DNA of 64,000 nt, taken from positions 2,660 through 66,659 of the forward strand of contig NZ_CAXUEK010000004.1 of assembly GCF_964250165.1 (NCBI RefSeq). Direction: 5' to 3'. Of the stretch, positions 1 to 64,000 are shown in pieces. The notes under the pieces are model-generated. The model made no database searches. It saw only the letters and a list, made by a program, of their open reading frames with translations, and had not been told where the DNA came from. The translations under genes and the position numbers were made by a program. Numbering within the stretch: position 1 is the stretch's first letter; each line of letters opens with the position of its first letter. Origin of the DNA: an uncultured Sphingomonas sp. Lineage in GTDB: Bacteria > Pseudomonadota > Alphaproteobacteria > Sphingomonadales > Sphingomonadaceae.

Positions 1-67
1 GGACGAAAACGACAGTCCCGCATCGGCCGCTTTGACTTGCCCGGGTCGGCAATGCCAGGAGCCGGCG

Positions 68-1123
68 GTGATCCCGATCGCCACCCGCCTCGCCGCGCTG
101 CTGCCGCCCGAGCAGGCGCATGCGCTAGGATTGCGCTGGCTCGGCGCGCGCGCGCGATGGCGGCCGCCGGTGCTGTTGCCCGATCCGCCCGACCCCTTCC
201 CAAGGCTGGCCGTCTCGGTGGCCGGGCTGCATTTCCGCAATCCGGTGGGGATCGCGGCGGGGCTCGACAAGGACGGGCGCGCGATCGGCGGCCTGATGGC
301 ACTCGGCGTCGGCGGGGTGGAGATCGGCACGCTGACGCCCCTGCCCCAACCCGGCAACCCGCGCCCGCGACTGTTCCGCCTCCCAGCCGATCGCGCGATC
401 ATCAATCGGCTGGGCTTCAACAATGGCGGCCTCGCCGCCGCGCTGGCGCGAGTCGCCGGGGCGAACCGGCGGGCGGATCGGGGCATCCTCGGCATCAATG
501 TCGGCGCGAACAAGGACTCGGCCGACCGCATCGCCGACTATCGCCACGGCGTCGCGCGCGCCGCACCGCATGCGGGCTGGGTGACGATCAACATCAGCTC
601 GCCGAACACGCCGGGCCTGCGCGACCTGCAGCACGGCCCAGCGCTGCGCGACCTGCTCGCGGTGTGCGGCGAGGTGCGGGGGACCAGGCCGCTGTTCCTG
701 AAGGTCGCGCCCGACCTGACGCCGGCGCAGGTGGACGATATCGCGCGCGCGGCGATCGACGGCGACGTCGCGGCGCTGATCGTCGGCAACACCACCGTCT
801 CGCGCCCGCCGCTGCGCTCGCCGCACAAAGGCGAGGCGGGCGGCCTGTCGGGCGGGCCGCTGGCGGCCCTCGCCCGGCAGCGGCTCGCCGACTTCCGCCG
901 GGCGACCGGCGGCACGCTGCCGCTGGTGGCGGCCGGCGGCATCGACAGCGGCGCGGAGGCCTATGCCCGCATCCGCGCCGGCGCGAGCCTGGTGCAGCTC
1001 TACACCGCGCTGGTGTTCGCCGGGCCGGGGCTGATCGGGCGCATGCTGCGCGACCTGGACGCGCTGCTCGCGCGCGACGGGTTCGCGCGCGTGAGCGACG
1101 CTGTCGGAGCGGGGGTGACGTAG
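68..1123 (+). CDS. pyrD: Quinone-dependent dihydroorotate dehydrogenase (class 2)
   Basis: Motifs NPVGIAAGLDK, INRLGFNN, INISSPNTPGLR, LKVAPDL, GGLSG, ASLVQLYTAL; GTG at 68 chosen over the ORF-track start at 32. Confidence 0.95.
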   Translation: MIPIATRLAALLPPEQAHALGLRWLGARARWRPPVLLPDPPDPFPRLAVSVAGLHFRNPVGIAAGLDKDGRAIGGLMALGVGGVEIGTLTPLPQPGNPRPRLFRLPADRAIINRLGFNNGGLAAALARVAGANRRADRGILGINVGANKDSADRIADYRHGVARAAPHAGWVTINISSPNTPGLRDLQHGPALRDLLAVCGEVRGTRPLFLKVAPDLTPAQVDDIARAAIDGDVAALIVGNTTVSRPPLRSPHKGEAGGLSGGPLAALARQRLADFRRATGGTLPLVAAGGIDSGAEAYARIRAGASLVQLYTALVFAGPGLIGRMLRDLDALLARDGFARVSDAVGAGVT

Positions 1124-1163
1124 CGTCTTGCGCGTCGTTTCGCCGCCGCTACGGTCGACCTCG

Positions 1164-2933
1164 ATGAAGATGTCGCTCCTCGCCACCGCCGCCTTGGGCC
1201 TGCTCGTCGCGCCGGCGGATGCCCGACAGACGACTGCAAGGCGATCCGCACCTGCAGCGCAGGGGATGGTCAGCGCCGCCGACCCGCGCGCCGCCGCGGC
1301 GGGCGTGGAGATCCTGAAGGCAGGCGGCAGCGCCACCGACGCGGCGATCGCCACCATGCTCGCGCTCGGCGTCGTCGAGCCGCAAAGCTCCGGGCTGGGC
1401 GGCGGCAGCTACTGGGTGCGGCACGCAGCCGCGACCGGCAGGACCGACACGATCGACGCGCGCGAGATCGCGCCGATGGCGGCCGGCCCGCGCTGGTTCT
1501 ACACGCCGCCGGACGCTGGCGACGGCAAGCCGCTCAGCCACGACGACGCGGTGCCGGGCGGCCGCAGCGTCGGCGTGCCGGGCGCCGTGCGCGGCATGGC
1601 GCTGGCGTGGCGGAACGGCGGCAAGCTGCCCTGGGCGCGGCTGTTCGCGCCGGCGATCAGGCTGGCGCAAGGCGGCTGGGTCGCGAGCCCCCGCTTCGTC
1701 GGCGGACTGGCCAGCTATGGCGGTCACATCACGCCCGCCACGCGCGCGCTCTTCACGGGGTCCGACGGACAGCCGATCCGGCCCGGCGGCACGCTCCACA
1801 ACCCGGCGCAGGCGGCGCTGCTGGAGCGGCTGGCACGGCTGGGCCCGGACAGCTTCTATGTCGGCCCGCAGGCGGCGAAGCTGGTCCAGACCGTCGACGG
1901 CGCCGCGCGCAACCCGTCGAAGATGGTGACGGCCGACCTCGCCGGCTATGCGGCGAAGGCGCGCGCGCCGGTTTGTGCGCCGTATCGCGTCTACCGTATC
2001 TGCAGCATGGGGCCGTCCTCGTCTGGCGGGATCACGGTGCTGATGATCCTGAAGCAGCTGGAGCGGTTCGATCTGACGGGCATGGGCAAGGACTCGCCCG
2101 TCGCCTGGCACCTGTTCGCCGAGTCCTCGCGGCTCGCCTATGCCGACCGCAACCTCTATGTTGGCGATCCCGACTTCGTGCAGGTGCCGATCGCCGGCCT
2201 GCTCGACCCGGCCTATCTCGCGTCGCGCTCGGCACTGCTCTCGCCCGACCGATCGCTGACCGCCATCGCCGCCGGCACGCCACCCGGCGCGCCGTCGCGC
2301 ACGCGCGCCACGCCCGCCGAGGTGCCGGGCACCACCGATCTGGCGGTGGCGGACGGCCGCGGCAACGTCGTCGAGGTGACGACCACCGTCGAAGGCGTGT
2401 TCGGCTCCGGGCTGTCGATGGATGGGATCATCCTCAACAACCAGCTGACCGACTTCGACATCGTGCCCGAACAGGCCGGCTATCTCGTCGCCAACCGCGT
2501 CGAGCCCGGCAAGCGGCCGCGTTCGTCGATGTCCCCGACCATCGTCTACGGCCCCGACGGCCAGGTGCGGCTGGCGCTCGGCGCGGCAGGCGGGCCGACC
2601 ATCATCGCGCAGATCGCCAAGGCGCTGGTCGGGGTGCTCGACTGGAAGCTCTCGGCGCAGGACGCGATCGCGCTCGGCCTGATCTTCGCGCCGGGCGAGA
2701 CCGCCTATGCCGAAGAGGGCACGCAGCTGGATGCGATGCTGCCGGCGCTGCGCCGGCTCGGCGAACACATCCAGAGCGCGCCGCTGGGCCTCAAGGCCAA
2801 TGCCGTCGAGCGGGTCGACGGGCGCTGGGTGGGCGCGGCGGACCCGCGCAGCGAGGGGGTCGCCATCGACACCGCCGGCCACGTCACGGCGCCTGTGCGG
2901 GTCCAGCCGCTGCCGGGCCGTCCGCCCGAATAA
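1164..2933 (+). CDS. ggt: Gamma-glutamyltransferase, secreted
   Basis: Signal peptide; VEPQSSGLGGG, catalytic GTT(D)L..AD, TTTVEGVFGSG, LNNQLTDF, PGKRPRSSMSPT. Confidence 0.93.
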   Translation: MKMSLLATAALGLLVAPADARQTTARRSAPAAQGMVSAADPRAAAAGVEILKAGGSATDAAIATMLALGVVEPQSSGLGGGSYWVRHAAATGRTDTIDAREIAPMAAGPRWFYTPPDAGDGKPLSHDDAVPGGRSVGVPGAVRGMALAWRNGGKLPWARLFAPAIRLAQGGWVASPRFVGGLASYGGHITPATRALFTGSDGQPIRPGGTLHNPAQAALLERLARLGPDSFYVGPQAAKLVQTVDGAARNPSKMVTADLAGYAAKARAPVCAPYRVYRICSMGPSSSGGITVLMILKQLERFDLTGMGKDSPVAWHLFAESSRLAYADRNLYVGDPDFVQVPIAGLLDPAYLASRSALLSPDRSLTAIAAGTPPGAPSRTRATPAEVPGTTDLAVADGRGNVVEVTTTVEGVFGSGLSMDGIILNNQLTDFDIVPEQAGYLVANRVEPGKRPRSSMSPTIVYGPDGQVRLALGAAGGPTIIAQIAKALVGVLDWKLSAQDAIALGLIFAPGETAYAEEGTQLDAMLPALRRLGEHIQSAPLGLKANAVERVDGRWVGAADPRSEGVAIDTAGHVTAPVRVQPLPGRPPE

Positions 2934-2970
2934 AGCGCGCGAGCCCAACAGGGCCGTTCCGGGAGAGAGA

Positions 2971-4749
2971 ATGCGTCACCTCGAACATTTCCCCAATCTC
3001 GTCGCGATGTTCTTCGCGCGCGCTGCCGAGAAGGGCGAGCGGCCGTTCCTGTGGCGCAAGCACGACGGCATATGGCAGCCGACGAGCTGGGCCGAGGCGG
3101 CGCGCAAGGTCGCCAGCCTCGCCACCGCGCTCCAGGCGCTGGGGCTCCAGCGCGGCGACCGCGTGATGCTGGTCAGCGAGAACCGGCCGGAATGGTGCAT
3201 CTCCGATCTGGCGATCATGGCCGCGGGGCTGGTCACCGTCCCCGCCTATGTCACCAACACCGAGCGCGACCACCAACACGTGCTGGAGAATTCCGGCGCG
3301 TGCGCGGTGATCGTCTCCACCGAAAAGCTGGCGCGCACGCTGATGCCCGCGGTGATCCGTTCCAACCAGGGCCAGCTGCTGATCGGCATCGACGAGATGC
3401 GCTTCCCCGCCACCGTCGAGCATCACGACTGGCGCGACCTGATCGCGCGCCACCCGACCGAGCCGGCCACCCTCCCCCTTCCGTTCGCGCGCGAGGACCT
3501 GGCCTGCATCATCTACACCTCGGGCACCGGCGGCGCCCCGCGCGGGGTGATGCAGCATCACGGCGCGATCCTGCACAACGTCGCTGGCACGGTCGCCGTG
3601 ATCTCGGAGGATTATGGCTGGGGCGAGGAGGTCTTCCTGTCCTTCCTGCCGCTCAGCCACGCCTATGAGCACACCGCCGGCCAGCACGTGCCGATCGGGC
3701 TGGGCGGCCAGATCTATTATGCCGAGGGGCTCGATCGGCTGGCCGCCAATATCGAGGAGGCGCGCCCGACGCTGATGGTGGTCGTGCCGCGGCTGTTCGA
3801 GGTGCTGCGCGCGCGGATCACCAAGGCGGTGGAGAAGCAGGGCGGGCTGGCCCGGCGCCTGCTGGCGACCGCGCTCGAGCTCGGCGCGCGCGAGCAGGCC
3901 GGCGGTCTGCGCTGGCGCGATCGGCCCGCGAAGATCGCCGTCGACACGTTGTTGCGGCCCAAGATGCGCAAGCGGTTCGGCGGGCGCCTGAAGGCGCTGG
4001 TGTCGGGTGGCGCGCCGCTGACGCCGGAGGTCGGGCTGTTCTTCCAGTCGATCGGGATCGAGCTGCTGCAGGGCTATGGCCAGACCGAGGCGGCGCCGGT
4101 GATCTCGTGCAACCGGCCCGGGGCGGGTATCCGCATGGACACGGTCGGCCCGCCGCTGCCGGGCGTCGAGGTGCGGATCGCCGACGACGGCGAGATCCTG
4201 GTGCGCGGCGAGCAGGTGATGCACGGCTATTGGCGCAACGACGCCGAGACCGCGCGGGTGCTGCAGGACGGCTGGCTGCACACCGGGGACATCGGGCTGT
4301 TCGACGACGGCGGCCGGATCAGGATCACCGACCGCAAGAAGGACCTCATCATCAACGACAAGGGCGACAATGTCGCGCCGCAACGGGTGGAGGGGATGCT
4401 CACCCTCCAGCCGGAGATCATCCAGGCGATGATCGCGGGTGACCGCCGCCCCTATATGGTCGCGCTGCTCGTGCCCGATCCCGAATGGGTGCAGGAATGG
4501 TGCGCGGCCAATGGCCAGACGTGCAGCTTCACGGGGCTGGCCGAGAACAGCGCCTTCCGGACCGCGCTCGGCCGCGCGGTGGAGCGGGTGAACCGGGATT
4601 TGTCGGTGATCGAGCGCGTCCGCCGCTTCGTGCTGGCCGACGAGCCCTTCACGATCGAGAACGGCCAGCTGACGCCGTCGCTCAAGATCAGGCGGCACAT
4701 GATCCGGGAGATCTACGGCGAGCGACTGGACGCGCTCTACAAGAGCTGA
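2971..4749 (+). CDS. Long-chain fatty acid--CoA ligase (AMP-dependent synthetase)
   Basis: IYTSGTGGAPRGV, LPLSHAYE, GYGQTE, GWLHTGDIG, ITDRKKD motifs. Confidence 0.9.
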   Translation: MRHLEHFPNLVAMFFARAAEKGERPFLWRKHDGIWQPTSWAEAARKVASLATALQALGLQRGDRVMLVSENRPEWCISDLAIMAAGLVTVPAYVTNTERDHQHVLENSGACAVIVSTEKLARTLMPAVIRSNQGQLLIGIDEMRFPATVEHHDWRDLIARHPTEPATLPLPFAREDLACIIYTSGTGGAPRGVMQHHGAILHNVAGTVAVISEDYGWGEEVFLSFLPLSHAYEHTAGQHVPIGLGGQIYYAEGLDRLAANIEEARPTLMVVVPRLFEVLRARITKAVEKQGGLARRLLATALELGAREQAGGLRWRDRPAKIAVDTLLRPKMRKRFGGRLKALVSGGAPLTPEVGLFFQSIGIELLQGYGQTEAAPVISCNRPGAGIRMDTVGPPLPGVEVRIADDGEILVRGEQVMHGYWRNDAETARVLQDGWLHTGDIGLFDDGGRIRITDRKKDLIINDKGDNVAPQRVEGMLTLQPEIIQAMIAGDRRPYMVALLVPDPEWVQEWCAANGQTCSFTGLAENSAFRTALGRAVERVNRDLSVIERVRRFVLADEPFTIENGQLTPSLKIRRHMIREIYGERLDALYKS

Positions 4750-4780
4750 TGCCTGCCTTGATCCGGCAAAGCCGAAGCGG

Positions 4781-4860
4781 TTCTCCCGCGCAGGCGGGAG
4801 CCCAGGCTCGCCGGCAGGCGATTTGTCCCGCAAGACTGGGTCCCCGCCTTCGCGGGGACA
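4781..4860. repeat. REP-like inverted pair (family B, GTCATCCCCGCG-AGGCGGGGATCCA type)
   Basis: TTCTCCCGCGCAGGCGGGAGCCCAG at 4781 facing CTGGGTCCCCGCCTTCGCGGGGACA ending at 4860. Confidence 0.8.
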
Positions 4861-4956
4861 CAGGCACTCGCGTCAGCTAGAGCGGTTTGCGATCTCCGGG
4901 GCGGCCGGGGCCATGCCAGTGGTGGAGCCGGTCGCGGCGGCCCTCTTCTCCCACTT

Positions 4957-5061
4957 CGTCATCCCCGCGTAGGCGGGGATTCAAGCCCGACCGGGCGGTC
5001 AGCGATGATGTGTTCCCATCGAGCGGATCAGCTTGGATCCCCGCCTTCGCGGGGATGACGG
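4957..5061. repeat. REP-like inverted pair (family B)
   Basis: CGTCATCCCCGCGTAGGCGGGGATTCA facing GGATCCCCGCCTTCGCGGGGATGACG. Confidence 0.85.
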
Positions 5062-5118
5062 AAAAGGAGCGGTCGGACGAGCCAGGCTGGTCACCACCGG
5101 CCCTAAGGGGATCGAACC

Positions 5119-8013
5119 CTAGTTGGTCGCGGCCGGCTCGCCGCCGACCAGCGCGGCGCTGTGCTTGCCCTTGGGCACCACCGCCATCGTCCAGTCCCGG
5201 TCCGGCCGCAGGTATTTGGCCGCGACCGTCTGCAGCTGCGCGGGCGTGATCGAGATGAAGTCCTGGGCGAGGTTGCGCGTGGCGTCGATCCGCTTCGGGT
5301 CGAAGGTCGCGCCGCCCAGCTGGTTGAGCCAGAACTGGTTCCCGGACGAGGCGCGGACGATATATTGCGCCATCGGCCGCATGATGCGCGCGAGCTCGTC
5401 GTTCGGAATCGGGTGCGCGGCCAGGTCGGCGGCGATCTCGCGGGCGAGCTGGAAGAAGAACGGCACCTTGTCCGGCACCACCTGCCCGATCGCGAGCAGC
5501 CGGCCGCCACCCGCCTGCCCCATCGGCCAGCTCGACGACACGCTGGGGCTGTAGCTCGCGCCCGCGGTCTGGCGCAGCCGTTCGAACAGCCGGTCGCTGA
5601 ACACCTGCGCGAGCACGTCGAGCCGGCGGCTGTCGGCGATGCCGTCGACGCCGCTGCCGGTGGGCCAGGCGATCACCGCCACCGCCTGATCCTCGCCGCC
5701 CCGGTGCGTGCGCAACAGCGGCTGCGCGCGATGCTTCGGGAAGTGCGCGACGTGCTTTTCCGTGCCCCACGGTCCGCGCGGCGGCAGCGCGCCGAAGCTT
5801 GCCGCCACCGCCGCGATCGCGTCGTTCGCCTTGACGTCGCCGAACACCGAGACCTCGATCGGGCCGCTGGCGAGCACCGGCGCCCACAGCTTGCGGAACG
5901 CGGCGGGCGTCAGCTTGCCCACCTGCGCCGGGGTCGGCTGCGCCCAGCGCGGATCGCCGTCGTGCAGCAGGCCTTCCAGATCGTGGCTCAGCACGCCGTC
6001 GGGGGATGCGTCGTAGCCGGTGGAGCCGGCCAGCTTGACGGCCTTGGCGCGCGCCACCGGTGCGGCGTCCCAGGCCGGGAACTGCAGCTTCGCCGCCATC
6101 AGCTTCAGCTCGTCGGCGAAGTCGCCGGGCGAGGTGACCGCATTGAGCGAGAAGGCATCGGCATTGACGTCGAAATCGAGCCCGATCACCCGCCCGGCGG
6201 ACAGCTGGTCGAGATCGCCCTGATCGAGCTTGCCGATCCCGCCCTGCACCAGGGCCAGCTCGCCCGCCCAGGCGGGGCTGGGCTTGGCGGGCAGCGCCTC
6301 GTAGCCGCCGCCGAACCGCGTGCGGACATAGACGCGCCCCGTCTCCGACGTCGACGCATAGAGCAGCAGGCGCACGCCGTTGGCGAACGTCACTTTCTCC
6401 ATGTCGAGATCGGGGATCTTCTCGCGCGCCGTCACCGTGCCGGGCGCGCCGAGCGCCGGCAACGCCGCGAAGCTGACCGCCGCCTGGTTGCGCCGGGTCA
6501 CGCCCGCGCCCGTGACCTCGGCCTTCAGCGCCGTCGCCAGCTTGTCGGCGGCGTCCGGCTCGGGCCGGGGCGTGTTGACCAGCGCGCGCGTGGCGTCGCC
6601 CTGGAACAGCTTGCGGGTGCTGGCGAGCAGCGTCGCGGGCGTGAACATGCCCTTGTCGTGCGCGTCCTTGAGGATGGCGTAGGAGGTCTCCGGAGCGGTC
6701 ACGGTCTCGCGGATGTCGAGCGCCTGCACCATGTCGTCGGCCTCGCGAGCGCCCGCCTCGACGCGCGCGGTGGCGACGTCGTTGCGCAGCGCCGTCTCGT
6801 AATCGGCATATTCGCGCTCGACCTCCGCCTGGCTGGGCGGCGAGGCCTCCGCGTCGGCGATCACCGCGCGGACGTCCTTCAGCGCAGCTTCCCAATTGTC
6901 GCCCACCGGCAGGATCGTGACCTGCGTGATGTTGGCGGAGCGGGCGATGTCGTCGAGCGCGACGCTCGCCTGGAGGAAGCTGCCGCCGGCGCGCGCGCGC
7001 GTCTCCAGCCGCCGGCTGACGAGCCGCGCGGCGAGGCTGTCGATCATCCGCTTCTGATTGAAGATCACGGTGTCGAAGTTGAACGTCCACGGCCGCAGCG
7101 TCGCCGCGATCACCACGGTCGGCAGGCCCGGTTCGGCCAGCGCGGCGGTGACCGGCTTGCCCGCATCGGGCTTGCCGAAATCCGGATCGGGCGGGTTCGC
7201 GCCGACGCCCTTCCAGTCGGCGAAGTTCCTGGTGACGAGCTGGCCCAGCACCGCGGGGTCGAGATCGCCGGCGATCACCACCACCGCGCGTTCGGGGCGA
7301 TACCAGCGGTCGTGGAACGCCTGCACGGTCGCGGCGGTCGCCTCCTGCAGGTTCTGGAGATGGCCGATCGGCGAGCGGTCGGCGAGCGGCTGGCCTGCGA
7401 AGAAGGCGGCGTTGCGCGCATCGCCGAAGCGCACCTGCGGCCCCGGCTGCTCGCGCCGCTCCGCCAGCACCACCGGCCGCTCGGCGTTGAGCGTCGTGGC
7501 GGAGATGACCGGGTGGGCCATCATGCCCGACAGGATCTTTAGGCTCTGGTCGAGCCGCTCGGTCGTCGCCGACGGCAGGTCGAGCTTGTAGGTGGTCGAC
7601 ACCGGCGAGGTCTCGGCATTGGTGTCGAGCCCGAACGTCGCGCCGAAGTTCTGGAAGATGCGCTTGGCTTCGCCGTCGGGCACATATTGCGAGGCGCGGT
7701 AGGACAGGTGCTCGATGAAGTGCGCATAGCCGCGCTCGCTGTCCGTCTCGTAGAGCGAGCCGGTGTCGATGCGGATGCGGATCGAGACCTGCCCGGGCGG
7801 CACGCCGTTGCGGCGCACCGCATAGCGCAGCCCGTTGGGCAGCGTGCCGAACCGCCACGCCGGATCGGGGGTGATGTCGCTGCCCTTGTAGAGCCAGGCC
7901 GCCGTATCGACCTTGACGGGCGCCGCGGGCCGGGCCTGCTGACCCGAAGCCGCGCCGGCGATGGTGAGGAGAATGAGACAAGGGGCGCCGAGCGCGCGGA
8001 GTGATAACGCCAT
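5119..8013 (-). CDS. M16 family (insulinase-like) zinc metallopeptidase, secreted
   Basis: G.L.NGLRY.VR, inverted zinc motif AHFIEHL, NAETS; four-domain length of 964 aa; signal peptide. Confidence 0.9.
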   Translation of the reverse strand: MALSLRALGAPCLILLTIAGAASGQQARPAAPVKVDTAAWLYKGSDITPDPAWRFGTLPNGLRYAVRRNGVPPGQVSIRIRIDTGSLYETDSERGYAHFIEHLSYRASQYVPDGEAKRIFQNFGATFGLDTNAETSPVSTTYKLDLPSATTERLDQSLKILSGMMAHPVISATTLNAERPVVLAERREQPGPQVRFGDARNAAFFAGQPLADRSPIGHLQNLQEATAATVQAFHDRWYRPERAVVVIAGDLDPAVLGQLVTRNFADWKGVGANPPDPDFGKPDAGKPVTAALAEPGLPTVVIAATLRPWTFNFDTVIFNQKRMIDSLAARLVSRRLETRARAGGSFLQASVALDDIARSANITQVTILPVGDNWEAALKDVRAVIADAEASPPSQAEVEREYADYETALRNDVATARVEAGAREADDMVQALDIRETVTAPETSYAILKDAHDKGMFTPATLLASTRKLFQGDATRALVNTPRPEPDAADKLATALKAEVTGAGVTRRNQAAVSFAALPALGAPGTVTAREKIPDLDMEKVTFANGVRLLLYASTSETGRVYVRTRFGGGYEALPAKPSPAWAGELALVQGGIGKLDQGDLDQLSAGRVIGLDFDVNADAFSLNAVTSPGDFADELKLMAAKLQFPAWDAAPVARAKAVKLAGSTGYDASPDGVLSHDLEGLLHDGDPRWAQPTPAQVGKLTPAAFRKLWAPVLASGPIEVSVFGDVKANDAIAAVAASFGALPPRGPWGTEKHVAHFPKHRAQPLLRTHRGGEDQAVAVIAWPTGSGVDGIADSRRLDVLAQVFSDRLFERLRQTAGASYSPSVSSSWPMGQAGGGRLLAIGQVVPDKVPFFFQLAREIAADLAAHPIPNDELARIMRPMAQYIVRASSGNQFWLNQLGGATFDPKRIDATRNLAQDFISITPAQLQTVAAKYLRPDRDWTMAVVPKGKHSAALVGGEPAATN

Positions 8014-8079
8014 CGGCGCGGCATGTAGGCGCTCCCGATGAACGCCGCCAGAACCTTGCGGCGTCTCGTCAGGGCCAGA

Positions 8080-9423
8080 CTATCTGGCCGCCACCTGCCC
8101 GCCGGGGCTCACGCGCCAGATCGCATTGCCGACATCGTCCGCGACCAGCAGCGCGCCCGCCTGGTCGGCGATCACGCCGACGGGCCGGCCGTGCGCCTTG
8201 CCGTTCGCCGCCAGGAAGCCGGCGAGCACGTCCACCGGCTTCGCGTTCGGCACGGGAAAGCCGGAGCCCGCGAACGGCACGAATACGACCTTGTAGCCGG
8301 ACGCGGGCTTGCGGTTCCACGAGCCGTGCTCGCCGATGAACGCGCCGCTCGCGAAGCGGCCGCCCAGCTTCACCTCGCTGGAAAAGGCGAGCCCCAGCGC
8401 CGCGACATGCGGACCCAGCGCGTAATCGGGGCGCTTGGCATATTCCTGCAGCGCCGGGTTCTTCGGCTCGACGCGCTCGTCGGGGTAGCCGCCCCAATAA
8501 TACCAGGGCCAGCCGAAATGGTCGCCGAGCTCGACCTGGGTCAGATAATCGGGCGCGAGATCGGAGCCGAGCATGTCGCGCTCGTTCACCACCGTCCACA
8601 GCTCGGCGGTGACGGGATTGATCGCCATGCCGTTGGGATTGCGCAGGCCGGCCCCGTAGATGCGGAAGGTCTTCTTCGCCGGATCGACCTCCAGGATGTT
8701 GGCCCGGTTCTTCTCGGCGTCGAGCCCGTTGTCGGCAATGTTGCTGGAGGAGCCGACGCTGACATACAGCGACTTGCCGTCCGGCGCCGCCAGTACGTTG
8801 CGCGCCCAGTGATTGCCGCCGCCGGCGAGCTTCACGACCAGTTCGGGCCTGGCCGTGATCTTCGTGTCGCCGAGCGTGTAGGGCACCCGCACCAGCGCGT
8901 CGGTGTCGCCGATGTAGAGCTGGTCGCCCAGCAACGCCATGCCATAGGGCGAGTTCAGCCCGGTCATGAAGGTCGTGCGTGTCTCCGCGACACCGTCGCC
9001 GTCGGCGTCGCGCAGCAGGACGATGCGGTTGGGCGAGGCGCCGCCCGCGCCGGCCTTGCTGATGAGGTGCCGCATCACCCAGCCGGTGATCCCGCCGCCG
9101 CCGCGGGTCGGGGAGTTGCTCTCCGCGACCAGCACGTCGCCGTTGGGCAGCCGATACAGCCAGCGCGGGTGATCGAGCCCGGCGGCGAACGCCTGCACCT
9201 TCAGCCCCGCCGCGGGAGTCGGCGTCTCGCCCTTGCCCCAGCCGACGACGTCGGCGACGTTGATCGTCGGCAGCACCTGCGTGCGCGGCGCGGTGATCCG
9301 CGGCCGCGCGCCCTCAACGGCGCTGATGTCGAGCCGCGCCGTGTCCGGCCAGGCGAGATAGACGACGACACCGATCACCAGGACGACCAGGATGCCGCCG
9401 ACGCGCAGGATGTGCTTGAGCAT
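8080..9423 (-). CDS. Sorbosone dehydrogenase family / PQQ-dependent sugar dehydrogenase
   Basis: GLDHPRWLYRLPNGDVLVAE, GLRNPNGM, VNERDMLG, GEHGSWNR, GRPVGV; ATG at 9423 followed by a TM anchor. Confidence 0.88.
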   Translation of the reverse strand: MLKHILRVGGILVVLVIGVVVYLAWPDTARLDISAVEGARPRITAPRTQVLPTINVADVVGWGKGETPTPAAGLKVQAFAAGLDHPRWLYRLPNGDVLVAESNSPTRGGGGITGWVMRHLISKAGAGGASPNRIVLLRDADGDGVAETRTTFMTGLNSPYGMALLGDQLYIGDTDALVRVPYTLGDTKITARPELVVKLAGGGNHWARNVLAAPDGKSLYVSVGSSSNIADNGLDAEKNRANILEVDPAKKTFRIYGAGLRNPNGMAINPVTAELWTVVNERDMLGSDLAPDYLTQVELGDHFGWPWYYWGGYPDERVEPKNPALQEYAKRPDYALGPHVAALGLAFSSEVKLGGRFASGAFIGEHGSWNRKPASGYKVVFVPFAGSGFPVPNAKPVDVLAGFLAANGKAHGRPVGVIADQAGALLVADDVGNAIWRVSPGGQVAAR

Positions 9424-9497
9424 AAGCGAGAAGGTAAGCGGACGCGCGGCCGGAGGGAAGAGGCGGGATACGGGGATGGTCCCCGATCGTCGCCCGC

Positions 9498-10415
<918 letters not shown>

Positions 10416-10425
10416 GGCCGTGGGT

Positions 10426-10962
10426 TCAGTCCTCCCTCACGCGATACGGATCGGCGATGCCGAGGCCGGCGAGCGCCTGCCGCTCGATCTCCTCCATCGC
10501 GTCCGCGTCCGCGTCCTCCAGATGATCGTAACCTAGCAGATGCAGGACGCCGTGCACCATCAAATGGGTTGCATGGTCCTCGACCGAGACGCCCCGCTCC
10601 ACCGCCTCCGCCGCGCAGACGCCCTGGGCGAGGACGATGTCGCCCAGCAGCACCTCGCCGCCCGTGGTGCTTGCGCCACCAGCACCGGCGTCCGAGTTCT
10701 GCGTGACGGTGTCGAGGAGGTCGGGCTGGATCATCGGGAAGGAGAGGACATTGGTCGGCTTGTCCTTGCCCCGATATTGCAGGTTGAGTGCGCGGACCTC
10801 GTCGTCGGAGGTCAGGCGCACCGACAGCTCCACCAGCGCCGGGGTGGTGAGCAGCTCGCCGTGCGGCGTGCGCTCGATGGCCGCCCGGGCGGCGCGGGTG
10901 GCAAGCGCGTCCCAGTCCGTCTCGGGCCAGGGGTCTTCGCGAGAAAGCTCTACGTGGATCAT
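10426..10962 (-). CDS. ybeY: rRNA maturation endoribonuclease YbeY
   Basis: LN..YRGKDKPTNVLSFP and H..HG.LHLLGYDH zinc motif. Confidence 0.96.
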   Translation of the reverse strand: MIHVELSREDPWPETDWDALATRAARAAIERTPHGELLTTPALVELSVRLTSDDEVRALNLQYRGKDKPTNVLSFPMIQPDLLDTVTQNSDAGAGGASTTGGEVLLGDIVLAQGVCAAEAVERGVSVEDHATHLMVHGVLHLLGYDHLEDADADAMEEIERQALAGLGIADPYRVRED

Positions 10963-11351
10963 CGCAAGTCCGTGTGGACGAAATCATCGCCCTTGTAGAG
11001 CAGGCGCGCGTTGTTCGTCCGCGCACAGGCATAGGCGAAGCAATCGCCCATGTTGAGCCGGGCAGGATGGCCGGTCCCCTTGCGATATCGGGCATGGGCC
11101 TGGACTGCCGCCGCCGCCTCCCGCGGCCCGATCGGAACGACGGAGATGCCCAGGATCGCGCAGTATCGCTCGACCTCGAACAATCCGCTCTCGATGGAGC
11201 GACCCCGGCTTACCGCGCGAGCGGTCTCCCACATGGCGAGACCGCTGATCAGGCGGGCCTGGTCGGCATCCAACGCCGTTTCCAACGCCTGCCGTTCGGG
11301 CTCATCGCCGATGATGGCGGTGAGAGCGGACGCGTCGACGAAAAGGCTCAA
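10959..11351 (-). CDS. vapC: Type II TA toxin, VapC (PIN domain)
   Basis: N-terminal FVDASAL, C-terminal LNMGDCFAYACA...LLYKGDDF; 130 aa; overlaps the antitoxin gene. Confidence 0.92.
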   Translation of the reverse strand: MSLFVDASALTAIIGDEPERQALETALDADQARLISGLAMWETARAVSRGRSIESGLFEVERYCAILGISVVPIGPREAAAAVQAHARYRKGTGHPARLNMGDCFAYACARTNNARLLYKGDDFVHTDLR

Positions 11352-11596
11352 TCGTCCTCCTCGTCACTGAGCGAATCCCAGAATGCCTTGTCGACAACGA
11401 TGCTGGGATCGTAAGTCAGGGTTGAAGTACGCCGTAATTCCTCGACAATTTCATGCACCGAGCGCTTCGGCTCGTCCCGTCCCAACTCGTTCGACAAGGC
11501 GAGCTTAACCGCTGCGGCCTTGGTCAATCCACGCCGTTCGGCCAATCTCTTCGCCATCTGAAAAGCTTCATCGTCTTTGACGTATAGAGCGCCCAT
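11348..11596 (-). CDS. vapB: Type II TA antitoxin, VapB family
   Basis: MGALYVKDDE...LA..RG.TK..AV..AL pattern, 82 aa with acidic tail, 4-nt overlap with vapC. Confidence 0.88.
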   Translation of the reverse strand: MGALYVKDDEAFQMAKRLAERRGLTKAAAVKLALSNELGRDEPKRSVHEIVEELRRTSTLTYDPSIVVDKAFWDSLSDEEDD

Positions 11597-11610
11597 GGCG
11601 TTCCTCCATC

Positions 11611-11642
11611 AGGATATCCTCGCGACTATCTCAGGATATCCC
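11611..11642. promoter_or_regulatory. Probable VapB(C) autorepression operator
   Basis: Two GGATATCC palindromes 22 bp apart (AGGATATCCT at 11611, AGGATATCCC at 11633) just upstream of vapB. Confidence 0.6.
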
Positions 11643-11647
11643 TTTGA

Positions 11648-12646
11648 TCAATCCACCCCCTCATAGGCCTCGACGATCCTTCCCACGATCGGATGGCGCA
11701 CCACGTCGCCGGCGCCGAAGCGGGCCATCGCGATGCCCTCGACGCCCTCCAGCCGCCGCGTCGCGTCCGCCAACCCCGAGGCGTTGACGCCGCCCGGCAG
11801 GTCGGTCTGGTTCGGGTCGCCGCAGATCACCATGCGGCTGTTCTGGCCGAAGCGGGTGAGGAACATCTTCATCTGCGCGGGCGTCGTGTTCTGCGCCTCG
11901 TCGAGGATGACGAAGGCGTCGGCCAGCGTGCGCCCGCGCATGAAGGCGATCGGCGCGATCTCGATTTCGCCCGACGCGATCCGCCGCTCGACCTGCTCGG
12001 CGGGCAGGCAGTCGTACAGCGCGTCGTAGAGCGGGCGGAGATAGGGATCGACCTTCTCCTTCATGTCGCCCGGCAGGAAGCCCAGCCGCTCGCCCGCCTC
12101 CACCGCCGGGCGCGACAGGATCAGCCGCTGCACCGAGCCGGTGATGAGCTGTGCCACCGCCTGCGCCACCGCGACATAGGTCTTGCCCGTGCCCGCCGGG
12201 CCGAGCGCGAAGATCATCTCGTGGCTGGTCAGCGCGCGCATGTACTGCGCCTGCGCGGGCGTGCGCGGCACGATCGTCTTCTTGCGCGTGCGGATCATCA
12301 CCGACGGCGCGTCGCCGCCGCCGTCGGCGCGGATGATGCCGTCCAGGTGCGGCTCCGCCGCCATCGCGATCGCGGCGTCCACGAGCCCGGTGTCGACCTG
12401 CTCGCCGCGGCCGATCCGGGCATGGAGATCCTGGAGCACGTCGCGCGCGAGCGCCACCTGCTCGGCCGGCCCCTCCAGCCCCACCCGGTTGCCGCGCGCG
12501 GTGATGTAGACCCCCAGTCGGTTCTCCAGCGCGACCAGATTCTGGTCATATTGCCCGAACAGCGCGACGAGCGCCTGCGGACGATCGAAGCTCAATTCCA
12601 CACGACTGCGGTCGCCGGATCGGGCGGGGACGGGCTTGCGGCTCAT
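11648..12646 (-). CDS. phoH: PhoH family protein (YbeZ-like ATPase)
   Basis: GPAGTGKT, RPAVEAGERLGFLPGD, MRGRTL, ILDEAQN; ATG at 12646 with AAGGAG RBS. Confidence 0.95.
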   Translation of the reverse strand: MSRKPVPARSGDRSRVELSFDRPQALVALFGQYDQNLVALENRLGVYITARGNRVGLEGPAEQVALARDVLQDLHARIGRGEQVDTGLVDAAIAMAAEPHLDGIIRADGGGDAPSVMIRTRKKTIVPRTPAQAQYMRALTSHEMIFALGPAGTGKTYVAVAQAVAQLITGSVQRLILSRPAVEAGERLGFLPGDMKEKVDPYLRPLYDALYDCLPAEQVERRIASGEIEIAPIAFMRGRTLADAFVILDEAQNTTPAQMKMFLTRFGQNSRMVICGDPNQTDLPGGVNASGLADATRRLEGVEGIAMARFGAGDVVRHPIVGRIVEAYEGVD

Positions 12647-12776
12647 GCGACTCCTTCGAGCGCCAAGGTGAGGCGTGACCGGCCCTTTGGCAACCGCCGC
12701 CGCGCTCGTCGCAGCCTGGTGGCAAGCGAACCCTCCGTGTGATCGCCGAGCCGGCCGCGCTGGGCCGACGGCCGCA

Positions 12777-12929
12777 CCCGACCTGCAGGTGGTGCACCCC
12801 GACTCGGCCGCCATTGATCCGGCGACCGGCCGGGACTGGGAGGGCGTCGGCACCGCGCCCGATGTGGCGGTGCCGGCCGACCGGAGGCTCGACGAGGCGC
12901 TGCGGCGCATCCGCGCGGCGCGCGCCTAG
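12777..12929 (+). pseudogene. C-terminal remnant of an S41-family peptidase-like gene
   Basis: IDPATGRDWEGVGTAPDVAVPADRRLDEAL resembles the S41 C-terminal P.TG..WEG.GV.PD..VP motif; no catalytic core or convincing start upstream. Confidence 0.6.
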
Positions 12930-13618
12930 CCGGCCAGCCAGTCCCGCAGCAGCGCCGCGACGGCGTCGGGCTGTTCGATCGGCGGCAGGTGACCGCTGCC
13001 CGAAATGACGTGGAGCCGCGCCCCGGAAATGCCATCGCGCAGTTCCTCGGCGAGCACGGGCGGGGTCAGCACGTCGCGCTCGCCGACCGCGATCAGCGTC
13101 GGCACGGCGATCGCGGCGAGATGCGGGCGCGAGTCGCTGCGGGCGATGTTGGCCGCCTGCTGGCGCGCATACGCGTCCTTGCCGACGCGGACGCCCATGG
13201 CCACGACCGCGTCCCGCACCTCGTCCGAGGCGTCGTCGGCGACCAGCTGCGGCAGCGACAGGCGCGACAGCGTCGCCATCGGCGCCTTGTCCAGCGCGGC
13301 GACGGCCGCGCGGCGCCCGGCGCTCTGCTCGGGCGTGTCGGGCCGCGCGTTGGTGTCGAACAGCGACAGGCGCACTACCCGGCCCGGCGCCTGCCGCACG
13401 ATCTCCAGCGCGACGTAGCCGCCCATCGAGATGCCCGCGAGCGCGAACGCGGGCAGCGCGCTCGCCAGCACGCGCGCCGCGATCGCGGCGATGCTGTCGT
13501 CCAGCCGCGTCTCCGCGATCTGGCAGGCGGCGACAGCGGCCAGCCGCTCGATCACCCCGCGCCACACCGCCTCGTCCGAGCCGAGACCGGGAACCAGGAT
13601 GAGCGGCGCGAGGGTCAT
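12926..13618 (-). CDS. Alpha/beta fold hydrolase
   Basis: LVPGLGSD, nucleophile elbow [23 protein letters not shown]; ATGA overlap with the miaB stop. Confidence 0.9.
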
Positions 13619-14931
13619 GCGGCCGCCTGGATGCGCGCCACGCCGGCGAGCGAGTTCGGCCCGGCCTCGACCAGCTCGACCGCGATCAGATCGCCGATCG
13701 GCGCCGCCGCGTCGAGATGGACCGATTGCAGCCAGGGCGATTTGCCGAGCACCTGCCCCGGCCGCTTGCCGGGCCGCTCGATCAGCACTTCGCAGATCCG
13801 GCCGACGCTGGCCCGATTGAAGGCGAGCTGATCCCGGTTGATCGCGGCCTGTAGTCGCTGGAGCCGCTCGTTCATCTCCTCCGGCGCGATCCGGCCCGGC
13901 AACGTCGCCGCCGGGGTGCCCGGACGCGGCGAATAGTTGAACGAGAAGGCCTGGGCATAGCCGACCGCGTCGACCAGCCCGAGCGTCTCGGCGAACTCGG
14001 CCTCCGTCTCGCCTGGAAAGCCGACGATGAAGTCGCCCGACAGCGCGATGTCCGGCCGCGCCGCGCGAATGCGGTCGATCAGCCGCAGGTAGCCGTCGCG
14101 CGTGTGCGAGCGGTTCATCGCCCGGAGCACCCGGTCGCTGCCGGCCTGCACGGGCAGGTGCAGGAACGGCATCAGGCCTGCCACGTCGCGGTGCGCGTCG
14201 ATCAGGCCCTGCGTCAGGTCGTTGGGATGGCTGGTCGTGTAGCGGATGCGGGCGAGACCGGGGATGCGGTCCAGCGCGCGGATCAGGTCGTGCAGGCCCT
14301 GCTCGCCATCCGCCCAGGCGTTGACGTTCTGGCCGAGCAGCGTGATCTCCTTCGCGCCGGCATCGATCAGCGCCTTGGCCTCGTCGACGATCGCCGCGAA
14401 CGGCCGGCTCACCTCCGCGCCGCGCGTGTAGGGGACGACGCAATAGGTGCAGAACTTGTCGCAGCCCTCCTGCACGGTCAGGAACGCGCTCGGCGCGACC
14501 CGGCGGCGGGCGGGCAGGCCGGCGAACTTGGCGAGCGCCGGCAGCGCGGTGTCGATCGCGGGCGCGCCCGCGGCGGCGTCGCGGACCAGCGCGGGCAGCC
14601 GGTGATAGGCCTGCGGGCCGACCACCACGTCCACCTTGGCGCGCGCGACGATCTCCTCGCCCTCCGCCTGCGCGACGCAGCCCGCCACCGCGATCATCGG
14701 CGCGGCGCGGCCCGCCAGCCGCGCGGTCTTCCGCATCCGGCCGATGTCCGAATAGACCTTCTCCGTCGCTTTCTCGCGGATGTGGCAGGTGTTGAGCACC
14801 ACCAGGTCGGCGCTGTCCGCATCGGCCGCCACCAGCCCGTCCGTCGCCATCAGCTCGCTCATCCGCTCGCCGTCATAGACGTTCATCTGACAGCCGAACG
14901 ATTTGACGTGGAAGGTCCTGGGCGCGCGCAT
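13615..14931 (-). CDS. miaB: tRNA (N6-isopentenyl adenosine(37)-C2)-methylthiotransferase MiaB
   Basis: [19 protein letters not shown], radical [24 protein letters not shown] domain. Confidence 0.97.
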
Positions 14932-15076
14932 GGCGGCTCCTTTAGGCCAAGCCGCGCGGCTTCCCAACCGTCCTGCGCGCGCCTGGCCTCCCGATCGGGA
15001 TCGCGCCGAAAGCTGCCGGGCCGCTTGCGGGGGCCGCTGTGCCGTTCGCGAACGTCGCGAAGTGGTGGTGAGCCGT

Positions 15077-15115
15077 CCGTCCGCTTTCGGGTGCGCGGGG
15101 GTGTTTAGCTGCCGT
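15077..15115. repeat. Imperfect palindromic cassette-boundary element (left)
   Basis: Minus strand ACGGCAGCTAAACACCCCCGCGCACCCGAAAGCGGACGG contains the TAA stop of the 87-aa ORF; 3' half matches the element at 15685-15755. Confidence 0.55.
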
Positions 15116-15368
15116 AGGATTTGAGCTGAACCCAAATGGTCGGGACATCGTATTCTGCGGCCCATTGCTGTGCGGCTGCCAATGCGACTTTTAATGAAAC
15201 GTCGTTCTCGGCCAAGGAGCCATATCCAACCCATTCGCCGTTGGCCTTGAATGAGCCACCCGAACCAAAGAACCTTCCATCGTTAGAGGCGTCGATTGTA
15301 AGCCACCGCTGATCGTCACCTTGATCCGGCATTTTCTCGTCGGGAGACAGATAGATGATAGCTACCAT
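15105..15368 (-). CDS. Orphan hypothetical protein (87 aa) in AT-richer islet
   Basis: Protein-like composition with ATG start; AT-ending codons unlike flanking genes; no recognised motif. Confidence 0.7.
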
Positions 15369-15403
15369 CAGACGATTTTGAATAGCAGGGCCAACGATTT
15401 CAA

Positions 15404-15426
15404 GTAGACCGTCACCGGCTACCGTT
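15404..15426. repeat. Short/truncated cassette-boundary hairpin (middle)
   Basis: Minus strand AACGGTAGCCGGTGACGGTCTAC folds as GTAGCCG/CGG(T)CTAC with a bulged T and contains the TGA stop of the 85-aa ORF. Confidence 0.4.
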
Positions 15427-15669
15427 CCGTCGCCGGGAGAGATGGTTGATTAGCAATCGAGTGATGATCCCAGCCGCGAGCGCGATGACGAGCGCTCCGA
15501 GGATCAGCTTCCACACGATGTCGTGATTGCACGGCGCGTCGGGTATGCAATCTCCCAAGGCGCTAACCAGCACAGCCAGCCCGAGCAGCGGTAGCCCGAC
15601 TATGGCAGCGAGTGCGCAGCCCCACCTGCCTCCGGGTGTTCCTGCCCCACGATAGCCCCTACCAGTCAT
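15412..15669 (-). CDS. Orphan small membrane protein (85 aa, two predicted TM helices, C-IPDAP-C loop)
   Basis: Two hydrophobic stretches separated by GDCIPDAPCNHD; atypical codon usage. Confidence 0.65.
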   Translation of the reverse strand: MTGRGYRGAGTPGGRWGCALAAIVGLPLLGLAVLVSALGDCIPDAPCNHDIVWKLILGALVIALAAGIITRLLINHLSRRRNGSR

Positions 15670-15684
15670 TTGAGCAGGCTGAAC

Positions 15685-15755
15685 GAGCGGCAGCTATCGG
15701 GCAAGGGCGAAGAGCGCTGGTATCTCTGGCTTTGGGCGACGGAAGACTGACGCTC
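15685..15755. repeat. Imperfect palindromic cassette-boundary element (right)
   Basis: GAGCGGCAGCT...AGACTGACGCTC inverted ends; minus-strand 3' half CCCGATAGCTGCCG matches CCCGAAAGCGGACG of the left element. Confidence 0.55.
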
Positions 15756-15761
15756 GGAGCT

Positions 15762-15989
15762 GGCGCGGGCAAGACTGGCGGCAAGGTCGCGCTCGGCCCC
15801 GTCACGCGCGAATCGGTGATCGGCGACCGCGCCTATGTGCTCGTGCCCTCCGCCTACACCTTCCAGCAGAAGGGGCGGAGGATGCGCGAGACCGGCACCA
15901 TGACCTTCGCGCTCGTAAGGCAGGCCGCGGATTGGAAGATCCAGTCGTGGACGTGGAGCAGCCCGGAGGGCGTGCCGGTCAGGAAATAG
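15762..15989 (+). pseudogene. C-terminal remnant of a SnoaL/NTF2-like (DUF4440-type) protein gene
   Basis: GDRAYVLVPSAYTF...MTFALVR....WKIQSWTW is a typical NTF2-fold C-terminal strand pattern; host-like GC3 begins right after the boundary element; 5' half absent. Confidence 0.6.
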
Positions 15990-16701
15990 CGGCCGCCTCG
16001 ATCCGCCGTCGCGCCTCGACCGCGATCGCCTTGCGGCCGGGATGGTCGGCGGGGGCGAAGGCGTCGAGGAAGCGCAGCGTCGCGACGAACGTCCCCGGCC
16101 GGCGCAGGACCCGCGCCGCATGAGACTGCCCCGGCTCGGCCCCCACCCAGGCGAGCGCGCGCGTCGCGTCGCCATAGTCGATGCGGATCGGCTGCACGCG
16201 CGCGCTCGGCGGCGGCGGGTCGAGCGCGGCGAGCAGCGCCGCCTTGAACGGCAGCAGCGCCACGCCGTCGCCGGTCGTGCCCTCGGGAAACAGCGTCACC
16301 GCCCAGCCATCGCGCAGCGCCCCACGGACCTGCTCCACCTGGGCCGCCACCCCCATCCGGTCGCCGCGCGCGACGAACAGCGTGTGGTTGAGCGTCGCCA
16401 GCCAGCCGACCAGCGGCGCCCGGCGGAGCTCGGCCTTGGCGACGAAGCAGCTTCCCGTCGCTCCGGCGATCAACAGGATATCGAGCCAGCTCAGATGGTT
16501 GGCGACGAACACCACGTCGCGCGCGAGCGGCGCCCCGACGATCCGGGCGCGCGCGCCGCTGATCCGGGCGATGCGGCCGAGCAGCCAGCGCGGCCAGGGC
16601 GAACGGCGGCGGCACAGGCGCCAAAGGCCGTGGCCGGCGAGCGCGAGGAGCAGCGCGAGCACCATCGCGGCCAGGCGGAGCGTGAAGCGGAGACGGCTCA
16701 T
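15979..16701 (-). CDS. Lysophospholipid acyltransferase family protein (PlsC/OlsA-like)
   Basis: NHLSWLD (HX4D), FVAKAE, LFPEGTT. Confidence 0.92.
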   Translation of the reverse strand: MSRLRFTLRLAAMVLALLLALAGHGLWRLCRRRSPWPRWLLGRIARISGARARIVGAPLARDVVFVANHLSWLDILLIAGATGSCFVAKAELRRAPLVGWLATLNHTLFVARGDRMGVAAQVEQVRGALRDGWAVTLFPEGTTGDGVALLPFKAALLAALDPPPPSARVQPIRIDYGDATRALAWVGAEPGQSHAARVLRRPGTFVATLRFLDAFAPADHPGRKAIAVEARRRIEAAAIS

Positions 16702-16820
16702 GCTAGCGCGACGAAACTGCCCGCCGCGGCAAAGCCGCGTCCTCGAACGGGCGCGTCGCCCCGCCGGCCGGGCGGCCGCGTCTCGCCACCAGCGGACGCT
16801 GCCGGCGTGCGCTCACCGGC

Positions 16821-17243
16821 TCAATCTTTGCGATTGAGGCTGACGCCGTAAAGCTCCATGCGGTGGTCGACCAGGCGGAAGCCCAGCTTCTCCGCGATCG
16901 CCTTTTGCAGCTGTTCCAGCTCCGGATCCACGAACTCGATCACCTTGCCGGTCTCGACGTCGATCAGATGGTCGTGGTGCGCCTCGGGCGCGGGCTCGTA
17001 GCGCGAGCGGCCGTCGCCGAAATCGTGGCGGTCGAGAATGCCCGCCTCCTCGAACAGCCGCACCGTGCGATAGACGGTGGCGATCGAGATGCCAGGATCG
17101 ACGGCGGAGGCGCGCTCATACACCTTCTCTACGTCGGGATGATCCTCCGCCTCGGACAGCACGCGCGCGATCACCCGCCGCTGCTCGGTGATCCGCAGCC
17201 CCTTCTGGTTGCACAGCGTCTCGAGGTCGATCTTGCGCGCCAC
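16821..17243 (-). CDS. fur: Fur family transcriptional regulator (Fur/Mur)
   Basis: GLRITEQRR, ISIATVYRTVRLFEE, HHDHLID..TGKVIEF; GTG start. Confidence 0.95.
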   Translation of the reverse strand: MARKIDLETLCNQKGLRITEQRRVIARVLSEAEDHPDVEKVYERASAVDPGISIATVYRTVRLFEEAGILDRHDFGDGRSRYEPAPEAHHDHLIDVETGKVIEFVDPELEQLQKAIAEKLGFRLVDHRMELYGVSLNRKD

Positions 17244-17267
17244 GATCCTGTCCTACCCCAAGCCGCT

Positions 17268-17297
17268 TATTGCGAAAAGCGATACCGACTCGCAATA
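17268..17297. promoter_or_regulatory. Inverted repeat upstream of fur (possible operator or hairpin)
   Basis: TATTGCGA-N14-TCGCAATA perfect 8-bp arms in the 63-bp rimI-fur gap. Confidence 0.4.
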
Positions 17298-17306
17298 GGA
17301 CCCGCG

Positions 17307-17780
17307 TCAGACCACCAGCGCGTAGGTATGCGCATCGTGCAGCTGGCCGCCGCGACCGCGATAATAGCCGCGCCGTTCGCCGACCTTGTGGAAGCCGCGC
17401 GCGAGATACAGCCGCACCGCCGTATTGCCGGCGCGCACCTCGAGATGGACGCGCGCGACCCCTGCGCCACGCGCATCGGCGATCACGGCGCGGAGCATCG
17501 CCTCGCCGACGCCGCGGCGGCGCCGATGGGCGGCGACCGCGATCAGCAGCAGCTCCACCTCGTCCAGCACCTGCCGCACCAGCGCGAAGCCGGCCGGCGC
17601 CTCGTCCAGATAGGCCAGGGTCAGCCGCACGCCGGGCATGGCGAGCACGCCCAGGCACTGGCCGCGCGTCCACGCCTCGCCCCAGCGCGGGTCGAACGCG
17701 TCGGCCATCAGCCGCTCCACCGTGTCGATGTCGCGCGCGCTACCGGGGCGCAGGGCGATCGCGCGGGTCACGGTCGCCAT
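17307..17780 (-). CDS. rimI: Ribosomal-protein-alanine N-acetyltransferase RimI-like
   Basis: ELLLIAV...RRRGVG, HLEVRAGN.AV.LY...GF..VG.RRGYY; directly downstream of tsaB. Confidence 0.9.
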   Translation of the reverse strand: MATVTRAIALRPGSARDIDTVERLMADAFDPRWGEAWTRGQCLGVLAMPGVRLTLAYLDEAPAGFALVRQVLDEVELLLIAVAAHRRRRGVGEAMLRAVIADARGAGVARVHLEVRAGNTAVRLYLARGFHKVGERRGYYRGRGGQLHDAHTYALVV

Positions 17781-18397
17781 CAGCCCGGCACCTTGGCGTC
17801 GGGCGCGCGGCCGTAGAGCGGGCGCGGCGGCAGCGTCGCCAGCGCGGGCGGCAGCAGCACCGCGTCGGCGGCGCGCGGCAGCGCCCCGCGCGGCGCCTGG
17901 CGGGGATCGTCCGAGTCGAGCCAGCGCAGCCCGTCGCCCACCGCCGCCGCTCCGTCCAATCGCGCCCGCGCGGCGGCGGGCGTGAGCGACTCGAGAGGCC
18001 CGAGCGCGCGGAGCGGCGAGGCGGCGAAGCGCTGCATGAACACCTCGCCATGCCCGCCCTCCAGCACGACCGCAACCGGCAAGCCGGCGTCGCCGTCCGC
18101 CAGCTGGCGCGCGGCGACCAGCGCCAGCGACGAGCAGCCCGCCACGGTGGCGCCCCAGCCCAGGCCCAGCCCGCGCGCGGCGGCGATGCCGACGCGGATG
18201 CCGGTGAAGCTGCCCGGCCCGACATCGACGAGGATGTGGCCCGCCCGCCCGCCGCCGGGCAACTCGGCGATCATCGGCACCAGTCGCTCGGCATGGCCGC
18301 GCTCGACCAGCTCGTGCCGCTCGGCGATCACCGAGCCGGCCTCGACCAGCGCGACCGAGCAGGCGGCCGTCGCGGCGTCGATGACCAGCGTGCGCAT
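17780..18397 (-). CDS. tsaB: tRNA threonylcarbamoyladenosine biosynthesis protein TsaB
   Basis: LVIDAATAACSVAL, GHAERLVPMI, VGPGSFTGIRVG, PLYGRAPDAK. Confidence 0.95.
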   Translation of the reverse strand: MRTLVIDAATAACSVALVEAGSVIAERHELVERGHAERLVPMIAELPGGGRAGHILVDVGPGSFTGIRVGIAAARGLGLGWGATVAGCSSLALVAARQLADGDAGLPVAVVLEGGHGEVFMQRFAASPLRALGPLESLTPAAARARLDGAAAVGDGLRWLDSDDPRQAPRGALPRAADAVLLPPALATLPPRPLYGRAPDAKVPG

Positions 18398-18408
18398 CCC
18401 GACCAGCG

Positions 18409-18996
18409 TCAGCCGATCCGGTTGAACTTCTCGAAGTCCGGGCGCGGCAGCCGCGGGAAGATGCTCGCCGGATCGCCGCGGCCGAGCGTCGAGATGATGA
18501 TCGAGCGGTAATTCGGCTGATCGGCGAAGAACGCCGCATCGACCGCCGCCGCATCGAAGCCGGTCATCGGCCCGGAATCGAACCCGAGCGCGCGCGCGGC
18601 CATGATGAAATAGGCTGCCTGCAGCGTCGTGTTGAGGAACGCCGCGCGCTCGCGCCCGACCGGCTCGGCGAACCATGGCCGGGCGTCGACGTGCGGGAAG
18701 AAGTCCGGCAGGTGCTCGTGGAACTCGGTGTCGTAGGCGATGATGAGCGCCGCCGGCGCCGCGCGGATGCGGGGGCCGTTATTGGCGCTGGCGGTCTGGG
18801 CGAGCCGCTCCTTGCCCTCGCCGCTCAGCAGCCACACGAAGCGGGCAGGCTGCTGGTTGGCCGATGTCGGCCCCATCTTCACGAGCGCGTAGATGGCGCG
18901 GATGTCCGCCTCGGTCACGGCCTCGTCGGTGTAGCCGTTGAAGGTGCGCGCGGTGCGGAACAGCCGGTCGAGCGCGGTGTCGTCGAGCGGCGGCAT
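18409..18996 (-). CDS. Nitroreductase family, malonic semialdehyde reductase (RutE-like)
   Basis: LFRTART, MGPTSANQQPARFV, LQAAYFIMAARALGFDSGPMTGFD, FPRLPR. Confidence 0.88.
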   Translation of the reverse strand: MPPLDDTALDRLFRTARTFNGYTDEAVTEADIRAIYALVKMGPTSANQQPARFVWLLSGEGKERLAQTASANNGPRIRAAPAALIIAYDTEFHEHLPDFFPHVDARPWFAEPVGRERAAFLNTTLQAAYFIMAARALGFDSGPMTGFDAAAVDAAFFADQPNYRSIIISTLGRGDPASIFPRLPRPDFEKFNRIG

Positions 18997-19565
18997 CAGA
19001 CCGCCCGGACCTCGCTCACCTCGGGGACGTAATAGCGCAGCAACTGCTCGATGCCCTGCTTCAACGTCGCGGAGGAGGACGGGCAGCCGGAGCAGGCGCC
19101 CTGCATCCGCAGATACACCTTGCCCTTGTCGAAGCCGCGATAGACGATGTCGCCGCCGTCATTGGCCACCGCCGGGCGCACGCGCGTGTCGATCAGGTCC
19201 CTGATCTGCGCGACGATGTCGGCATCGGCCGGATCGTCCGCGAAGGTCTCCTCGGCCGGTACGGCGAACCCGGCGACCGCCGGGCGGAACAGCGGCATTG
19301 CGGCCGAGAAATGATCGAGCAGCAGCTGCAGCACGTCCGGCTTCAGCTCGTGCCAGGCGACCCCCGGCGCGGCGGTGACGGAGACGAAGTCGCGCCCGAA
19401 GAACACGCCCGTCACGTCGCCCAGCCCGAACAGCGCCTCGGCGAGCGGCGAGGCCTCCGCCTCTTCCGGGGTGGCGAAATCGCGCGTGCCCGCCTCCATC
19501 ACGACGCGCCCCGGCAGGAACTTGAGGGTCGCCGGATTCGGCGTGGCTTCGGTCTCGATCAGCAT
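18996..19565 (-). CDS. NifU/NfuA family Fe-S carrier
   Basis: IETEATPNPATLKFLPG, VRPAVANDGGDI, GACSGCPSS. Confidence 0.93.
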   Translation of the reverse strand: MLIETEATPNPATLKFLPGRVVMEAGTRDFATPEEAEASPLAEALFGLGDVTGVFFGRDFVSVTAAPGVAWHELKPDVLQLLLDHFSAAMPLFRPAVAGFAVPAEETFADDPADADIVAQIRDLIDTRVRPAVANDGGDIVYRGFDKGKVYLRMQGACSGCPSSSATLKQGIEQLLRYYVPEVSEVRAV

Positions 19566-19622
19566 GAGCGCCATGTGGCGTGGGCGGGGGCTCGGCGCAA
19601 GCATGGCCCTGCTACCTGCTGT

Positions 19623-20498
19623 CTACACATCCAGCTGCCTCACCGCCGCGTTCCACGTCCGGATGTTGGCGCGCGCCTCCTGCACGAAGGCCGAGCGCTT
19701 CACGACACCGAGGAAGGCCTCGGCAATCCACTTGCCCGGATGGCGCAGCGGCCGCGCGAACTGGACCAGCAGCACCACGCGCGTGCCGCTCGTCTCGTTC
19801 CAGACCTCGTGATGGTAGGTGTCGTCGAACACCAGCGTTTCGCCCTCCGCCCAGCGCACCACGCGGTCGTGGACGCGCATCCGCACGTCGCCGTCGGTCG
19901 GCACGATCAGCCCGAGATGGCAGGTGATGAGCCCCTTGGTGACGCCGCGATGGTCGGGAATGTGCGTGCCCGGGGCCAGGATCGAGAAGAAGGCGCTGTT
20001 CAGGCCGGGGATGCGCGCCACCAGCGCCGCCGTCACCGGACAGCGATCGGCATTCTCGTCGATGCGATAGCCATAGCCCCACAGGAAGAAGGATCGCCAC
20101 TTGCCGATCTCCGCGATTGCGCGATGATCGGGCGAGATGGTGGCGAGCGACGGCGCCGCCTGGCCCTTCAACGCCACCGCGATCGCCTCGTCGCGCACCG
20201 CGCGCCAGTGATCGCGCAGCAGCTGCGTCCAGGCGAAGTCGCGCATGTCGAGCACGGGATCGTTGGGCACCAGCGAGCCCGCGGCGATCAGCCGGTCGAA
20301 CAGCCCGCGCAGGTGCTTGCCGACGCGGATCACCAGCGGCCGGCCCGTCTGCGCCGCCATTGGCGCGCCCGGTGCCGGGGCGCCGGCAATGATCGTAATG
20401 TCGGGCATCAGCGCTGTACCTGCCTCGGCCGACCGCCACATCGCGGGACTCGGCTGGGCATGGGCGGTCGCGCTCGTCATCCTGATCCTCGAAGCCAT
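19623..20498 (-). CDS. Aspartyl/asparaginyl beta-hydroxylase domain protein (LpxO/OlsC-like 2OG-Fe dioxygenase)
   Basis: AFFSILAPG.HIPDHRG, CHLGL.VP, FDDTYHHEVWN...R.VL; start codon uncertain (20498 or 20408). Confidence 0.85.
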   Translation of the reverse strand: MASRIRMTSATAHAQPSPAMWRSAEAGTALMPDITIIAGAPAPGAPMAAQTGRPLVIRVGKHLRGLFDRLIAAGSLVPNDPVLDMRDFAWTQLLRDHWRAVRDEAIAVALKGQAAPSLATISPDHRAIAEIGKWRSFFLWGYGYRIDENADRCPVTAALVARIPGLNSAFFSILAPGTHIPDHRGVTKGLITCHLGLIVPTDGDVRMRVHDRVVRWAEGETLVFDDTYHHEVWNETSGTRVVLLVQFARPLRHPGKWIAEAFLGVVKRSAFVQEARANIRTWNAAVRQLDV

Positions 20499-20567
20499 CC
20501 TCGGCGGGTGCCGCTAATGGCGATGTTGGACCAAATCATGGCGGCGAACGCCGCGCGACGCTGCAAT

Positions 20568-20870
20568 CTATTTCAATAGCTTGGGCGCTTCCCGCGCGAT
20601 CGCGGCGCGCAGCGGCGCGGCGAACAGCGAGAGCAGCGCGGGCAGGTCCACCACTGCATGGACGTGACGCTCGAACACCTCCGCGGTGCTCTTGATCGTC
20701 TGGCCCATCGCCTGCACGGTGAAATGCAGCGTGTCGCCGTCCCAGCGGTGCTGCACCTGCGCGCCGCCGGGGATCTTCTCGCCCAGCCGGCCGATGCCGC
20801 CCTCCAGCCGCGCGCGGACGCCCGCCTTGCCGAGCTGGTGGGGGATGTCGAGCGAGATGGGCTGGGTCAC
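20568..20870 (-). CDS. Polyhydroxyalkanoic acid system family protein
   Basis: MTQPI..DIPH.LGK...R.R, W.GD.L.F.V.AMGQ pattern; 100 aa. Confidence 0.8.
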
Positions 20871-21298
20871 GGGCGCGGCTCCTTGGCGAATAGCTGCTGG
20901 TCGTCGGCGAACGCCTTGAATTCCAGCGCGTTGCCGCTGGGGTCCTGGAAAAACATGGTCGCCTGCTCGCCGGTCTGGCCCCGGAAGCGGATGTGCGGCG
21001 CGATGCCGAAGCGGACGCCGGCCGCCTGCAACCGCCCCGCGAGCGCCTCCCAGTCCGACATCGCGAGCACCACCCCGAAATGCGGGACGGGCACGTCATG
21101 CCCGTCGACCGGATTGACGACCGCGACCGGCTGCGCGGCGGGATCGAGGTGCGCGACGATCTGATGGCCGAACAGGTCGAAATCGATCCAGCCCTCGCTC
21201 GACCGCCCTTCCGGGCAACCGAGCACGCCCCCGTAAAAGGCGCGCGCGGCGGCGAGGTCGTGGACGGGGAAGGCGAGATGGAAGGGGCGGGGCGACAT
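20867..21298 (-). CDS. VOC (glyoxalase/dioxygenase) family protein
   Basis: [54 protein letters not shown]. Confidence 0.92.
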
Positions 21299-21314
21299 CC
21301 AACGGGTCTTACAC

Positions 21315-21400
21315 AATCCTCCCCGGTGCGCCCAGACCGGAGCCCCCGCCACCAGGCCGGCTGCGCCGTCATGGTCCCCCTCCCCGTCCCGGGGAGGATT
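21315..21400. repeat. Family A MITE-like element, internally deleted copy
   Basis: AATCCTCCCCGG / CCGGGGAGGATT terminal inverted repeats and ATGGTCCCCCTCCCCGTCCCGGGGAGG right arm shared with the 27.5, 43.8 and 57.1 kb copies. Confidence 0.75.
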
Positions 21401-21415
21401 GGCTAAGGGCCACCC

Positions 21416-22945
21416 GTGCCCCCCGCCCTCGCCTGTCTCCTGCTCGGCGCGCTCGCCGCGCTCGGCTTCGCGCCGCTGCAGCTGTGGCCGTTGACGCTCG
21501 CCGGGCTCGCGGGCTGGCTGGCGCTGGTCCACGCCGCGCCGACGCGGCGCGCGGCGATGTGGCGCGGCTGGCTGTTCGGGGTCGGCCATTTCACGGTCAA
21601 CGACAACTGGATCCAGCACGCCTTCGATTTCCAGGACGCGATGCCGCCGGTGCTCGGCTACGGCGCCGCGGTCGGGCTGGCGCTCTATCTGGCGCTGTTC
21701 CCGATGACGGCGGCGGCCATCGCGTGGTCGGCGCGCGGGCGGCGGCCGGACGCCGCCTTCGCGCTGGCCGCCGGCGCGGCGTGGATCGCGACCGAATGGC
21801 TGCGCGGGCGGCTGTTCACGGGCTATCCGTGGGACCCGATCGCCGCGATCTGGGTGCCGGTGCAGCCGATCGCGAGCGTGGCGGCCTGGGTCGGAACCTA
21901 TGCGCTGAGCGGGGTGACGGTGGCCGCCGCGGCGCTGCTGCGCTCGATCCCTCGGCGGCCTCGGCCGCTCGCCGCGGCGATCGGTGTGCTCGCCGCGCTA
22001 TTGGCGGCACAAGCGTTCAGCTATTCCCAGGGCACCGCCAGGTCGCCCCCCGACAGCTACCCTCGCCTCGTCGTTGTTCAGCCCAACGTCAACCAGAACG
22101 CGCGCGGCGACGACGATGCCGAGCCGATCCTGCGCCGACTCCTCTCGCTGTCCGGCGGGCCTGCCCCCTACCCGCGCCTGATATTGTGGCCCGAAGGCAT
22201 GGTGCGCGACTATCTCGAAGACGGCTATCCCTTCTGGATCTACGGCGGCCGCTATCCCTGGCGTATCCGCCCCCGCCTGGCGCGGGTGCTGGGCGCGCGC
22301 GACACGCTGCTGGTCGGCGCGACGCCGCTGCGCTTCGGTGCGGGCGAGGAGCCGGTCGGCGCGGGCAACGCCGTGCAGGCGATCGGCCCCGATGCGCGGC
22401 TGCACGGCCGCTACGACAAGGCCCATCTGGTGCCTTATGGCGAGTATCTGCCGATGCCCTGGCTGCTGAAGCCGCTCGGCCTCGCCCGCCTCGTGCCGGG
22501 CGGCCTCGACTTCGATCCCGGTCCCGGCCCGCGCGCGATCGACATCCCCGGCATCGGCGCGGTGGGCGTGCAGATCTGCTACGAGATCGTCTTCTCCGGC
22601 CAGGTTGTCGACCGCGCCCAGCGCCCCCGGCTGATCTTCAATCCCTCCAACGACGCCTGGTTCGGCCGCTGGGGCCCGCCGCAGCACCTGGCGCAGGCGC
22701 GGCTGCGCGCGATCGAGGAAGGGCTGCCGATCGTCCGCGCGACGCCGACCGGCATCTCGGCGGTGATCGGCGCGGACGGTGCGCTGCTTGCGCAGCTGCC
22801 GCTCGGCCGGACGGGGACGCTGACCGTGCCGCTGCCCCAGCCCTCGCCGCCGACGCTGTTCTCCCGGCTGGGCAACCGGCTGGCGCTCGGTGTGGGACTG
22901 CTGCTCGCCGCCGCGGCCGTTGCGTTGCGCCGCCGCGCCCGCTAG
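21416..22945 (+). CDS. lnt: Apolipoprotein N-acyltransferase
   Basis: [47 protein letters not shown]. Confidence 0.95.
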
Positions 22946-22952
22946 GCGGCAC

Positions 22953-22974
22953 GATATAAAGCTTTCCTTATATC
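22953..22974. promoter_or_regulatory. Palindromic operator upstream of metK, SahR-like
   Basis: GATATAAAG-CTTT-CCTTATATC, an AT-rich near-perfect palindrome 18 bp before the metK ATG; resembles the ATATAAAG-N4-CTTTATAT alphaproteobacterial SahR site as I recall it. Confidence 0.6.
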
Positions 22975-22992
22975 CCATCCTCACGGGGTCCC

Positions 22993-24222
22993 ATGCGCCA
23001 GAACTTCCTCTTCACCTCCGAATCCGTCTCCGAGGGCCATCCCGACAAGGTCGCCGACCAGATCAGCGACGCGGTCGTGGACCTGTTCCTCGCCACCGAT
23101 CCGGAGGCGCGCGTCGCCTGCGAGACGATGGTGACGACGCAGAAGATCATCCTGTCGGGCGAGGTTCGCTCCTCCGACCGGTCGCTGATCGACGAGAAGG
23201 GGAACCTCACGGCGGAGGGCAAGCGCCGGATCGAGGCCGCCGCGCGCGACGTGGTCAAGGCGATCGGCTATGAGCAGGAGGGCTTCCACTGGCAGACCGC
23301 CAGCTTCGACAACAACCTCCACGCCCAGTCGGCCGAGATCGCGATGGGCGTCGACGAAGGCGGCAACAAGGACGAGGGCGCCGGCGACCAGGGGATCATG
23401 TTCGGCTACGCGACCGACGAAACGCCCGATTACCTGCCCGCCACGCTCTATTACTCGCATCGCATCCTCGAGCGGATGGCGGCCGACCGGCACAGCGGCG
23501 CCGCCCCGTTCCTCGAGCCCGATGCCAAGAGCCAGGTGACGCTGCACTATGAGAACGAGAAGCCGGTGCGCGCCACCGCGCTGGTCGTCTCGACCCAGCA
23601 CAAGCGCGGCTACGCCGAGAAGGGCGAGCACGCCGACCTGGCGAAATATGCCGAGCTGCGCGCCTATGTGGAAGGCGTGCTGAACGATGTGCTGCCGGAG
23701 GGCTTCATCACCGAAGAGACGGCGACATACATCAACCCCACCGGCGCGTTCGAGATCGGCGGACCGGACGGCGACGCCGGGCTGACCGGGCGCAAGATCA
23801 TCGTCGACACCTATGGCGGCGCCTCGCCGCACGGCGGCGGCGCGTTCAGCGGCAAGGATCCGACCAAGGTCGACCGCTCCGCCGCCTATATCGCGCGCTA
23901 CATGGCCAAGAATATCGTCGCGGCGGGGCTGGCCACGCGCTGCACGATCCAGCTGTCCTACGCGATCGGGGTCGCCGAGCCGCTGTCGCTCTATGTCGAC
24001 ACGCACGGCACCGGCACCGTCGAGGAAGCGCGCATCGAGGAGGTGCTGCCACGCCTCGTTCGCCTGACGCCCAAGGGCATCCGCACCCACCTGGCGCTCA
24101 ACAAGCCGATCTACGCCCCGAGCGCCGCCTACGGCCATTTCGGGCGCACCGCCGACGGCGATTATTTCACCTGGGAGCGCACCGACCTGGCGGACAAGCT
24201 CAAGGCCGCGCTGACGGGATGA
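22993..24222 (+). CDS. metK: S-adenosylmethionine synthetase
   Basis: [55 protein letters not shown]. Confidence 0.98.
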
Positions 24223-24226
24223 CGGC

Positions 24227-24336
24227 CGTGCCGGCCCTGGGCCGGCGTCCATGTCGAGGGTGGTCCGATCGGCCGTGCCCCGACGACAAGGGTCGGAACA
24301 GACTGCGGCGGACCTCGGCACCCGGCCGGGGTGACG
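24227..24336. repeat. REP-like inverted pair (family C, GTCACCCCGGCC-GCCGGGGTCCA type), degenerate
   Basis: CGTGCCGGCCCTGGGCCGGCGTCCA facing GGACCTCGGCACCCGGCCGGGGTGACG. Confidence 0.65.
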
Positions 24337-24365
24337 CAGGAAGTGGCGCTCGGTAGAGGCCGAGC

Positions 24366-24968
24366 ATGCCCGTTCGCCAGCTCTTCGCCACGCCCTTCTA
24401 CGAAGGCGCACTCGACGATCCGGCCCTGATCGCCGAGCTGGAACGCTCCGTCCGCGCGCTGGCGCGGGACGACGCCGCCGGGCGCCGCTGGGCGCGCGAC
24501 CACGCGTATCGGGGCTATACCTCCTATGCGTCGCTGAACGACCTGCCCGTCCGCGACCCCGCCTTCGCCGATCTCCGGCGCCGGCTCGACCGCCACGTCG
24601 CCGCCTTCGCGCAGGCCTGCGCCTTCGACCTGGGCGGGCGGCGGCTGAAGCTCGACAGCCTGTGGGTCAACCTGCTCCGGTCCGGCGGTGGCCATGCCGC
24701 GCACCTCCACCCGCACAGCACCGTCTCGGGCACCGTCTACATCGCCGTTCCGCCGGGCGCGGGCGGGCTGAAGCTGGAGGACCCGCGCCTCGCCATGATG
24801 ATGGCCGCCCCGCCGCGGCGGCCGGATGCGCCCGAGCCGCTGAAGACCTTCGTCGAGGTCACGCCGGCGCCCGGCGCGGTGTTGCTGTGGGAGAGCTGGC
24901 TGCGCCACGAAGTCCCGTCGCGCAGCGCAAGCGGCGAGCGGATCAGCGTCAGTTTCAATTATCGTTGA
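24366..24968 (+). CDS. TIGR02466-type putative 2OG-Fe(II) oxygenase
   Basis: Y.GYTSYASL.DLP, W.N.L..GG.H..H.HP....SGT.Y, WESWLRHEVP, RISVSFN. Confidence 0.85.
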   Translation: MPVRQLFATPFYEGALDDPALIAELERSVRALARDDAAGRRWARDHAYRGYTSYASLNDLPVRDPAFADLRRRLDRHVAAFAQACAFDLGGRRLKLDSLWVNLLRSGGGHAAHLHPHSTVSGTVYIAVPPGAGGLKLEDPRLAMMMAAPPRRPDAPEPLKTFVEVTPAPGAVLLWESWLRHEVPSRSASGERISVSFNYR

Positions 24969-24983
24969 GCGCGGGCCCGCCCG

Positions 24984-25550
24984 TCAGAAGCGATACAGCG
25001 CCGTCACCCGCATCAGCTGGTTGATCGGCATCGCCGGCTGACCGCGGTCGAGCTCGGCGGCGACGCGCGAGGCGTTCAGGCGGCCGATGCGATCGGGCAT
25101 GGGCGTGATCTTGCCGATCACGAAGCCGGCGTCGATGCCCAGCGACAGCCCGTTCTCGACCGGGCGACCATAGCCGACCAGCATCGCCGGTGCCATGCGG
25201 CGGCTGGCGCGCAGGCCGGGCATCCGGAACGCCGGCAGGTAGCGCAGCGGCTCCGAGTCGAGCAGGTGCGGCCGCCCGGCGCGCCCGAACAGCCTCGGGC
25301 CGCCCGAGAAGTGCAGCTTGCCGCCCGCGATCGGGAACAGGTCGATCATCGCGCCGCCATATCCCGTCGCCAGCATCGAGCGCGGATCGTCGACCTGGAA
25401 GATGGGGTTCGCGGGCACCGCAATCGGCTTCAGCCGGAACTCGGCCGCCGGATGCGGCTTCGCGGGCGACAGTTGAACGCTGGTCGGCGCGGCCCCCAAG
25501 GCCGGTCCCCCCATCGCCACGATCCCTAGCGTTGTCGCCGCAAGCCGCAT
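24984..25550 (-). CDS. Exported hypothetical protein, outer-membrane beta-barrel-like
   Basis: Signal-like N-terminus, alternating strands (AMIDLFP, APAMLVGYG, LSLGIDAG), terminal YRF. Confidence 0.6.
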   Translation of the reverse strand: MRLAATTLGIVAMGGPALGAAPTSVQLSPAKPHPAAEFRLKPIAVPANPIFQVDDPRSMLATGYGGAMIDLFPIAGGKLHFSGGPRLFGRAGRPHLLDSEPLRYLPAFRMPGLRASRRMAPAMLVGYGRPVENGLSLGIDAGFVIGKITPMPDRIGRLNASRVAAELDRGQPAMPINQLMRVTALYRF

Positions 25551-25749
25551 GATCGCCCCCGATCCGCCGCGACGCCGAGTCTCCGGACGCCGTCGTGAGC
25601 TTCGTGTCATAAAGTGAACGGGTCGTCATCCGGTCAGCCCGGCCGGTTGCGACCAGATGTGCCGAAACGGGGCTAAACCATCATTCTGGCGTCGTCGCGC
25701 GCCAGCCCGTAAAGGCGCGAGCCAGTTTCCCGATCAGGACCGTTCACCC

Positions 25750-26850
25750 ATGGGTTTCCGCTGCGGCATCGTCGGCCTGCCGAACGTCGGCAAATCGACC
25801 CTCTTCAACGCCTTGACCGAGACCGCGGCAGCGCAGGCCGCCAACTATCCGTTCTGCACGATCGAACCGAACGTCGGCGCCGCCGCCGTGCCCGACGAGC
25901 GACTGACGGCGCTCGCGGGTCTCGCTCATTCGGCCAAGGTGATCGAGACGCAGCTCGGCTTCGTCGACATCGCCGGGCTGGTGCGCGGTGCGTCCAAGGG
26001 GGAGGGACTCGGCAATCAGTTCCTCGCCACCATCCGCGAGGTCGACGCCGTCGTTCATGTGCTCCGCTGCTTCGAGGACGGTGACGTGACGCATGTCGAG
26101 GGCAAGGTGGACCCGATCGCCGACGCCGAGACCGTGGAGACCGAGCTGATGCTCGCCGACCTGGAGAGCCTGGAGAAGCGCGTTCCTGCGCTCGCCAAGA
26201 AGGGTCAGGCCGGCGATAAGGAGGCCAAGGCGGCCGCGCAGGTGCTCGGCCGCGCGCTGGACCTGCTGCGCGACGGCAAGCCCGCCCGGCTGGCCGACGC
26301 GCGGGATCCGGAGGAGGCGCGCCTGCTCGACCAGGCGCAGCTGCTCACGGCCAAGCCCGTCCTCTATGTCTGCAATGTCGACGAGGCGGACGCGGCCAAC
26401 GGCAACGCGCTGTCCGCGCGCGTGTTCGAGAAGGCCAGGGCCGAAGGTGCCGAGGCGGTGGTCGTCTCCGCCGCTATCGAGGCGGAGATTGCGACCATGC
26501 CCGCCGTCGAGCGCGGCGAGTTCCTGGCCGAGCTGGGCCTGACCGAAACCGGTCTCGCCCGCGTCATCCGCGCGGGCTATCGGCTCTTGCACCTCCTCAC
26601 CTTCTTCACCGCCGGCCCGAAAGAGGCGCGCGCCTGGACCATCCCGGTCGGCGCCAAGGCCCCGCAGGCGGCCGGTGCGATCCACTCCGATTTCGAACGC
26701 GGTTTCATCCGCGCCGAAACCATCGCCTACGACGATTACGTCCGGCTGGGCGGCGAGGCAGCGGCGCGCGAGGCGGGCAAGCTGCGGAGCGAGGGCAAGG
26801 ATTACGTCGTCCAGGACGGCGACGTGATGCTGTTCCGCTTCAACGTGTAA
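25750..26850 (+). CDS. ychF: Redox-regulated ATPase YchF
   Basis: GIVGLPNVGKSTLFNALT, NYPFCTIEPN, DIAGLVRGAS.GEGLGN, C-terminal YVVQDGDV..FRFNV. Confidence 0.98.
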   Translation: MGFRCGIVGLPNVGKSTLFNALTETAAAQAANYPFCTIEPNVGAAAVPDERLTALAGLAHSAKVIETQLGFVDIAGLVRGASKGEGLGNQFLATIREVDAVVHVLRCFEDGDVTHVEGKVDPIADAETVETELMLADLESLEKRVPALAKKGQAGDKEAKAAAQVLGRALDLLRDGKPARLADARDPEEARLLDQAQLLTAKPVLYVCNVDEADAANGNALSARVFEKARAEGAEAVVVSAAIEAEIATMPAVERGEFLAELGLTETGLARVIRAGYRLLHLLTFFTAGPKEARAWTIPVGAKAPQAAGAIHSDFERGFIRAETIAYDDYVRLGGEAAAREAGKLRSEGKDYVVQDGDVMLFRFNV

Positions 26851-26879
26851 GGGGGCAACGTGCCCCCTTGCCGATCAGA

Positions 26880-27263
26880 TCAGGCGGCCTTCTTGCGGCT
26901 ACGCTTGGGGGCCGCGGCGGCCTCCGCGTCCTCTTCCTCGTCATGCTCCTCTTCGCCGGCCTCGCCGAGTGCCGCGCCGAGCTCTTTCAGCTTGTCGCCC
27001 TGCTTGTCCGCCTTGTCGGCGATCCTGACCGTCGCTTCGCCCAGTCGATGCAACAGCGCGTGGATCCGATCGGCGTCGGGTGTGGCCTTTTCCAGCTGCT
27101 TGCGCAGCGCGGTCAGGTCACGGAGAATCCCCTTCGCGCCCGCTACCTCGGTCTCGGCCAACGCCGCCTCCCAATCCTCGATCAGGTGGGCGCCCTTGTC
27201 GGGCTTGGTCGACTCCAACCCGCGATTGATCGCGTTGATGGTGCCTGCGAACTTGATAGCCAT
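26880..27263 (-). CDS. Hypothetical helical protein with acidic-then-basic tail (127 aa)
   Basis: AGAGGAG RBS, highly expressed-type codons, amphipathic helices, EEEHDEEED...KRSRKKAA tail. Confidence 0.8.
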   Translation of the reverse strand: MAIKFAGTINAINRGLESTKPDKGAHLIEDWEAALAETEVAGAKGILRDLTALRKQLEKATPDADRIHALLHRLGEATVRIADKADKQGDKLKELGAALGEAGEEEHDEEEDAEAAAAPKRSRKKAA

Positions 27264-27409
27264 GACCTCTTCTCCTCTGGATCGAGGGCGCAACGAGGGC
27301 ACCGACGCCGGAGGTCCGCGTCCGAACCGGATTCGTTCACCCCGGCAACACAGGGCAACGGTTCGCGTGATCGGCGCGCCGCAAGCGGCACCGCAGCGGT
27401 GAGGGGGAT

Positions 27410-28819
27410 ATGAGCGCCCCTCTCGCCCTGCTGCTCGCGCAGGCGATGCCGGGCATGGACATGGCGCCAGGCTCCTCCCCGGCACGGGAAGGGGGACCGC
27501 CGGCGAAGCCGGTGGTGGAGGGGGCTCCGTCAGGAACCGTGTCGCGCGCAACCGAGCCCCCTCCACCGTGCGCTGACGCGCATGGTCCCCCTCCCCGTCC
27601 CGGGGCGGACAGTGATTGCGCTGGCCGTCAGATGACGATGCCCGGCATGGCGGGCGATCAGCGCATGGCGATGAGCATCGGCGGGGGAGCATACGAGTCC
27701 GGCTCGGGCACCGCGCGCGTGCCCGCGGCCGAGGGGCCGATGCGGGGGCAGATGATCCATGCCGGCGGCTGGATGCTGATGACGCACGGCTATGCCTGGG
27801 GCGTCGTCACCGATCAGGGCGGCCCGCGCGGACAGGATGAAGCCTTTATCACCTCGATGGCGATGCTGATGGGCGACCGCGACCTGTCGGATCGCGTCCA
27901 CCTCCAGCTGACATCGATGCTCAGCCTCGATCCGCTAATGGGGCCGCGCGGCTACCCCAACCTGTTCGCTACCGGCGAGACGGCGGACGGACGGCCGCTG
28001 GTCGATCGGCAGCATCCGCACGACCTGTTCATGGAGCTGTCCGGCCGCGTCGATTACCGGCTGGGCGGCAAGGACAGCCTGTTCCTCTATGGCGGCCCGG
28101 TCGCGGAGCCGGCGCTCGGCCCCGCCGCCTTCATGCACCGCGGTTCGGCGCGCTATCTGCCGCTCGCACCGATCACCCACCACTGGTTCGATTCGACGCA
28201 CATCACCTATGGTGTCGTCACCGCCGGCTATGCGGGGCCGCAGCTTCAGCTGGAGGGCTCCGCCTTCCGCGGCCGCGAGCCCGACGAGCATCGCTGGGAC
28301 ATCGAGGCGCCGGCGCTCGACAGCTGGAGCGTGCGCGCGACCTGGACGCCCTCGCCGCACTGGGCCGCACAGGTCAGCCACGGCCGGCTCCACAGCCCGG
28401 AAGCGCAGGAGCCCAACGCCGACGAGCGCCGCACCACGGCGACGGTGAGCTACGCGGCCGGCGGGCTGACCGCGATGGTGGGCTATGGGCTGAAGGCGAA
28501 GCTGCCCGGCCGCGCGCTGCCGGCCTGGATCGGCGAGGCCGCATGGGAGATCGGCCGCCACCATACGCTGTTCGGCCGGATCGAGCATGTGAAGAACGAC
28601 GAGCTGTTCCCGGACCCCGCCGATCCGCTGCACGACCGGCCGTTCCGCGTCACCAAGGCCGAGGGCGGCTATGCCTATCGCATCGCGCTGGCCGGGCCGC
28701 TCGGCATCGCGCTGGGCGGCACGCTCGCCGGCTATGCGAAACCCGCCGCGCTCGACGCCGCCTATGGCAACGCGCCGGTGAGTTGGACGTTGTTCGGCAA
28801 GCTGGCGGTCGGACTATAG
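27410..28819 (+). CDS. Conserved exported protein with Met/His-rich N-terminus, probable metal-associated outer-membrane protein; carries an in-frame MITE
   Basis: MPGMDM/MTMPGM repeats, DRQHPHDLFMELS, PITHHWFDSTHIT, FRGREPDE; beta-strand-rich C-terminus. Confidence 0.8.
   Translation: MSAPLALLLAQAMPGMDMAPGSSPAREGGPPAKPVVEGAPSGTVSRATEPPPPCADAHGPPPRPGADSDCAGRQMTMPGMAGDQRMAMSIGGGAYESGSGTARVPAAEGPMRGQMIHAGGWMLMTHGYAWGVVTDQGGPRGQDEAFITSMAMLMGDRDLSDRVHLQLTSMLSLDPLMGPRGYPNLFATGETADGRPLVDRQHPHDLFMELSGRVDYRLGGKDSLFLYGGPVAEPALGPAAFMHRGSARYLPLAPITHHWFDSTHITYGVVTAGYAGPQLQLEGSAFRGREPDEHRWDIEAPALDSWSVRATWTPSPHWAAQVSHGRLHSPEAQEPNADERRTTATVSYAAGGLTAMVGYGLKAKLPGRALPAWIGEAAWEIGRHHTLFGRIEHVKNDELFPDPADPLHDRPFRVTKAEGGYAYRIALAGPLGIALGGTLAGYAKPAALDAAYGNAPVSWTLFGKLAVGL
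27472..27610. repeat. Family A MITE-like element inside a CDS
   Basis: CTCCTCCCCGGCACGGGAAGGGGGACC ... GGTGGAGGGGG / CCCCCTCCACC ... GGTCCCCCTCCCCGTCCCGGGGCGGA nested inverted repeats. Confidence 0.85.
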
Positions 28820-28827
28820 TGATGCGC

Positions 28828-28940
28828 CGTCACCCCGGCCCGGCGTCGGGGTCCAACGAGGAACGAGGATCGCGGTCCGGATGATGCACGAACCTTCGCT
28901 CCCGGCCCGGCTCGGATCCCGGCTCAAGGCCGGGATGACG
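28828..28940. repeat. REP-like inverted pair (family C) overlapping the 5' end of the phosphodiesterase gene
   Basis: CGTCACCCCGGCCCGGCGTCGGGGTCCA facing GGATCCCGGCTCAAGGCCGGGATGACG. Confidence 0.8.
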
Positions 28941-30185
28941 ACCGGCCTGCTGGCGCTCGCCAGCTGCGCTTACCCCTATAATCCGCCGTCGCTGCCACCC
29001 GCCACCGCGCCGGTGACCCCGCTGACCGCCGAAGCGCCCGGCCAGCGCCCGCCCGTCACCATCCTCGTCTCGATCGACGGCTTCCGCCCCGATTACCTTC
29101 ACCGCGGCGACACGCCCAATCTCGACGCGCTGGCGCAGGCGGGCGTATCCGGCGCAATGCGGCCGTCCTTCCCGACGATCACCTTCCCGAACCACTATAC
29201 GCTCGTCACGGGCCTGCGCCCGGACCGCAACGGCATCGTCGAGAACACGATGCAGGACCCGCGCCGCCCCGGCGTGACGTTCGACATCCATGACGCCAAG
29301 CAGGTCGGCGACCGCTTCTGGTGGGACGCGGCGGAGCCGCTCTGGGTCACTGCCGAGCGCGCCGGCATCCGCACCGGCACGATGTTCTGGCCGGGCGCCG
29401 ACGCGCCGATCGGCGGTGTCCGGCCGAGCGTGTGGGTGCCCTACACCGCGGCGATCACCAGCCCGCAGCGTGTCCGCTTCGCGCTCGACTGGCTGCGCCG
29501 CCCGGCGGCCGACCGGCCCGCGTTCGAGACGCTCTATTTCGACGTGGTCGACAAGACGTCGCACAACCAGGGCTATGATTCGCCCGAGAAGCTCGCCGCG
29601 ATCCGCGAGGTGGACACCGCGATCGGCCAGCTCACCAACGGGCTGGTGGCGATGGGTATGGCGGCCAATATGGTGATCGTCGCCGATCACGGCATGGAGG
29701 GTGTGCCGCCCGACCACCAGCTCGATCCCCGCGCGATCCTGGACGATGCCACGCTGGCGCGCGCGCAGATCGGCGGACCGCTGCTCTATTTCTACCCTGT
29801 CGCGGGCCAGGACGCCGCGGTGGCGGTGCGCGTCGTCGGCCGTCACCCGCACAGCCGCTGCTGGCGCAAGGCGGACCTGCCGGCGCGCTTCCATTACGGC
29901 CGCAACCCGCGCGTGCCGCCGTTCGTCTGCCTCGCCGATGGCGGCTGGCGCTTTTCCACCGACGCGCCGCTCACCTATGTGAAGGGGGATCACGGCTTCG
30001 ATCCGGCGGACCCGGCGATGCGCGCGCTGTTCCTCGCGGTCGGGCCGGCCTTCGCGCCCGGCAGGCAGCTGGCCGATTTCGACAATGTCGACGTCTACCC
30101 GCTGGTGCGCGAGCTGATCGGCCTGCCGCCCGCGACCGGCATCGACGGCAGCGCCAAGCGCTTCGATCCGGTGCTGCGACGCTAG
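28881..30185 (+). CDS. Alkaline phosphatase superfamily ectonucleotide pyrophosphatase/phosphodiesterase, lipoprotein
   Basis: ILVSIDGFR.DY, P.FPTITFPNHYTLVTGL.P..NGIV.N, VADHGM, GDHGFDP; lipobox LASC; start 28881 or 28935. Confidence 0.9.
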   Translation: MMHEPSLPARLGSRLKAGMTTGLLALASCAYPYNPPSLPPATAPVTPLTAEAPGQRPPVTILVSIDGFRPDYLHRGDTPNLDALAQAGVSGAMRPSFPTITFPNHYTLVTGLRPDRNGIVENTMQDPRRPGVTFDIHDAKQVGDRFWWDAAEPLWVTAERAGIRTGTMFWPGADAPIGGVRPSVWVPYTAAITSPQRVRFALDWLRRPAADRPAFETLYFDVVDKTSHNQGYDSPEKLAAIREVDTAIGQLTNGLVAMGMAANMVIVADHGMEGVPPDHQLDPRAILDDATLARAQIGGPLLYFYPVAGQDAAVAVRVVGRHPHSRCWRKADLPARFHYGRNPRVPPFVCLADGGWRFSTDAPLTYVKGDHGFDPADPAMRALFLAVGPAFAPGRQLADFDNVDVYPLVRELIGLPPATGIDGSAKRFDPVLRR

Positions 30186-30187
30186 CG

Positions 30188-30649
30188 ATGCAGTATTTCG
30201 AGGATATCGCGGTCGGCGCCACGGCGCGCTTCGGCAGCTACGCGGTCACGCGCGAGGAGGCGACCGACTTCGCGCGCCGCTTCGATCCCCAGCCCTTCCA
30301 CCTGTCCGACGAAGCGGCGGCGCAGACCCATTTCGGCCGGCTCTCGGCGAGCGGCTGGCACACCTGCGCGATGACCATGGCGATGCTGGTCGAGAATCTG
30401 AAGGACCACCAGGAGGCCGGCCTGGGTTCGCCGGGGATCGACGCGCTGCGCTGGCTCAAGCCGGTCTATCCGGGCGACACGCTGCGGGTGGAATCGGAGG
30501 TGCTGGAGAAGCGCCGTTCCACCAGTCGGCCGGACATGGGCATCTACAAGAGCCGGGTCACCGTCTTCAATCAGGATGACGTGGCGGTGATGACGATGGT
30601 CAGCAACGGCCTGATCCGCACCCGCACGCCGGCGGAGCCCTCGGCCTAA
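30188..30649 (+). CDS. MaoC family dehydratase
   Basis: YFEDI.VG, FA.RFDPQPFHL.DEAA, ASGWHT, LRWLKPVYPGDTL. Confidence 0.92.
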   Translation: MQYFEDIAVGATARFGSYAVTREEATDFARRFDPQPFHLSDEAAAQTHFGRLSASGWHTCAMTMAMLVENLKDHQEAGLGSPGIDALRWLKPVYPGDTLRVESEVLEKRRSTSRPDMGIYKSRVTVFNQDDVAVMTMVSNGLIRTRTPAEPSA

Positions 30650-31215
30650 CGAGGCCCGCGTCCACCCCCGCTCCGTGCGCTGTCAGCGCGCCCCCCGCCG
30701 ACGAAGCCGGAGCGCGGCGTGCTCGCCCCGACCGCCTGATCCTGTTGGCGGACACTCTGCCGGTAAGCCTGCCGGGCCCCGCCCCGCTGCGCCCGGAACG
30801 CGCCGGCCTGCAGCGCCTGCCGGCCGCGGCTCACATCCTGCCGATCGCCCTGCCGCGCGTCGCGAACGCCTCCCCCGAACGCCCGCCAGTTATCGCGGCC
30901 CTGCGGGTTGCCGTAACCGCGCCGCGATTGCCAATAGCGCCGCTGGCCGTCGGTCCAGCGGTAGGGCCGCCGCTCGCGATCATAGACGTAGATGCCGACG
31001 CCGGGGTAATAGAAGTCGCCATACCAGCCGAAGCCGTAGCCGCCATAGCCATAGGGCTCGTAATAACCGGCAGGACCATAGCCACCGTACGCGCTCTCAT
31101 CGTAATAGCCGGCATAGCCGAGCCCGCCGCCATAGCCGTCGCGGTCCGCACAGCCGCCGAGCGCCAGTCCTGCCGCTCCCAGCGCGGCCGCCATCACGAT
31201 ATGCCGTACCATCAC
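30646..31215 (-). CDS. Tyr/Gly-rich then Arg/Gly-rich hypothetical lipoprotein
   Basis: Lipobox LGGC, YYD/GYGW/DFYYPG.G.YVYDR segment, low-complexity RG-rich tail. Confidence 0.75.
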   Translation of the reverse strand: MMVRHIVMAAALGAAGLALGGCADRDGYGGGLGYAGYYDESAYGGYGPAGYYEPYGYGGYGFGWYGDFYYPGVGIYVYDRERRPYRWTDGQRRYWQSRRGYGNPQGRDNWRAFGGGVRDARQGDRQDVSRGRQALQAGAFRAQRGGARQAYRQSVRQQDQAVGASTPRSGFVGGGRADSARSGGGRGPR

Positions 31216-31266
31216 GCTTCTCCCACGCGCTCAGGCGATGGCCGGGACCATCGCCAGCATCTCGGA

Positions 31267-31292
31267 AACGGGCGATGTCCCCGATCCGTTCC
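31267..31292 (-). promoter_or_regulatory. EcfG/SigT-type general stress response promoter
   Basis: Minus strand GGAAC-N17-CGTT about 50 bp upstream of the lipoprotein ATG at 31215. Confidence 0.6.
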
Positions 31293-31298
31293 GAAAGG

Positions 31299-31829
31299 TT
31301 AATGGCCGGGAAAGCTGACCAGCGCGTCGACCGCGATCCCGTCGGCGCGGAGCGCGTCGGCGCCGCCCAGATCGGGCAGGTCGATCAGGAACTGCGCCTG
31401 GCTGACGGCCGCGCCCGCGCGGCGCAGCAGGCGGACGGCGGCGCGGGCGGTGCCGCCGGTCGCGATCAGGTCGTCGATCAGCACGACGCGCGCGCCCGGC
31501 GTGCAGGCGTCGGCATGCATGGCGATGCGATCCTGCCCATATTCCAGCGCATAATCCTCGGCGATGGTCGCGCCCGGCAGCTTGCCGTCCTTGCGGATGA
31601 GCAGCACCCCGGCCCCGAGCGGCACCGCGACGGCGGCGGCGAACAGGAAGCCGCGCGCCTCGATCCCGGCGACGAGATCCACCGGCCCCGATACCGCCGC
31701 GACCATCCGCGCCACTACCGCCGCCAACCCCGCGGGATCCAACAGCAGCGTGGTCACGTCGCGGAATTGGATGCCGGGCTTGGGAAAGTCCGGGATGGTG
31801 CGGATCAGCGCCTTGATGTCGTCGTTCAT
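31299..31829 (-). CDS. apt: Adenine phosphoribosyltransferase
   Basis: IRTIPDFPKPGIQFRDVTTLL, GIEARGF, RKDGKLPG, DDLIATGGTA. Confidence 0.97.
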   Translation of the reverse strand: MNDDIKALIRTIPDFPKPGIQFRDVTTLLLDPAGLAAVVARMVAAVSGPVDLVAGIEARGFLFAAAVAVPLGAGVLLIRKDGKLPGATIAEDYALEYGQDRIAMHADACTPGARVVLIDDLIATGGTARAAVRLLRRAGAAVSQAQFLIDLPDLGGADALRADGIAVDALVSFPGH

Positions 31830-31936
31830 CACGCCTTCCATCTCAACGCCACGCCGTCAGACGTGGCCGGCTGCGCCGACCACGCTGCCCGCCGCGGCGA
31901 GTCCTGCTCGTGCTTGCGCACGCGCAGGCCGCCCGC

Positions 31937-32800
31937 TCAATGCTTCACGTCGCGCCACACGTTCTGGTACGAGCCCCAGGCCAGGAACACGAAAATCAGC
32001 GCGAAGATCACCGCCGCCAGGCCGGCGGCGTGCCGGGTCTCCAGGCGCGGCTCGGCCGTCCAGGTCAGGAAGGCGGCGACGTCCCTGGCCATCTGGTCCA
32101 CCGTCGGCTTGGTGCCGTCGGCATATTGGACCTGCCCTTCCTGCTTGAGCGGCGGCGGCATCGCGATGTTCAGATTGGCGAAGTACTTGTTGTAGTAGCG
32201 GCCCTTGGGCGTCGCCGCGTCCGGGAACTCCTTCACCAGCGCCGCGGGCTGCGGCACATAGCCGTGACCGACCAGCGAGTAGATGTAGTTCGCGCCGTCT
32301 TCGCGCGCCTTCACCATATCGGACAGGTCCGGCGGGATGGCGCCCCCGTTCGCCGCGCGCGCGGCAGTATCGTTGGCGAAGATCAGCGGGAAGTGATCGG
32401 ACGGCACGCCCTTGCGCGTGGTCGCCTCGCCGGTGTCGGCATTCACGCTCGGGATCTGGTCCCACGCCGCCGCCAGCGTCTTCACCTGGCCGACGCTGTA
32501 GCCGAACTGCGCGAGATCGCGGAACGCGACGAGCCGGATCGAGTGACAGGCCGAGCAGACCTCCTTGTAGACCTGGTAGCCGCGCTGCAGCTGGCGCTTG
32601 TCGAAGCGACCGACCACGCCGGCGGACGGCAGCCCCGCGTCGAGCACGCGCCCGCCATTCTCCTTGTTTTCCGCCAGGACCCGTTCCGCGGCAGTCTCCG
32701 CCGGCGGGTTCCTGATCCAATCGGATAACGTCGAGAACAGCCCGATCAGCAGCGCGGCGACAAAGCCGAGCCCCACCAAGCTGCCGATCCAACGAACCAT
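31937..32800 (-). CDS. petC: Cytochrome c1 of the bc1 complex
   Basis: LQRGYQVYKEVCSACH heme motif, PPDLS, IAMPPP, C-terminal TM anchor. Confidence 0.96.
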   Translation of the reverse strand: MVRWIGSLVGLGFVAALLIGLFSTLSDWIRNPPAETAAERVLAENKENGGRVLDAGLPSAGVVGRFDKRQLQRGYQVYKEVCSACHSIRLVAFRDLAQFGYSVGQVKTLAAAWDQIPSVNADTGEATTRKGVPSDHFPLIFANDTAARAANGGAIPPDLSDMVKAREDGANYIYSLVGHGYVPQPAALVKEFPDAATPKGRYYNKYFANLNIAMPPPLKQEGQVQYADGTKPTVDQMARDVAAFLTWTAEPRLETRHAAGLAAVIFALIFVFLAWGSYQNVWRDVKH

Positions 32801-32829
32801 GTCTGTTCAAACCCCTTTGGTGGATCGGC

Positions 32830-34122
32830 TCAGGCGAGCGCGAGCGCCGTCTGAGCCGGGCTGGTGCCGCCATGCTTGGCCAGCACCGCTTCCGTGATCG
32901 AGTTCGGCAGCACCCGCGGACGCTCCATCGCGGAGAGCAGCGGCAGGACGATCAGGAAATGCGCGAAATAATAGGCGGCGGTGATTTGCCCTAGCGTGAG
33001 GAAGGCGGGCGACGCCTCCGATCCGCCGACCCAGCCGAGCAGCAGCACGTCCACCACCAGCACCCAGAACGCGATCCGCGCCTTGGGCCGGAAATTGTTC
33101 GAACGGATCGGCGACGGATCGAGCCAGGGCAGGAAGAACAGCAGCAGGATCGAGCCGAACATGGCCATCACGCCCCACAGCTTCGCCGGGATCCAGAGAA
33201 AGTTGACCGTGAACGAGCGCAGGATGGCGTAGAACGGCCAGAAATACCATTCCGGCACGATGTGCGCGGGCGTCGAGAGCCGGTTGGCCGGGATGTAATT
33301 GTCCGGATGCCCCAGATAATTGGGCGCGAAGAACAGGAGCGCGGCGAAGATCGCGAAGAACACGCCCAGCCCGACCGCGTCCTTGGCCGTGTAATAGGGG
33401 TGGAACGGCACCGTGTCCTGCTCGCCCTTCACGTCGACCCCGGTGGGATTGTTCGAGCCCGGGATGTGCAGCGCCCAGATGTGCAGGATGATGACCCCCG
33501 CCGTCACGAACGGCAGCAGGTAATGCAGCGAGAAGAAGCGGTTGAGCGCGGCGTTGTCGGGCGAGTAGCCGCCGAGCAGCCAGATGCGGATGCTCTCCCC
33601 CACCAGCGGGATGGCGGAGAAGAAGCCGGTGATGACCTGCGCGCCCCAGAAGCTCATCTGCCCCCACGGCAGGACATAGCCCATGAAGGCCGTCGCCATC
33701 AGCAGCAGGAAGATCGTGACGCCCAGCAGCCACACCATCTCGCGCGGCGCCTTGTACGAGCCGTAGTACAGCCCGCGGAAGATGTGGATGTAGACCACCG
33801 CCATGAACATCGACGCGCCGTTGGCGTGGGCATAGCGCAGGAACCAGCCCGCGTTCACGTCGCGCATGATCGCCTCGACGCTGTCGAAGGCGACCGCGCC
33901 GTTGGCGGCGTAGTGCATGGCCAACACGATGCCGGTGACGATCTGGATGCCCAGCGCCGCCCCCGCCAGCACGCCGAAGTTCCAGAAATAGTTGAGGTTG
34001 CGCGGCACCGGATAGCCCGCGCCGACGGCGTTGTAGACGAGGCGCGGCAGCGGCAGCTTCTCGTCCAGCCAGCGCATCAGCGGCTGCTTCGGTTCATAAT
34101 GCTTGGCCCAGGGAAAGCTCAT
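32830..34122 (-). CDS. petB: Cytochrome b of the bc1 complex
   Basis: [40 protein letters not shown]. Confidence 0.98.
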
Positions 34123-34135
34123 GCGTCTGTCTCGC

Positions 34136-34720
34136 TCAACCGACCGTCACGGCGGTGTCGGATGTGAAATTATACGGGGGAACCTCGAGATTCCGCGGGG
34201 CCGGGCCTTTGCGGATGCGCGCGGCGGTGTCGTATTGCGAACCGTGGCACGGGCAGAAATAGCCGCCGAACTCGCCGCGGTTCTCGCCCTCGGCCGCCCC
34301 GAGCGGGATACAGCCCAGATGGGTGCACACGCCCATGGTGATCAGCCAGTTCTTCTTGCCGGCCTTGGTTCGCGCTTCCAGCGTCTGCGGGTCGCGCAGG
34401 TCGCCGATCGCCACCGCGTCGGCGGCCTTGATCTCGGCCGGCGTCAGATTGCGGACGAACAGCGGCTGCTTGCGAAACGAGGTCTTGATCGCCTGGCCCG
34501 GCGCAATCTTGCTGAGATCGACCTCCGTGGTCGAATCCGCCAGCACGTCCGCGGACGGGTTCATCTGGTTGACCAGCGGCAGCACGATCGCCACCCCGCC
34601 CGCGCCGGCGAAGGCGATCGCGGCGATGTTCAGGAAGTCGCGGCGGCGGGGATCATGCACCTCCTCCGTCAGCAGCGCCGGGTCTTCGCCGGGAGGAAGC
34701 TGATCGTTCACGGTCGCCAT
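34136..34720 (-). CDS. petA: Ubiquinol-cytochrome c reductase Rieske Fe-S subunit
   Basis: Tat-like [13 protein letters not shown] and CPCHGS boxes, GPAPRNL. Confidence 0.97.
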
Positions 34721-34864
34721 TCGCGTCGAAACCTCTGATCCATCCTGGGGCGCACGCCCTGCCGCTTCCCGCGCAAAATGCGGGCGTGGGGCTGCCATAA
34801 ACGCCCCCTCGCCGCTTTGCCAACTCCCTTTTACCCAATGGGCGACCGGGTTTACACAACGGCG

Positions 34865-35314
34865 GTGCGTCTCGCCCTCCACCAGCCCGACATCGCCGGC
34901 AATGTCGGCGCGATCCTCCGGCTGGCGGCGTGCCTGGGCGTCGGCGTCGACCTGATCGAACCGATGGGCTTCGCCTGGAGCGATCGGGCGCTCCGCCGCG
35001 CGGGCATGGATTACGCCGACGCCGTCGCGGTAAACCGGCATGCGGACTGGGCCGCCTTCGCCGAGCAGGTCGCGGGCCGCGTCGTGCTCCTCACCACCGC
35101 CGGCGCCGAGCCGCTGCCGGCGGCGCGCTTCCGCACCGACGACGTGCTGCTGCTCGGCTCGGAAGGGGCCGGCGTGCCCGCGGCCGTGCACGCCCGCGCC
35201 GATCTGCGCGTGCGCATTCCGATGCGGCCGGGGCTGCGTTCGCTCAACGTCGCGCTCGCGGCGGCGCTCGCGCTGGGCGAGGCGCTGCGCCAGACGCATG
35301 GCTGGCCAGAGTGA
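34865..35314 (+). CDS. trmL: tRNA (cytidine(34)-2'-O)-methyltransferase
   Basis: [32 protein letters not shown] motifs. Confidence 0.92.
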
Positions 35315-35358
35315 AACGCCGCCTGGCAAGCCGGGCGAGGATTGCTATGGGCCCGGTC

Positions 35359-36216
35359 ATGCCGCCGCTCGACGCTCAGCAAGCCGCCGCCCGCGTCGCG
35401 TTTGAGGGTCTGCGCGACCGCATCTGCGCCGCCTTCGAAGCGATCGAGCGCGAGGCGGCGTCCGGGGCGACCTTCGAATACATTCCCTGGGATCGCACCG
35501 ACCCGTCCGGCGTGCCCGGCGGCGCCAAGGAAAATGGCGGCGGCGTGCGCGGGGTGATGAAGGGCCGCGTGTTCGAGAAGGTGGGCGTCAACGTCTCCAC
35601 CGTCGGCGGCACCTTCGAGGGCGAGTTCGGCAGGACCATCCACGGCGCCGGCGACGACCCGCGCTTCTTCGCGACCGGTATCAGCCTGGTCGCGCACATG
35701 GCGAACCCGCACGTGCCCGCAGTCCACATGAACCTGCGCTTCCTGCGCACCACCAAGCAATGGTTCGGCGGCGGCGCCGACCTGAACCCGCCACTGCCGA
35801 TCGCGGCCGACACCGCCGACTTTCACGCGGCGCTGCAGGCGGCGTGCGACCGACATGACCCCGGCTATTATCCCCGCTTCCGGCAATGGGCGGACGAGTA
35901 TTTCTACATCCCCCACCGGCAGGTGCATCGCGGGGTCGGCGGTATCTTCTACGATCACCTGGAGGTCCCGTTCGACGCCGGTCTCGCTTTGGCTCAGGAC
36001 GTGGGTCAAGCCTTTCTGGAGAGTTATCCGGCGATCGTGCGGCGTCGCATGAACACGCCGTTCACCGACGTCGAGGTGGCGGCGCAGCGGACGTGGCGGG
36101 GCCGCTATGCCGAGTTCAACCTGGTCTACGACCGCGGCACGCTGTTCGGGCTCAAGACCGGCGGCAACATCGACGCGATCCTGATGAGCCTGCCGCCGGT
36201 CGCGACATGGTCGTGA
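35359..36216 (+). CDS. hemF: Oxygen-dependent coproporphyrinogen III oxidase
   Basis: FEKVGVNVS, NPHVP.VHMN.RF, WFGGG.DL.P, RGVGGIFYD, RGRYAEFNLVYDRGT.FGL. Confidence 0.97.
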   Translation: MPPLDAQQAAARVAFEGLRDRICAAFEAIEREAASGATFEYIPWDRTDPSGVPGGAKENGGGVRGVMKGRVFEKVGVNVSTVGGTFEGEFGRTIHGAGDDPRFFATGISLVAHMANPHVPAVHMNLRFLRTTKQWFGGGADLNPPLPIAADTADFHAALQAACDRHDPGYYPRFRQWADEYFYIPHRQVHRGVGGIFYDHLEVPFDAGLALAQDVGQAFLESYPAIVRRRMNTPFTDVEVAAQRTWRGRYAEFNLVYDRGTLFGLKTGGNIDAILMSLPPVATWS

Positions 36217-36238
36217 GGCGTCGGGGGGAGGCTTCCGC

Positions 36239-36832
36239 ATGGGCCTGACGCCGGTCCCGCCGGAGCAGCTGGCGACGATCGTCACCACGCTGGAGATGCG
36301 CGAACGACCCAGGCCGCGGCCGCTGCCCGACGCGCCGCTGCGGCTGGTACGGTGGCCCGCGCCCGCGCCCGACGCTTACCGGGCGCTGTTCCGGCGTGTG
36401 GGCGCGCGCTGGCTGTGGTTCTCGCGGCTCGTGATGGACGACGCGCAACTGTTGGCGATCATTCGTGATTCTTCCGTAGAGGTCTACGCCGCGGTCGATC
36501 GCGCCGGGATCGAGGTCGGCATGCTGGAGCTAGACATCCGCGTCGCCGGCGCCTGCGAGATCAGCTATTTCGCGCTCGCGCCCGAGCTGGCGGGGCGCGG
36601 GCTGGGCCGCTGGCTGATGGCGGAGGCGCTGGCGCGCGCGTGGCGGCCGGGCGTCACGCGGGTGTGGCTGCACACCTGCACGCTCGATCACCCTTCCGCG
36701 CTCGGCTTCTACCGCGCGCAGGGCTTCACGCCGATCGCCCGCACGATCGAGACGTTCGCCGACCCGCGCGCGCTGGGCGTGCTGCCCGAAGACTGCGCGC
36801 CCCAGGTTCCCTACCTGACCAGCCGCCGATAG
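36239..36832 (+). CDS. GNAT family N-acetyltransferase
   Basis: EISYFAL.PE..GRGLGR.LM, RVWLHTCTLDHP.AL.FY. Confidence 0.9.
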   Translation: MGLTPVPPEQLATIVTTLEMRERPRPRPLPDAPLRLVRWPAPAPDAYRALFRRVGARWLWFSRLVMDDAQLLAIIRDSSVEVYAAVDRAGIEVGMLELDIRVAGACEISYFALAPELAGRGLGRWLMAEALARAWRPGVTRVWLHTCTLDHPSALGFYRAQGFTPIARTIETFADPRALGVLPEDCAPQVPYLTSRR

Positions 36833-37539
36833 GCCGACACCGCCAGCAGCGCCGAGGCGAGCGCGGTCGCCGCCGACACCGCCGCCGCGCCCGCATCGAC
36901 CATGGCGATGGCGATCGGATTGCCCCCGTCGCCTTGCGCGCGCAGCCATCCTTCGAGCAGCAGCAGCGGCTCGGCGGCGAGCCAGCCGATCCCCAGCACC
37001 GCCGCCGTCACCACGGCCAGCGCGCCGCCCGAGCCGCGCGTCAGCCGGAAGGCGCGTGCGACCGCGGCGATGGCGGACAGCCGCGGCTCGGCCGCCAGCG
37101 CCGGCCCGGCAGGCAGCAGCCGCCCGAGGACATAGATGCCCGGCAGCACCCAGAGCAGCAGGCCCGCCCCCGCCATCAGCGCCACCAGGCCGCTCGCCAG
37201 CAACAGGCGCGGCCACAGCGCCGCGCCGCGCCGCAGCGCGGTCGCCACGCTGGGTCGGGTCTCGTCGAGGTAGAGCCGGTAGACGGTTGCCGAGCCCCAC
37301 AAGCCGAGCCCGAAGGCGAGCAGATACCAGGGCGCCTGCGCGGTCAGCCATTGCGCCAGCACCTGCGCGCGCGCGGGCATGTCGGCGGTCGGCGGCAGCT
37401 TCGGCGGCGCGGGCAGCAGCAAACCCAGCGCATAGGCCGGCAGGAACCAGAACGGCCCCGCCACCGCAAGCAGGAGCGCGCGGTCGCGGCGGGCCAGGGC
37501 CGCCGCGTCCGCCACCACACCGGCGGCCGTCACCCTCAT
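36811..37539 (-). CDS. Multi-pass membrane protein (paralog of the upstream gene)
   Basis: About six hydrophobic segments; ..AVARAFRLTRG motif parallels [11 protein letters not shown] in 37536-38366; ATGA coupling. Confidence 0.8.
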   Translation of the reverse strand: MRVTAAGVVADAAALARRDRALLLAVAGPFWFLPAYALGLLLPAPPKLPPTADMPARAQVLAQWLTAQAPWYLLAFGLGLWGSATVYRLYLDETRPSVATALRRGAALWPRLLLASGLVALMAGAGLLLWVLPGIYVLGRLLPAGPALAAEPRLSAIAAVARAFRLTRGSGGALAVVTAAVLGIGWLAAEPLLLLEGWLRAQGDGGNPIAIAMVDAGAAAVSAATALASALLAVSAYRRLVR

Positions 37540-38366
37540 GCCGGGACCGGCGCGCTCCCGCCGCCCGTCACCGCCGCATACAGCCGCGCCGCGAACACCT
37601 GCACGACCGAGGTGAACGCCGCCGTCACCAGCGCGGCCGCGATCGCCGCCATGAACTGCGCGGTGGCGATGTTCTCGGGCCCCAGCACCAGCCGGAACAC
37701 GATCCCGACCACCGATTGTGCGGCCAGCAGCGAGACCGTGAACACCACGAAGAACAGCAGCGCGACGCCGATCAGCTTCCACGTCAGCCCGCGGGTCAGT
37801 TCGAACGAGCGGCGCAGCGCGCCCAGCGCGCGATGCTCGTTCAGGATGACGGCGTTGACCAGGAACAGCCGCGCGCTGATCCACAGGCCCAGCCCGATCA
37901 GGACCAGCGAATAGAGCGCCAGGAAGCCGAACGCGCCGGGCGCGATCGACGGCATCGTACCCGTTCCCTTGTAAGCGGCCGCGGCGGTGAAATCGTAATG
38001 GGTGGCGATCAGCGTCGCGACCACCGGCAGCGCCAGCAGCACGCCCAGCCCGAACAGGACAAGCAGCACGAGGAGGTTGGCCGGCAGCCGGCGCAGCGCG
38101 AGCCGCCCGGCCTCGGCGCGGTCCGTCGCCGGATGGCTGGCCACCGCGATGATCGCGAGCTGCGCCCAGAGGTTCGCCAGCAGCCCCGCCAGTCCGATCA
38201 GCGCGACGAGCGCCGCGGCGCCCGGGCCTGGCGCGCCGTAGAGCCGGATGGCGTTCTGCACCGCGGACGGCAGCACGAACGCCACCAGCGCCAGCGGCGC
38301 GATCACGCCCGCCCTGCCCGCCAGCACATCCGTCGTGCTGTCCCAGACGTCGCCGATCCTCGCCAT
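37536..38366 (-). CDS. Multi-pass membrane protein (YciC/GDPD-membrane-domain-like)
   Basis: About six TM helices; [10 protein letters not shown] and [14 protein letters not shown] motifs. Confidence 0.8.
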
Positions 38367-38455
38367 GTCGCCCTCCCGCTACGCGCCGCCGTGTAGGCGG
38401 CACGGGCGCGGCGGGCAACCTTGCGCCGACGCCCACCCCGCCGCACATCCCGGGC

Positions 38456-39118
38456 GTGGAGCCGCTTCCCCTGCCCGAATGGCGCGTCAGCCCCGGCCTG
38501 TCGCCCTATGCCGAAACGCTGGCGGCGATGGAGGCGCGCGCCGCCGCCGTCGCGGCCGGTGCGGCGGGCGAGCTGATCTGGCTGCTGGAGCACCCGCCGG
38601 TCTATACCGCCGGCACCAGCGCCGCAGCGTCGGAACTGATCGATCCGCGCTTTCCGGTGGTCGCGGCGGGGCGCGGCGGCCGCTATACCTATCACGGCCC
38701 CGGCCAGCGGATCGGCTATCCGGTGCTCGATCTCAACCGGCGCGGGCGCGACGTCCGCTGCTACGTCCATGCGCTGGAGGGCTGGGTGATCGCCGCGCTC
38801 GCCCGGCTCGACGTCGCCGCGTTCCGCGCGCCCGGCCGGGTGGGGATCTGGACGCTCGACCGGGGCCGCGAGGCGAAGATCGGCGCGATCGGCGTGCGGG
38901 TCAGGCGCTGGGTCACCCTGCACGGCTTCGCGGTCAACATCGCGCCCGATCTCACGCATTTCGAAGGAATCGTGCCGTGTGGGCTGGCGGAATACCCCGT
39001 GACGAGCCTCGCCGCCCTGGGCCGCCAGGGCGATCTTGCAACTTTTGACGCGGCGCTGGCGTTCACCGCGGCCGAGTTCCTGCAAACTCTTTCTTGTCCG
39101 CACAAAATCGAGGCTTGA
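38456..39118 (+). CDS. lipB: Lipoyl(octanoyl) transferase LipB
   Basis: [47 protein letters not shown]. Confidence 0.97.
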
Positions 39119-39143
39119 GGGACTTGCGCGTAGCAGTTAATAC
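39115..39143 (+). promoter_or_regulatory. Sigma70-type promoter for the small lipoprotein gene
   Basis: TTGAGG-N17-TAATAC followed by an AT-rich leader with AGGGAG RBS. Confidence 0.55.
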
Positions 39144-39209
39144 CCACGGCGATTTGGGAGTTTCGAGCAGCCAAGCCGGTCCAAATCCTTTATCATTAGG
39201 GAGCTTCAT

Positions 39210-39488
39210 ATGCGTGCACTCATTTCCAAGGTCCTGACCGGCTCGGTCCTCGTCGGCGCGGCACTGGCCGTCTCGGCCTGTGGCCCCAAGGCCGACACCA
39301 CCACGACCGACAACACCATGGTCACCGACATGAACGCCACTGGCGACACCGACACGATGGCCACGGACAACATGACCTCCGTCGACAGCGGCGCCAACAC
39401 GGGGGCAATGGCCAACGACACGGCGATGTCGAACGACACGATGTCGGCCAACGACACGATGTCGGCGAACACCACCGGCAACATGTAA
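39210..39488 (+). CDS. Small Thr/Asp/Asn/Met-rich repetitive lipoprotein (92 aa)
   Basis: Lipobox VSAC; tandem DN.M/NDTMSA units (15-18 bp repeats); strong RBS and terminator. Confidence 0.88.
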   Translation: MRALISKVLTGSVLVGAALAVSACGPKADTTTTDNTMVTDMNATGDTDTMATDNMTSVDSGANTGAMANDTAMSNDTMSANDTMSANTTGNM

Positions 39489-39517
39489 TCTCGTTCGCTA
39501 GGCGAGCGTGCGATGCG

Positions 39518-39549
39518 GGGCCGTCCGGGATGCCGGGCGGCCCTTTCTC
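39518..39549 (+). terminator. Intrinsic terminator
   Basis: GGGCCGTCCGG-GATG-CCGGGCGGCCC stem followed by TTTCTC. Confidence 0.65.
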
Positions 39550-39613
39550 GCGTGTGGCGCGGGCGTTCGTCGCAACAGTGTGGCAATCGGGCGGCTCAGC
39601 ACGCTGGAAAGGC

Positions 39614-39643
39614 TTGGGTTTGGATTCGCCAGGGGGTAGAATC
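39614..39643 (+). promoter_or_regulatory. Sigma70-type promoter containing two GANTC sites
   Basis: TTGGGT-N17-TAGAAT; GATTC at 39623 and GAATC at 39639. Confidence 0.55.
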
Positions 39644-39680
39644 CGTCCAAGTCACCGCTTCAGTGGAGGAAGCCGCCCCC

Positions 39681-40379
39681 ATGATCGTCTCCCGCCTCGC
39701 CCTCGCCGCCGCCGCTGCGTTCGCCCTCGCCGGGCCGGCGGCCGCGCAGTTCCACCTCCAGAGCCACCGGTTCGACGGCGCGACGGTGACGGGCGGCGAA
39801 CCCGGCGTCCTCAGCCAGAAGCTGCCCGACGCGACGCCCGCCGAAGTGCGCGCCGCGATGGTCTGGAACATGCGCGCCGCGCTCAACGTCGCCGCGCTGC
39901 AATGCCAGTTCGAGCCGACCCTGCTCACCGTGCCCAACTACAACGCCGTCCTGAAGGACCACGACGCCGAGTTCGACGGATCGCAACGGATCCTGACCAA
40001 ATATTTCGCCCGCACCAACAAAGCCGCCGGCGCGGGGCAGAAGGCGCTCGACCAGTTCGGCACCCGCACCTATTCCAGTTTCGTCACCGTCGGTGGCCAG
40101 CTCGGTTTCTGCCAGACGGCCGCGGCGATCGGCCGCGACGCGGTGTTCCAGCCGCGCGGCCAGTTCGGCGCCCTCGCGGCTGACCGGCTGCAGCAGATGC
40201 GCAACAGCCTGTTCGGCTCCTGGGGAGACGAGGTGCGCCCCGGCTTCGTCCACGTCGCCGACGGCACCGCGCTGCCGCGCTTCGATCCGGTGTGCTGGGA
40301 CAAGAAGGGGCTGTGGGTCGCCAAGAAGTGCGGCGCGCTGGCCTGGCCTCCGGCGCCGGTGGCGACTGCCGCGAACTAG
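39681..40379 (+). CDS. Secreted hypothetical protein with conserved cysteines
   Basis: Signal peptide, GGAGGAA RBS, W.MRAALNVAALQC, NYNA.LK.H..E, FC motifs. Confidence 0.82.
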   Translation: MIVSRLALAAAAAFALAGPAAAQFHLQSHRFDGATVTGGEPGVLSQKLPDATPAEVRAAMVWNMRAALNVAALQCQFEPTLLTVPNYNAVLKDHDAEFDGSQRILTKYFARTNKAAGAGQKALDQFGTRTYSSFVTVGGQLGFCQTAAAIGRDAVFQPRGQFGALAADRLQQMRNSLFGSWGDEVRPGFVHVADGTALPRFDPVCWDKKGLWVAKKCGALAWPPAPVATAAN

Positions 40380-40381
40380 GA

Positions 40382-41014
40382 TCAGCGCAGACCCAGCAGC
40401 TTGTGGGTCTGGAGCGACAGCCGCCAGCGCGGCTGCGCCATGATGAGCTCGACGCAGGCGGCGCGGTTCGCCTCGGCATCCCCGTCGTCGAGCGGCTGGA
40501 TGAGGCGGTGGGCGAAATCCCAAGTATCCAGCGCCGCCAGATCGGTGCCCGGCTGCGGCCAGACCAGCTTCAGCTCGTCGCCCGCACGCTGGACCACGCT
40601 GCTGCCTGCCTTGGGACTGATGCATAGCCAGTCGATGCGCGGATGCGCGGGCAACGTGCCGTTGCTCTCCATGGCGATACGGAAGCCACGCGCGTGCAAC
40701 GCATCGACGAGCGCATCGTCCACCTGGAGCATCGGTTCGCCGCCGGTGAGCACGGCGAAGCGGTCCTCGGTCCCCGCGCCCCAGAACCCCTGCGCGGCGT
40801 CGGCCAGCGCGTCCGCATCGGCGAAGCGGCCGCCGCCCGCGCCGTCGACGCCGACGAAATCGGTGTCGCAGAACCGGCACACCGCGGTTGCGCGATCCTG
40901 CTCGCGGCCGGACCACAGGTTGCATCCGGCAAAGCGCACGAACACCGCACGCCGGCCGGCGTTCACGCCTTCCCCCTGGAGCGTGAGGAACATTTCCTTG
41001 ACGGCGTAGCTCAC
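40382..41014 (-). CDS. queE: 7-carboxy-7-deazaguanine synthase QueE
   Basis: [44 protein letters not shown]. Confidence 0.96.
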
Positions 41015-41694
41015 GGGACCTGCGCGTAAGCCGTCGGATCGGGGACGCCGGCGTCGAGGAAACCCTTGTGGCGCAGCCGGCAGCTGTCGCACCGCCCGCA
41101 GTGCAGGCCGGCCGGGGTCGGATCGTAGCAGGACCAGCTCAGCCCCAGATCGAGCCCGAGCCGCATCCCCTCGCGCACGATGTCGGCCTTGGTCATCGCC
41201 TGGAGCGGGGCGTGGATGCGGAACGGGCTGCCCTCCACGCCGGCCTTGGTGGCGAGCTCCGCCAGCCGCTCGAAGCCGGCGATGAACTCGGGCCGGCAAT
41301 CCGGATAGCCCGAATAGTCGAGCGCGTTGACGCCGATGAACAGGTCGCGCGCGCCGGCCGCCTCCGCCCAGCCGAGCGCCAGGCCGAGAAAGATCGTGTT
41401 GCGCGCCGGCACGTAGGTGACGGGGATGCCGGGCTCGACGCCGCCCTTGGGCACGGCGATGTCAGCGGTCAGGGCCGAGCCGCCGAACGCCGACAGATCG
41501 AGCGGCAGCACGATGTGCCGCTCCGCTCCGAGCGCGGTGGCGACGCGGTGTGCCGCGTCCAGCTCGACGCGATGGCGCTGATGGTAATCGATCGAGAGCG
41601 CGAGCAGGCCGAAGCCGTCCGCACGCGCGCCGGCGGCGGCGACCATCGAGTCGAGCCCGCCGGAAACGAGCGCCACGGCGAGCGGTGCGGTCAT
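41011..41694 (-). CDS. queC: 7-cyano-7-deazaguanine synthase QueC
   Basis: [32 protein letters not shown]...[10 protein letters not shown]. Confidence 0.97.
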
Positions 41695-41732
41695 GCCATC
41701 GGAGCTAGGCGCGCCCCTGCCGCGCCGCAACG

Positions 41733-41758
41733 AAAAAGGGGCCGCCCGAAGGCGGCCC
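41733..41758 (-). terminator. Intrinsic terminator downstream of hslO / candidate sRNA
   Basis: Minus strand GGGCCGCC-UUCG-GGCGGCCC-C-UUUUU; a TTGCGG-N17-TAGCTC promoter-like motif for queC follows immediately. Confidence 0.85.
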
Positions 41759-41830
41759 GAGGCGTTCATCAAGGGAGAAAAGCGTGCCGAAGCACGGGAG
41801 CCGGATAGCCGGGGAGAAATGAAGACCAGG
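41733..41830 (-). ncRNA. Candidate structured sRNA with three CUCCC anti-SD motifs (SuhB/MmgR-like appearance)
   Basis: Two hairpins (CCGG-CUAU-CCGG; CGUGC-UUCG-GCACG) and three CUCCC motifs enclosed by UUCAU/AUGAA, then a terminator. Confidence 0.45.
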
Positions 41831-42745
41831 TTAATAGGGATCAGGCGATCGTGGCTCGGCGGGCACGCGGAACGCCTGCGCGCAGAAGGCGCAGTCGACT
41901 TGGATCATGCCGTCCGCGTCCGCCATCGCGGCCCGCTCGTCGGCCGGAAACCGCGCCAGCACGCCCGCGATATGGTCCGGATCGCAGCGGCAGCCGCGCG
42001 CGACGGGTGTGGCGGCGAGCACGCGCACCTCGTCCTCGTTGAACAGCCGCCACAACAGCGTTTCCAGCGGCAGCGCCGGATCGGCGAGCTCGGTCGCCGC
42101 GATGGTCTGGCCGAGGATGGCGACATGCTCCCATTCGGGGTGATCGAGCCGCACGTGCAGCCGCTCGCGCCCTTCCTCGCCCTCGGGCAGGTGCTGGAGC
42201 AGCAGCGCGCCCGCGATCGTGCCGCCGTCCGCGCCCCGACCGATGCCGACGCGCACCAGCGTCGGGATCTGCTCGGATTGAACGAAATAATGCTCCGCCG
42301 CCGCCGCCAGCGTCGCGCCGTCGAGCGGCACGATCCCCTGATACCGCTCGCCCGTGGACGCCAGGTCGAAGGTGATGGCGAGATAGGCCGCGCCGAACAG
42401 CGCCTGGACGTCCGGCTCAACCGGCGCCGCGGCGAGTGCGACGGCGTCATAGTCGACGTAACCGCGCAGCTCGCCACCGCGATAGTCGCAGACCAGCAGC
42501 CGCACGACGCCGGCCTCCGCGCGGGTCTGCATCGTCAGCTGGCCGGACGGGTCCTTCAGGGTCGCGCCGATCAGCGCCGTCAGCGTCAGCGCCTCGGCGA
42601 GCAGGCGCTCGATCGCGGGCGGATAGGCGTGCGCGCGCAGGATGCTGTCCAGCGTCGCCCCGAGCCGGACGAGGCGGCCACGCGCATGGCGACCGGGGAT
42701 GGCGAAACCGAGCGCGCGGTCGATATCTGCTGGCGTTTTGATCAT
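41831..42745 (-). CDS. hslO: Hsp33 family redox-regulated chaperone
   Basis: [26 protein letters not shown] and VDC.FC zinc-switch cysteines. Confidence 0.93.
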
Positions 42746-42791
42746 GCCGTCAGGTGGTGATCGCGCGCGTCCCGATCAACCGAGCCTCCGT

Positions 42792-43709
42792 CTAGCCGAT
42801 CTGGCCGAAGCACCAGCGCAGGATGCTCTTCTGCGCGTGCAGGCGGTTCTCCGCCTCGGGCCAGATTAGCGATTGCGGGCCGTCGATGACGTCGGCCGTC
42901 ACCTCCTCGCCGCGATGCGCGGGCAGGCAGTGCAGGAACTTCGCGTCGGGCTTCGCCGCCGCCATCAGCGCCGCGTCGACCTGATAGGGGGCGAGCGCCC
43001 GGAGCTTGGTCTCGGCATGATCCTGGCCCATCGAGATCCACGTGTCGGTGACGACCACGTCCGCGTCCGCCACCGCCTCGCGCGGGTCAGCGACGACGCG
43101 GGCCCGCCCCGACGCCGCCGCGATCGCCGCCTCGGCGGGCTGGAACCCCTGCGGGCAGGCGGCGACCACGTCGAACTGCAGGAGGGACGCCGCCTCGACG
43201 ATCGAAGCGAGCACGTTGTTGCCGTCGCCCAGCCAGGCGACCTTCAGCCCGGGCAGCGCCTTGCCGGTTTCCAGAATGGTCAGCAGGTCGGCCATGATCT
43301 GGCACGGATGCGACGCGTCGGTCAGGCCGTTGATGACCGGGACGGTGGCATGGGCCGCCATCTCCGCCAGCTTGGCGTGCTGGTCGGTGCGGCACATGAT
43401 CGCGTCGCAATAGCCGCTCAGCACGCGCGCGGTGTCCGCCACCGTCTCGCCGCGGCCGAGCTGGCTGGTGGCGCTGTCGAGCACCAGCGCCGCGCCGCCG
43501 AGCTGGCGCATCGCCACGTCGAAGGAGACGCGGGTGCGCGTCGAGTTCTTCTCGAACACGCAGGCGAGGACATGCCCAGCGAGCGGCGCGTCGGCGTCCG
43601 CCCTGCCCTTCGGCCAGCCGGCCCGCGCCGCCTTGCGGTCGAGCGCATCGGCGAGGATCGCGGCGACCCCGTCGGCGCCGGCGGAGGAGAAAGAGAGGAA
43701 GTGGCGCAC
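42792..43709 (-). CDS. argF: Ornithine carbamoyltransferase
   Basis: [46 protein letters not shown]; GTG start at 43709. Confidence 0.97.
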
Positions 43710-43715
43710 GGCTAT

Positions 43716-43862
43716 TCTCCTCCCCCGCTCCGCGGGGGAGGGGGACCATGCGAAGCATGGTGGTGGGGGGCTGCCGCGCCAGCGTCGGCTTCGCCGCCGC
43801 GCCCCCTCCACCACGCCGCTGACGCGACGCGGTCCTCCTCCCCCGCAGAGCGGGGCAGGAGT
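43716..43862. repeat. Family A MITE-like element between argD and argF
   Basis: CTCCTCCCCCGCTCCGCGGGGGAGGGGGACC ... GGTGGTGGGGGG / CCCCCTCCACC ... GGTCCTCCTCCCCGCAGAGCGGGGCAGGAG. Confidence 0.85.
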
Positions 43863-43871
43863 AAAATCGCC

Positions 43872-45068
43872 TCAGTCATCGCTCGGCGTCACATACACGC
43901 GCGCCGCCGCGCTCAGCGTCTCGACGCATTCGGCGATGTGGTGCTCGTCGATCACCAGCGGCGGCAGGATGCGCACGACGTTCTCGCCCGCCGACACCGT
44001 CAGCAGCCGGTACTCGTCGCGCAGGAAGCCCACGAACGCGCGCGCCTCGACCGGCGGCTTCAGCTTGAGCCCGAGCATCAGTCCCTTGCCGCGCACCTCC
44101 TGGAACAGGTGATCGTGATTGGGGATCATCTGCTCCAGCGACGCCCGCAGCCGCTCGCCCATCGCGCCGACATGCGCCAGGAAGCCGGGCTCGCCCATCA
44201 CGTCCAGCACCGCCTCGCCGGCCGCCATGGCGAGCGGGTTGCCGCCATAAGTCGAGCCGTGGGTGCCGACCACCATGCCCCTGGCGGCCTGCTCGGTCGC
44301 CAGGCACGCGCCGAGCGGGAAGCCGCCGCCGATCCCCTTCGCCACCGCCATGATGTCGGGGACGATTCCAACCTGTTCGTGGTAGAACATCGTGCCGGTG
44401 CGCCCGTAGCCACACTGCACCTCGTCGAACACCAGCATCAGGCCATGCGCATCGCAGGCGGCGCGCAAGCCCTGCAGGAACGCGTCGGTGCCGACCGACA
44501 CCCCGCCTTCGCCCTGGATCGGTTCGACCAGGAAACCCGCGGTGCGGTCGTCGACGAGCGCCAGCGCGGCGTCGAGATCGTTGAACGGCGCATAGACGAA
44601 GCCGGGCAGCAGCGGCTCGAAGCCGTCGCGCATCTTCGCCTGGTTGGTCGCCGAGATCGCGCCCAGCGTGCGGCCGTGGAACGCCTGGTTGAAGCAGATC
44701 AGCGTGTTCCGCTGCGGGTTGCCCTCCGCATGGTGGAAGCGGCGCGCGGTCTTGATCGCGCATTCCACCGCCTCGACGCCCGAATTGGTGAAGAACACCG
44801 TGTCGGCGAAGGTGAGGTCGACCAGCCGTTGCGCCAGCCGCTCGCCCTGCGGGCTGCCGTAGAGGTTGGAGACGTGCATCAGCGTCGCCGCCTGGCGGGC
44901 GATCGCCTCGACCAGCTTGGGATGCGCGTGGCCGAGCGCGTTGACCGCGATGCCGGCCGCCATGTCGAGATACTGCGTCCCGTCCTCGCCATAGAGGTAG
45001 CAGCCCTCGCCTCGCACCGGCCTCACCCCGCAGCGCGGGTAGACGGGCATGAGGGGGGTGATCGCCAC
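43872..45068 (-). CDS. argD: Acetylornithine aminotransferase
   Basis: ITPLMPVY, GIAVNALGH, FFTNSG.EA, EPIQGEGG, FDEVQCGYGRTG, AKGIGGGFP. Confidence 0.96.
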   Translation of the reverse strand: MAITPLMPVYPRCGVRPVRGEGCYLYGEDGTQYLDMAAGIAVNALGHAHPKLVEAIARQAATLMHVSNLYGSPQGERLAQRLVDLTFADTVFFTNSGVEAVECAIKTARRFHHAEGNPQRNTLICFNQAFHGRTLGAISATNQAKMRDGFEPLLPGFVYAPFNDLDAALALVDDRTAGFLVEPIQGEGGVSVGTDAFLQGLRAACDAHGLMLVFDEVQCGYGRTGTMFYHEQVGIVPDIMAVAKGIGGGFPLGACLATEQAARGMVVGTHGSTYGGNPLAMAAGEAVLDVMGEPGFLAHVGAMGERLRASLEQMIPNHDHLFQEVRGKGLMLGLKLKPPVEARAFVGFLRDEYRLLTVSAGENVVRILPPLVIDEHHIAECVETLSAAARVYVTPSDD

Positions 45069-45090
45069 GGTACGAGCTCCTAACGCGAAA

Positions 45091-45148
45091 GGGCGGCCCG
45101 CGCTGGACCGCCCTCTCCCGTCATACCGGCGCGACCGGAGCGTCACAA
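45091..45148 (-). promoter_or_regulatory. Putative argD promoter followed by a 5'-terminal stem-loop
   Basis: Minus strand TTGTGA-N17-TATGAC (45148-45120), then hairpin GGGCGGUCC/GGGCCGCCC (45113-45091) plus UUU and AGGAG RBS. Confidence 0.5.
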
Positions 45149-45193
45149 CCCCACGTCACCGGCGCGTCGCCCTCCGTTAGCGCAGGGGCCGAT

Positions 45194-46207
45194 TCACGCC
45201 CTGGCCGGCACTCTGGCACGACGCCGCATCGTGCCGCCGATCAGGCCGAACCCGGCGACCGTCATCGCCCAGGTCGCCGGCTCGGGCGCTGCGGAGGCGT
45301 CGCCGGCGACCGGCGTTTCGAAGCGGATCGTCCAATCCGGGTCGAACGCGCTCGTGGTCGTGAACCCGATGCTATAGGAACCCGCCGCCAGGCTGCGCGA
45401 CAGGAAGCCGGAGAAACTGTTGGCGTTCGTCAGCGACACCGTGGTGAGCGGGTTGAGAGGGTCGCCGCTCGCGTAGAGATTGAAGCTGAACGTCGCGGCC
45501 GGGTCCGCCCCGGTCAGCGCACCCAGTGCGGTGAAGTCGCCCCCGGCCCAGTCGAAGCCGACATAGGCCTGCGGTCCGTATTGGCCGGAGATGTGTCCGC
45601 CGACGTCGGTGACGGCGGTGCCGGAGAGCCGTTGCGGGTCGTCCGGGGTGCCGCCGGCATATTCGCGCGGCGCATAACCGGCGCCATCGCCGTTGCCGAA
45701 GGTAATGTTGTCCACGTCCACGCCGCCGCCCGGACTGGACAGCGTGACGCTCGTGCCGGCATGATCCGCGATGAAGCCGATATACGAGAAGGTCGGGTAG
45801 CCGTTGATCGGCAGGGTGACCGTGTCGCTCCCAAATGTCAGCGAAATAGGCGCGCCGCCCGCGACGTTGAAACCGAAGGCGTTCCCCGCCGTGGCCACGC
45901 TGAACGTGGCGTCGGTCGGGGTTCCTTGCTGGATCTGCAAGTAGGACCCCGGGCCGTAGGCGTTGTTGTTGCTGGAGAAGATGTAGTCGTTGGTGCTCCG
46001 CACCGTCACGCCATGGTCGGACAAGCTCCCCGGGCCGTAGCTGCGACCGCCGTAGAAGCCATTGCCCAGAGCATTGAGATCGGCGGTGACGGACCGTTCG
46101 AGCGCGGCGATGAACTCGCCCTGATCCGTATAGATCCTGACCGACGCGGCGCTGGCCGAAGATAGACCAACCGTCGCAATCGCGCACACCAGCAAACGGA
46201 GTCGCAT
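45194..46207 (-). CDS. PEPxxWA-CTERM sorting-domain surface protein
   Basis: Signal peptide; C-terminal APEPATWAMTVAGFGLIGGTMRRR; Gly/Ser/Thr/Asn-rich beta-type body. Confidence 0.92.
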   Translation of the reverse strand: MRLRLLVCAIATVGLSSASAASVRIYTDQGEFIAALERSVTADLNALGNGFYGGRSYGPGSLSDHGVTVRSTNDYIFSSNNNAYGPGSYLQIQQGTPTDATFSVATAGNAFGFNVAGGAPISLTFGSDTVTLPINGYPTFSYIGFIADHAGTSVTLSSPGGGVDVDNITFGNGDGAGYAPREYAGGTPDDPQRLSGTAVTDVGGHISGQYGPQAYVGFDWAGGDFTALGALTGADPAATFSFNLYASGDPLNPLTTVSLTNANSFSGFLSRSLAAGSYSIGFTTTSAFDPDWTIRFETPVAGDASAAPEPATWAMTVAGFGLIGGTMRRRARVPARA

Positions 46208-46313
46208 CTGTTCCCCCTCAACGCCGAGGCGCGACTCGCGCGCGCCGTCGTCAAGCAGAACCGCGATGGCGGTGCCGCGCATCACCCAAATGGAGTAGAT
46301 GACGCTGACGCCG

Positions 46314-48308
46314 TCATGCGTCGATTGCCTCCTCTTCCAGCCGCCCCGCATTCTCCTGGATGAAGGCGAAGCGGTGCGCGGGGTTGTTGCCCATCAACCG
46401 GTCGACCAGGTCGCGCACGCCGGCGCGCTCCTCATATTCCTGCGGCAGGGTGATGCGGATCATGCCGCGCGTCCTGGGGTCCATGGTGGTCTCGCGCAGC
46501 TGCATGGGATTCATCTCGCCCAGCCCCTTGAAGCGTGAGACCTCCACCTTCTTGCCCTTGAACGGTCCCGCCTCGATCGCAGCGCGGTGCGCATCGTCGC
46601 GGGCATAAAGCGACTTCGCGCCGCTCGTCAGCCGGTAGAGCGGCGGCTGGGCGAGGTGGAGGTGGCCGCGCCGCACGAGGTCCGGCATCTCCTGGAAGAA
46701 GAAGGTCATCAGCAGCGTCGCGATGTGCGCCCCGTCGACGTCGGCGTCGGTCATGATGACGACGCGCTCGTAGCGCAGCGCCCCCACGTCGCAATCCTTG
46801 CGCGTGCCGCAACCGAGCGCCTGGATCAGGTCGGCGATCTCGGCGTTCGCGCCGATCTTCGCGGCGGTCGCGGACGCCACGTTCAGGATCTTGCCGCGGA
46901 TCGGCAGGATCGCCTGCGTCTTGCGGTCGCGCGCCTGCTTGGCCGAGCCGCCGGCCGAATCACCCTCGACGATGAACAGCTCGGTCCCCGCGGGGCTGTC
47001 GCTGGCGCAGTCGGTCAGCTTGCCGGGCAGGCGCAGCTTGCGCGCGGAGGTGGCGGTCTTGCGCTTGACCTCGCGCTCCTGCTTGCGGCGGAGGCGATCC
47101 TCCATGCGCTCGACGACATAGCCGAGCAGCGCCTTGCCGCGATCCATGTGCGCCGAGAGCCAATGGTCGAAATGGTCGCGCAGCGCCTTTTCCACCAGCC
47201 CCGCCGCCTCGGGCGAGGTCAGCCGGTCCTTGGTCTGCGACTGGAATTGCGGCTCGCGGACGAAGACGGAGAGCATCAACTCGGAGCCGACCATCACGTC
47301 GTCGGCGGTCAGCTCCTTCGCGCGCTTGTCCTTCACCAGCTCGCCGAACTGGCGCAGGCCGCGCACCAGCGCCTGGCGCAGCCCCTGCTCGTGTGTGCCC
47401 CCGTCGGGCGTCGGGATGGTGTTGCAATACCAGCTGTAGCTGCCGTCGCTCCACAGCGGCCAGGCGACGGCCCATTCGACACGGCCCGCCCCAGCTCCAT
47501 CCGAGGCCTTCGGGAAATCCTGCGCACCCGAGAAGAACTCGGCCGTCGCGCACTCGCGCCCGCCGACCTGCTCGCGCAGATGATCGGCGAGCCCGCCGGG
47601 GAACTGGAACACCGCCTCGGCGGGCGTGTCGTCGCCGAGGAGCTCGGGCGCACACCGCCACCGGATCTCGACGCCGGCGAACAGATAGGCCTTGGACCGG
47701 GCGAGCCGATACAGCCGCTGCGGCTTGAAGTGCAGCTCCGGCCCGAAGATCTCCGCGTCGGGCGTGAAGGCGACGGTCGTGCCGCGCCGGTTGGGCGCCG
47801 CGCCGACATGCTCCAGCGGCCCCAGCGTCTGCCCGCGCGCGAACCGCTGGCGATAGAGCTGGCGGTCGCGCGCGACCTCCACCACCGTATCGCTCGACAG
47901 CGCGTTGACCACCGACACGCCCACGCCGTGGAGACCGCCCGACGTCGCATAGGCCTTGCCCGCGAACTTGCCGCCCGAGTGCAGCGTCGACAGGATCACC
48001 TCCAGCGCCGACTTGTCCGGGAACTTCGGGTGCGGATCGACGGGGATGCCGCGGCCGTTGTCGACAACCGTGAGCCGGTTGCCCGGCTCCAGCGTCACCT
48101 CGATCCGCGTCGCATGGCCTGCCACCGCCTCGTCCATCGCGTTGTCCAGCACCTCGGCGGCGAGGTGGTGCAGCGCGCGCTCGTCGGTGCCGCCGACATA
48201 CATGCCCGGCCGCCGCCGCACCGGCTCCAGCCCCTCCAGCACCTCGATGGCGGAAGCGTCATAGGCGCCCGAGGTCGCGGGCGGGGAAGCGAACAGGTCG
48301 TCGGCCAT
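46314..48308 (-). CDS. parE: DNA topoisomerase IV subunit B
   Basis: YDA..IEVLEGLEPVR.RPGMY, SGGLHGVGVSVVNALS, EGDSAGGSAKQAR, PIRGKILNV; 664 aa without the GyrB-type insertion. Confidence 0.93.
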   Translation of the reverse strand: MADDLFASPPATSGAYDASAIEVLEGLEPVRRRPGMYVGGTDERALHHLAAEVLDNAMDEAVAGHATRIEVTLEPGNRLTVVDNGRGIPVDPHPKFPDKSALEVILSTLHSGGKFAGKAYATSGGLHGVGVSVVNALSSDTVVEVARDRQLYRQRFARGQTLGPLEHVGAAPNRRGTTVAFTPDAEIFGPELHFKPQRLYRLARSKAYLFAGVEIRWRCAPELLGDDTPAEAVFQFPGGLADHLREQVGGRECATAEFFSGAQDFPKASDGAGAGRVEWAVAWPLWSDGSYSWYCNTIPTPDGGTHEQGLRQALVRGLRQFGELVKDKRAKELTADDVMVGSELMLSVFVREPQFQSQTKDRLTSPEAAGLVEKALRDHFDHWLSAHMDRGKALLGYVVERMEDRLRRKQEREVKRKTATSARKLRLPGKLTDCASDSPAGTELFIVEGDSAGGSAKQARDRKTQAILPIRGKILNVASATAAKIGANAEIADLIQALGCGTRKDCDVGALRYERVVIMTDADVDGAHIATLLMTFFFQEMPDLVRRGHLHLAQPPLYRLTSGAKSLYARDDAHRAAIEAGPFKGKKVEVSRFKGLGEMNPMQLRETTMDPRTRGMIRITLPQEYEERAGVRDLVDRLMGNNPAHRFAFIQENAGRLEEEAIDA

Positions 48309-48458
48309 GGGGAACGTATGGGGGACGCGGGAGCGACGGGCAAGCTGCGGCCGTCACGCTCCGCCGTCGGCGGACCACCTTGGGCCCGCCGCGATCCACG
48401 CTTGTGGAATATAGTGGAAGTTCGGGGAAACCGGGCGGCAGCAGCGCTGCCCCTTGCG

Positions 48459-49115
48459 TCAGCGCACGCGTGGCCCGCCGAACGGCAGCGGCGGCGGCGC
48501 GCGGCGATCGCGGCGCGGCAGCTGCGCCTGATAGGCATGCCCGCAATGCGCGACGCAATAGGGGAAACCGGGATTCACCTTGTCGCCGCAGAAGTGGAAG
48601 TCGGGCTCGCCGGGATGGCCGAGCGGCCATTTGCAGATGCGGTCGTTGAGGTCGAGCAGCGAGGTCTTGCCGGCGACTTCGGATGAAGGCTTGGCGGGGA
48701 CCAGCCGGCGCGGCGGCGCGGGCTGCGACGGCGGCTGCTGCTCGCCCGGCGTCTGACGCACGAAGCCGCCCGGGCCGACCGAGCGCATCACCGGTGCCGG
48801 CGGCAGCGGCGGCGGCGAGGGCGACGGGGCGGCATCGTCGTCGACCTCGATCGTGGCGGGTTCCGCGGGCGCGGCCTCGCGCACCGGCTCGGGCGCGGGC
48901 GGGGGTGGCGGCGCGACGGGCTCCGGCTCGGGCGCGACGGCCTCCGGCTCGTTGGGCCTGACCGGCGAGGGGCGCGCCTGCAGCCCCAGGCGATGCGCCT
49001 TGCCGATCACGGCGTTGCGGCTGACCCCGCCCAGCGCGTCGGCGATCTGGCTGGCGGTCTGCCCCGCCTCCCACATCGTCTTGAGCTGGTCGATGCGGTC
49101 GTCGGTCCAGGACAT
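48459..49115 (-). CDS. gcrA: Cell cycle regulator GcrA
   Basis: MSWTDDRIDQLK.MW..G.TASQIA..LGGVSRNAVIGKAHRLGL; C-terminal CKWPLGHP...FHFCG. Confidence 0.96.
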   Translation of the reverse strand: MSWTDDRIDQLKTMWEAGQTASQIADALGGVSRNAVIGKAHRLGLQARPSPVRPNEPEAVAPEPEPVAPPPPPAPEPVREAAPAEPATIEVDDDAAPSPSPPPLPPAPVMRSVGPGGFVRQTPGEQQPPSQPAPPRRLVPAKPSSEVAGKTSLLDLNDRICKWPLGHPGEPDFHFCGDKVNPGFPYCVAHCGHAYQAQLPRRDRRAPPPLPFGGPRVR

Positions 49116-49167
49116 GCACGTTCCTTAAAGCGTTGCGGGCGGCGGCCCCAGCGGTTACCCGCCCCCC

Positions 49168-50007
49168 ATGAGCACCCGGCCACCCTCTGCGATCGGACAT
49201 GCGCCCGGCGAGCCGGTGATCCGCAACGTCAATTGGGGCGGCCTGAAGACCCTCTATGTGAAGGAGGTGCGCCGCTTCTTCAAGGTGCAGCTCCAGACGC
49301 TGTGGGCGCCCGCGGCCACCACGCTGCTGTTCCTGATCGTCTTCACCGTCTCGACCGGCGCGCGGCGGCCGGTGCAGGTGGGCGGCACGGTGATCCCCTT
49401 CGCCGATTTCATCGCGCCCGGCCTCATCATCAGCCAGGGCATGATGGGGCCCGCCTTCGCCAACGCCAGTTTCTCGCTGTTGGTCGGCAAGATCCAGGGC
49501 ACGATCGTCGACTATCTCCAGCCGCCGCTCTCGACCGGCGAGCTGCTGACCGCGCTGGTCGGCGGCGCGATGACGCGGGCGTTCCTCGTCGGGCTGATCT
49601 GCTGGGCGGCGATGGCGCTGTATCCGGGCGTCCACGTCACGCCGGTGCACCCGCTGGCGGTGCTGTGGTTCGGGTTCATGGGCGCCGCGTTCCTGGCGCT
49701 GCTGGGCGTGCTGACCTCGATCTGGGCCGAGAAGTTCGACCATGCCGCCGCGGTCACCAACTTCGTGATCGCGCCGCTGTCGCTGCTGTCAGGCACCTTC
49801 TATTCGGTCGACCGGCTGGCGCCGGCGTTCCGCGCGTTCAGCCACGCCAATCCGTTCTTCTACATCATCTCGGGCTTCCGCTACGGTTTCCTGGGCTTCG
49901 CCGACTCGCCGGTGCGGCTGGGCGGCGCGATCATGCTGGTGGCGGACGCGGCGCTGGCGATGCTGTGCTATGCGCTGCTGCGGAGCGGGTGGAAGCTGAA
50001 GAACTGA
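49168..50007 (+). CDS. ABC-2 type transporter permease (YadH-like)
   Basis: TLY.KEVRRF.KV..QT, FIAPGLI, GKIQGTI.D.L.PPLS, LSGTFYS...L, NPFFY.I.GFRYGF. Confidence 0.9.
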   Translation: MSTRPPSAIGHAPGEPVIRNVNWGGLKTLYVKEVRRFFKVQLQTLWAPAATTLLFLIVFTVSTGARRPVQVGGTVIPFADFIAPGLIISQGMMGPAFANASFSLLVGKIQGTIVDYLQPPLSTGELLTALVGGAMTRAFLVGLICWAAMALYPGVHVTPVHPLAVLWFGFMGAAFLALLGVLTSIWAEKFDHAAAVTNFVIAPLSLLSGTFYSVDRLAPAFRAFSHANPFFYIISGFRYGFLGFADSPVRLGGAIMLVADAALAMLCYALLRSGWKLKN

Positions 50008-50527
50008 GCCATTCGTCGGCGAGCAGCCCCCAGATGAGCGAGTCGCGCACGCCGAGATGCGTCCGCCATTCGCCCCGCAGCCGCCCCTCCAGCGTGAAGC
50101 CGAGCGCCGCCAGCAGGCGGTTGGAGGCGGCATTGTCCGGGTCCGTGTCGGCGAACACGCGGCGCAGCCCCTCGGCGCGGAATAGCCGGTCGAGCAGCGC
50201 CGCCACCATCTCGCGCGCCAGCCCGCGGCCCCAGTGGGCGCGCACCAGCGAATAGCCGATCTCCGCCACCTCGCCCGGCCGGGTATCGTGGACGGACGCC
50301 GTGCCGATCGCCCGGTCGTCGTCGGCCAGCGTCGCGACCCACATGCGCCAGCCCTCGGCCGCCAGGTTGCGCGTCAGCTTCGCGCGGGTCTGCGCCGGAT
50401 CGGTGTGGGGCGCGTGCGACCAGTAGCGCATCGCCGCTTCATCGGCATAGCCGGGGTGCAGCGCCTCGGCATCGTCGACCCGCGCCGGCCGCAGCCGGAG
50501 CCGCTCCGTCGCAAGGATCGGCGTCAT
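49931..50527 (-). CDS. RimJ/RimL-type GNAT N-acetyltransferase
   Basis: L.TERLRLRP, EIGYSL.R..WGRGLA.E, DP.N.AS..LL..LGF..EG.LR. Confidence 0.9.
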   Translation of the reverse strand: MTPILATERLRLRPARVDDAEALHPGYADEAAMRYWSHAPHTDPAQTRAKLTRNLAAEGWRMWVATLADDDRAIGTASVHDTRPGEVAEIGYSLVRAHWGRGLAREMVAALLDRLFRAEGLRRVFADTDPDNAASNRLLAALGFTLEGRLRGEWRTHLGVRDSLIWGLLADEWLSSSASTRSAAAHSTASPAPRPPPA

Positions 50528-51309
50528 GCCGTCAGCGCGTCGACCAGCGCCTGCACCTTGCGCTGGCGCCATTGCGGCAGCGGGGCGACCAGCCAATAGC
50601 CGTGCGCGCTCGGCCGCGCCTCGTCCAGCGCGACGACGCGTCCGGTGCCGAGGTCGGTGCGCGCGAGCAGCTCGGGCACCGTCGCGCGGCCCAGCCCCGC
50701 CGCCGCGGCGTCGATCGCCAGCCCGGCATCGCCGACCTGCAGCGGGGCGGTAGGATCGGGCAGCCCCGGCCAGGCGATCGTCCCCGCCGCGCCGCCGCCG
50801 GGCGCGGCGACCGTCACCAGCCCCTCCGACTCGATCGCCTCGCCCTCCTCCGCCCCCGGCCCTTCGCCCCAGCGCACCGCCAGATCGAGATTGGCCTCGG
50901 CGAAGTCGACCGCCCCGTCGGCGGCGAGCAGCACGAAGCGCAGCTCGCCGTCCGCCGCCGCGATGCGGGCGAGGCGCGGCATCAGCCACTTCTCCGTCAC
51001 GTCGCGCGGCGCCGCGATCGTCAGCGATTTGGAGGTCTGCCCCGCCTGCATCGCGCGCACCGCCTCCTCGAAGTGGAGGAAGCCGTCGCGCAGCGGCTCG
51101 AGCCCCGCGGCCGCCTCGGGCGTCAGCTCCAGCCCGCGCGTGGTGCGGCGGAACAGGACGACGCCGAGCATGTCCTCCAGCGCCCTGATCTGCTGGCCGA
51201 CCGCGGCCGGCGTAACCGCCAGCTCGTCCGCGGCGCGGGTGAAGGACAGGTGCCGGGCGGCGGCGTCGAGCACGCGCAGGCCGTTGAGCGGGAGGTGGGT
51301 GCGCTTCAC
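50524..51309 (-). CDS. LysR family regulator (GcvA-like HTH, shortened effector domain)
   Basis: LPLNGLRVLDAAARHLSFTRAADELAVTPAAVGQQIR.LE; 261 aa; GTG start. Confidence 0.9.
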   Translation of the reverse strand: MKRTHLPLNGLRVLDAAARHLSFTRAADELAVTPAAVGQQIRALEDMLGVVLFRRTTRGLELTPEAAAGLEPLRDGFLHFEEAVRAMQAGQTSKSLTIAAPRDVTEKWLMPRLARIAAADGELRFVLLAADGAVDFAEANLDLAVRWGEGPGAEEGEAIESEGLVTVAAPGGGAAGTIAWPGLPDPTAPLQVGDAGLAIDAAAAGLGRATVPELLARTDLGTGRVVALDEARPSAHGYWLVAPLPQWRQRKVQALVDALTA

Positions 51310-51317
51310 CGCCCCGA

Positions 51318-51338
51318 TCCTCCCCGTGCCGGGGAGGA
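51318..51338. repeat. Family A terminal hairpin remnant
   Basis: TCCTCCCCG-TGC-CGGGGAGGA perfect 9-bp stem matching the MITE end. Confidence 0.65.
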
Positions 51339-51340
51339 GT

Positions 51341-51742
51341 TCAAGAAGCCACCGCCGGCGCGACCAGCGCGAAGCGGGGGATCTCGACGTCGAACGCCCG
51401 GCCATCCTCGCCGACCATGCGATAGCTGCCCTGCATAGCCCCGGTCGGCGTCGCCAGCGGGCAGCCCGAGACATAGTCGTAGCTCGCGCCCGGCTCGATC
51501 AGCGGCTGCTCGCCGACCACGCCCTCGCCCTCCACCGAATGGCGCGCGCCGCGCCCGTCGGTGATGACCCAGCGGCGGGTGAGCAGCTGCACCGCCTCCG
51601 CGCCCTCGTTCTCGATGCGGATGTGGTAGGCCCAGAACCAGCGGCCGCGGCGCGGCTCCGATTGCTCGGGTAGGTAGCTGACCGACACGCGCACGGTAAC
51701 GCCGCCGGTGGTCGCGGCGTGCGGAAACAGCGCCTTCATCAT
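51341..51742 (-). CDS. apaG: ApaG (Co2+/Mg2+ efflux-associated) protein
   Basis: Y.IRIEN, VQLLTRRW.ITD, VEGEGVVGEQP, Y.SGCPL.TP.G.MQG.Y. Confidence 0.96.
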   Translation of the reverse strand: MMKALFPHAATTGGVTVRVSVSYLPEQSEPRRGRWFWAYHIRIENEGAEAVQLLTRRWVITDGRGARHSVEGEGVVGEQPLIEPGASYDYVSGCPLATPTGAMQGSYRMVGEDGRAFDVEIPRFALVAPAVAS

Positions 51743-51753
51743 CGCCGTCGCGC

Positions 51754-52959
51754 TCACAGCCCGACCGCCCGCAGCGCCTGGTCCAGATCGTCGATCAGGT
51801 CGAGCGGGTCCTCCAGGCCGACGTTGAGCCGCAGCAATCCCTCGGTGACGCCCATGTCCAGCCGCTTGTCCTCGGCGACGCCGGAATGGGTGGTGGAAGC
51901 GGGATGACACATCAGCGAGCGCGAATCGCCGATGTTGTTGGAGATGTCGATCAGCTGCAGCGCGTCGAGCAGCCCGTGCGCCTGCGTGCGATCCGCGACC
52001 TCGAACGCGAAGATCGGGCCGGCGGCGGCCATCTGGCGCATCGCCAGCGCGTGCTGCGGGTGGCTGGCGAGCCCCGGATGCAGCATCCGCGGCACCCGGC
52101 CCTCCAGGAACCGGCCGACCGCCAGCGCGCTCTCCGACTGGCGGCGGATGCGCAGGTCCAGCGTCTCCAATCCCTTCAGCACCACCCACGCGTTGAACGG
52201 CGACAGCGTCGGCCCGGTATTGCGGGTGAACGGCAGCAGCGTGTTGTCGATGAAATCCTGCGTCCCGCACACCGCGCCGGCGAGTACGCGCCCCTGCCCG
52301 TCCATCATCTTGGTGGCGGAATAGGCGACCACGTCCGCGCCCCATTCCAGCGGCCGCTGCAGGGCCGGCGTCGCGAAGGCGTTGTCGACCACGGTCGTGA
52401 TCCCGCGGTCGCGCGCGATCCCGCACACGGCGGCCAGGTCGACCACGTCCAGCGTCGGGTTGGCGGGCGTCTCGAAGAAGAAGACCCTGGTCTCTGGCCG
52501 ACACGCGTCGACGAACGCCTGCGGGTCGCGCGCGTCGACCACCGTGGTGGCGATGCCGAACCGCGGCAGGAGCGTGTCGGTCAGCCAGCGGCACGAGCCG
52601 AACGCGGCGCGCCCGCCCACCATGTGATCGCCGGCGGACAGCTGGCAGAGCAGCGCCGCGGTCATCGCCGCCATGCCGGACGCGGTGGCGCGGCACGCCT
52701 CCGCTCCCTCCAGCAAGGCGATGCGCTGCTCCAGCATCTCGACGGTGGGGTTCTGGAGACGGGAATAGGTCATCCCGACCTGCTCGCCGGCAAAGCGCGC
52801 CGCGGCATCGCCCGCCCGATCGTAGGAATAGCCCGACGTCAGGAACAGCGCCTCGGACGTCTCGCCCCATTCGGAGCGCGCGGTGCCGCCGCGCACGGCG
52901 CGGGTGGCCGGCCGCCAGCCGTCGGTGATCGCGCGATCCTGCCCGGTGAAACGCTTCAT
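51754..52959 (-). CDS. metZ: O-succinylhomoserine sulfhydrylase
   Basis: GETSEALFLTSG, YSRLQNPTV, ETPANPTL, DN.FATP.LQ, YSATK..DGQGR, ISNNIGD.RSL..HP.STTH. Confidence 0.93.
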   Translation of the reverse strand: MKRFTGQDRAITDGWRPATRAVRGGTARSEWGETSEALFLTSGYSYDRAGDAAARFAGEQVGMTYSRLQNPTVEMLEQRIALLEGAEACRATASGMAAMTAALLCQLSAGDHMVGGRAAFGSCRWLTDTLLPRFGIATTVVDARDPQAFVDACRPETRVFFFETPANPTLDVVDLAAVCGIARDRGITTVVDNAFATPALQRPLEWGADVVAYSATKMMDGQGRVLAGAVCGTQDFIDNTLLPFTRNTGPTLSPFNAWVVLKGLETLDLRIRRQSESALAVGRFLEGRVPRMLHPGLASHPQHALAMRQMAAAGPIFAFEVADRTQAHGLLDALQLIDISNNIGDSRSLMCHPASTTHSGVAEDKRLDMGVTEGLLRLNVGLEDPLDLIDDLDQALRAVGL

Positions 52960-53073
52960 GGGCGCGCGCTTTGCCGGTTCGGCGGAAGGGCTGCAACCTT
53001 TCCTCGTCATCCCGGGCTCGACTCCTGGGGTTAGGGGTTGTCAGCGCCCGGCCGAACGAGAACAGGAACGATC

Positions 53074-54309
53074 GTGTCCCTTTTTCGCCGTCCGCTGCCC
53101 GCCGCGTTGCTGCTCGGCCTGGCGGCGCAGCTGCTCTTCTCCTGGCGGCTCACCACCCCGCACAAGCTGGTGTTCGACGAAATCCACTACGTCCCCGCCG
53201 CGCGCATCCTGTGGGGGCTGGAGCGGCCGTGGAACACCGAGCACCCGCTACTCGGCAAGGCGCTGATCGGGCTCGGCATGAGGATGTTCGGTGACGACGC
53301 GCTGGGCTGGCGCGCGCTCTCGACGCTCGCGGGCACGGCGACGGTGCTGGCGCTGTTCGCGTGCGCCTGGCTGCTGTTCGGGCGGCTGCGCACGGCCGTG
53401 CTGACGGCGCTGTTCGCGATCTTCAACATCACGCTGTTCGTGCAGGCGCGGATCGCGATGCTGGACGGATTCCTCGCGGCCTTCGTCGTCGCCGCGCTCG
53501 CGACGATGCTGTGGGCGATGCGGGGCCGGGGCGGCGTGGTCCGGCGACGCTGGCTCGCTGGCAGCGTGCTGCTGGGCCTCGCCGCCGGCGTGAAGTGGCT
53601 CGCCGTCCCCTATATCGCGCTCGCCGCGGCGGGATTCGTGCTGGCGAAGCGGCGCGCGCCGTGGCGCTGGCCGGGACTGGGACCGGTGCGCGCGCTTCTG
53701 ACGCTCGGGCTGGCGAGCGCGGCGGCGTATCTCCTCACCTTCCTGCCCGCCTTCTTCTACGCCGAGCAGCCGCTGACGCTCGCCACCCTGCTGCCGTTCC
53801 AGCTCCAGATGCTGAGCGAACAGCGACAGGTGCTGCCGCCGCACACCTATCAGTCGTCCTGGTGGAGCTGGCCGCTGCTGATCCGCCCGATCTGGTATCT
53901 GTACGAGCCGGCCGACGGCGCGATGCGCGGCATCCTGATGATCGGCAACCCGGCGGTGATGTGGGGCGGCCTCCTCGCGGTCGCCGCCTGCCTGTGGGCG
54001 TGGCGGCGCGAGCAGTCCGCGGCGCTGGGCGGGGTGGCGGCGCTGTGGCTCGCCGGCTGGGGCATGTGGGCGCTGATCCCCAAGAGCCTCGGCTTCTATT
54101 ACTATTATTACCTACCCAGCCTGTGGCTGCCGCTCGCCCTCGCCGCCGCGTTCGACCGCTATGGCCGCGGGCGGCTGCGCTACTGGGACGAGGCGGCGGT
54201 GGCGCTGACGGGCGGGCTGTTCCTCTATTTCTACCCGATCGTCTCCGCCCGGCCGCTCTGGGGGCCGCCCGCCTTCCGACACTGGATGTGGTTCAGCACC
54301 TGGCCGTGA
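53074..54309 (+). CDS. Phospholipid-carrier-dependent glycosyltransferase (PMT / GT-C family)
   Basis: FDE.HYVPAAR, EHPLLGK.LI, QARIAMLD, H.YQS.WW.WP...RPIWY, YYYYYLP; many TM helices. Confidence 0.88.
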   Translation: MSLFRRPLPAALLLGLAAQLLFSWRLTTPHKLVFDEIHYVPAARILWGLERPWNTEHPLLGKALIGLGMRMFGDDALGWRALSTLAGTATVLALFACAWLLFGRLRTAVLTALFAIFNITLFVQARIAMLDGFLAAFVVAALATMLWAMRGRGGVVRRRWLAGSVLLGLAAGVKWLAVPYIALAAAGFVLAKRRAPWRWPGLGPVRALLTLGLASAAAYLLTFLPAFFYAEQPLTLATLLPFQLQMLSEQRQVLPPHTYQSSWWSWPLLIRPIWYLYEPADGAMRGILMIGNPAVMWGGLLAVAACLWAWRREQSAALGGVAALWLAGWGMWALIPKSLGFYYYYYLPSLWLPLALAAAFDRYGRGRLRYWDEAAVALTGGLFLYFYPIVSARPLWGPPAFRHWMWFSTWP

Positions 54310-54310
54310 T

Positions 54311-54345
54311 GATCTGATCCTCCCCGGGACGGGGAGGATCAGATC
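54311..54345. terminator. Perfect 16-bp hairpin between convergent genes (family A-derived, possible bidirectional terminator)
   Basis: GATCTGATCCTCCCCG-GGA-CGGGGAGGATCAGATC. Confidence 0.6.
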
Positions 54346-55387
54346 AGAGCGCCGCCAGCACCGCATCGCCCATCGCCTGCGTCGAGCAGGTCCCGCCCAG
54401 ATCGGCGGTGCGCGCGCCGCCGGCGATCGCGGCGGCCACCGCCGCCTCGATCCGGTCCGCCGGTTCGGGCAGCCGCAGCGAATGGCGCAGCAGCATCGCC
54501 GCCGACAGGATCGCCGCGCACGGGTTCGCCTTGCCCTGCCCGGCGATGTCGGGCGCGGAGCCGTGGATCGGCTCGAACAGCCCCTTGCCGTCCTCGTCGA
54601 GCGCGGCGGAGGGGAGCATGCCGATCGAGCCGGCGCACATCGAGGCCTGGTCCGACAGGATGTCCCCGAAGAGGTTGCCGCAGACGATGACGTCGAACTG
54701 GCCGGGATCGCGCACCAGCTGCATCGCGGCATTGTCGACGTACATGTGGGTGAGTTGCACGCCGGGGAAGTCGCGGCGCACCTCGTTGACCACCTCGCGC
54801 CACACCGCCGAGGTCTCCAGCACATTGGCCTTGTCGACCGACAGCAGCTGCCCGCGCCGCCCCGCCGCCGCCGCGAAGGCGATGCGGGCGATGCGGGCGA
54901 TCTCCGCCTCGTCATATTGCATGACGTCGCGGCCATAGCGCAGGCCGTCAGGCGTGCGGCCGCGGCTGTGCTCGCCGAAATAGATGTCGCCGGTCAGCTC
55001 GCGCACGATCAGCAGGTCAATCGCGCGCGCGATGTCGGGCTTGAGCGCGCTGGCGTCCTCCAGCCCGGGAAACAGGCGGACGGGGCGCAGGTTGGCGAAC
55101 AGTTTCAGCCGCTTGCGCAGGCCCAGGATCGCCTGTTCGGGGCGCAGCTCGCGCTCCAGCCCGTCATATTCGGGCGCCCCCACCGCGCCGAACAGCACGG
55201 CATCGGCCCGCTGCGCGAGCGCGAGCGTCTCGGGCGGCAGCGGATGCGCGGCGGCGAGATAGGCCGCGCCGCCGGCAGGCGCGTGCGCGAAGGTCAGATC
55301 GAGGTCGAGCGCGTCGAGCACCCGCACCGCCTCGGCGGTCACCTCGGGGCCGATGCCGTCGCCGGGCAGGACTGCGATCAGGGCCAA
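54344..55387 (-). CDS. leuB: 3-isopropylmalate dehydrogenase
   Basis: [58 protein letters not shown]; TTG start with GGGAG RBS. Confidence 0.96.
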
Positions 55388-55432
55388 ACGCTCACTCCCA
55401 TTGCGACCGCGGCCATGACGGCGCGCACGCCC

Positions 55433-56164
55433 TCACGCAACCGCGCGTTGCAGCCGCTCGACCAGCCGCGCGCGGGCGGCGAGCGGTTCGGCGCGACGGT
55501 CGTGAAGCAGGTCACGCGCGAGGAAATGGCCGGTCAGTGCCAGGCCGGCGAGGATGTCGGTCCAGTCCGCCGGACCGCCCACGCGCGCGAAGCGCGGCAG
55601 TGCCAGCAGCCGGTCCTCATAGCCCGCCGCCGCTCCCCGGCTCACCGCACCGCCGCTCCGCGGGCTGACGAAGGCGAGGTCGTCCGTCGCGCCGGTCGCG
55701 ACGCACCGCTCCAGGTCGAGGCCGAAGCCGAGCTCGGCGAGCAGCAGCAGCTCGTAGCGCACCAGCGCCGCCGCCCAGCCCCGCGCCGCGGGCGCCGCCT
55801 CCAGCGCGTCGAGCATCCCGGCAAGCCCGTCGTGCAGCCGCGGATAGGGCTGCGCCTCCGGCAGCGCCGCCGCGGTCAGCGCCGTCACCCAGTCGAGCGC
55901 GGCGGCGGGGAGCGGCTCGCGGTGCAGCGGCGCCCGGCTATGGACCAGCTCGACGGTCAGCGCCGCCAGCTGCTCGCCGGTGCGCGCGCGCCATTCGCCC
56001 TGCACGAGGTTGCCCGCCTGCAGCGCCGGCCGCAGCCGCCCCGAATGCCCGCCCCGCACATAGCCGGGCTGCACGCCGTCATCGCGCGTGAAGGCGCGGA
56101 CGACCGCGCCATGCTCGCCATGGCCGCGGACCGCGAGGACGATGGCGTCGGCGCGCAGGTGCAT
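55433..56164 (-). CDS. recO: DNA repair protein RecO
   Basis: GEHGAV, LQ.GN.V...[33 protein letters not shown]. Confidence 0.95.
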
Positions 56165-56179
56165 GCGCGCGTCCTAGCA

Positions 56180-57196
56180 CTATCGGCCGAGCCGACGCAG
56201 CCTCGGCACCCGCCGCTTTGCCCATGCGACCATGGCGTCGAAACCGCGCATAGCGGCGAGCAGCGCGCGGTTCGCCGCCGTCGGCCCGAGCAGCAGCAGA
56301 TCGACACACTCCACGCCGCCCGTCGCCAGCTGCCGCTTGTGCCGCCCGTCGCCCTCGGTGAAGTCGAACCGGTCCCAGCGACCCTCGCCGAACAGGTCCG
56401 CGAGCGCCGTCGCGAGCAGCACCGTTCCGGGGCTCCGGCTAGCCGCAACCGGATCATGCCCGACATGGTCGTAACGCAGCGTCGCGCCGTCCGCGGTGCA
56501 GCAGAGATATGCGATCGGCGCACCGTCGAGGACCAGCAGCCAGGCGCGCACCCGGTCCGCGGCCGCGAGCGCGAGCAGCGGCGCCGGATCGGCGGGCAGG
56601 CCGGCGTCGAGCAGCCGCTCCTGATAGGTCCGCGCCGATACCGCCCGGGCGAGCGGGTGGAAGGCGGCGATCTCCGCGGGCGTGGCATAGCGCCGCACTT
56701 CAGCGCCGGTTGCGCGCAGCCGCTGATCCTTGCGCCGGAGCCGGCGGCGAAGATCGGCCGACAGCGCGGCGCGCCACGCCGCCTCACCCGCCGCGAGGTC
56801 GATCCAGTGACGCGCGTAACGCTGGCGAATGTGGACGAGGCGGCCCGCCGGCGGAAGATCGGCGAGTGCGGCGACCGGCAGCGAGGTGACGAGCAGGCCC
56901 TCCGCCTGTTCCACCGCGCCGAGCGCCGGGACGCGACCGGCAAGCGCGTCGTCGAGCGACAGCGCGACGCGGACCAGCCGGCGGCGGACCGCCAACAGCG
57001 TGCGCGCGCCGATCTGGAAGCGGAGGGCGACCTCTTCGCTCCTCCCCGGGACGGCGAGGGGGAATGCGCGAGCTTGCTCGCGTGGTGGAGGGGGCCCCGA
57101 TCCAGGCTGACCGCTCGCAACGCAGCCCCCTCCACCAGCGGGCTGCGCCCGGTGGTCCCCCTCCCCGTCCCGGGGAGGAACGAGAGGAACAGTCAC
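56180..57196 (-). CDS. GNAT-domain (CelD/BcsL-like) acetyltransferase with an in-frame MITE near the N-terminus
   Basis: GTG start overlaps the upstream TGA; R.YARH.IDL, RAWLL..DG.PIAY, Y..VGHDP....SPGTVL, FDFTEGD..HK. Confidence 0.82.
   Translation of the reverse strand: MTVPLVPPRDGEGDHRAQPAGGGGCVASGQPGSGPPPPREQARAFPLAVPGRSEEVALRFQIGARTLLAVRRRLVRVALSLDDALAGRVPALGAVEQAEGLLVTSLPVAALADLPPAGRLVHIRQRYARHWIDLAAGEAAWRAALSADLRRRLRRKDQRLRATGAEVRRYATPAEIAAFHPLARAVSARTYQERLLDAGLPADPAPLLALAAADRVRAWLLVLDGAPIAYLCCTADGATLRYDHVGHDPVAASRSPGTVLLATALADLFGEGRWDRFDFTEGDGRHKRQLATGGVECVDLLLLGPTAANRALLAAMRGFDAMVAWAKRRVPRLRRLGR
57032..57190. repeat. Family A MITE-like element inside a CDS (159 bp, 53 codons)
   Basis: CTCTTCGCTCCTCCCCGGGACGGCGAGGGGGA ... 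TCCCCCTCCCCGTCCCGGGGAGGAACGAGAG inverted ends with internal GGTGGAGGGGG/CCCCCTCCACC. Confidence 0.88.
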
Positions 57197-58140
57197 GCCG
57201 CTCTCTCCTCCACCCAGTTGGACCAGAGCTGCTCCGCCTGGCGCCAGCGGGTGCGCAGGCGGGCGGGGCCGAGCGGGGCGTCGGCGCGGTCGAGCGGCAG
57301 GTCGGGCCCGTCGCGGAACCACGTCGTCGGCAGCATGTCGCGCCGACGGTCGAGCAGATCGCACAGCGCGTGGAAACGGCGGACATGCACCGCGTTGGCG
57401 CGCGTGCCGGCGCGGTTGGCGAGTTCGAAGCTGTGGCTGACGATCGTCACCGCCGCATGATCGGCGGCGGCGGCGTGGTCCAGCGCATCGGCCGCCTCGC
57501 TCGCCGAAAGCGCGCAGGGCTGGAACGTGCGCAGCCGCCCGGGGCGATCCTCGATCACCGTCACCGGCACCTCGACCACGCCCGCCCGCGCGACCGGCGC
57601 GATCTGGCGCGCGGGCAGCCCGATCCGGCTGGCCCCGGCCTCCGCGCCGTTGTGGCTGCTGTCATAGCGGATGCCGAGCCCCGCCAGCGCCGGCAGCGTC
57701 GCGTCGTCCGCTGCATAGCTGCCGGCGCGGAAGGCGACCGGGGGCGGCGCGCCCGCGGCCGCCAGCAGCTCGGCCGCGCCCGCGATCAGGTCGCGCTGCG
57801 CCGCCTCGTGGAACTCCCACAGCTGGAAGCGGCCCTGCGCCCCAGCCTCACCGGCCCGTGCGCCCGCCCATTGCGGGTGAAGATGCAGCTGCACCTCCTG
57901 CCCCGCCGCCAGCACCTGCTCGACGACGCGGCTGACGGGCGCGAGACCGTAGACCAGCGCCGGCATCGGATCGACGAACACGCACGCCTTGAGCCCGTGC
58001 CGCGCCAGCGTCGCGAGCTGATAGGCGAGGCCGACCGCGGCGCCGTCGAACGACCGCCGCTCGATCTCCGCGAGCGGCAGCCCCGCCCGATGGTGGCGCC
58101 ACGCGATCTCGGCGTCGATCGTCAGGAAGACGCGGGTCAT
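57193..58140 (-). CDS. Polysaccharide deacetylase family protein
   Basis: VFLTID.E, FVDPMPA, EVQLHLHPQW, AFRAG.Y, YDSS.N, HSFE. Confidence 0.85.
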   Translation of the reverse strand: MTRVFLTIDAEIAWRHHRAGLPLAEIERRSFDGAAVGLAYQLATLARHGLKACVFVDPMPALVYGLAPVSRVVEQVLAAGQEVQLHLHPQWAGARAGEAGAQGRFQLWEFHEAAQRDLIAGAAELLAAAGAPPPVAFRAGSYAADDATLPALAGLGIRYDSSHNGAEAGASRIGLPARQIAPVARAGVVEVPVTVIEDRPGRLRTFQPCALSASEAADALDHAAAADHAAVTIVSHSFELANRAGTRANAVHVRRFHALCDLLDRRRDMLPTTWFRDGPDLPLDRADAPLGPARLRTRWRQAEQLWSNWVEERAA

Positions 58141-58194
58141 CGCGCCAGCCATAGCTCGGCGGAGTGAACAATCCTCAAACCCGACGCGGGGTTG

Positions 58195-60999
58195 CTACGG
58201 CGCGATGCCGAACGGCTTATAGTTTGTCGCGATCCGGGGCGCCATGAAGATCGCGGCGTCCAGGTCACGCCGGGCATCCGCCGCCTTGTTCTGGTGACTG
58301 TAGATGATGCCGCGCAGATAGAGGCTGCCCGCCTGATCGGGGTTCTGCTCCAGCGCCGCGCCGAGATCGGCCAGCGCATCGTCGAACCGGTTCAGCCGGA
58401 AATAGACCAATGCGCGGCTGTCGAGCGCCGCGCCGGTCGCGTCGCTCAGCTCGATCGCCTTGGTGCAGTCCTTCAGCGCGGTGTCGAGCTGGATCGCCAG
58501 CTGCGCCTTGAGCCAGCAGCGCTCGTTCAGCAGTGAAGGGTCGCCCGGCTTGAGCGCCACGGCTTGGTCCACCGCGGCCAGCGCCGCGTCCCGGTCGCCG
58601 GCCAGCGCCAGCAGGCTCGCCTTGCGCGAGACCATCGCGGCCTTGGCCGTGCCGCCGGCGTCGATCTGCTCCTGCACCAGCGCCAGCGCCTGATCCTTCT
58701 GGCCGTGGGCGATGAGATAGCGGCCGAGCTGGTCGAGATCGTCGGGCGATGCCGGCTCGAGCCTGTGCGCCGCCTCCAGGTCGACGAACGCTTTGGCGTC
58801 CAGGCCGGCGATCTGCTCCGCCGTCGCACGGCTGAGATACCGGTCCGCCGTGGGCGCCAGCGCCACCGCCCTGTCGAGATCGGGCAGCGCCGCCTTCCAG
58901 TCATAGATGCCGCTCAGGAAATTGGCGCGGTTTACATAAGCGTCGACATTGTCCGGATCGGCGGAGATCGCGTCGGCATAAGCAGCCAGGATCGTCTTCA
59001 GCGCTCCCGTCGCTCTCGCATCCTGCACGAGCCGCCAGCGCGGTGGTAGGTCGGCCGGTGCGATCAGCGTCAGCAGCCGCGATTTGGCGAGCGCTACCTT
59101 GGCGCGCATCGCCGCCACGTCGCCGGGGGCGATCTCCGCACCGGTCGCGCTGACCTGGTCGACGGCTTCCACCGCGCCGCCCGCTTGCGTGACGGTGCGG
59201 CGGATGGTGGTTGCGCCCAGCGGCGCGGGGACGGTGCTGTCGCCGTCCAGCGTGTACGCCTTGAGATCGCCGGGCAGCTCGACCCGCATGCGCGCCGTCA
59301 TCGCCGCGGGTCCACCGGTGCTGACCGGCAGCGCCTGTCAGGCGGCACGCGAGCGGTCGGGATCGAATTCGAGCTTGCCCACCGTGCGGTCAAGCGGCAG
59401 CCGCCAGCGACCGTCGAGCCGGGTCCACAAGGTTGTGACCGTGCTCGTCGCGTCCACCGTCGCCACGGCCTCGACGGGATCATAAGCGAGCGTGTAGCCG
59501 GTAATCACCGCGTCGCCGCCGATGATGTCCGAGACCATCTTCTGGACCGCCTGGTCCTTCTGGTCCTTGCTGCCCTGCGTCTTGGCCATGCCCAACAGCG
59601 CCGCCGCCGCGCCGCGCACCGTCACCTTCAGGTGCGCGACGGCCGGCAGCAGCACGCCGGCGCGCTGATCGAGGTCGATCGCAACCTCCGCCTGCGGCCG
59701 CGCCGGCGGCTGCGTCGGCACGCGCAGCAGTTCGGCGCCGGTGGCGCGCAGCGGCAGCACCCAGCGCAGCGGCGGCACGTCCCCGATGTCGGGAAAGCGC
59801 GTCCCCGCGCCGGTGTCGTCGAGCCAGTAATCCTTGCCCGTGATCGTGGCGTGGACCAGCACGTGATTGAAGGCCGCCGCGCTCGGCAGCCGCTCGGGCA
59901 CCGCATCGCCCAGATCGGCGCTGGCCAGCACCGCCTCTGCCGGCACGCCCAGCTCGTGCAGCAGCGCCAGCAGCAGCACCGTCTTGGCCTTGCAGTCGCC
60001 GTAGCGCAGCGTCCAGGTCTGCTCGGCGGGCTGGGGCACGTAATTGCCCTTGTCGAGGCCATTGAAGAGGTAGCGGACCTTGCTCTGCACCAGCTCCAGC
60101 GCGGCGTCCGCGCGCTTGAGCGGATCGCTCTGCGCCGCCGCGATCGCCGCCGCCTCGTGCGCAAGCGCGCCGCCGGGCGTGATCGCGCGGTCGACGGCGT
60201 AATAGGGCGCCATTACCTTGGACACTGCCGCCCAGTCGGCGAAGCTGGCCGCCTCGACGATCGGCAGTTTGCGAAAGCGCAGCGGCGTGTCGGCGGGCAA
60301 TTCGGCGGGCTTGGGCAGCACCCCGGTGAGCACCAGCTCGCGCTCGCCGCCGACGCTCGTCAGCTGCGGCGCAGTACCTTCGGCCGATACTTTCCACCTG
60401 ATCGGCGCGGCGGCGGGCCAGAGCAGCCGGGTGCGCGCGAAGCCGACGCGCGCTGGCGCGGCCGGCGCCTGGAGCACGTCCTGGACGCCGCCGCCGAGCG
60501 CATCCTCCTTGCGCGTCACCGTGACGACGGTGTGCAGCACGTCGCCGACCTGCAACCCCTCGACGGCCAGCGTCGCGGTGAGCTGCCCGTCGATCGCCAT
60601 CCGCTCCAGCTGCTGCTCGCGGCGGATGACGGTGAACTGCCTGCCGCCCGCCAGCGCGTCGATGTGCTGGCCGCCGCGGAGGATCTCGACCTTGTGGACC
60701 AGCAGGTCTCCCTTGGCCGGGCTCCATTCGATCGTGATCGTGCCCGCCTGCTGCACCACCTCCGGCGACGCCATGCGCGTCGCCACATCACGATAGGACC
60801 AGACCGTCCCCTCGGCGAGCCGGTCCTGCTGGTCGAGCGTCAGGAACAGCGGCGCGTCCTCGCCGAGCTTGGTCGGGTCGATTGCCGGCGCGGGCGTCAC
60901 CCAGGCGGGCGCCGGTTGGTAGAGCGGCTTGTCCGAGGCCTGTACCGCTCCCGCCGCCGCGCCGAGCAGCAGCCCTCCGATCACCCCCGACTTTCGCAT
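58195..60999 (-). pseudogene. Secreted DUF3857 / transglutaminase-like / TPR protein interrupted by one in-frame TGA at 59338-59340
   Basis: Signal peptide, GDCKAKT.LL, FNHVLV, C-terminal TPRs; the two ORF-track halves are in the same frame (gap 36 nt) with continuous protein-like sequence RAA*QALPV. Confidence 0.8.
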
Positions 61000-61121
61000 C
61001 ACGACCCCTTGTGATTGACGCCGCCTTGTCCCCGCGGCGCGTGCAGGCAAAACATGGATCGGCGTGAAGAAGGCGTCAACGCGCAAGCGGAAGGCTGCAC
61101 CGCTAGCGCGAGCCAACGCCG

Positions 61122-63068
61122 CTACTTCGCGTGATAGAAGTCGTACACCTGCTGCGCCACCGCCGCCGACACGCCCGGCGCGCGCTGGAGGTCCGCCAGG
61201 CTGGCGTTGCGCACGGCGCGGGCGGTGCCGAAGTGCATCAGCAGCGCCTTCTTGCGCGCCGGGCCGATGCCGGGCACCTCGTCCAGCGGCGACGCGCCGA
61301 TCGCGCGGGCGCGCTTGTCGCGATGGGCGCCGATTGCGAAGCGGTGGACCTCGTCGCGCAGCCGTTGGAGGTAGAACAGCACCGGCGCGTTGGGCGGCAG
61401 CGTGATCTCGCGCCCGTCGAGCAGGTGGAACACCTCGCGCCCCTCGCGGCCATGGTGCGGCCCCTTGGCGACGCCGACCAGGCAGACATCCTCGATGCCG
61501 AGATCCTCCAGCACGGCCTTCGCGGCATTCAGCTGGCCGCGCCCGCCGTCGAGCAGCACGAGATCGGGCCAGGTGCCCGCATCGCGGTCGGGCGCCTCCT
61601 CCAGCTGGCGCGCGAAGCGGCGGGTCAGCACCTCGCGCATCATCGCGAAGTCGTCCCCCGGGGCGGTGTCCTTGTTGCGGATGTTGAACTTGCGATACTG
61701 GCCCTTGCGGAAACCTTCCGGCCCCGCGACCACCATCGCGCCGAGCGCATGGGTGCCCTGGATGTGGCTGTTATCGTAGACCTCGATGCGGTCGGGCGGC
61801 TCGGGCAGCTCGAACAGCTCGGCGACCTCGCGCAGCAGCTTCGCCTGCGTCGTGCTCTCGGCGAGCCGGCGTTCCAGCGCCTCGACGGCGTTGCGCTTGG
61901 CCTGGTCGAGCAGCCGCCGCCGCGTGCCGCGCTGCGGTGTGCCGAGCGCCACCTTGCGCCCCGCCTGGGTCGCCAGCGCCTCGGCGAGCAGCGCCTGGTC
62001 GGGCAGCGCGCGATCGATGAAGACGGTGCGCGCGGGCGGCACCTCCTCGTAGAACTGGGTCAGGAAAGCGGCGAGCACCTCGTCGTCGGGCACATCCGCG
62101 ACATGGCCGGGGAAGAAGCTGCGATGCCCCCAATTCTGGCCGCCGCGGATGAAGAAGGCCTCGATCCCGACGACGCCGTTCTTGCTCGCCAGCGCGAAGA
62201 TATCGGCGTCGCCCACCCCCTCGGCGTTGATGAACTGCGTGCCCTGGATGAAGGTCAGCGCGCGCAGCCGATCGCGCAGCACCGCGGCGAGCTCGAAGTC
62301 CATCGCGCCGGCGGCGGTCTCCATCTGCGCGCCCAGCTTCGCCTGCACGTCGGTCGCCTTGCCCGCCAGGAACTTCTTGGCGTCGCCCACCAGCTCGGCA
62401 TAGCCGCCGGCGTCGATGCGGCCGACGCACGGCGCCGAGCAGCGCTTGATCTGGTAGAGCAGGCACGGCCGGTCGCGCGTCTTGAAGAAGCCGTCGGTGC
62501 AGGAGCGCAGCAGGAACAGCTTCTGGAGCGCGTTCAGCGTGTTGTTGACGCTGCCGGCGCTGGCGAACGGGCCGTAATAATCGCCCTTCATGCGCCGCGC
62601 GCCGCGATGCTTCTGGATGCGCGGGAAATCCTGGTCGCCGCGCAGCAGGATGAAGGGGAAGCTTTTGTCGTCGCGCAGCAGGACGTTGTAGGGCGGCCGG
62701 TAGCGCTTGATCAGTTGCGCCTCCAGCAGCAGCGCCTCGGCCTCGTTGTTGGTGGTGACGATGGTCATCGAGCGCGTCTGCGAGACCATGCGCTGGAGCC
62801 GCTTGGGCAGGTTCCTGATCTGCGTGTAGTTGGTGACGCGGCTCTTCAGCGCGCGCGCCTTGCCGACATAGAGCACGTCGCCCTTGGCGTCGTGCATCCG
62901 GTAGACGCCGGGCGCGGGCGGCAGCGTCTTCAGCACGTTGCGGATGGCCGCGACCCCGGCGTCGAGGTCCGGCGTGTCGGTGCCGCGGACGGTGAAGGTC
63001 GCCTGCTCCTCATGGAAGCGGTGCGCCTCGCGCGGGGTATCGGGTCGTCCGGCGAAGGTGCGCGACAT
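61122..63068 (-). CDS. uvrC: Excinuclease ABC subunit C
   Basis: PGVYRM, YVGKA..LK.RV..Y GIY-YIG, PPYNVLLRDDKSFP, IEVYDNSH, LLDGGRGQL, RDEVHRFAI, HhH GIGP. Confidence 0.98.
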   Translation of the reverse strand: MSRTFAGRPDTPREAHRFHEEQATFTVRGTDTPDLDAGVAAIRNVLKTLPPAPGVYRMHDAKGDVLYVGKARALKSRVTNYTQIRNLPKRLQRMVSQTRSMTIVTTNNEAEALLLEAQLIKRYRPPYNVLLRDDKSFPFILLRGDQDFPRIQKHRGARRMKGDYYGPFASAGSVNNTLNALQKLFLLRSCTDGFFKTRDRPCLLYQIKRCSAPCVGRIDAGGYAELVGDAKKFLAGKATDVQAKLGAQMETAAGAMDFELAAVLRDRLRALTFIQGTQFINAEGVGDADIFALASKNGVVGIEAFFIRGGQNWGHRSFFPGHVADVPDDEVLAAFLTQFYEEVPPARTVFIDRALPDQALLAEALATQAGRKVALGTPQRGTRRRLLDQAKRNAVEALERRLAESTTQAKLLREVAELFELPEPPDRIEVYDNSHIQGTHALGAMVVAGPEGFRKGQYRKFNIRNKDTAPGDDFAMMREVLTRRFARQLEEAPDRDAGTWPDLVLLDGGRGQLNAAKAVLEDLGIEDVCLVGVAKGPHHGREGREVFHLLDGREITLPPNAPVLFYLQRLRDEVHRFAIGAHRDKRARAIGASPLDEVPGIGPARKKALLMHFGTARAVRNASLADLQRAPGVSAAVAQQVYDFYHAK

Positions 63069-63101
63069 GGCTCGCCATTTAGGCGCGCCGGACTCGCCCG
63101 G

Positions 63102-63224
63102 CTAGAGTCGCGCGCGGCCGATCCCGGGCAGCAGCATGCCCGTGGTGCGGCGGTAGCGGCGGTACTCGTCGCCGAACAGGCCGATCAGGTCGCGTTCCTC
63201 GTGCCCGATCGCGACGGCGCCGTG
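63102..63224 (-). pseudogene. C-terminal remnant of an ICMT/MddA-like methyltransferase gene
   Basis: Unlisted frame reads HGAVAIGHEERDLIGLFGDEYRRYRRTTGMLLPGIGRARL*, matching the EE..L...FG..Y..Y....GMLLP tail of ICMT-family proteins. Confidence 0.65.
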
Positions 63225-63875
63225 TCAGCGACGCGCCCGCCAGTGAAAAAAGGAGTAGATCATGGGCGGCAGCGCCGCGATGACGATCGCCGCGATCACC
63301 AGCGCCTGGCGCGTCGGGGCCGCCAGCGGCAGCACGCCGGCCGCGACCATCAGCAGCCCGCCGGCGATGAAGGTCCACGCGCCCAGCCGGTGCGTGGCCA
63401 CCCAATTGTCCTCGTCCAGGATCGCCCAGGGCGTGCGGATACCGACGAAGAAGCCGGGGCGCGACTTGGGCAGCATGTTGCCGATCGCGATCAGGAGCAC
63501 GCCGCCCGCCGCCAGCACCAGCGTCGCCGGCGGACGCAGGCCGAAGGCGGGGCCGGCGATCATCGCTTCGGTCACCGCCATCATGCCGAGCAGCCCCGCC
63601 CAGGCGGTGACAAGCAGCGCGCGGCTGCGCTCCAGCCGCTCCTGCAGCGGCTCCAGGCGCGGCAGCGCGACGAACAGCGCCGACAGGCCGAGCGTCAGCA
63701 GCACGGGCAGGAACAGCGCGGTCGCGGCATCGGCGAAACCGTCCGCCTCGCCGGCGGCGTTCCAATGCGTCGGCAGCTGCGCACCGGCCGGATAACGCTG
63801 CAGCGCGACCAGCGCCACCAGTGCGAGTCCCGCGCAGACCGCCCCCGCGGCCCAGGTCATGTGGCGATAGGTCAT
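63225..63875 (-). CDS. sdpI: SdpI family immunity-type membrane protein (DUF1648 + SdpI)
   Basis: LP.HWNAAGEADG, IGN.LPK..P..FVGIRTPW...E.NW..THR; six TM helices. Confidence 0.9.
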   Translation of the reverse strand: MTYRHMTWAAGAVCAGLALVALVALQRYPAGAQLPTHWNAAGEADGFADAATALFLPVLLTLGLSALFVALPRLEPLQERLERSRALLVTAWAGLLGMMAVTEAMIAGPAFGLRPPATLVLAAGGVLLIAIGNMLPKSRPGFFVGIRTPWAILDEDNWVATHRLGAWTFIAGGLLMVAAGVLPLAAPTRQALVIAAIVIAALPPMIYSFFHWRARR

Positions 63876-64000
63876 GCGTCCTCCCTGCCCTCGCCCGCCC
63901 CGAGCCGGCCCATGAAGGCGAGCATCACGCTCTCCAGCGCCGACAGGTTGAGCGTATAGATGGTGGTCGTGCCGCGGCTCTCGCCCTGGATCAGGCCGGC
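63872..64000 (-). CDS. ArsR/SdpR family autorepressor (3' end only; runs off the window)
   Basis: AGLIQGESRGTTTIYTLNLSALE is the ArsR wing region; ATGA coupling to sdpI. Confidence 0.8.
   Translation of the reverse strand, partial: AGLIQGESRGTTTIYTLNLSALESVMLAFMGRLGAGEGREDA

Follow-up and report, generated by a model that had tools for sequence, protein, structure and literature searches.

Integrons and CALINs combine a tyrosine recombinase with arrays in which small genes, mostly single and unrelated, follow one another in the same direction, with one site per junction, ORFs that run into the site and toxin-antitoxin cassettes among the cargo; orphan arrays outnumber complete systems, and the content differs between species. 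The sphingomonad arrays described here share all of these traits. The pdif (Xer) modules of Acinetobacter plasmids and the IMEX are likewise small gene modules bounded by short tyrosine-recombinase core sites, of about 11-6-11, with no recombinase gene within the module and the enzyme provided in trans, features that would have their counterpart in the sphingomonad system. A further parallel is found in the PeSL (promoter-early stem-loop) cassettes that T4-type phages reportedly carry: as with the sphingomonad sites, a short motif made of promoter and palindrome flanks small variable ORFs and marks exchange points in phage genomes. Finally, the minimal mobile elements of Neisseria (dRS3/NIME) move by transformation and homologous recombination of their flanks, dRS3 being the target of an IS110-type enzyme. 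Neisseria and the sphingomonads are alike in that the whole-gene cassettes enclosed by a given pair of conserved genes vary from strain to strain, with a short inverted repeat with spacer at the boundaries, but at the sphingomonad sites no link to IS110 was found.

The window analysed here is the whole stretch of 64,000 nucleotides from an uncultured Sphingomonas sp. We consider it likely that it holds two single-gene cassettes, ORF2 followed by ORF1, which form a stranded mini-array and stem from a sphingomonad site-specific capture system with a ~205-aa recombinase. The system is found mainly in Sphingomonadaceae, and also in some Caulobacterales and phage contigs. A literature search found no published description of a sphingomonad capture system with 30-bp sites, which is apparently undescribed.

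A low-GC insert between miaB and plsC

The genome of the window (G000) has ~70% GC and 3.0 Mb in 151 contigs, and is 92% complete; the family is used here in the sense of a taxonomy that includes Sphingomonas and Altericroceibacterium. In close relatives (G015, G013, G003, G001, G022 and G023) the gap between miaB and plsC measures about 20-75 bp, and in the closest ~55-65 bp, against ~1 kb in G000, and in other relatives of the genus it ranges from 230 bp to 2 kb with unrelated content. Hence, the ~1 kb of G000 is inserted material at a variable spot (Table 1), and in one further genome, G012, another copy of the site described below lies inside the same gap. Over ORF1 and ORF2 the GC content dips to 0.52-0.55, compared with ~0.70-0.76 around them. 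The fragment of a SnoaL/NTF2-like gene next to plsC is part of the inserted material, and no equivalent of it was found at the miaB-plsC locus in the 11 relatives compared. On a plasmid of Sphingomonas paeninsulae an NTF2-family gene precedes a site. A search of positions 14800-16100 against Rfam gave no match.

Table 1. Features of the miaB-plsC region, numbered from the first letter of the window
Feature	Position	Strand	Remarks
Gene order fur, plsC-like acyltransferase, ORF2, ORF1, miaB	plsC-like 15979-16701; miaB start about 14932	-	
Variable spot, miaB start to plsC stop	14933..15978	.	holds the ~1-kb insert
SnoaL/NTF2-like gene, C-terminal (3') fragment	about 15738..15989	+	weak SnoaL_3 match; opposite to the cassettes, overlaps the plsC stop
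Site C, upstream boundary of the ORF2 cassette	15679..15716	-	centre TTCGCCC with TTGCCC duplication, right arm AGCTGCC, GTTCAG; left arm poor or lost
ORF2 cassette gene, 85 aa	15412..15669	-	ORF call; homologues
Site B, decayed, between ORF2 and ORF1	15389..15426	-	left arm GGTAGC, then ORF2 stop
ORF1 cassette gene, 87 aa, conserved hypothetical	15105..15368	-	ORF call; homologues
Site A	15076..15116	-	left arm GGCAGC, ORF1 stop TAA, centre ACACCC, 12-nt insertion, right arm GCGGAC
Site A', full length, in tandem after site A	15045..15083	-	R1: 27 bits, E = 2.7e-4 in 75 kb

DNA homology with the ORF1 cassette of another locus (L014) extends through the 3' flank to 15064, and homology with the cassettes that carry ORF2 homologues in metagenome arrays (L036) begins at 15712, in site C. 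The insert unit is about 15045 to 15716, rather than the 15077 to 15755 first noted.

The preliminary description of two co-oriented, AT-richer genes holds, and so does its remark that each of them stops within the 5' arm of an adjoining element, ORF1 ending in ...GGCAGC-TAA and ORF2 in ...GGTAGC-CGG-TGA. The orphan status given to both genes does not. ORF1 has 79 homologue clusters with 58-83% identity (in Sphingomonas, Blastomonas, Erythrobacter, Citromicrobium, Caulobacter and Brevundimonas) and occurs in 7 of 401 genomes of the order, in contexts that are unrelated to one another: a purN/tolA-like neighbourhood, a Blastomonas island, a Caulobacter array and a thiolase/suhB neighbourhood. 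Contig breaks upstream of one ORF1 homologue turned out to reflect a MITE rather than a polymorphic junction. ORF2, the product of which is hydrophobic and, judged by eye, probably membrane-spanning, has 12 homologue clusters, whose members occur in Sphingomonas pokkalii, between the tail genes of a prophage of P2-like type and in same-direction arrays where small genes are joined by ParE and HigB/HTH_3 toxin-antitoxin cassettes. Both families recur in other contexts, as the preliminary description had proposed to check. Neither ORF has a significant match in Pfam or PADLOC. At no other locus examined do the ORF1 and ORF2 families adjoin each other, and in the window they are therefore two separate units placed side by side.

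A conserved 30-bp site and the cassettes it bounds

ORF1 homologues have a common motif in their flanks, on both sides. A covariance model (R1) built from 24 copies of this site collected 93 copies from 39 loci, and their alignment gives the consensus AATGTCCGC-TWT-CSACCC-ATW-GCGGAC-RTT. Two arms of 9 bp, AATGTCCGC and GCGGACATT, are inverted relative to each other, and the 12 bp between them, TWT-CSACCC-ATW, form a centre that is conserved and asymmetric; C9 and G33 are invariant among the 93 aligned sites. The three related elements with shared arms that were first noted in the window are pieces of this widespread family: their 5' arm, ACGGCAGCT, corresponds to the left arm (variant GGCAGC) plus the stop codon, and their 3' arm, CCCGAWAGCKGMCG, to the end of the centre plus the right arm. 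The middle element (site B) is decayed, its right arm having degenerated to TTGAAATCGTTGG with a -35-like TTGAAA remaining, and a fourth copy had been missed. This copy, site A', lies just outside the range first noted and is the only one in the window that scores with the R1 model. Site C is under the model threshold; its layout, CTTCGCCCTTGCCC..GTTCAGCC..ATG, recurs in five other loci (L034-L038).

Were the elements of the window alike by chance in GC-rich DNA, or palindromes of the REP/BIME type, with the genes inserted by unrelated events, one would expect what is indeed seen within the window, namely short pairwise similarity, folding like that of shuffled sequences and a single copy that passes the model, and in G000 the exact 3'-arm pattern first noted has only 3 occurrences. 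Against such a reading, a mismatch scan of G000 finds 5 and 10 site copies at up to 8 and 9 mismatches, respectively, compared with 0 and 2 in the reversed genome; there are about 6-10 copies in all, and the top loci (C8, C13 and C25 and the window) each bracket one low-GC ORF. Moreover, where the same cassettes occur in other genomes, their flanks show homology to those in the window. A REP system is accompanied by a RAYT and runs to hundreds of copies, whereas here the model matches number only 1-24 per genome and no Y1 HUH transposase (PF01797) was found in G000, G463, G261, G462 or G498, which also led to the rejection of IS200/IS605-derived PATE. The explanation by chance or REP is largely refuted and, in our judgement, very improbable.

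Far from being unique to this locus, the motif has R1 matches (E <= 0.01), between 1 and 24 per genome, in 50 of the 151 Sphingomonadaceae genomes; among 150 genomes of other alphaproteobacterial families, which double as a specificity control, only 3 have matches (E <= 0.001). The sites are clustered in same-direction arrays between housekeeping genes (pgm and rlmE, mnmA and a focA-like formate-nitrite transporter gene, corA), and arrays occur also in islands and in phage or viral contigs. Examples are two arrays of 9 and 11 sites in G463, 7 sites within 2.1 kb in G261 and about 15 sites within 7 kb in Caulobacter sp. RL271. When one site was used as BLAST query, a plasmid collection gave two weak matches and phages gave no match; the arrays are mostly chromosomal. 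The array ORFs have 68-190 aa and a GC3 of 0.55-0.67, against ~0.9 in host genes, and most of them lack a Pfam match. The motif thus brackets low-GC small genes at many loci and in many genomes, and the idea of gene cassettes outside the integrons, put forward from the window alone, stands.

The anatomy of the arrays is well illustrated by G261 (L045), with one site per junction and several ORFs that end in GTCCGC-TAA or GGCAGC-TAA inside the site. Stop codons are frequently located within the left arm or the centre, TAA forming the first three centre positions in 18 of the 93 sites. Where a cassette is known from more than one context, conservation sets in at the centre of the upstream site and ceases after the left arm and centre of the downstream one; the other halves vary. 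Each cassette extends between the centres of two consecutive 30-bp sites and has at its 3' end the left arm, which often gives or adjoins the stop codon. Some junctions carry two tandem sites 48-62 nt apart, pairs that a simple one-site integration model does not predict.

Within one genus, species differ in the cassettes found at a given chromosomal spot. Of five species compared downstream of mnmA, which share none of their cassettes, one has no cassette at all, one a pair of sites enclosing just a short hairpin, one different content with site copies in it, and the remaining two have two and six cassettes, respectively. Strain variants, in turn, diverge exactly at a site: between L034/L037 and L035 the identity is 100% as far as the centre of a site (...TTTCGACCA) and is lost at the very next base.

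The preliminary description had the three window elements fold as imperfect hairpins and proposed that such hairpins act as single-strand sites, and neither part is borne out. The elements fold no better than their shuffles (z = +1.06, -0.40 and +0.93). Among the aligned sites there is no covariation in arm pairing (75% paired, versus 74% in shuffles), and the upstream right arm and downstream left arm of one and the same cassette pair no better than random arms (5.69 versus 5.44, p = 0.14). Lacking covariation and own-cassette pairing, the arms look like conserved, putative protein-binding half-sites in duplex DNA rather than a selected hairpin.

The right arm would have a second role. Upstream of the ORF1 homologues the layout is TTGCGG-N17-(-10-like)-N6-ATG, and upstream of ORF1 in the window a promoter-like TTGAAA-17-CAAAAT is followed by 6 nt to the ATG. 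Of 58 ORFs that follow a site in the same direction, 20 have their start 32-38 nt beyond the TTGCGG of its right arm, where an even spread over the range searched would give about 4. The spacing fits a right arm placed like a -35 box and, by inference, leaderless cassette mRNAs.

The sites might be nothing but regulatory linkers, PeSL-like combinations of promoter and stem-loop around moron-like genes, with cassettes shuffled by general or phage homologous recombination from one conserved ~30-bp motif to another and with no dedicated recombinase. The promoter-like spacing at many cassette starts and in the window would suit this possibility, as would the arrays in phage contigs and in the P2-like prophage, the existence of tandem pairs of an end-site and a start-site, the many site-rich genomes without the small recombinase treated below and the fact that no gene is common to most array neighbourhoods. 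A promoter role, however, leaves the strongly conserved asymmetric centre and the left arm unexplained, and the motif has no T-run terminator. Imperfect 30-bp repeats are, in addition, poor substrates for RecA-type recombination. Unlike PeSL motifs, the sphingomonad sites lie also in chromosomes between housekeeping genes, have a conserved asymmetric centre that suggests a strand-exchange region, and bracket a dedicated recombinase gene; six such genes, independent of one another, are enclosed by inverted top-scoring sites with arrays on both sides. We therefore hold the linker explanation to be unlikely and prefer site-specific capture.

A small tyrosine recombinase linked to the sites

The recombinase was located by mapping Phage_integrase matches onto the positions of the sites. 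In six independent genomes or populations a tyrosine recombinase of ~205 aa has inverted sites at its flanks and arrays to either side. In Altericroceibacterium xinjiangense (G431) 14 sites surround a gene for 208 aa. Upstream of it are six in plus orientation, which come to within about 40 nt of the recombinase start, and downstream are seven in minus orientation, the first at the recombinase stop. The gene of G435 is bracketed in the same way, and all three close homologues looked up (>=83% identity), from Sphingomonas sp. CP045434, S. hankyongi and a metagenome population, share the layout. In CP045434 five small genes, with one plus site at each junction and seven plus sites in all, are followed by the recombinase and then by minus sites. 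Two strains of the metagenome population (L228 and L229) are the same throughout the recombinase and the site next to it, and carry different cargo beyond.

The protein aligns only to the catalytic half of XerC/XerD (about residues 125-281); the catalytic R, H-x-x-R, H and Y are conserved and ~100 N-terminal XerC/D residues are missing. In NCBIfam it reaches no cut-off, and it has no hit to TIGR02249 (IntI). Clusters that match the protein at E <= 1e-40 number at least 7,979, and many share 80-88% identity with it. Compared with simple tyrosine-recombinase cores of the Cre/Xer type, the site can be read with 9-bp arms or as 12-6-12 with the arms extended inward.

The link is less even across genomes. 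Four of the seven site-richest genomes (G463, G498, G462 and G067) have no copy of the recombinase, G261 has a fragment only, and most family members of 57-60% identity have no site within 1.5 kb. The co-occurrence of the wider family (50-62% relatives and fragments included) with R1 sites is weak across the panel of 151 genomes, in which related genomes are not independent (21/26/29/75, odds ratio 2.1, p = 0.06). By analogy with integrons and CALINs, such unevenness would be expected of few complete systems and many orphan arrays, and it would also suit a different enzyme or a shuffling that needs no recombinase. The gene for the recombinase may itself be one of the cassette cargoes.

Other enzymes were examined as candidates. 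An all-against-all BLAST of the neighbourhoods of about 40 array loci yielded no recombinase among the genes common to them, the only recurring neighbours being LytTR regulators, SRAP and cargo families. A 193-aa tyrosine recombinase of G261, which matches the site-linked enzyme with 34% identity over 74 aa only, was rejected: it is present in 14 of 151 genomes, absent from other site-rich genomes and has no site beside it. Island integrases with DUF6538 occur in none of the seven site-richest genomes, and IS110 transposases have no link to the sites. Resolvases were discarded as well, given that PF00239 is missing from the site-rich genomes G261 (24 sites) and G067 (10 sites) and only a fragment exists in G463, and that no site adjoins the small resolvases of G462. 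In sum, the check for a co-occurring enzyme suggested by the preliminary description, a tyrosine recombinase or an HUH nuclease, turned up the former, in a minimal form linked to the sites, and none of the latter (Y1) in the five genomes searched.

It is conceivable that the cassettes are real and that a different enzyme moves them in trans, either a serine resolvase or invertase acting on TGTCCG half-sites (12-2-12) or an unrecognised one, the ~205-aa enzyme being frequent cargo. The core TGTCCGC-N12-GCGGACA, at 26 bp, is as long as an invertase site, GTCCG presumably recalls the gamma-delta res half-site, a gene with Resolvase and HTH_7 domains lies 3 kb from the G561 array, and the co-occurrence of the tyrosine recombinase family with the sites is, as said, weak at the genome level. 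The distribution of resolvases just given, with none of their family in the two site-rich genomes and no adjoining site in G462, speaks against it, and Y1, IS110, DUF6538 integrases and the 193-aa recombinase are all unlinked to sites. We regard another enzyme as distinctly improbable and retain the ~205-aa recombinase as the candidate.

Could the window instead hold the remnant of a divergent classical integron, that is, a CALIN with atypical attC? The cassette logic, the stops inside the sites and the toxin-antitoxin cassettes of related arrays agree with it. The sites, however, are conserved palindromes of 30 bp with a conserved centre, whereas attC sites have 57-141 nt, are folded and are recognised by structure; RYYYAAC/GTTRRRY is missing, as originally noted, and the would-be G of GTT is A in 51 of the 93 sites and G in 33, with no signal of covariation or folding. 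A canonical attC reading of the metagenome intergenic sites was rejected because the folds are weak and the ends unpaired. The enzyme is not of the IntI family and consists of the catalytic domain only, having no N-terminal core-binding domain, and in G000 the best scores on TIGR02249 are the 94 and 85 bits of the XerD-like and XerC-like proteins, against a cut-off of 265. In place of the single array of an attI/Pc layout, arrays flank the recombinase on both sides in opposite orientation, and mini-arrays are scattered between housekeeping genes. Finally, integron cassettes are mostly promoterless, while many sphingomonad cassettes seem, from the predictions, to carry their own promoter. A classical integron origin is thus extremely improbable.

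Nor are the sites those of Xer. The dif-like cores of five genomes of the family have the form CATAAT-NNNNNN-TATC (e.g. CATAATGTATATTATC), unlike AATGTCCGC...GCGGACATT. In contrast to pdif modules and IMEX, the site is unrelated to the dif of the family, the linked enzyme is a dedicated small recombinase and not XerC/XerD, and the sites within an array point one way instead of alternating, in arrays that are mostly chromosomal. The sphingomonad system, in short, works like an integron but has neither IntI, attC nor attI/Pc, and is not dif-like either.

A proposed capture model and its meaning for the sphingomonads

We propose that the ~205-aa recombinase would bind both arms of the double-stranded site as a dimer and exchange strands within the conserved centre. 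In the model, cassettes would be excised as circles and inserted at any resident site, the 5' end of each cassette would carry the right arm, with TTGCGG as the -35 box of a leaderless gene, and the recombinase would act also in trans, on arrays scattered between housekeeping genes. That all this amounts to a second, integron-independent kind of cassette capture, with a catalytic-domain-only enzyme of ~205 aa, 30-bp duplex sites, arms that provide stop codon and -35 box, and action in trans on scattered mini-arrays, is a proposition we favour by a small measure. If true, the cassettes would be spread around the chromosome and not kept at one platform.

As first noted, the window has no integrase, and in the whole of G000 the only tyrosine recombinases found are one XerD-like and one XerC-like protein, with no copy or remnant of the small recombinase. 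Any action at the window would thus be in trans and, since G000 has only XerC/XerD, its cassettes would be immobile, decaying remnants; the genome being 92% complete, the recombinase gene could lie in unassembled DNA. Signs of decay are evident in three of the four sites of the window: site B is degenerate, site A has an insertion and site C is without its left arm. The cassettes of the window are best read as a stranded, decaying mini-array, CALIN-like in nature, and the value of this inactive copy is that of a pointer to the system.

With at least 7,979 clusters, the recombinase family is very common in environmental data. If the model is correct, this would be a very small tyrosine recombinase that seemingly needs no N-terminal DNA-binding domain, of interest both for its mechanism and as a tool, and a single element of 30 bp would combine the functions of recombination site, stop codon and promoter. 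Cury et al. detected no integron, In0 or CALIN in 243 alphaproteobacterial genomes, an absence that they themselves called puzzling (PMC4889954). If the Sphingomonadaceae, a large family of Alphaproteobacteria, do have a cassette system of their own, part of this puzzle would be answered, and many of the 'orphan' low-GC islets between the core genes of sphingomonads would be accounted for.

Cassette loci and recurrent genes near the sites

Besides the window, its genome carries three additional cassette loci, on contigs C8, C13 and C25, in each of which a low-GC3 ORF lies between copies of the 30-bp site and is surrounded on either side by high-GC3 host genes (see the table). Beside the window cassettes, overlapping the stop of the housekeeping gene plsC, lies a fragment of a SnoaL/NTF2-like gene that has no counterpart at the same spot in relatives. 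On a plasmid of Sphingomonas paeninsulae (L064), too, a site is preceded by an NTF2-family gene.

Since a SOS-response-associated peptidase (SRAP) gene directly adjoins a site in two unrelated genomes, it may represent a recurrent cassette. A LytTR-type response-regulator gene was located 0.1-5 kb from sites in five loci (L021, L050, L052, L064 and L147), one of them a viral contig; the LytTR family is common, so this recurrence may be due to chance.

Features located in the analysis
Feature	Location	Strand	Remarks
Cassette locus L054	C8:8092-8999		211-aa ORF
Cassette locus L053	C13:32254-32642 and 34447-34485		108-aa ORF
Cassette locus L055	C25:4085-4460		91-aa ORF
SnoaL/NTF2-like gene	window 15738-15989	+	C-terminal fragment
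SRAP gene	L046:5064-5699		beside site
SRAP gene	L081:10737-11444		beside site
193-aa tyrosine recombinase	L061:9736-10317		G261; also in 13 other family genomes
Prophage cassettes	L040:1679-3384		ORF2 homologue and DUF6968 gene

Other small tyrosine recombinases

A different family of small tyrosine recombinases, present in 14 of the 151 Sphingomonadaceae genomes, has no copy of the 30-bp site nearby. The site is also missing from loci L214-L220 and L222-L224, which encode recombinases 57-60% identical to the site-linked enzyme; the genes of these relatives are preceded by a GGCCA-N4-6-TGGCC palindrome, placed ahead of the ribosome-binding site, and followed by a GC-rich terminator, and the relatives may serve another site class.

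Tandem sites and hot-spot hairpins

Some junctions in L043, L044, L048 and L049 contain two tandem sites separated by 48-49 or 60-62 nt, in which a CCACC-type centre in the first site is followed by a CGCCC-type centre in the second, an arrangement that is not accounted for by the one-site integration model. The intergenic hot spots where cassettes lodge are also occupied in relatives (L011, L012, L067, L068 and L203) by REP/MITE-like hairpins unrelated to the sites, of the CCCCTCTCC...GGAGAGGGG and GTCACCCCGGAC...GTCCGGGGTGAC types, which cause assembly breaks in metagenome contigs.

Cassettes in a prophage

In locus L040 (contig JBMDXG010000270.1), two cassettes bounded by the same 30-bp sites are inserted in a P2-like prophage, between the baseplate and tail-completion genes. 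Therefore, the cassette system also supplies phage genomes with moron-like genes.

Follow-up and report, generated by a model that had tools for sequence, protein, structure and literature searches.

A GNAT gene in the window analysed here, a stretch of 64,000 nucleotides from an uncultured Sphingomonas sp., is preceded by a long palindrome that lies in frame between the gene body and its ancestral start codon. Two questions follow from this arrangement: is the palindrome translated as a part of the protein, and what kind of repeat is it? To our knowledge, in-frame palindromic repeats have been a Rickettsia curiosity for 25 years, with no known mobilising enzyme. The GNAT case, from a free-living alphaproteobacterium, is RPE-like; cases of this kind have precedents, and the family to which the palindrome belongs has a candidate nuclease partner.

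Structure of the GNAT junction

The GNAT body occupies positions 56180–57031 of the minus strand (283 codons and a stop) and starts with the conserved VALRFQIGARTL. The protein matches Pfam PF13480 (Acetyltransf_6) over residues 148–288 with E = 3.7e-16 and 60 bits against a gathering cut-off of 22; by some sources it is named CelD/BcsL-like. The inserted block (57032–57190, minus strand) has a length of 159 nt, or 53 codons, and is located between codon 2 (ACT) and GTC GCC CTC (VAL). The ancestral GTG start (57194–57196, minus strand) forms a GTGA overlap with the TGA (57195–57193) of an upstream 319-aa gene (57193–58152, minus strand), whose stop lies 2 nt before the insert. An SD-like motif GGAGGAG (57205–57211, minus strand) lies 8 nt before the GTG, within the conserved W-V-E-E-R C-terminus of the upstream gene and not in the hairpin; the same motif context is seen in the orthologs. 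If positions 57032–57190 are deleted, GTG ACT is joined to GTC GCC CTC CGC TTC CAG, giving MTVALRFQIGARTL. The initial annotation had described a precise in-frame insert of 159 nt (53 codons) after codon 2, as well as the overlap of the GNAT GTG with the upstream stop, and both are confirmed by the sequence. Its further claim, that removal of the element restores a clean N-terminus, agrees with the orthologs, which keep the coupled start and the motif L[RK]FQxGARTL.

The upstream 319-aa protein has no match in Pfam or NCBIfam, and the GNAT gene is followed by recO. The upstream gene and the GNAT gene make up an uncharacterised conserved pair that adjoins a PrsT-like TPR protein and recO. In all 30 of the 30 genus loci examined the two genes lie side by side and are nearly always translationally coupled. 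Of 24 genus genomes sampled, 19 show the pair in synteny; a GNAT ortholog is present in 146 of 200.

The block 57032–57190 is a near-perfect palindrome that forms one long hairpin with 62 paired positions. The minimum free energy of the RNA hairpin is −134.5 kcal/mol with flanks and −125.4 kcal/mol for the block alone; the fold has a z-score of −8.9, and none of 200 shuffles folds equally well. The conserved family core of 140 nt (57040–57179, minus strand), delimited by the nhmmer census, the alignment of 45 copies and the motif-defined ends, consists of a terminal hairpin, GGGGGACC, a variable small hairpin, GGTGGAGGGGG, the centre and the mirror image of these modules. The remaining 11 + 8 nt outside the core form an extension, palindromic but degenerate, which other copies have too and which is pyrimidine-rich at −7 to −4 and has R and then A at −2 and −1. 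As the extension is common to other copies, 159 nt is the right insertion size. No Rfam family matches the region, the lone match being a chance one (mir-133, E = 0.22). Neither an intrinsic terminator nor a promoter signature was found at the element.

The palindrome family in the genome

The whole assembly of this genome (G000; 3.0 Mb, 151 contigs, 92% complete) was searched for family members by BLAST and iterated nhmmer. The census yielded 67 distinct loci, 45 of them full length (128–149 nt); the GNAT-junction copy was recovered with E = 1.9e-32. In the alignment of the 45 copies, 26-nt inverted termini (TCCTCCCCGGGACGGGGAGGGGGACC and its complement) are conserved, as is GGTGGAGGGGG, while the small hairpins and the centre vary. 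The exact 26-mer terminus occurs in at least 120 contigs from Sphingomonas, Allosphingosinicella, Novosphingobium, Croceibacterium, Altererythrobacter, Rhizorhabdus, Sphingopyxis and others, and five close relatives contain 11–70 family matches each. The terminus sequence was found in no paper of the literature collection searched, and the palindrome family appears to be undescribed. Further in this study it is referred to as family A where it has to be told from another palindrome family.

Most copies are located 0–15 nt past a stop codon. A coding-like ORF stop lies 0–31 nt from an end in 30 of 43 full copies, and within 2 nt in 12 of these. At the GNAT junction, the core begins 13 nt past the upstream TGA. 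What looks like an insertion after codon 2 is therefore an ordinary after-stop insertion that fell in an overlapping gene pair. One other copy in the window (43717–43843; model positions 4–131; C4:46376–46502) is intergenic.

The preference for positions just past stop codons, which resembles that of the S. wittichii REPs (PMC3733652), and the lack of an intrinsic-terminator signature would both fit a hairpin kept for the upstream gene or operon at the RNA level, for example as a REP-like stabiliser of the 3' end or as a processing site by which the two genes are uncoupled, with incidental translation. We hold this explanation to be very improbable, given that about one in five full-length copies lies inside a gene, where a 3'-end role would be senseless. 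An RNA-level role of this kind would, moreover, be compatible with translation through the element and does not exclude it.

Copies read in frame in other genes

A genome-wide census of coding insertions had been proposed in the initial annotation. Carried out on G000 with an ORF and GC3 test, it revealed nine more copies through which the reading frame continues from one coding flank to the other. The host genes, confirmed by Pfam/NCBIfam or by orthologs, are those of glyS, RNase R (two copies), E2 acyltransferase, LigD, GluQRS, an MFS transporter and a Met-rich protein. In E2, the copy is in the linker that joins the lipoyl domain to the E3-binding domain, and the LigD copy is also located in a linker. 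All three reading frames are used by the in-frame copies, and PPRDGEGD is among the peptide starts. The copy in the Met-rich protein is the second full copy in the window (27472–27609, plus strand). It is read in the SSPxxxGGP frame and forms a part of the N-terminal Pro-rich linker of an exported protein with orthologs in three relatives. The earlier reading of this copy at 27.5 kb as lying in frame inside a gene was thus correct, and its host is a real, conserved protein. Taken over the full-length copies, with about one fifth of them intragenic and glyS and RNase R among the hosts, this is RPE-like behaviour at scale in a free-living genus.

Insert 1 of RNase R is present in G000 and in the related genome G120 and is missing in G076, G014 and G195; at almost the same position, RNase R of G210 contains a palindrome of another family. 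Insert 2 is common to several species, and its indels are multiples of three. Across species, the reading frame of the RNase R inserts is preserved in spite of indels.

The glyS ortholog of G120 (C7:403278–405962, L211) aligns in three pieces, separated by extra DNA of about 130 and 196 nt. The extra DNA coincides with element matches at C7:404913–405042 and C7:404522–404640, and hence this gene seems to carry several in-frame copies.

Empty and occupied junctions in relatives

An alignment of orthologs at the empty site had also been suggested at the outset, and it gave the expected N-terminus: about 50 orthologous junctions were inspected, and in these the element is absent and the coupled start is kept. 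Among the first 19 genus loci, 18 are empty and one (L047) contains a different palindrome; the further 11 genus loci and 10–11 metagenome loci are all empty. At most of the orthologous junctions the stop overlaps an ATGA or GTGA start (TTGA once), and at a few the gene starts some bases past the stop. The start is followed by L[RK]FQxGARTL within 2–13 residues. The empty junction of L070 reads MTAVALRFQIGARTL, and the junction of G210, the closest relative (70% identity), reads VTAAAVPLRFQ. A strict DNA pattern combining the element end with the 3' end of the upstream gene matched G000 only and none of 400 other genus genomes.

The palindrome in L047 (L047:1376–1494, genome G018) is about 110 nt long, belongs to a different family and lies at the junction of the upstream gene and the GNAT gene. 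It can be read in frame from a TTGA overlap start without a stop, and a new ATG precedes the LNFR motif by 7 codons. A palindrome of this family is also found in the RNase R linker of G210, within about 5 nt of the family-A position in G000.

GNAT homologs of other lineages (55–63% identical) carry an element at the same junction. Recognisable family-A copies are present in L223, L225, L226 and L227 (proteins P0004, P0012, P0041 and P0064), and L224 (P0006) has a more diverged palindromic insert. In L228 (P0008), a 27-nt solo terminal hairpin, a remnant, is found in frame 10 nt past the TGA. Where the core is recognisable, it starts 13–16 nt past the upstream TGA. All these junctions are open from the coupled start and have no new start between the element and LRFQ; as they were found via called proteins, out-of-frame cases would be missed, and the in-frame rate at this site is ascertainment-biased.

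A common origin of the GNAT-junction copies was considered and rejected. The similarity of the G000 copy to the copies of other lineages is 0.71–0.85, compared with up to 0.84 to copies within its own genome, and the variable hairpins differ between the GNAT-junction copies of different lineages. Since the similarity is no higher and the variable hairpins differ, a site-specific lineage is not supported.

Start codon of the GNAT gene and translation of the insert

In-frame ATG, GTG or TTG codons are limited to the coupled GTG and a TTG (56993–56995, minus strand), the sole in-frame start 3' of the element, located 12 codons past the insert. No Shine-Dalgarno sequence precedes this TTG. The initial annotation had stated that no start lies at SD distance after the element, and this holds. 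The gene call of the record itself (P0003, 100% identity) is 271 aa long, which fits a start at the internal TTG (283 minus 12 codons); the call appears to use this codon.

The protein was modelled with AlphaFold2 using an alignment of 56 sequences (mean pLDDT 85, pTM 0.82). In the model, SEEVALRFQI (residues 53–62) forms beta-strand 1 with pLDDT of about 90 and is paired with a strand at 65–78, and residues 1–38 are disordered (pLDDT below 50). The TTG (L68) is inside predicted strand 2 and is preceded by the nearly invariant L58, F60, G63, A64, R65, T66 and L67. According to the model, a protein begun at the TTG would be without strand 1 and these seven residues. Because the conserved N-terminal beta-strand would be dropped, the record call is likely an annotation error caused by the repeat. 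The case also has a practical side for annotation: gene callers truncate genes that contain such repeats, the GNAT call of 271 aa being an example.

Were the TTG the true start, the element would be an untranslated intercistronic spacer in front of a protein of 271 aa, and its hairpin would act at the RNA level only. The call in the record fits such a spacer, as do the strong hairpin beginning about 7 nt past the GTG and the often extragenic position of N-terminal REPs (PMC3733652). We nevertheless regard it as unlikely: in addition to the missing SD and to the loss of predicted strand 1 and of seven invariant or nearly invariant residues, the TTG is used by no inspected ortholog, and in other lineages with an element at this junction the upstream frame is open as well.

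The element is probably translated from the coupled GTG, which would add a 53-residue extension to the N-terminus. The length of the insert is a multiple of three, it is stop-free, and the SD and GTG(A) are outside the hairpin, which makes re-initiation followed by read-through the most likely course. Neither the frame nor the lack of stops counts for much by itself. Chance would preserve the frame with a probability of 1/3, and the lack of a stop codon is weak evidence because, whichever frame is taken, 29–34 of the 45 full copies (64–76%) contain none. Translation through the element is the best reading given the nine other copies in frame in real genes. Several points stand against read-through. 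A stem of about 62 bp some 7 nt past the GTG should hinder initiation and could attract RNase III, and the record's own gene call appears to use the TTG. In addition, Di Nocera et al. (PMC3733652) warn that many N-terminal "intragenic" REPs may in fact lie outside genes.

The insertion may instead have crippled expression, so that the GNAT gene would be silent or nearly so, a young pseudogene that has not decayed and whose frame match is a 1-in-3 chance. The hairpin of about −125 kcal/mol adjoins the start, the search of 400 genomes with the DNA pattern matched only G000, and stops are rare in 70% GC DNA, hence an open frame says little. All of this would suit a silenced gene. The gene body, in contrast, contains no frameshifts across its 283 codons, and its terminal branch is of ordinary length (0.27 in G000 vs 0.35 and 0.43 in the sisters G210 and G120). 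As the branch is not longer than those of the sisters, the gene does not look released from selection. Furthermore, no other copy is more than 85% identical to this one, which is hence probably not recent, and genes such as glyS evidently tolerate in-frame copies. With these observations, silencing seems quite unlikely.

Under translation from the coupled GTG, the following order of events can be proposed. An ORF-less 159-nt copy of a nested-palindrome selfish element would have landed a few bases past a stop codon, at a site that coincides with codon 3 of the following PF13480 GNAT gene, which is taken to be translationally coupled. Ribosomes finishing the upstream gene would most likely re-initiate at the ancestral GTG by virtue of the presumed coupling, melt the hairpin and read through it. 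The enzyme made in this way would be of full length, with a Pro/Gly-rich, disordered extension of 53 residues at its N-terminus.

DUF559 cassettes and a proposed mode of movement

DUF559 (PF04480), a Vsr-like nuclease domain, has seven matches in G000, and two of them are bracketed by family arms. The match at C3:20316–20792 (L235:1407–1883) is flanked by both termini, each with a single mismatch, over a span of 471 nt; this cassette starts 17 nt past the stop of a gene. At C6:45246–45716 (L234), both arms were detected by nhmmer. At loci of other genomes, collected via the 26-mer, five of six DUF559 matches have a family-A terminus within 200 nt, and three of the six have both termini, spanning 444–471 nt. 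Altogether, the arms bracket DUF559 genes in G000 and in five other genomes. Since their ends are common to the DUF559 cassettes, the short elements look like ORF-less derivatives of such a cassette.

The DUF559 ORF and the PPRxGEG frame of the arm form one continuous reading frame. Two more matches in G000 (C129:2224–2541 and C27:26508–26771) are inside open frames of 704 and 1876 aa, respectively. The former may be an in-frame cassette, as it continues from a MurB-like C-terminus without a stop, and the latter is probably the known helicase-associated DUF559 domain.

No match to RAYT (PF01797, Y1 transposase) was found in G000, which is 92% complete; six of 14 control genomes have one. A search for the mobilising transposase had been proposed earlier; the longer relatives with the same ends encode DUF559 and no known transposase. 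In the flanks of 43 copies there was no excess of direct repeats over shuffled pairs for k = 2–10, and no target-site duplication was seen in the RNase R empty-site comparison. At the GNAT-junction copy, a 2-nt GT ambiguity is possible. A tentative 9-bp duplication (GTTCCTCTC / GTCGCCCTC, 6 of 9 positions matching) was rejected, its left flank being better explained as the degenerate palindromic extension. The initial designation of the element as a MITE is imprecise: the inverted 26-nt termini and the lack of an ORF agree with it, whereas no target-site duplication was detected and the partner appears to be a DUF559 cassette rather than an IS.

We infer from the common ends that the DUF559 nuclease mobilises the family. 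A wider reading can be offered tentatively: the 140–160 nt palindromes and the 444–471 nt DUF559 cassettes might be the non-autonomous and autonomous forms of one undescribed Sphingomonadales selfish-element family, moved by a Vsr-like nuclease and not by a transposase, making no target duplication and persisting after stops or in frame in permissive linkers. As a part of this tentative reading, the GNAT start and the RNase R linker might have been hit repeatedly in different lineages, also by the second palindrome family. If the DUF559 reading is true, the nuclease would be the first candidate enzyme partner for RPE-like "protein-decorating" repeats. The ends of the family are conserved across at least seven genera, and the DUF559 long form is recurrent; with both, the movement of the repeats and their tolerance by proteins and ribosomes become testable in culturable bacteria.

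Comparison with known repeats

RPEs are the classical in-frame palindromic repeats (Ogata et al. 2000, summarised in PMC10969869 and PMC3733652). As far as these summaries describe them, they resemble the present family in being palindromes of about 100–150 bp with tens of copies, many in frame in unrelated housekeeping genes. The summaries likewise give an encoded peptide that is tolerated, the occurrence of N-terminal decorations and no known transposase. The corresponding features here are a hairpin of 140–159 nt, 67 loci and ten in-frame copies including the one at the GNAT gene. The differences are the free-living Sphingomonadales host with 70% GC, the location of most copies just past stops and the arms common to DUF559 cassettes. 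Homology to RPE-1 to RPE-10, judged from host GC and termini, is unlikely. By analogy, the family may be said to work like an RPE and is not filed as an RPE member. The initial annotation had called the insert RPE-like in a free-living alphaproteobacterium, a description strengthened by the nine other in-frame copies; it is, however, not the first such case, being preceded by short REPs (PMC3733652).

Those REPs were described by Di Nocera et al. 2013 (PMC3733652), who found intragenic copies in Sphingopyxis alaskensis and Erythrobacter litoralis, among others in E2 and tRNA synthetases, and in S. wittichii GC-rich hairpin REPs less than 20 bp from ORF 3' ends. Like the CGTC/GTAG REPs (PMC3733652), the present family consists of GC-rich hairpins near ORF 3' ends, occurs in frame in genes and has an inverted-dimer architecture; the CGTC REPs also lack a dedicated transposase (PMC3733652). 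Unlike the family, CGTC/GTAG REPs encode 8–30 residues of different sequence, e.g. VAPAQAGA (PMC3733652). The family, for its part, is a nested palindrome of 140–160 nt with CGTC in the loop and not as a terminal tag, and has a protein-coding long form.

With MITEs that have IS partners (Correia, Nezha and QMITE; PMC10969869, PMC5896051) the family shares small size, the lack of an ORF, terminal inverted repeats and many copies; in this family the 26-nt inverted termini are conserved across copies and genera. Occasional in-frame fusions and a longer coding relative with the same ends are further likenesses (PMC10969869, PMC5896051), and Coxiella QMITEs also fuse to ORFs (PMC5896051). The family differs in that no target-site duplication was detected and in that the longer relative encodes a Vsr-like DUF559 protein instead of a known transposase, be it of the DDE or of another type.

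REPIN-RAYT systems (Bertels and Rainey 2011, PMC3116915) are similar in having two inverted hairpin units within a larger hairpin, in their extragenic location near gene ends and, probably, in vertical inheritance (PMC3116915). The family shows an inverted pair of 20–23 nt terminal hairpins, with GACG/CGTC in the loop and not at the terminus. Neither a GTAG tag nor, in G000 (92% complete), a Y1/RAYT gene was found, and the family differs further in the frequency of its in-frame copies within genes.

The other end of the GNAT protein is extended in one homolog. P0108 from Sphingomonas azotifigens has a C-terminal extension of about 45 residues, which is G/S/P-rich and ends with ...SPPPGGGGRPKA; it looks like a repeat-derived tail at the opposite end of the same gene.
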